Origin: a virus
Lineage: Duplodnaviria > Heunggongvirae > Uroviricota > Caudoviricetes
Reading direction: 5' to 3' (one strand)
IMG/VR virus record: IMGVR_UViG_2802429219_000007
DNA: 13,878 nucleotides
This document shows, piece after piece, positions 1-13,878 of the stretch. Position 1 is the stretch's first letter. Every line of letters begins with the position of its first letter. Below the pieces are notes generated by a model. The model was not told where the DNA came from and did not search any database. It saw only the letters and a program-made list of their open reading frames with translations. The position numbers were made by a program, and so were the translations under genes.

Positions 1-390
1 AGTGCTGACCAAAAACACAACGCCAATCAGTGATGATGAAATGGTGGAAAGCGGACAGCATCAGTAACGAAAGTATTTAGCGGGCATGAAAATGGCAAAT
101 AACGGTCAAACATCGTGGCGTTGACACCGAAGCCTGCTGAAATTCAAACTGCGGATCTAAGCGGTCATCGCAACGGTGAATCAGGTGGTTGCCGTATCGT
201 TGTGTTGTTGCGATGAACTTATTTAAAACTATAGTTGTTTTACCGTCAACAACAAAAGTTGTTTTATTGGTTGTTTTAGATATAACTGGTTGTATTTAGG
301 ATGGATTTATTTTGTGACTTGAATCGCATAGCGATAACTGAAGCGAGGTTATGGTGGTTTTTTTAACGGTGTGTGTGATGAGGGGAGGGC

Positions 391-417
391 AAAAGAAAAC
401 CCGGCACGGTGACCGGG
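391..417 (-). terminator. Candidate intrinsic terminator downstream of the cI-like gene (minus strand)
   Basis: GC-rich inverted repeat CCCGG(8 nt)CCGGG at 400-417; read on the minus strand it is followed by GUUUUCUUUUG. Lies about 120 bp past the cI stop. Confidence 0.45.
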
Positions 418-538
418 ATTCTTACGCCGTTAGGTAAAGATATTATTGCGGTGGCTTAATATTACTACCTAGAGCAAAGATAGGAATTAGTTCTTTACTG
501 AATGAGCACAATGCCCAGTTGATAATTTTTAATTGGTA

Positions 539-1228
539 CTACCCATGCTTCCTATATGTCTGCGGCATGCTCCCAATAACCTTACCGAAGATGAACACCC
601 GGTTCATCTCGTCTTTCTCGATCGGGTCCCACGGTGAGTAGCTTTTGTTATCAGAGATGACCAGCAGCTTATCCTTCATCATTTGCAGGCGCTTTACATG
701 GGCTGTGTCGTCGTACAGAAACGCATAGATACCATCACCGTCGAAAGATTTAACTGTGATATCAACGAACAGCAGATCACCTGGTTCGATCGTTCCTGAC
801 ATGCTGTCACCACGCACGTTAATGATGCGGATATTTTCCGCCTTCCTACCATCGAACATATGACGAGCATCGTCAAACGAGTACTCAACCGAGCGTAGAA
901 CTTCTACAAACTCACGGTTGATGACTCCCGGCCCAGCACTGACTTCTATATCAAGAACGTCAATCTTGAAGTATTTGGAATGGCTGACAGTTGATTGTAT
1001 TGGTTGCACTGTACTGTCTGACATATTTCCAACGCCAGAAGATAACCATTCTGCGCGCACACCCAAAGCGTTCGCGATCTCCACGATTTTAGTTGTTTGA
1101 TTAGCTTTCCCTGTTTCGATTTTCTGAATAGCAGCTTGGCTAACCCCGACCAAATCCCCAAGCGCCTTTTGTGTAAGGCCTCGCGCTAATCTGGCTTCTT
1201 TAAGTCTTTCTGAGAGTGTTGTTTTCAT
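539..1228 (-). CDS. cI: CI-type phage repressor: N-terminal HTH (XRE-like) plus C-terminal S24/LexA-type autopeptidase domain
   Basis: Translation MKTTLSERLKEARLARGLTQKALGDLVGVSQAAIQKIE (HTH); Ala-Gly cleavage-site candidate (VSAGPG); GDSM serine motif and downstream Lys (VKRLQ). Start placed at the ATG at 1228, not the upstream in-frame extension; divergent from cro-like gene. Confidence 0.85.
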   Translation of the reverse strand: MKTTLSERLKEARLARGLTQKALGDLVGVSQAAIQKIETGKANQTTKIVEIANALGVRAEWLSSGVGNMSDSTVQPIQSTVSHSKYFKIDVLDIEVSAGPGVINREFVEVLRSVEYSFDDARHMFDGRKAENIRIINVRGDSMSGTIEPGDLLFVDITVKSFDGDGIYAFLYDDTAHVKRLQMMKDKLLVISDNKSYSPWDPIEKDEMNRVFIFGKVIGSMPQTYRKHG

Positions 1229-1234
1229 AGTCCA

Positions 1235-1263
1235 AATGTACAACCAAGGTTTTATTCCATCAA
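1235..1263 (-). promoter_or_regulatory. Candidate pRM-like promoter for cI (-35 TTGATG, 17-bp spacer, -10 TACATT on minus strand); predicts leaderless cI mRNA
   Basis: Read on the minus strand: TTGATG-17 bp-TACATT, with the -10 ending 6 nt before the cI ATG and no Shine-Dalgarno. Operator-like repeat ACAACCAAGGTTTT (1240-1253) lies in the spacer. Confidence 0.4.
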
Positions 1264-1276
1264 ACGAAAATGGTTG

Positions 1277-1305
1277 TTGACTAAAAACAACCATGGTTTT
1301 AATAT
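1277..1305 (+). promoter_or_regulatory. Candidate pR-like promoter for cro (-35 TTGACT, 17-bp spacer, -10 TAATAT) overlapped by operator-like sites
   Basis: TTGACT (1277-1282), 17 bp, TAATAT (1300-1305); SD ACGGAGG precedes the cro ATG at 1333. Sites AAAATGGTTGTT (1267-1278) and ACAACCATGGTTTT (1287-1300, containing palindrome AACCATGGTT) overlap the -35 and the spacer/-10. Confidence 0.5.
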
Positions 1306-1332
1306 TGATTCAAATTAACCACGGAGGTTGTT

Positions 1333-1563
1333 ATGAACCCAGCTATCAAAACAGCGATCAATATCGTTGGTTCACAAAAGAAACTGGGCGCTGCTTGCGA
1401 AGTTTCACAGCAGGCCGTCTATAAGTGGCTTCACAACAAAGCAAAGGTATCCCCTGAACATGTCGGCAGCATTGTTACGGCTACTGGTGGAGTAGTGAAG
1501 GCATACCAGATTCGCCCGGATCTTCCGAAGTTGTTTCCACACACCGAAAAGAACGCAGCTTAA
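1333..1563 (+). CDS. cro: Cro/YdaS-like small HTH regulator
   Basis: 76-aa ORF divergent from the repressor, good SD, first gene of the rightward operon; composition (AINIVGSQKKLGAACEVSQQAVYKWL) consistent with Cro/YdaS-family HTH proteins. Confidence 0.7.
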   Translation: MNPAIKTAINIVGSQKKLGAACEVSQQAVYKWLHNKAKVSPEHVGSIVTATGGVVKAYQIRPDLPKLFPHTEKNAA

Positions 1564-1575
1564 ATTTCCATTTCA

Positions 1576-1588
1576 CGCTCTTTAACAA
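1576..1588 (+). promoter_or_regulatory. boxA-like element (CGCTCTTTAACAA) in the cro to cII-position intergenic region; candidate nutR-type site
   Basis: Exact match to the boxA core CGCTCTTTA / GCTCTTTAACAA family motif, at the position where lambda carries nutR. No convincing boxB hairpin seen downstream. Confidence 0.4.
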
Positions 1589-1632
1589 TAAGCAATCAAC
1601 TTAACAGTCAATTCAAACTAAAGGAGTCAATT

Positions 1633-2172
1633 ATGCAACCACTTACATACCAACAGACTAGCGGATTTAGCCCGACTGCGGTGATAAATCGTTCTCAAAC
1701 AAAACAGGTGCCAGGCCACGAAAAAATCCGTGATGCCGTCCGCGCTTGGTCTGCTGAAGATAATCAGGATGTAGTTGCCGCACTCATTGTGAATGAGTAT
1801 CGAGCACAGGGCGGCGGCACCATCGATTTTCCTGATGATGTCAGTCGTGCACGCCAGAAGCTGTTCCGCTTCCTCGATAACAAATTCGATTCTGAAAAAT
1901 ACCGAAATAACGTGCGTGAACTGACCCCGGCAATTCTGGCGGTACTACCGCTGGAATATCGCGGCCACCTGGTTGAGCAGGATAGCTTCATGGCTCGGCT
2001 GGCTGAAATGGAAAAGGAACTCAGTGAGGCAAAGCAGGCGGTCATTCTCAACGCACCACGCCACCAGAAACTGAAGGAGATGAGTGAAGGCATTGTGTCG
2101 ATGTTTCGAGTGGACCCGGATCTGGCTGGTCCATTGATGGCGATGGTCACCACCATGCTGGGGGCAATATGA
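1633..2172 (+). CDS. YdaT-family (CII-like) regulatory protein
   Basis: 179-aa ORF with SD AAGGAG; segment AALIVNEYRAQGGGTIDFP and C-terminal coiled region resemble YdaT of Rac-type prophages (recalled, not searched); sits in the cII position after cro. Confidence 0.55.
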   Translation: MQPLTYQQTSGFSPTAVINRSQTKQVPGHEKIRDAVRAWSAEDNQDVVAALIVNEYRAQGGGTIDFPDDVSRARQKLFRFLDNKFDSEKYRNNVRELTPAILAVLPLEYRGHLVEQDSFMARLAEMEKELSEAKQAVILNAPRHQKLKEMSEGIVSMFRVDPDLAGPLMAMVTTMLGAI

Positions 2173-2180
2173 CAGGTTCA

Positions 2181-2250
2181 AAAATGGCGAAAGTCGGTCT
2201 GCGGGAACAGAACCGACTTTCAGGTGCAAATCGTAACACACTCATTGCGG
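2181..2250 (-). ncRNA. Predicted oop-like antisense small RNA (about 70 nt) covering the O ribosome-binding site and start codon
   Basis: Minus-strand promoter TTGAAT-17 bp-CATAAT (plus coordinates 2284-2279 and 2261-2256) and a minus-strand terminator: 9-bp stem AAAGTCGGT/ACCGACTTT (2190-2198 / 2212-2220) followed by CGCCAUUUUUG. Same layout as lambda pO/oop. Confidence 0.4.
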
Positions 2251-2258
2251 GAGGAATT

Positions 2259-3188
2259 ATGGCAAACACTGCTGAGATATTCAATTTTCCAGTGCCGGAT
2301 GCGGCACAAAAGGAGCCGCGCGTGGCAGATCTCGATGATGGTTATACGCGCATTGCAAATGAGTTGCTGGAAGCTGTGATGCTGGCCGGATTAACACAGC
2401 ACCAGCTTCTGGTCTTTCTGGCTGTCATGCGCAAAACATATGGCTTTAATAAAAAACTGGATTGGGTTAGCAACGAGCAACTTTCCGAATTAACCGGGAT
2501 ATTGCCGCACAAGTGTTCTGCTGCAAAAAGTGTTCTGGTAAAGCGTGGGATTTTTATTCAGAGCGGGCGGAATACCGGCATTAATAATGTGGTCAGTGAA
2601 TGGTCAACATTACCCGAATCAGGTAAGAAAAATAAAGTTTACCTGAAAGAGGTAAATTTACCTGAATCAGGTAAAAAAAGTTTACCCAAATCAGGTAAAG
2701 GCGTTTACCCGAATCAGGTAAACACAAAAGACAAACTAACAAAAGACAATATAAAACCTTTTTCGTCCGAGAATTCTGGCGAATCCTCTGACCAACCAGA
2801 AAACGATCTTCCTGTGGTGAAACCGGATGCTGCAATTCAGAGCGGCAGCAAGTGGGGGACAGCAGAAGACCTGACCGCCGCAGAGTGGATGTTTGACATG
2901 GTGAAGACCATCGCGCCATCAGCCAGAAAACCGAATTTTGCAGGGTGGGCTAACGATATCCGCCTGATGCGTGAACGTGACGGACGTAACCACCGCGACA
3001 TGTGCGTGCTGTTCCGCTGGGCATGCCAGGACAACTTCTGGTCCGGTAACGTGCTAAGTCCGGCCAAACTCCGCGACAAGTGGACCCAGCTCGAAATCAA
3101 CCGAAACAAGCAACAGGCTGGCGTGACAGCCGGCAAACCAAAACTCGACCTGACGAACACTGACTGGATTTACGGGGTGGAGCTATGA
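2259..3188 (+). CDS. O: Replication initiator protein O (lambda O family), origin-containing
   Basis: N-terminus MANTAEIFNF...VADLDDGYTRIANELLEA resembles lambda O; C-terminus ...TDWIYGVEL is lambda-O-like; start at 2259 (SD GGAGG) preferred over the upstream in-frame ATG at 2169. Stop overlaps the P start (ATGA). Confidence 0.85.
   Translation: MANTAEIFNFPVPDAAQKEPRVADLDDGYTRIANELLEAVMLAGLTQHQLLVFLAVMRKTYGFNKKLDWVSNEQLSELTGILPHKCSAAKSVLVKRGIFIQSGRNTGINNVVSEWSTLPESGKKNKVYLKEVNLPESGKKSLPKSGKGVYPNQVNTKDKLTKDNIKPFSSENSGESSDQPENDLPVVKPDAAIQSGSKWGTAEDLTAAEWMFDMVKTIAPSARKPNFAGWANDIRLMRERDGRNHRDMCVLFRWACQDNFWSGNVLSPAKLRDKWTQLEINRNKQQAGVTAGKPKLDLTNTDWIYGVEL
2610..2721. repeat. Origin iterons inside the O gene: five copies of a 17-bp dyad-symmetric repeat TTACC(C/T)NAA(T/A)(C/G)AGGTAA
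   Basis: Copies at 2610-2626, 2639-2655 (degenerate), 2658-2674, 2682-2698, 2705-2721, immediately followed by an A/T-rich stretch (2722-2765). This is the lambda-type ori architecture; repeats are in-frame coding (LPESGKK-type peptide repeats). Confidence 0.8.
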
Positions 3189-3886
3189 AAAACATCGCCG
3201 CACAGATGGTTAACTTTGACTGTGAGCAGATGCGCCGGATCGCCAACAACATGCCGGAACAGTACGACGAAAAGCCACAGGTACAGCAGGTAGCGCAGAT
3301 CATCAACGGTGTGTTCAGCCAGTTACTGGCAACTTTCCCGGCGAGCCTGGCTAACCGTGACCAGAATGAACTGAACGAAATCCGCCGCCAGTGGGTTCTG
3401 GCTTTCCGGGAAAACGGGATCACCACAATGGAACAGGTTAACGCTGGAATGCGCGTAGCCCGTCGGCAGAATCGACCATTCCTGCCATCACCCGGGCAGT
3501 TTGTCGCCTGGTGCCGGGAAGAAGCATCTGTTAACGCCGGGCTGCCAAACGTCAGCGAGCTGGTTGATATGGTTTACGAGTATTGCCGGAAGCGTGGCCT
3601 GTATCCGGATGCAGAGTCTTATCCGTGGAAATCGAACGCGCATTACTGGTTGGTTACCAACTTGTACCAGAACATGCGGGCCAATGCGCTGACTGACGCG
3701 GAATTACGGCGCAAGGCTGCCGATGAACTGACCTGTATGACAGCGCGAATTAACCGTGGTGAGACGATACCTGAACCAGTAAAACAACTTCCTGTTATGG
3801 GCGGTAGACCTCTAAATCGTGCACAGGCTCTGGCGAAGATCGCAGAAATTAAAGCTAAGTTCGGACTGAAAGGAGCAAGTGTATGA
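3185..3886 (+). CDS. P: Replication protein P (DnaB helicase loader), lambda-P-like
   Basis: 233-aa translation MKNIAAQMVNFD...QYDEKPQVQQVAQIINGVFSQLLATFPASLANRDQNE...AKFGLKGASV is near-identical to lambda P as I recall it. Confidence 0.93.
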   Translation: MKNIAAQMVNFDCEQMRRIANNMPEQYDEKPQVQQVAQIINGVFSQLLATFPASLANRDQNELNEIRRQWVLAFRENGITTMEQVNAGMRVARRQNRPFLPSPGQFVAWCREEASVNAGLPNVSELVDMVYEYCRKRGLYPDAESYPWKSNAHYWLVTNLYQNMRANALTDAELRRKAADELTCMTARINRGETIPEPVKQLPVMGGRPLNRAQALAKIAEIKAKFGLKGASV

Positions 3887-4185
3887 CGGGCAAAGAGGCA
3901 ATTATTCATTACCTGGGGACGCATAAGAGCTTCTGTGCACAGGACGTTGCCGCGGTAACAGGCGCAACCGTAACCAGCATAAATCAGGCTGCGGCTAAAA
4001 TGGCGCGGGCAGGAATCCTGGTCGTTGATGGTAAGGTCTGGCGAACGGTGTATTACCGGTTCGCTACCAGAGAAGAACGGGAAGGAAAGGTGAGCACGAA
4101 TCTGATTTTTAAGGAGTGTCGCCAGAGTGCCGCGATGAAACGGGTATTGAGGGTATATAAAAGAACATCAATGGGTACACAATGA
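3883..4185 (+). CDS. ren: Ren-like protein
   Basis: MTGKEAIIHYLGTHKSFCAQDVAAVTGATVTSINQAAAKMARAGILVVDGKVWRTVYYRFATREEREGK matches lambda Ren; start overlaps the P stop (ATGA). Confidence 0.88.
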   Translation: MTGKEAIIHYLGTHKSFCAQDVAAVTGATVTSINQAAAKMARAGILVVDGKVWRTVYYRFATREEREGKVSTNLIFKECRQSAAMKRVLRVYKRTSMGTQ

Positions 4186-4252
4186 TGAAACAGGTGAGTT
4201 GAGTTCAAACTGTAGTACAATTCTCTCCAGTTTGAACAGGAAAGAATATGCT

Positions 4253-4585
4253 ATGAACCCTTATATTTATCTTGGTGGTGCAATACTTGCAGAGGTCATT
4301 GGTACAACCTTAATGAAGTTTTCAGAAGGTTTTACACGGTTATGGCCATCTGTTGGTACAATTATTTGTTATTGTGCATCATTCTGGTTATTAGCTCAGA
4401 CGCTGGCTTATATTCCTACAGGGATTGCTTATGCTATCTGGTCAGGAGTCGGTATTGTCCTGATTAGCTTACTGTCATGGGGACTTTTCGGCCAACGGCT
4501 GGACCTGCCAGCCATTATAGGCATGATGTTGATTTGTGCCGGTGTGTTGGTTATTAATTTATTGTCACGAAGCACACCACATTAA
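4253..4585 (+). CDS. emrE: EmrE small multidrug resistance (SMR) efflux transporter
   Basis: 110-aa translation from the internal ATG: MNPYIYLGGAILAEVIGTTLMKFSEGFTRLWPSVGTIICYCASFWLLAQTLAYIPTGIAYAIWSGVGIVLISLLSWG... matches E. coli EmrE, including the conserved membrane-embedded Glu (AEVIG). emrE lies in the DLP12 prophage in K-12. Confidence 0.93.
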   Translation: MNPYIYLGGAILAEVIGTTLMKFSEGFTRLWPSVGTIICYCASFWLLAQTLAYIPTGIAYAIWSGVGIVLISLLSWGLFGQRLDLPAIIGMMLICAGVLVINLLSRSTPH

Positions 4586-4615
4586 AATAATTTGTTTCTA
4601 AACGACTAAAATATG

Positions 4616-4658
4616 GAGGCTCTTATATTTATATGAGCCTCGTTTTATGCTTTTTGTT
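4616..4658 (+). terminator. Intrinsic terminator downstream of emrE
   Basis: 7-bp stem GAGGCTC/GAGCCTC with a 12-nt AT loop, followed by GTTTTATGCTTTTTGTT. Confidence 0.5.
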
Positions 4659-4839
4659 AATGTCTTTATTTTTTATGTATTCTTTTGTGCTTTCAAGATT
4701 ATGGCGTAAGAAAATTGCAATACGATTATTGTTGTATATTCAAGATAATGTGACCTTAATTGTCTTTTTAAATAAAAATTAAACAAAAATTATATCCCAC
4801 CACTAAGGTTTATAAAAGCATACGTTAGCAGGTGTCACC

Positions 4840-6366
4840 ATGAAAAAAGCCATAGCATATATGCGATTTTCATCACCAGGTCAGATGTCTGGTGACTCAT
4901 TAAACCGACAGAGAAGACTTATTGCTGAATGGTTAAAGGTAAATAGTGATTATTATCTTGATACCATAACATATGAAGATTTAGGATTAAGTGCATTCAA
5001 AGGAAAGCATGCACAATCAGGAGCTTTTTCGGAATTTTTAGATGCTATAGAGCATGGTTATATATTGCCAGGAACTACATTGTTAGTTGAAAGTCTGGAC
5101 AGACTTTCAAGAGAAAAAGTCGGTGAAGCGATTGAACGTCTGAAATTGATTTTGAATCACGGTATTGATGTTATAACTCTTTGCGACAATACAGTCTATA
5201 ATATTGACTCTTTGAATGAGCCATATTCATTAATAAAAGCCATACTTATAGCACAAAGGGCAAATGAAGAAAGCGAGATAAAGTCAAGTCGGGTTAAATT
5301 ATCATGGAAGAAAAAACGGCAGGATGCACTGGAATCAGGTACGATTATGACGGCGTCTTGTCCGAGATGGCTCTCCTTAGATGACAAAAGAACGGCTTTT
5401 GTTCCAGACCCCGACAGGGTGAAAACTATTGAGCTAATTTTTAAACTCAGGATGGAAAGGCGCTCATTGAATGCAATAGCCAAGTATTTAAATGATCATG
5501 CTGTAAAGAATTTCTCAGGAAAAGAAAGTGCATGGGGACCTTCTGTAATTGAAAAATTATTAGCGAATAAAGCTCTGATAGGTATATGCGTACCTTCATA
5601 TCGTGCAAGAGGGAAAGGGATAAGTGAAATCGCTGGCTATTATCCCAGAGTCATATCAGATGATTTGTTTTACGCTGTACAGGAAATTCGGTTGGCACCT
5701 TTTGGTATTAGCAATAGTAGCAAGAATCCTATGCTAATAAATCTACTTCGAACAGTTATGAAGTGTGAGGCTTGTGGTAATACCATGATTGTTCATGCGG
5801 TATCTGGAAGTTTGCATGGCTATTATGTTTGTCCGATGAGAAGATTACATCGATGTGACAGGCCATCAATAAAAAGAGATTTGGTTGATTATAATATCAT
5901 TAATGAATTGCTTTTTAATTGTAGCAAAATTCAACCAGTTGAAAACAAGAAAGATGCTAATGAAACTTTAGAGTTAAAAATTATTGAGCTTCAGATGAAA
6001 ATTAATAATTTAATCGTTGCATTGTCTGTCGCGCCTGAAGTTACCGCTATAGCAGAGAAAATAAGACTATTAGATAAGGAATTACGAAGGGCTTCGGTAT
6101 CATTGAAAACTTTGAAGAGTAAAGGTGTAAATTCATTCAGTGATTTTTATGCTATTGACTTAACCAGTAAAAATGGACGAGAGTTATGCCGTACACTTGC
6201 CTATAAAACATTCGAAAAAATCATAATTAATACGGATAATAAAACCTGTGATATCTATTTTATGAATGGCATTGTTTTTAAACACTATCCTTTAATGAAA
6301 GTAATATCCGCCCAGCAGGCGATAAGTGCTCTCAAATATATGGTTGATGGTGAGATTTATTTCTAA
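4840..6366 (+). CDS. ybcK: Large serine recombinase (resolvase/invertase-type N-terminal catalytic domain plus recombinase and zinc-ribbon-like region)
   Basis: 508 aa; N-terminus KKAIAYMRFSSPGQ...SLNRQRRLI with catalytic Ser and Arg residues typical of serine recombinases; Cys-rich cluster (KCEACGN...YYVCP...HRCD); C-terminal coiled coil. Strongly AT-rich by eye. Matches DLP12 YbcK gene order. Confidence 0.8.
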   Translation: MKKAIAYMRFSSPGQMSGDSLNRQRRLIAEWLKVNSDYYLDTITYEDLGLSAFKGKHAQSGAFSEFLDAIEHGYILPGTTLLVESLDRLSREKVGEAIERLKLILNHGIDVITLCDNTVYNIDSLNEPYSLIKAILIAQRANEESEIKSSRVKLSWKKKRQDALESGTIMTASCPRWLSLDDKRTAFVPDPDRVKTIELIFKLRMERRSLNAIAKYLNDHAVKNFSGKESAWGPSVIEKLLANKALIGICVPSYRARGKGISEIAGYYPRVISDDLFYAVQEIRLAPFGISNSSKNPMLINLLRTVMKCEACGNTMIVHAVSGSLHGYYVCPMRRLHRCDRPSIKRDLVDYNIINELLFNCSKIQPVENKKDANETLELKIIELQMKINNLIVALSVAPEVTAIAEKIRLLDKELRRASVSLKTLKSKGVNSFSDFYAIDLTSKNGRELCRTLAYKTFEKIIINTDNKTCDIYFMNGIVFKHYPLMKVISAQQAISALKYMVDGEIYF

Positions 6367-6564
6367 ATAATGATCTCGGATTTTAAGTTATGCTATGGTG
6401 ATAAAGTGCAAGACAGAATTAATTATCTTTGACGAAACTTAATGGGTAATTACTTTGTTTGCTCCCACAAGCGAGTTTTGTACGGCTGTATTGGGGTAGT
6501 AAATGAGCTATACAATCTTAATCATTTGTTAGGTGAGAACTCTTGGTCGCAGATTCAAATACTG

Positions 6565-6614
6565 AAAATACGTGACAAATTATTATGAGCAAAATGGTGT
6601 ATGTCACGTATTTT
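6565..6614. repeat. Perfect 13-bp inverted repeat AAAATACGTGACA / TGTCACGTATTTT separated by 24 bp
   Basis: Arms at 6565-6577 and 6602-6614, about 200 bp downstream of the serine recombinase gene, in an AT-rich intergenic region. Confidence 0.6.
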
Positions 6615-6747
6615 GAATGATAGGTTAAAAAATAACACCGACTTTCGTAGGTATTACTAATAATAAAGCAGAGTTTTTAGATAGTATCAATGTGCTTTGT
6701 GTATATTGTGGCAAATAATTGGGTTGGGGGTACAATTGTGATTGCTT

Positions 6748-6777
6748 TTGCATAAAAATTGCGCCTTTATGCATAAT
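6748..6777 (+). promoter_or_regulatory. Candidate sigma70 promoter for ybcL (TTGCAT, 18 bp, CATAAT) embedded in an 8-bp inverted repeat
   Basis: TTGCAT 6748-6753, CATAAT 6772-6777; inverted repeat TGCATAAA (6749-6756) / TTTATGCA (6766-6773) spans the spacer. ybcL ATG is at 6831. Confidence 0.35.
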
Positions 6778-6830
6778 GAGATAAAGGAATATCAAATAAA
6801 ATAACGATAGGTCATAACAAAGAGGTTTTT

Positions 6831-13878: not shown

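Follow-up and report, generated by a model that had tools for sequence, protein, structure and literature searches.

In phage lambda, the divergent cI and cro genes are 100 bp apart, and three 17-bp dyad operators (TATCACCGC...), whose starts are 23 and then 24 bp apart counted from OR3, are placed with OR1 and OR2 over pR and OR3 over the -10 element of pRM. The centre of OR2 is located 42 bp upstream of the cI ATG, while the -10 element of the leaderless pRM ends 6 nt before this ATG and is not followed by a Shine-Dalgarno sequence. The operators of phage 434 are 14 bp long, with conserved outer bases (ACAA-N6-TTGT) and a variable centre, their starts are 23 and 22 bp apart, and pRM is annotated to start 18 nt upstream of the ATG, with a ribosome-binding site in the leader. 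Gln28, Gln29 and Gln33 of the 434 repressor contact bases in the repressor-operator crystal structures, and a recognition-helix motif is common to the repressor and Cro. Another arrangement is found in CP-933P of E. coli O157:H7, which has a 97-bp intergenic region, four 18-bp repeats with the consensus GTTTAGTAA, and a leaderless repressor mRNA that was established by 5' RACE and N-terminal sequencing (PMC8630535). Its repressor, PaaR2, is without an S24 domain and precedes a toxin-antitoxin pair, Cro is represented by a YdaS-family analogue, and the YdaT protein was shown to be functionally analogous to lambda CII; pR and pRM are back to back, and a matching operator is present at pL (PMC8630535, PMC9986795). 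Furthermore, cooperative binding is not a general property of lambdoid repressors, as illustrated by the repressor of phage 933W (PMC3317979).

The stretch of viral DNA analysed here (13,878 nt, referred to as the window) contains a 104-bp gap between a cI gene on the minus strand and a cro gene on the plus strand. This gap (1229-1332) is very likely the right operator/promoter region of a lambdoid lysis-lysogeny switch, belonging to a DLP12-like E. coli prophage. By its sequence, the switch is probably a lambda-style one of the ordinary kind with a leaderless repressor mRNA as part of it; being of textbook type, it changes no concept. The encoded proteins fit such a switch. The cI repressor (539..1228, minus strand; 229 aa) combines an N-terminal HTH domain related to the 434 repressor with a C-terminal S24 (LexA-like) self-cleavage domain (Pfam HTH_3, 5e-13; Peptidase_S24, 1e-18), and in a phmmer search against PDB chains its best match, and thus the closest solved structure to its DNA-binding domain, was the 434 repressor (1per_L, E 4.5e-9, residues 5-68). 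The cro gene (1333..1563, plus strand) encodes a 76-aa HTH protein of the YdaS family (Pfam YdaS_toxin, 4e-17; also P22_Cro) rather than of the 434-Cro type. This protein is 59-82% identical in six relatives with the same operator layout, and its gene is followed by that of a cII-like regulator of the YdaT family (1633..2172, plus strand; Pfam YdaT_toxin, 8e-30). Cro and cII thus differ from their lambda counterparts and belong to the families found in CP-933P. The YdaT-family protein of the window has diverged too far to match the solved YdaT structure by sequence, so that the YdaT-box specificity is not transferable to it; within 1229-1332 the best match to the box TTGATT-N6-AATCAA (1305-1322) has two mismatches, and the overall number of matches is not above chance. 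A PaaR2- or RacR-type repressor and repeats of the GTTTAGTAA type are not found in the window, where an S24 domain, a 434-like HTH and ACAAC-N4-GTTKT sites are present instead. As in lambda, O and P are of the lambda type (Pfam Phage_rep_O and Phage_lambda_P), as is ren, whereas the annotations of intact relatives list no N gene. The pairing of a lambda-type P with operators unlike those of lambda, which had been pointed out in a preliminary description of the region, is borne out, and the operators differ from those of 434 and 933W as well.

The intergenic region holds three 14-bp dyad sites of the form A[C/A]AAC-N4-GTT[G/T]T, namely OR3 (1240-1253, ACAACCAAGGTTTT; centre 18.5 bp upstream of the cI ATG), OR2 (1264-1277, ACGAAAATGGTTGT; centre 42.5 bp upstream) and OR1 (1287-1300, ACAACCATGGTTTT; between the -35 and -10 elements of pR). 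Their starts (1240, 1264 and 1287), and likewise their centres, are 24 and then 23 bp apart from OR3 to OR1, about 2.2 helical turns, and the placement of the promoters relative to the operators and the cI ATG agrees with that of lambda to within 1 bp. The preliminary description had listed ACAACCAAGGTTTT at 1240-1253, AAAATGGTTGTT at 1267-1278 and ACAACCATGGTTTT at 1287-1300 and had likened their arrangement to lambda OR3/OR2/OR1. All three strings are found at these positions, and every relative examined has the same three 14-mers, their starts being separated by 24 and 23-25 bp; the second repeat is genuine, but its register is better set to the 14-mer at 1264-1277, in line with the other two. 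The pattern AMAACNNNNGTTKT has four exact matches on both strands of the 13,878 bp where 0.14 are expected, all of them inside the right and left operator regions, and none of 200 shuffled sequences gave four. With a position matrix trained on sites from four other genomes only, the five top scores of the window fall on OR1 (20.4, the highest), OL1 (20.1), OR3 (18.4), OL2 (17.1) and OR2 (12.5), while the best score in shuffled sequences has a mean of 10.9 and a 95th percentile of 15.3. Taken alone, the score of OR2 is within the range of chance, and its assignment comes from its position and its conservation in the relatives. The right half of OR2 is perfect (GTTGT) and the left half degenerate, and as judged by sequence the site is intrinsically weak. 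The operator strings have no match in the literature searched, and searches with the names of related phages likewise gave nothing relevant; the DNA specificity predicted from the sequence is related to that of phage 434 and is described in no paper searched.

The operators overlap back-to-back candidate promoters, in agreement with the earlier reading. The candidate pR (1277..1305, plus strand) has the -35 element TTGACT (1277-1282), which overlaps the last base of OR2, a 17-nt spacer and the -10 element TAATAT (1300-1305), which begins at the last base of OR1; it reaches 9/12 in the promoter scan, is kept in the relatives and has a predicted start near 1312. The candidate pRM (1235..1263, minus strand) consists of TTGATG (-35, 1263-1258), which abuts OR2, a 17-nt spacer and TACATT (-10, 1240-1235), which covers the first base of OR3. 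Its consensus match of 8/12 is below the threshold that pR passes, and the support for pRM is comparative: in all 21 genomes, the -10 element has the form TAnnnT and is followed after 6-7 nt by the cI ATG. pR is predicted to be a strong rightward promoter for cro and pRM a weak leftward promoter for cI. The cro gene is preceded by GGAGG (1323..1327, plus strand), read from the sequence as its Shine-Dalgarno, of which GAGG is invariant in seven genomes.

As described previously, the pRM -10 element ends 6 nt before the cI ATG and a Shine-Dalgarno sequence is absent. The first base of the ATG at 1228 coincides with the predicted transcript start, and the cI mRNA is therefore probably leaderless, starting at the A of this codon. 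In the alternative, the operators and promoters would stand as read, but the cI mRNA would have a short or long leader, either because the maintenance transcript begins at least a few bases before the ATG or because cI is made mainly from an upstream promoter of the establishment type. The weak consensus of pRM would be in line with this, as would the annotated 18-nt leader and ribosome-binding site of phage 434, the nearest relative in repressor fold. Yet the gap of 6-7 nt between the -10 element and the ATG is maintained in 21/21 genomes despite varying sequence, none of these genomes has a Shine-Dalgarno sequence before the cI ATG, the layout is that of the leaderless lambda pRM, and a leaderless repressor has been demonstrated experimentally for a switch of the YdaS/YdaT type (PMC8630535), so that a leadered cI mRNA is improbable. 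In addition, the distance from OR3 to the cI ATG is 12-13 nt in 21/21 genomes, from Enterobacterales to Nevskia, although the bases in between differ. This invariance suggests that leaderless translation of cI is widespread and a conserved design instead of a peculiarity of lambda.

A second alternative concerns the register of the sites, which might in truth be lambda-like 17-bp operators of the form AAAAC-N7-GTTTT (e.g. OR1 at 1284-1300), since lambda operators have this length and the 17-bp form fits both OR1 and OL1 of the window. It is highly improbable, and the register was dropped because the three outermost bases of the 17-mer differ among relatives (AAT, ATA, GAT), while ACAAC is invariant at OR1 and OR3 throughout the ACAAC group and the Stx1 phages shift to a symmetric ATAAC-N4-GTTAT; the fold relative 434 also has 14-bp sites. 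It is scarcely credible that the repressor begins at the ATG at 1294, giving the 251-aa form of the open reading frame list, so that the repeats would be coding sequence and the promoters elsewhere: the frame is open from there to the stop at 539 and the GenBank record of phage PhiR34_1 annotates a 251-aa cI, but in Klebsiella, Erwinia and PA28 stops three codons before the MKT start close the extension, which has no homology and is not conserved among relatives, a start at 1294 would fall within pR, and the MKT start is conserved and is the one used in RefSeq (229 aa). Equally remote is an RNA hairpin or terminator in place of protein-binding DNA at the inverted repeat 1270-1294, which the terminator scan marks on both strands (-10.9 kcal/mol), as its stem is accounted for by the right half of OR2 facing the left half of OR1, it is upstream of both predicted transcript starts, its flanking stem bases are lost in Klebsiella and Salmonella, and no Rfam family matches anywhere in the window. 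A fourth operator was considered at 1318-1331 (ACCACGGAGGTTGT), over the cro ribosome-binding site. This string has one mismatch to the operator motif in the window and is perfect in Providencia, Xenorhabdus, Morganella and one Klebsiella. It was rejected: lambda, whose operators are unrelated, carries ACTAAGGAGGTTGT at the same place, the site is absent from the Stx1 group, two natural variants strike its left half, and the likeness probably reflects shared ribosome-binding-site ancestry.

About 1 kb to the left of the OR sites, the 14-bp motif recurs as mirror-image sites over a candidate leftward promoter, as in lambda. OL1 (225-238, AAAACTATAGTTGT) and OL2 (249-262, ACAACAAAAGTTGT) are exact matches to the motif, and OL2 starts 24 bp after OL1; OL2 and, at OL1, AAAACnnnnGTTGT are kept in 13 genomes. 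The candidate pL (221..249, minus strand) has the -35 element TTGACG (249-244), a 17-nt spacer and the -10 element TTAAAT (226-221), and overlaps OL2 by a single base (249). It mirrors pR (inverted repeats I1 and I2), and the GTCAAC at its -35 is kept in 13 genomes. The left region differs from that of lambda in its distance from OR without rexAB in between, and in that no more than two full OL sites could be recognized. Indeed, no full 14-mer for an OL3 is present 23-25 bp past OL2 in any of 13 genomes, and isolated half-sites occur in a T-rich block (263..315; TGGTTGTTTT at 268-277 and TGGTTGTATTT at 287-297), of which a similar version with variable spacing is seen in 12 other genomes. Downstream of cI, the terminator scan marks an intrinsic terminator-like hairpin followed by TTTTCTTTTG (400..417, minus strand). 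The left end of the window (1..126, plus strand) is the 3' end of istB of an IS21 element and is 100% identical to the IS21 istB in phage fiAA91-ss. Homology to intact phages starts at 127, and, as judged from the sequence, the IS21 end stands in place of the early-left genes of the prophage.

By analogy with lambda and 434, from which cooperative binding, activation by the dimer on OR2 and looping over a long distance would be carried over, dimers of the 229-aa repressor would bind cooperatively to OR1 and the weak OR2, and also occupy OL1 and OL2, and turn off pR and pL. The dimer on OR2, centred at about -42, would touch RNA polymerase and stimulate pRM, whose transcript would start at the A of the cI ATG (1228) and be translated without a leader, until at high repressor concentration OR3 becomes occupied and pRM is turned off as well. 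Cro would read the same half-sites through a related recognition helix, probably with the opposite order of preference, and RecA-stimulated self-cleavage of the S24 domain would lead to prophage induction.

The comparison comprised 21 genomes, seven obtained by homology (E. coli, Klebsiella, Providencia, Salmonella, Erwinia and two Stx1 phages) and fourteen by a pattern search. OR2 is at the same position in all 21, but in the fourteen the spacing from OR3 through OR2 to OR1 and ACAAC at two half-sites were imposed by the search pattern and are thus not independent evidence. In the seven homology genomes, whose cI N-terminal domains are 57-74% identical to that of the window, the conserved columns are the half-sites, the pRM -10 element (TA..TT) and the cro ribosome-binding site, while the site centres and the spacers vary. 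A scan with the exact pattern, taking one genome per species, gave 16 loci, all of them divergent regions of the cI/cro type, and in 16/16 the ATG of a cI-like protein is 12-13 nt from OR3, a distance not set by the pattern.

The half-sites vary together with the recognition helices, which read SQAAI in cI and SQQAV in Cro of the window, a motif common to the two proteins as in 434. Phages with SQPA helices in both cI and Cro have ATAAC...GTTAT at all five sites, the SQAA group has ACAAC or AAAAC, and Nevskia, whose repressors carry QQT as in 434, has ACAAC only. The Stx1 phages PA28 and SH2026Stx1 share with the window the three-site layout, the OR3-to-ATG distance of 12-13 nt, the position of the pRM -10 element and homologous proteins (57-58% identity in the cI N-terminal domain, 59-65% in Cro). 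By contrast, their half-site is ATAAC instead of ACAAC, their helices are SQPA instead of SQAA (cI) and SQQA (Cro), and their OR2 and OR1 are 25 bp apart; they presumably represent a separate immunity specificity. Compared with 434, the equivalent of Gln28 is kept in the window cI, whereas the equivalents of Gln29 and Gln33 are Ala and Lys in the alignment, so that the two repressors belong to one fold family but have different specificity determinants. The window operators have the outer ACAA in common with those of 434, and OL2 matches ACAA-N6-TTGT exactly while the other four sites of the window have one mismatch each. In contrast to 434, conservation within each half-site extends to a fifth base, C, and A is tolerated at position 2.

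Operator position 2 may be set by the equivalent of 434 Gln29, with Gln going with C, Ala with C or A and Pro with T, and with repressor and Cro changing in step, in which case new immunity types may arise by one coordinated step. Since OL2 fits the 434 pattern exactly and the other window operators do so with one mismatch, repressors of 434 immunity might bind them, or the reverse. The combined proposal, in which the window is the E. coli prototype of a large 434-related immunity family that extends from Enterobacterales to Nevskia, one helix residue sets operator position 2 and cross-immunity with 434 exists, is rather unlikely; if true, there would be partial cross-immunity between phages that are counted as heteroimmune. 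The relatives provide a natural comparison set in which each of three half-site variants (ACAAC, ATAAC and ACAAC only) is accompanied by a corresponding helix change; such a set could serve for studies of the co-evolution of repressor/Cro and operator specificity.

Of 5426 complete E. coli genomes, at least 1055 carry the immunity region, and the exact, though predicted, coordinates of operators, promoters and start codon given here therefore apply to an immunity type found in about a fifth of them and also in several recently isolated temperate phages. Complete phage genomes with exactly this immunity region have been deposited (e.g. PhiR34_1 and Turner) with E. coli hosts named, from which it can be inferred that the switch works in phages of this kind. 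In current GenBank phage records, operators are missing and the cI start is sometimes wrong. Polymorphism was assessed in 80 natural copies that encode an identical cI protein, collected by a viral contig search with this protein, which gave only copies with an identical cI, and used for polymorphism, not divergence. Most copies have TAATCT as the pR -10 element where the window has TAATAT, the difference being at 1304. Among these, 18 of the 104 intergenic positions are variable, including positions in the site centres, but only one of the 30 half-site positions is (hypergeometric P = 0.011).

The interval between cI and cro (1229-1332) carries a probable immunity switch that combines the design of lambda, the recognition family of 434 and the Cro and cII types known from CP-933P, and it represents an uncharacterised but very common immunity specificity. 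The temperate phages PhiR34_1, PhiR5_1, PhiR47_2, PhiR26_1, Turner and IdasGreatGrand share the immunity region at 96-99% identity, and at least 1055 of 5426 complete E. coli genomes contain it. A literature search returned no paper containing the operator strings of the window or those of the Stx1 variants, and operator features are absent from the phage records. As a whole, the window represents the early part of an E. coli prophage that is lambdoid and DLP12-like. It opens with the last 126 bases of an IS21 element (1-126, the end of istB); the left operator region comes next, then cI (539-1228, on the minus strand), the interval of 104 bp, cro (1333-1563), a cII-like gene (1633-2172), and O, P and ren. 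Beyond ren lie genes for an SMR transporter, a serine recombinase, a PEBP protein and an AraC-type regulator, then a ninB-like gene, rusA and Q.

Three operator-like repeats had been noticed in the interval, and all three strings are found where the preliminary description placed them; comparison with relatives shifts the second into register at 1264-1277. This comparison defines the repeat unit as a 14-bp dyad, A[C/A]AAC-N4-GTT[G/T]T, present as OR3 (1240-1253, ACAACCAAGGTTTT), OR2 (1264-1277, ACGAAAATGGTTGT; perfect right half, weak left half) and OR1 (1287-1300, ACAACCATGGTTTT). Exact motif matches also occur as OL1 (225-238, AAAACTATAGTTGT) and OL2 (249-262, ACAACAAAAGTTGT), in a stretch that mirrors the OR region (inverted repeats I1 and I2) and is the left operator. 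The pattern AMAACNNNNGTTKT has four exact matches in the window, compared with 0.14 expected, and none of 200 shuffles of the window reached four. A symmetrised position matrix was built from the sites of Klebsiella, Providencia, Salmonella and Erwinia phages alone. Its five best hits in the whole window were OR1 (20.4), OL1 (20.1), OR3 (18.4), OL2 (17.1) and OR2 (12.5), while the maximum score in shuffled sequences had a mean of 10.9 and a 95th percentile of 15.3. Against these maxima OR2 is therefore weak by itself. The OR2 of lambda is likewise weak, and position and conservation support the predicted site here. To the right of OL2, a T-rich block (263-315) contains isolated operator-like half-sites, TGGTTGTTTT and TGGTTGTATTT, then GGATTTATTTTG; a comparable block (ATTTGGTTGTTTTT ... 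GAATTTATTTTT) lies past OL2 in 12 other genomes with variable spacing, and a full OL3 is found neither in the window nor in these 12 genomes. The block may stand in for OL3 through its half-sites, bind another protein, or form a bend in the DNA upstream of pL. A fourth operator was also considered over the cro ribosome-binding site (1318-1331, ACCACGGAGGTTGT), which has one mismatch to the operator and whose counterpart is a perfect match in four other genera, but shared ribosome-binding-site ancestry is the probable explanation, because lambda has ACTAAGGAGGTTGT at the same place.

The operators overlap candidate back-to-back promoters, as had been proposed. pR, which passes the consensus scan, consists of a -35 TTGACT (1277-1282) and a -10 TAATAT (1300-1305) separated by 17 nt, with OR1 between the hexamers and the last base of OR2 forming the first base of the -35. 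The candidate pRM reads, on the minus strand, TTGATG (1263-1258), 17 nt, TACATT (1240-1235), TGGACT and the ATG at 1228. With only 8 of 12 consensus positions matched, it is missing from the output of the promoter scan, as is expected when a promoter depends on an activator. Its -10 shares one base with OR3, its -35 abuts OR2, and the centres of OR3, OR2 and OR1 lie 18.5, 42.5 and 65.5 bp upstream of the A of the cI ATG. In lambda, too, 6 nt separate the -10 (TAGATT) from the ATG; OR3 starts 11 nt away from that codon, OR2 is centred 42 bp upstream of it, and the intergenic region measures 100 bp. The earlier reading of a pRM -10 ending 6 nt before a cI ATG that lacks a Shine-Dalgarno sequence, and hence of a probably leaderless cI, is supported: the sequence is absent and the distance is kept in relatives. 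A 251-aa cI, with its ATG inside OR1, appears in the ORF list and in GenBank annotations, e.g. for PhiR34_1 (window 1229-1294; 5302-6057 in the compared sequence L001), and was rejected on the stop codons found three codons upstream of MKT in the Klebsiella, Erwinia and PA28 phages. RefSeq genomes annotate 229 aa, and comparison with relatives supports this form as the likely product.

Alignable intergenic regions were obtained by BLAST from Klebsiella phage ST101-KPC2phi6.1, Providencia phage PSTCR7lys and Salmonella phage UPF_BP1, and Erwinia phiEt88 and two Stx1 phages, PA28 and SH2026Stx1, came from a search at the protein level with the N-terminal domain of cI. In the seven-way alignment the cI start, the pRM -10 TA..TT, the operator half-sites, and the GAGG and ATG of cro are invariant, while the site centres, the spacers and the 6-7 nt from the pRM -10 to the ATG vary. 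All seven genomes have 24 bp from OR3 start to OR2 start, 23-25 bp from OR2 start to OR1 start, 24-25 bp from OL1 start to OL2 start and 12-13 nt from OR3 start to the cI ATG, and none has a Shine-Dalgarno sequence before cI. Identity is 57-74% for the cI N-terminal domain and 59-82% for Cro, whereas for the C-terminal domain of cI it spans 23-88%; the binding domain, operators and cro therefore move as one module.

Among solved structures, 434 repressor comes closest to the DNA-binding domain of cI (E 4.5e-9), and its operators are also 14 bp long (ACAAGAAAAACTGT, ACAAGATACATTGT and ACAAGAAAGTTTGT), their starts lying 23 and 22 bp apart. All five sites of the window fit ACAA-N6-TTGT with at most one mismatch, OL2 exactly. 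According to the alignment, the equivalent of Gln28 of the 434 recognition helix is kept, but Ala and Lys replace Gln29 and Gln33. Half-site position 2 follows the residue after the conserved Gln: it is C in all 18 half-sites with Gln (Nevskia), C in 102 and A in 35 of the 138 with Ala, and T in 19 of the 20 with Pro (Stx1 phages). For Gln and Ala, some of the C counts, those from genomes found through the search pattern, were imposed by it. In 434 repressor-operator crystal structures, residue 29 reportedly contacts base pair 2. The same motif recurs in the Cro helices (VSQQAV in E. coli Cro and VSQAAI in cI; VSQPAV and VSQPAI, respectively, in PA28), which would fit a repressor and a Cro that read the same half-sites, as both proteins do in 434.

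An exact-pattern scan for the OR3/OR2-flank/OR1 layout, using one genome per bacterial species, yielded 16 loci, in Kosakonia, Serratia, Klebsiella (two), Enterobacter, Xenorhabdus, Morganella, Rosenbergiella (two), Rouxiella, Erwinia tracheiphila, Nevskia (four) and one contig labelled Chryseobacterium. A divergent cI/cro-type region is present at all 16, as is an ATG opening a cI-like protein 12-13 nt from OR3, a distance that the pattern did not demand; it did fix the site spacing in the 14 additional genomes found in this way, so that this spacing does not count as independent evidence. Outside the Enterobacterales, the Nevskia loci (L098, L103, L105, L107) have the same three-operator layout with ACAAC-N4-GTTGT at every site, and an ATG 13 nt from OR3. 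The recognition helix of their repressor, KQQTIQALE, closely resembles the 434 one; the 50 nt rightward of OR1 show no evident cro-like gene with a GGAGG ribosome-binding site.

In 80 natural E. coli copies whose cI proteins are identical, variation affects 18 of the 104 intergenic positions but only one of the 30 half-site positions (1264, in a single copy; hypergeometric P = 0.011). Variation falls in the site centres (1247, 1294, 1295) and spacers. At 1295 and 1304 the window differs from 77-79 of the 80 viral contigs, and from PhiR34_1 and strains elppa4 and DS26-1. At 1295, in the OR1 centre, it has G in place of the A of most copies, yielding the palindrome AACCATGGTT noted previously, and at 1304 A in place of C, so that the pR -10 is TAATAT instead of TAATCT, closer to consensus.

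The sequence itself shows the sites, how symmetric they are and how they are spaced, that they overlap promoter hexamers, that OL mirrors OR, and that the interval between -10 and ATG is conserved; how the switch would operate is a proposal modelled on lambda, 434 and CP-933P. Dimers of the repressor would cooperatively occupy OR1 and OR2, as well as OL1 and OL2, turning off pR and pL, while the dimer at OR2 would activate pRM and OR3 would be occupied at high repressor concentration. Cro would compete for the repressor's sites, and induction would proceed via RecA-stimulated cleavage of the S24 domain. Since binding of a lambdoid repressor need not be cooperative, as seen for 933W (PMC3317979), cooperativity remains an assumption here. 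The CP-933P switch has a YdaS-type Cro, a YdaT-type CII, a 97-bp intergenic region, a matching pL operator and a leaderless repressor mRNA, the last established by 5' RACE and N-terminal sequencing (PMC8630535, PMC9986795), but its repressor and operators are unrelated to those of the window. The YdaT-family protein of the window is divergent, with no PDB match by sequence. An exact match (TTGATTTTGGGAAATCAA, 8222-8239) to TTGATT-N6-AATCAA, the inverted repeat bound by CP-933P YdaT, lies in the gap between the AraC-type and ninB-like genes; by a rough estimate, ~0.001 such matches are expected in a sequence of this size.

The early-left operon is kil-gam-bet in relatives. In the window, homology to intact phages begins at 127, only ~95 nt downstream of the predicted pL start, with the IS21 end extending to 126, which leaves the operon truncated and this copy of the prophage probably defective. 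In E. coli strain DS26-1, IS21 is placed within gam instead. No N-like antiterminator is annotated between pL and kil in the intact relatives (1111-1913 in L089, 4508-5302 in L001), where this stretch offers only a ~280-bp gap. Directly after Q, where a lambdoid phage would carry its lysis genes, a lipocalin gene (minus strand) and a DUF1722/2-thiouracil desulfurase-type gene are found (10427-12103), which suggests cargo genes or a truncated late region.

What the first reader, a model, noticed from the sequence alone, without database searches (positions are those of the whole stretch)
2181..2284. Predicted oop-like antisense RNA targeting the O gene translation start
On the minus strand there is a near-consensus promoter (TTGAAT-17 bp-CATAAT) lying within the first codons of O. 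About 70 nt downstream (leftward) is a 9-bp hairpin followed by CGCCAUUUUUG. The predicted transcript is antisense to the O Shine-Dalgarno and start codon and to the YdaT-like/O junction. Lambda oop is antisense to the cII 3-prime end; here the geometry would target replication-initiator translation instead, a potentially different regulatory logic.
Basis: seen in the sequence. Interest (0 to 1): 0.55.

Follow-up and report, generated by a model that had tools for sequence, protein, structure and literature searches.

The report
Lambda-type pO/oop antisense RNA cassette
This is the counterpart, in a very common E. coli lambdoid prophage, of phage lambda's small leftward "oop" RNA and its promoter pO. 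It is a known kind of element, and its one unusual trait is that it stops before reaching the upstream regulator gene instead of overlapping it.

Summary
The sequence features are real. TTGAAT-17-CATAAT (2284-2256, minus strand) carries an extended -10 TG. A strong hairpin (2189-2221) lies about 27 nt downstream of the predicted start and is followed by GCCAUUUUU.

The promoter matches lambda pO (TTGAGT-17-CATAAT) position for position. In both phages the -10 is the reverse complement of ATT+ATG of O, and the -35 lies in O codons 7-9. By homology the RNA starts at G2248, immediately 5' of the Shine-Dalgarno. The transcript is therefore not antisense to the SD or the start codon, and its geometry at the O end is the same as in lambda.

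The hairpin is conserved in 26 distinct relatives. 98.9% of cells are paired and 6 of 14 pairs show compensatory changes. G·U pairs appear almost only when it is read as minus-strand RNA (48 cells against 1).

Two things differ from lambda. The RNA ends at least 8 nt beyond the stop codon of the YdaT-like (CII-analogue) gene, so there is no coding overlap. The U-tract is interrupted, so termination is probably weak.

The same cassette also precedes first genes unrelated to O in related phages.

Verdict: an unannotated but ordinary pO/oop homologue, and a new member of a known kind. The claim that it targets O translation by a different logic is not supported.

The parts
2279..2284 (-). -35 hexamer TTGAAT of the pO-like promoter, inside O codons 7-9 (ATA TTC AAT)
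   Evidence: It aligns with lambda pO TTGAGT. TTGA is invariant in the 7 aligned representative sequences. The codon before Asn is always NTC in lineages that have the cassette.
2256..2264 (-). Extended -10 TGcCATAAT. CAT is the complement of the O start codon and TG comes from codon 2 (GCA).
   Evidence: TG flag. Lambda has TGtCATAAT at the same place. TGnCATA(A/C)T is invariant in alignment A3. Codon 2 is NCA even in front of non-homologous first genes.
2248..2248 (-). Predicted transcription start (G), 8 nt after the last base of the -10 as in lambda oop
   Evidence: Inference from alignment with lambda. G is invariant at this column in A3. Not measured.
2181..2248 (-). Predicted oop-like RNA of about 60-68 nt. 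The 3' end is uncertain, between about 2190 and 2180.
   Evidence: Covariance model R1 built on relatives finds a single copy in the window, at 2168-2248 on the minus strand (90.7 bits).
2189..2221 (-). Conserved hairpin of 14 pairs with a 1-nt bulge and loop UCCC. Presumed tO-like terminator and antisense kissing hairpin.
   Evidence: Hairpin centroid energy -20.1 kcal/mol. RNAalifold predicts the same helix. 98.9% of cells are paired and 6 of 14 pairs have double changes in 26 sequences. There are 48 G·U cells on the minus reading against 1 on the plus reading.
2180..2188 (-). Tail GCCAUUUUU. Together with the UUUC of the stem it forms an interrupted U-tract, UUUCGCCAUUUUU.
   Evidence: CGCC and the following U's are nearly invariant in types 1 and 2. 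The terminator score is poor, -21 against +30 for lambda tO.
2249..2261 (+). O ribosome-binding site GGGAGG (2249-2254) and start codon ATG (2259-2261)
   Evidence: The N-terminus MANTAEIFNF resembles lambda O MTNTAKILNF. Relatives have an in-frame stop 24 nt upstream of this ATG.
2259..3188 (+). Replication initiator O (309 aa), with five ori iterons at 2610-2726
   Evidence: Pfam Phage_rep_O, 1e-33. Iterons.
1633..2172 (+). YdaT-family gene (179 aa), the CII-analogue position. Its stop codon is at 2170-2172.
   Evidence: Pfam YdaT_toxin, 8e-30. YdaT is described as a functional equivalent of CII in PMC9986795.

Best explanation
This is the pO/oop cassette of a YdaT-type lambdoid (Bievrevirus-like) prophage.

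Proposed mechanism:
1. A sigma-70 promoter with an extended -10 (TGcCATAAT) is built on the O start codon. It fires leftward, against the pR early-right transcript, and starts at about G2248.
2. The RNA is about 60-68 nt long. It is made of a short 5' segment and a conserved 14-bp hairpin (2189-2221).
3. It stops or pauses at the interrupted U-tract UUUCGCCAUUUUU, just short of the stop codon of the YdaT-like (CII-analogue) gene.
4. The RNA is perfectly complementary to the 86-nt ydaT-like/O spacer of the pR mRNA.
5. By analogy with lambda oop, it most likely pairs with that mRNA through the complementary hairpin loops. RNase III then cleaves the duplex, and the upstream (ydaT-like) part of the message becomes open to 3'-exonucleases.
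6. In parallel, firing of the promoter itself may interfere with convergent pR transcription entering O/ori.

Shown here: the promoter homology, the conservation of the hairpin as a minus-strand RNA structure, and the absence of overlap with either coding sequence.

Inferred: the actual start site, termination, and every downstream regulatory step.
For: - Alignment with lambda: TTGAGT-17-CATAAT-7 nt-G against TTGAAT-17-CATAAT-7 nt-G, both on the O ATG.
- The lambda numbers close. A 77-nt RNA (PMC12197685) with 52 nt in cII (PMC5869508) gives a 5' end at 38675. That is the G seen, using the coordinates.
- TTGA, TGnCATA(A/C)T and the +1 G are invariant in the 7 aligned sequences, whose O proteins are as little as 39% identical.
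- Codon 2 is GCA, ACA or TCA, so the amino acid varies while CA is kept. The codon before Asn is TTC, CTC or ATC.
- O-type genes that lack an intergenic spacer (Pantoea, Erwinia, Serratia) use AGT at codon 2 and have no -10 and no hairpin.
- Hairpin: 98.9% of cells paired and 6 of 14 pairs with compensatory changes. No shuffle reached the observed value for four of the five measures. RNAalifold gives the same helix.
- Strand test: 48 G·U cells at 7 pair positions on the minus reading against 1 on the plus reading. The minus-strand hairpin is always the more stable.
- Other lineages with the same promoter carry canonical minus-strand terminators 45-70 nt downstream (lambda, E. albertii, L123/L129, Alteromonadaceae).
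- The cassette keeps the same architecture in front of non-O first genes.
Against: - There are no transcript data, so the start and end are predictions.
- The promoter match alone is at chance level in a consensus scan.
- The U-tract is interrupted by CGCC. In the commonest variant it reads AUUUCUG. A d'Aubenton-Carafa-type score is -21 to -24, against +30 for lambda tO (formula recalled from memory). Termination may therefore be inefficient, or the 3' end may form some other way.
- The N-terminal peptide NTAE(I/V)xNF is also conserved in lineages without the promoter. Part of the -35 conservation is therefore explained by the protein.
- The RNA overlaps no coding sequence, so the cII-type antisense effect is an extrapolation.
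- In lambda, oop did not change O-P mRNA stability (PMC3985674).
Confidence: 0.8

Rival explanations
1. The promoter-like hexamers are a by-product of the conserved O N-terminal codons and the RBS, and no leftward RNA is made. The hairpin works in the rightward pR mRNA, for example as an RNase III or processing site, or as a 3' stabiliser of the ydaT-like message.
For: The peptide MxNTAE(I/V)xNF is conserved even where there is no -10. The promoter score alone is at chance level. The plus-strand hairpin is also stable in the window itself (-18.8 kcal/mol).
Against: G·U asymmetry is 48 cells to 1 in favour of the minus strand. Plus-strand pairing falls to 86%, and plus-strand energies are as weak as -10 to -14 kcal/mol in the commonest variants. 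The TG and the A(T/G)T before the ATG are kept in front of non-homologous genes. Lineages with the promoter always have a minus-strand hairpin with a U-rich tail.
Confidence: 0.1
2. The hairpin is a rightward intrinsic terminator or attenuator (tR1-like) that limits pR transcription into O and P.
For: It sits between the regulator gene and the replication genes. The stem is flanked by A's upstream and UUU downstream, so it looks weakly bidirectional.
Against: On the plus strand only UUUCAGGUG follows the stem. The covariation and G·U pattern favour the minus strand. Related lineages carry unambiguous minus-strand terminators at this place.
Confidence: 0.05
3. The inverted repeat is a DNA binding site for a phage or host protein (operator or replication-related site), not an RNA element.
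For: It is a near-perfect palindrome at a regulatory junction.
Against: The arms change by compensatory substitutions and the loop and internal bulge vary, while a DNA site would keep its sequence. The strand-asymmetric G·U pattern is not expected for DNA. It matches neither the YdaT site TTGATTN6AATCAA nor the O iterons.
Confidence: 0.03

Closest known systems
Phage lambda pO promoter and OOP RNA with its tO terminator
   Same: - A leftward promoter whose -10 (CATAAT, with TG upstream) is the complement of ATT+ATG of O, and whose -35 (TTGAnT) lies in O codons 7-9.
- +1 G located 8 nt after the last base of the -10, just 5' of the SD.
- A short RNA ending in a GC-rich hairpin.
- Position between the CII-type regulator gene and O, about 350 nt upstream of the ori iterons.

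   Different: - Apart from the promoter, the window and lambda share no direct sequence similarity in the transcribed part. Homology is only traceable through intermediate types.
- The predicted RNA is about 60-68 nt, against 77 nt in lambda.
- It ends outside the upstream gene, whereas lambda oop overlaps 52 nt of cII.
- The upstream gene is YdaT-family, not lambda CII.
- The U-tract is interrupted, against U6 in lambda.
OOP(BTP1) of Salmonella prophage BTP1, detected by transcriptomics (PMC7067206)
   Same: A leftward small RNA at the cII/replication-gene junction of a lambdoid prophage. It shows that oop-type RNAs exist beyond lambda.
   Different: The BTP1 RNA is reported to be antisense to, and to overlap, the 3' end of cII. 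No sequence comparison was made here.
The dual pR/pO promoter system of lambda replication control (Olszewski et al. 2014, PMC3985674)
   Same: A pO-type promoter convergent with pR, immediately upstream of an O gene that contains the origin. This offers a role that does not depend on what the RNA pairs with.
   Different: Not tested for this phage. The DnaA boxes reported near lambda pO were not looked for here.

Membership tests
lambda pO/oop cassette | Leftward sigma-70 promoter overlapping the start of the first replication gene, with the -10 on the ATG and the -35 about 20 nt inside the gene | tested here: met
   TTGAAT-17-TGcCATAAT at 2284-2256 aligns column for column with lambda TTGAGT-17-TGtCATAAT.
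lambda pO/oop cassette | Transcript start about 11 nt upstream of the O ATG, just 5' of the SD | not testable with these tools
   A G is conserved at the homologous position (2248; invariant in A3). The actual start needs 5'-end mapping.
lambda pO/oop cassette | Short RNA ended by an intrinsic terminator (tO: GC-rich hairpin followed by a U run) | tested here: inconclusive
   The hairpin is strong and conserved as minus-strand RNA. The tail UUUCGCCAUUUUU is interrupted and scores -21 against +30 for lambda tO.
lambda pO/oop cassette | [quoted passage not shown] | tested here: not met
   The U run ends at 2180 and the YdaT-like stop codon is at 2170-2172, so there is no coding overlap unless the terminator is read through. 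The same holds for all type 1 and type 2 relatives.
lambda pO/oop cassette | Sequence homology of the transcribed region to lambda oop | tested here: inconclusive
   Window against lambda shows no clear similarity beyond the promoter. The SEN34/Klebsiella type shares about 23 of 33 positions (counted by hand from the alignment) with the first 33 nt of lambda oop and carries the window-type hairpin. L102 (Serratia) combines that 5' part with a lambda-like tO loop. Homology is therefore indirect and mosaic.
lambda pO/oop cassette | RNase III-dependent cleavage of the cII-O mRNA, leading to less CII | not testable with these tools
   Needs rnc mutants and RNA or protein measurements.
Rfam STnc450 (RF02051) | Score at or above the gathering threshold (37 bits) | tested here: not met
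   16.1 bits, E = 1.1, at 2182-2249 on the minus strand. There were no hits in 12 related loci. Treated as a chance resemblance.

The most novel reading that the evidence does not exclude
The pO/oop cassette is a self-contained junction module. It is kept between the immunity region and the replication region whatever genes flank it. Upstream it can have a YdaT-like gene, a 73-aa CII-family gene or a 106-aa DNA-binding protein gene. Downstream it can have O, a ClpX-zinc-finger protein, a ParB-HTH protein or a DUF2740-like protein. In this large lineage it overlaps no coding sequence. That would mean the conserved job of pO/oop is not antisense control of cII. It would instead be something tied to the junction itself: interference with incoming pR transcription, licensing of the origin, or cleavage that uncouples regulator mRNA from replication mRNA.
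Probability: 0.3. Interest if true: 0.5.

Novelty: new member of a known kind. Interest (0 to 1): 0.3.

Why it matters
The region is present at 90% identity or more in 2285 of 5426 complete E. coli genomes. It is annotated nowhere as an RNA. Rfam has no oop family, since even lambda oop gives no hit.

Recognising it does three things:
- It corrects the O start used in public records.
- It adds a likely small RNA to a very common prophage.
- It gives a natural test of what pO/oop is for. Here the cII-overlap explanation cannot apply in its classic form, yet the promoter and hairpin are kept under selection.

This refines lambda-type regulation. It is not a new principle.

Tried and rejected
- Rfam at gathering thresholds found nothing in the window.
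- A permissive Rfam scan gave a weak STnc450 match exactly on the predicted RNA. It was not reproduced in 12 relatives. In EDL933 that sRNA is listed at a single position of its own, 5,326,800. The match was rejected as chance.
- The IMG/VR scan with the O N-terminus returned only relatives 98-100% identical at the protein level. They were useful for micro-variation but not for diversity. The GTDB scan supplied the diversity.
- Many GTDB hits at 46% identity in unlikely taxa carry a region identical to lambda (14 loci grouped with lambda). They are probably lambda contamination, which was not verified. They were counted once, as lambda.
- I checked whether the long ORF from ATG 2169 (used in public annotation) is real. 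It was rejected because relatives have an in-frame stop 24 nt upstream of the MANTAE start.
- I checked whether the -35 sequence TTGATT seen in relatives reflects the YdaT operator TTGATTN6AATCAA. There is no such palindrome at pO in the window.
- A full-text search for the hairpin sequence found no paper. The Perceval/LF82 paper does not mention oop.
- DnaA boxes near pO were not searched.

Full report
**Context.** The window is the early-right region of a lambdoid phage. It is 97-98% identical to Escherichia phages PhiR34_1, Perceval and 4A7 (Bievrevirus). The genes are:
- a CI-like repressor, 539-1294 (minus strand);
- a YdaS/Cro-like gene, 1333-1563;
- a YdaT-family gene, 1633-2172 (Pfam PF06254, 8e-30);
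- O, 2259-3188 (PF04492);
- P, 3185-3886 (PF06992).

Five iterons (TTACCYRAATCAGGTAA) lie inside O at 2610-2726. YdaT has been described as the functional equivalent of lambda CII (PMC9986795).

**The observation.** On the minus strand the sequence reads TTGAAT (2284-2279), a 17-nt spacer, then CATAAT (2261-2256), with TG two bases before the -10.
- CATAAT is the complement of ATT+ATG, so the O start codon (2259-2261) lies inside the -10.
- The -35 is the complement of parts of codons 7-9 (ATA TTC AAT).
- Downstream, the arms AAAGTCGGT and ACCGACTTT extend to a 14-pair hairpin with one bulge (2189-2221).
- The hairpin's centroid energy is -20.1 kcal/mol. The 74-nt stretch has an MFE of -24.6 kcal/mol, z = -3.9, and none of 200 shuffles folds as well.
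- The hairpin is followed by GCCAUUUUUG.

A consensus scan alone finds about as many promoter-like sites as shuffled sequence does (10 against 8.1). The argument therefore rests on comparison with relatives, not on the hexamers.

**Comparison with lambda.** The lambda minus strand reads TTGAGT, 17 nt, (TGt)CATAAT, GACTCCT, then GUUGAUAGAUCC....
- OOP is 77 nt long (PMC12197685) and 52 of those nucleotides lie in cII (PMC5869508).
- With cII at 38360-38653 and O starting at 38686, the 5' end falls at 38675. That is the G located 8 nt after the last base of CATAAT.
- The window reads TTGAAT, 17 nt, (TGc)CATAAT, TCCTCCC, then GCAAUGAG....

The two promoters therefore coincide column for column, and the homologous start is G2248. 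The SD GGGAGG (2249-2254) lies between the -10 and +1.

The predicted RNA therefore contains nothing complementary to the SD or the ATG. It begins at the base that abuts the SD, exactly as in lambda.

**Is the promoter under selection?** In an alignment of seven representative sequences whose O proteins are as little as 39% identical, three features are invariant: TTGA, TGnCATA(A/C)T and the +1 G.
- Codon 2 is GCA, ACA or TCA. The amino acid changes but the CA that supplies the TG is kept.
- The codon before Asn is TTC, CTC or ATC.
- O-type genes from Pantoea, Erwinia and Serratia follow the upstream gene without a spacer. They keep the peptide MSNTAEIINF but use AGT at codon 2, have no -10, and have no hairpin.

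Part of the -35 conservation is thus explained by the protein. The TG and the three bases before the ATG are not.

**The hairpin.** Twenty-six distinct sequences were aligned, from E. coli, Salmonella, Klebsiella, Enterobacter and Trabulsiella.
- 98.9% of cells form standard pairs. This falls to 40-44% when the 3' partners are slid by 1-3 columns.
- 6 of 14 pairs have changes on both sides.
- No shuffle reached the observed value for four of the five measures.
- RNAalifold predicts the same helix independently.

The strand can be told from the wobble pairs. Read as minus-strand RNA there are 48 G·U cells at seven pair positions. One of these is the pathway U-A, U·G, C-G at a single pair. Read as plus-strand RNA those cells become A·C mismatches and only one G·U cell appears. 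Pairing drops to 86% on the plus reading. The minus-strand hairpin is more stable in every sequence. This favours a leftward RNA over a structure in the pR mRNA or a DNA site.

**Termination.** The tail is UUUCGCCAUUUUU, and UUUCGCCAUUUCU in the commonest variant.
- A d'Aubenton-Carafa-type score is -21 to -24 here. The formula was recalled from memory.
- For comparison, lambda tO scores +30, an E. albertii lambda-like locus +41 and L123 +29.
- Other lineages with the same promoter have canonical minus-strand terminators 45-70 nt from the predicted start.

The window type may therefore terminate inefficiently, and the 3' end (about 2180-2190) is uncertain. CGCC is nearly invariant for reasons I cannot explain.

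**What differs from lambda.**
- The U run ends at 2180 and the YdaT-like stop codon is at 2170-2172. The RNA therefore overlaps no coding sequence. The same is true for all type 1 and type 2 relatives.
- The homology is mosaic. The SEN34/Klebsiella type shares about 23 of 33 positions (counted by hand) with the first 33 nt of lambda oop, yet carries the window-type hairpin.
- A covariance model built from these RNAs finds one copy in the window, at 2168-2248 on the minus strand (90.7 bits). It also finds the same cassette in front of first genes unrelated to O:
  - ClpX-type zinc-finger proteins of 62-64 aa (L008 and, weakly, L102);
  - ParB-HTH proteins of 265-266 aa (L120, L093);
  - a 48-aa protein with a weak, below-threshold DUF2740 match (phage CobraSix).
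- In most of those loci the -10 again covers the ATG and codon 2 is again NCA.
- The upstream gene also varies: YdaT-like, a 73-aa CII-family gene, or a 106-aa DNA-binding protein gene.

The cassette is a feature of the immunity/replication junction. It is not specific to O.

**Most likely mechanism.** A leftward RNA of about 60-68 nt is made from a pO-type promoter. It is fully complementary to the ydaT-like/O spacer of the pR transcript.

By analogy with lambda, it would pair through the complementary hairpin loops. RNase III would then cleave the duplex, which uncouples and destabilises the upstream regulator message. This is inference.

A second, RNA-independent role is convergent-promoter interference with pR, as proposed for lambda (PMC3985674).

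An effect on O translation is not excluded, because the duplex would end at the SD. It would not be new, however. In lambda, a pO mutation raised O only slightly, and oop did not alter O-P mRNA stability.

**Novelty.** OOP-type RNAs are described for lambda, Stx phages and BTP1. I found no description of this one. Rfam has no oop model. The region is in 42% of complete E. coli genomes.

This is a new member of a known kind. It has one noteworthy twist, the lack of coding overlap with a weak terminator, and one general observation, that the cassette is independent of its flanking genes.

Noticed in passing
window 2169-2258: Public records (for example Perceval, and the PhiR phages) start O at ATG 2169, giving 339 aa and an ATGA overlap with the ydaT-like stop. 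Relatives have an in-frame stop 24 nt upstream of the conserved MANTAE start, and GGGAGG precedes ATG 2259. The real start is therefore 2259 (309 aa). The 90-nt 'extension' is the oop-like spacer.
   Followed up: yes
window 8222-8239 (and hairpin 8255-8283): There is a perfect match to the published YdaT operator TTGATTN6AATCAA (TTGATTTTGGGAAATCAA). It lies in the gap between an AraC-family gene (7392-8189) and a NinB-like gene (8404-8859). It is followed by the hairpin GTCACCGGAG...CTCCGGTGAC. It could be a YdaT-controlled site analogous to lambda paQ or pI.
   Followed up: partly
window 2610-2726: Five iterons, TTACCYRAATCAGGTAA, spaced 19-29 bp apart inside O. They form the origin, about 350 nt downstream of the pO-like promoter, as in lambda.
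   Followed up: partly
L007 733-812, L008 732-811, L120 11-90, L093 14-93, L102 592-676: The same promoter-and-hairpin cassette sits in front of non-O first genes: ClpX zinc-finger proteins, ParB-HTH proteins and a protein with a weak DUF2740 match. In L008 the public record annotates a minus-strand hypothetical ORF (824-979) where a plus-strand 62-aa ClpX-zinc-finger ORF starting at 821 fits better.
   Followed up: partly
window 2186-2189 and relatives (columns 60-63 of A5): The tetranucleotide CGCC between the stem and the U run is nearly invariant across type 1 and type 2 cassettes, although it interrupts the U-tract. No explanation was found.
   Followed up: no
window 4840-13186: The region to the right of the replication genes carries cargo-like genes: a large serine recombinase (4840-6366), a PEBP-family protein (6831-7382), two AraC-family regulators (7392-8189 and 12446-13186), a lipocalin (10427-10951, minus strand) and a DUF1722/2-thiouracil desulfurase-like protein (11282-12103).
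   Followed up: no
window 1270-1294: A 9-bp inverted repeat, ATGGTTGTT-GACTAAA-AACAACCAT, overlaps the CI-like start and a TTGACT-17-TAATAT promoter-like site. It is probably an operator/pR region.
   Followed up: no
L126, L128, L130-L141 (GTDB contigs from Bradyrhizobium, Pseudomonas, Neobacillus and others): O-gene loci in phylogenetically implausible genomes have an oop/O-start region identical to lambda, often on contigs of about 48 kb or on very short contigs. They look like lambda DNA contamination of the assemblies.
   Followed up: no
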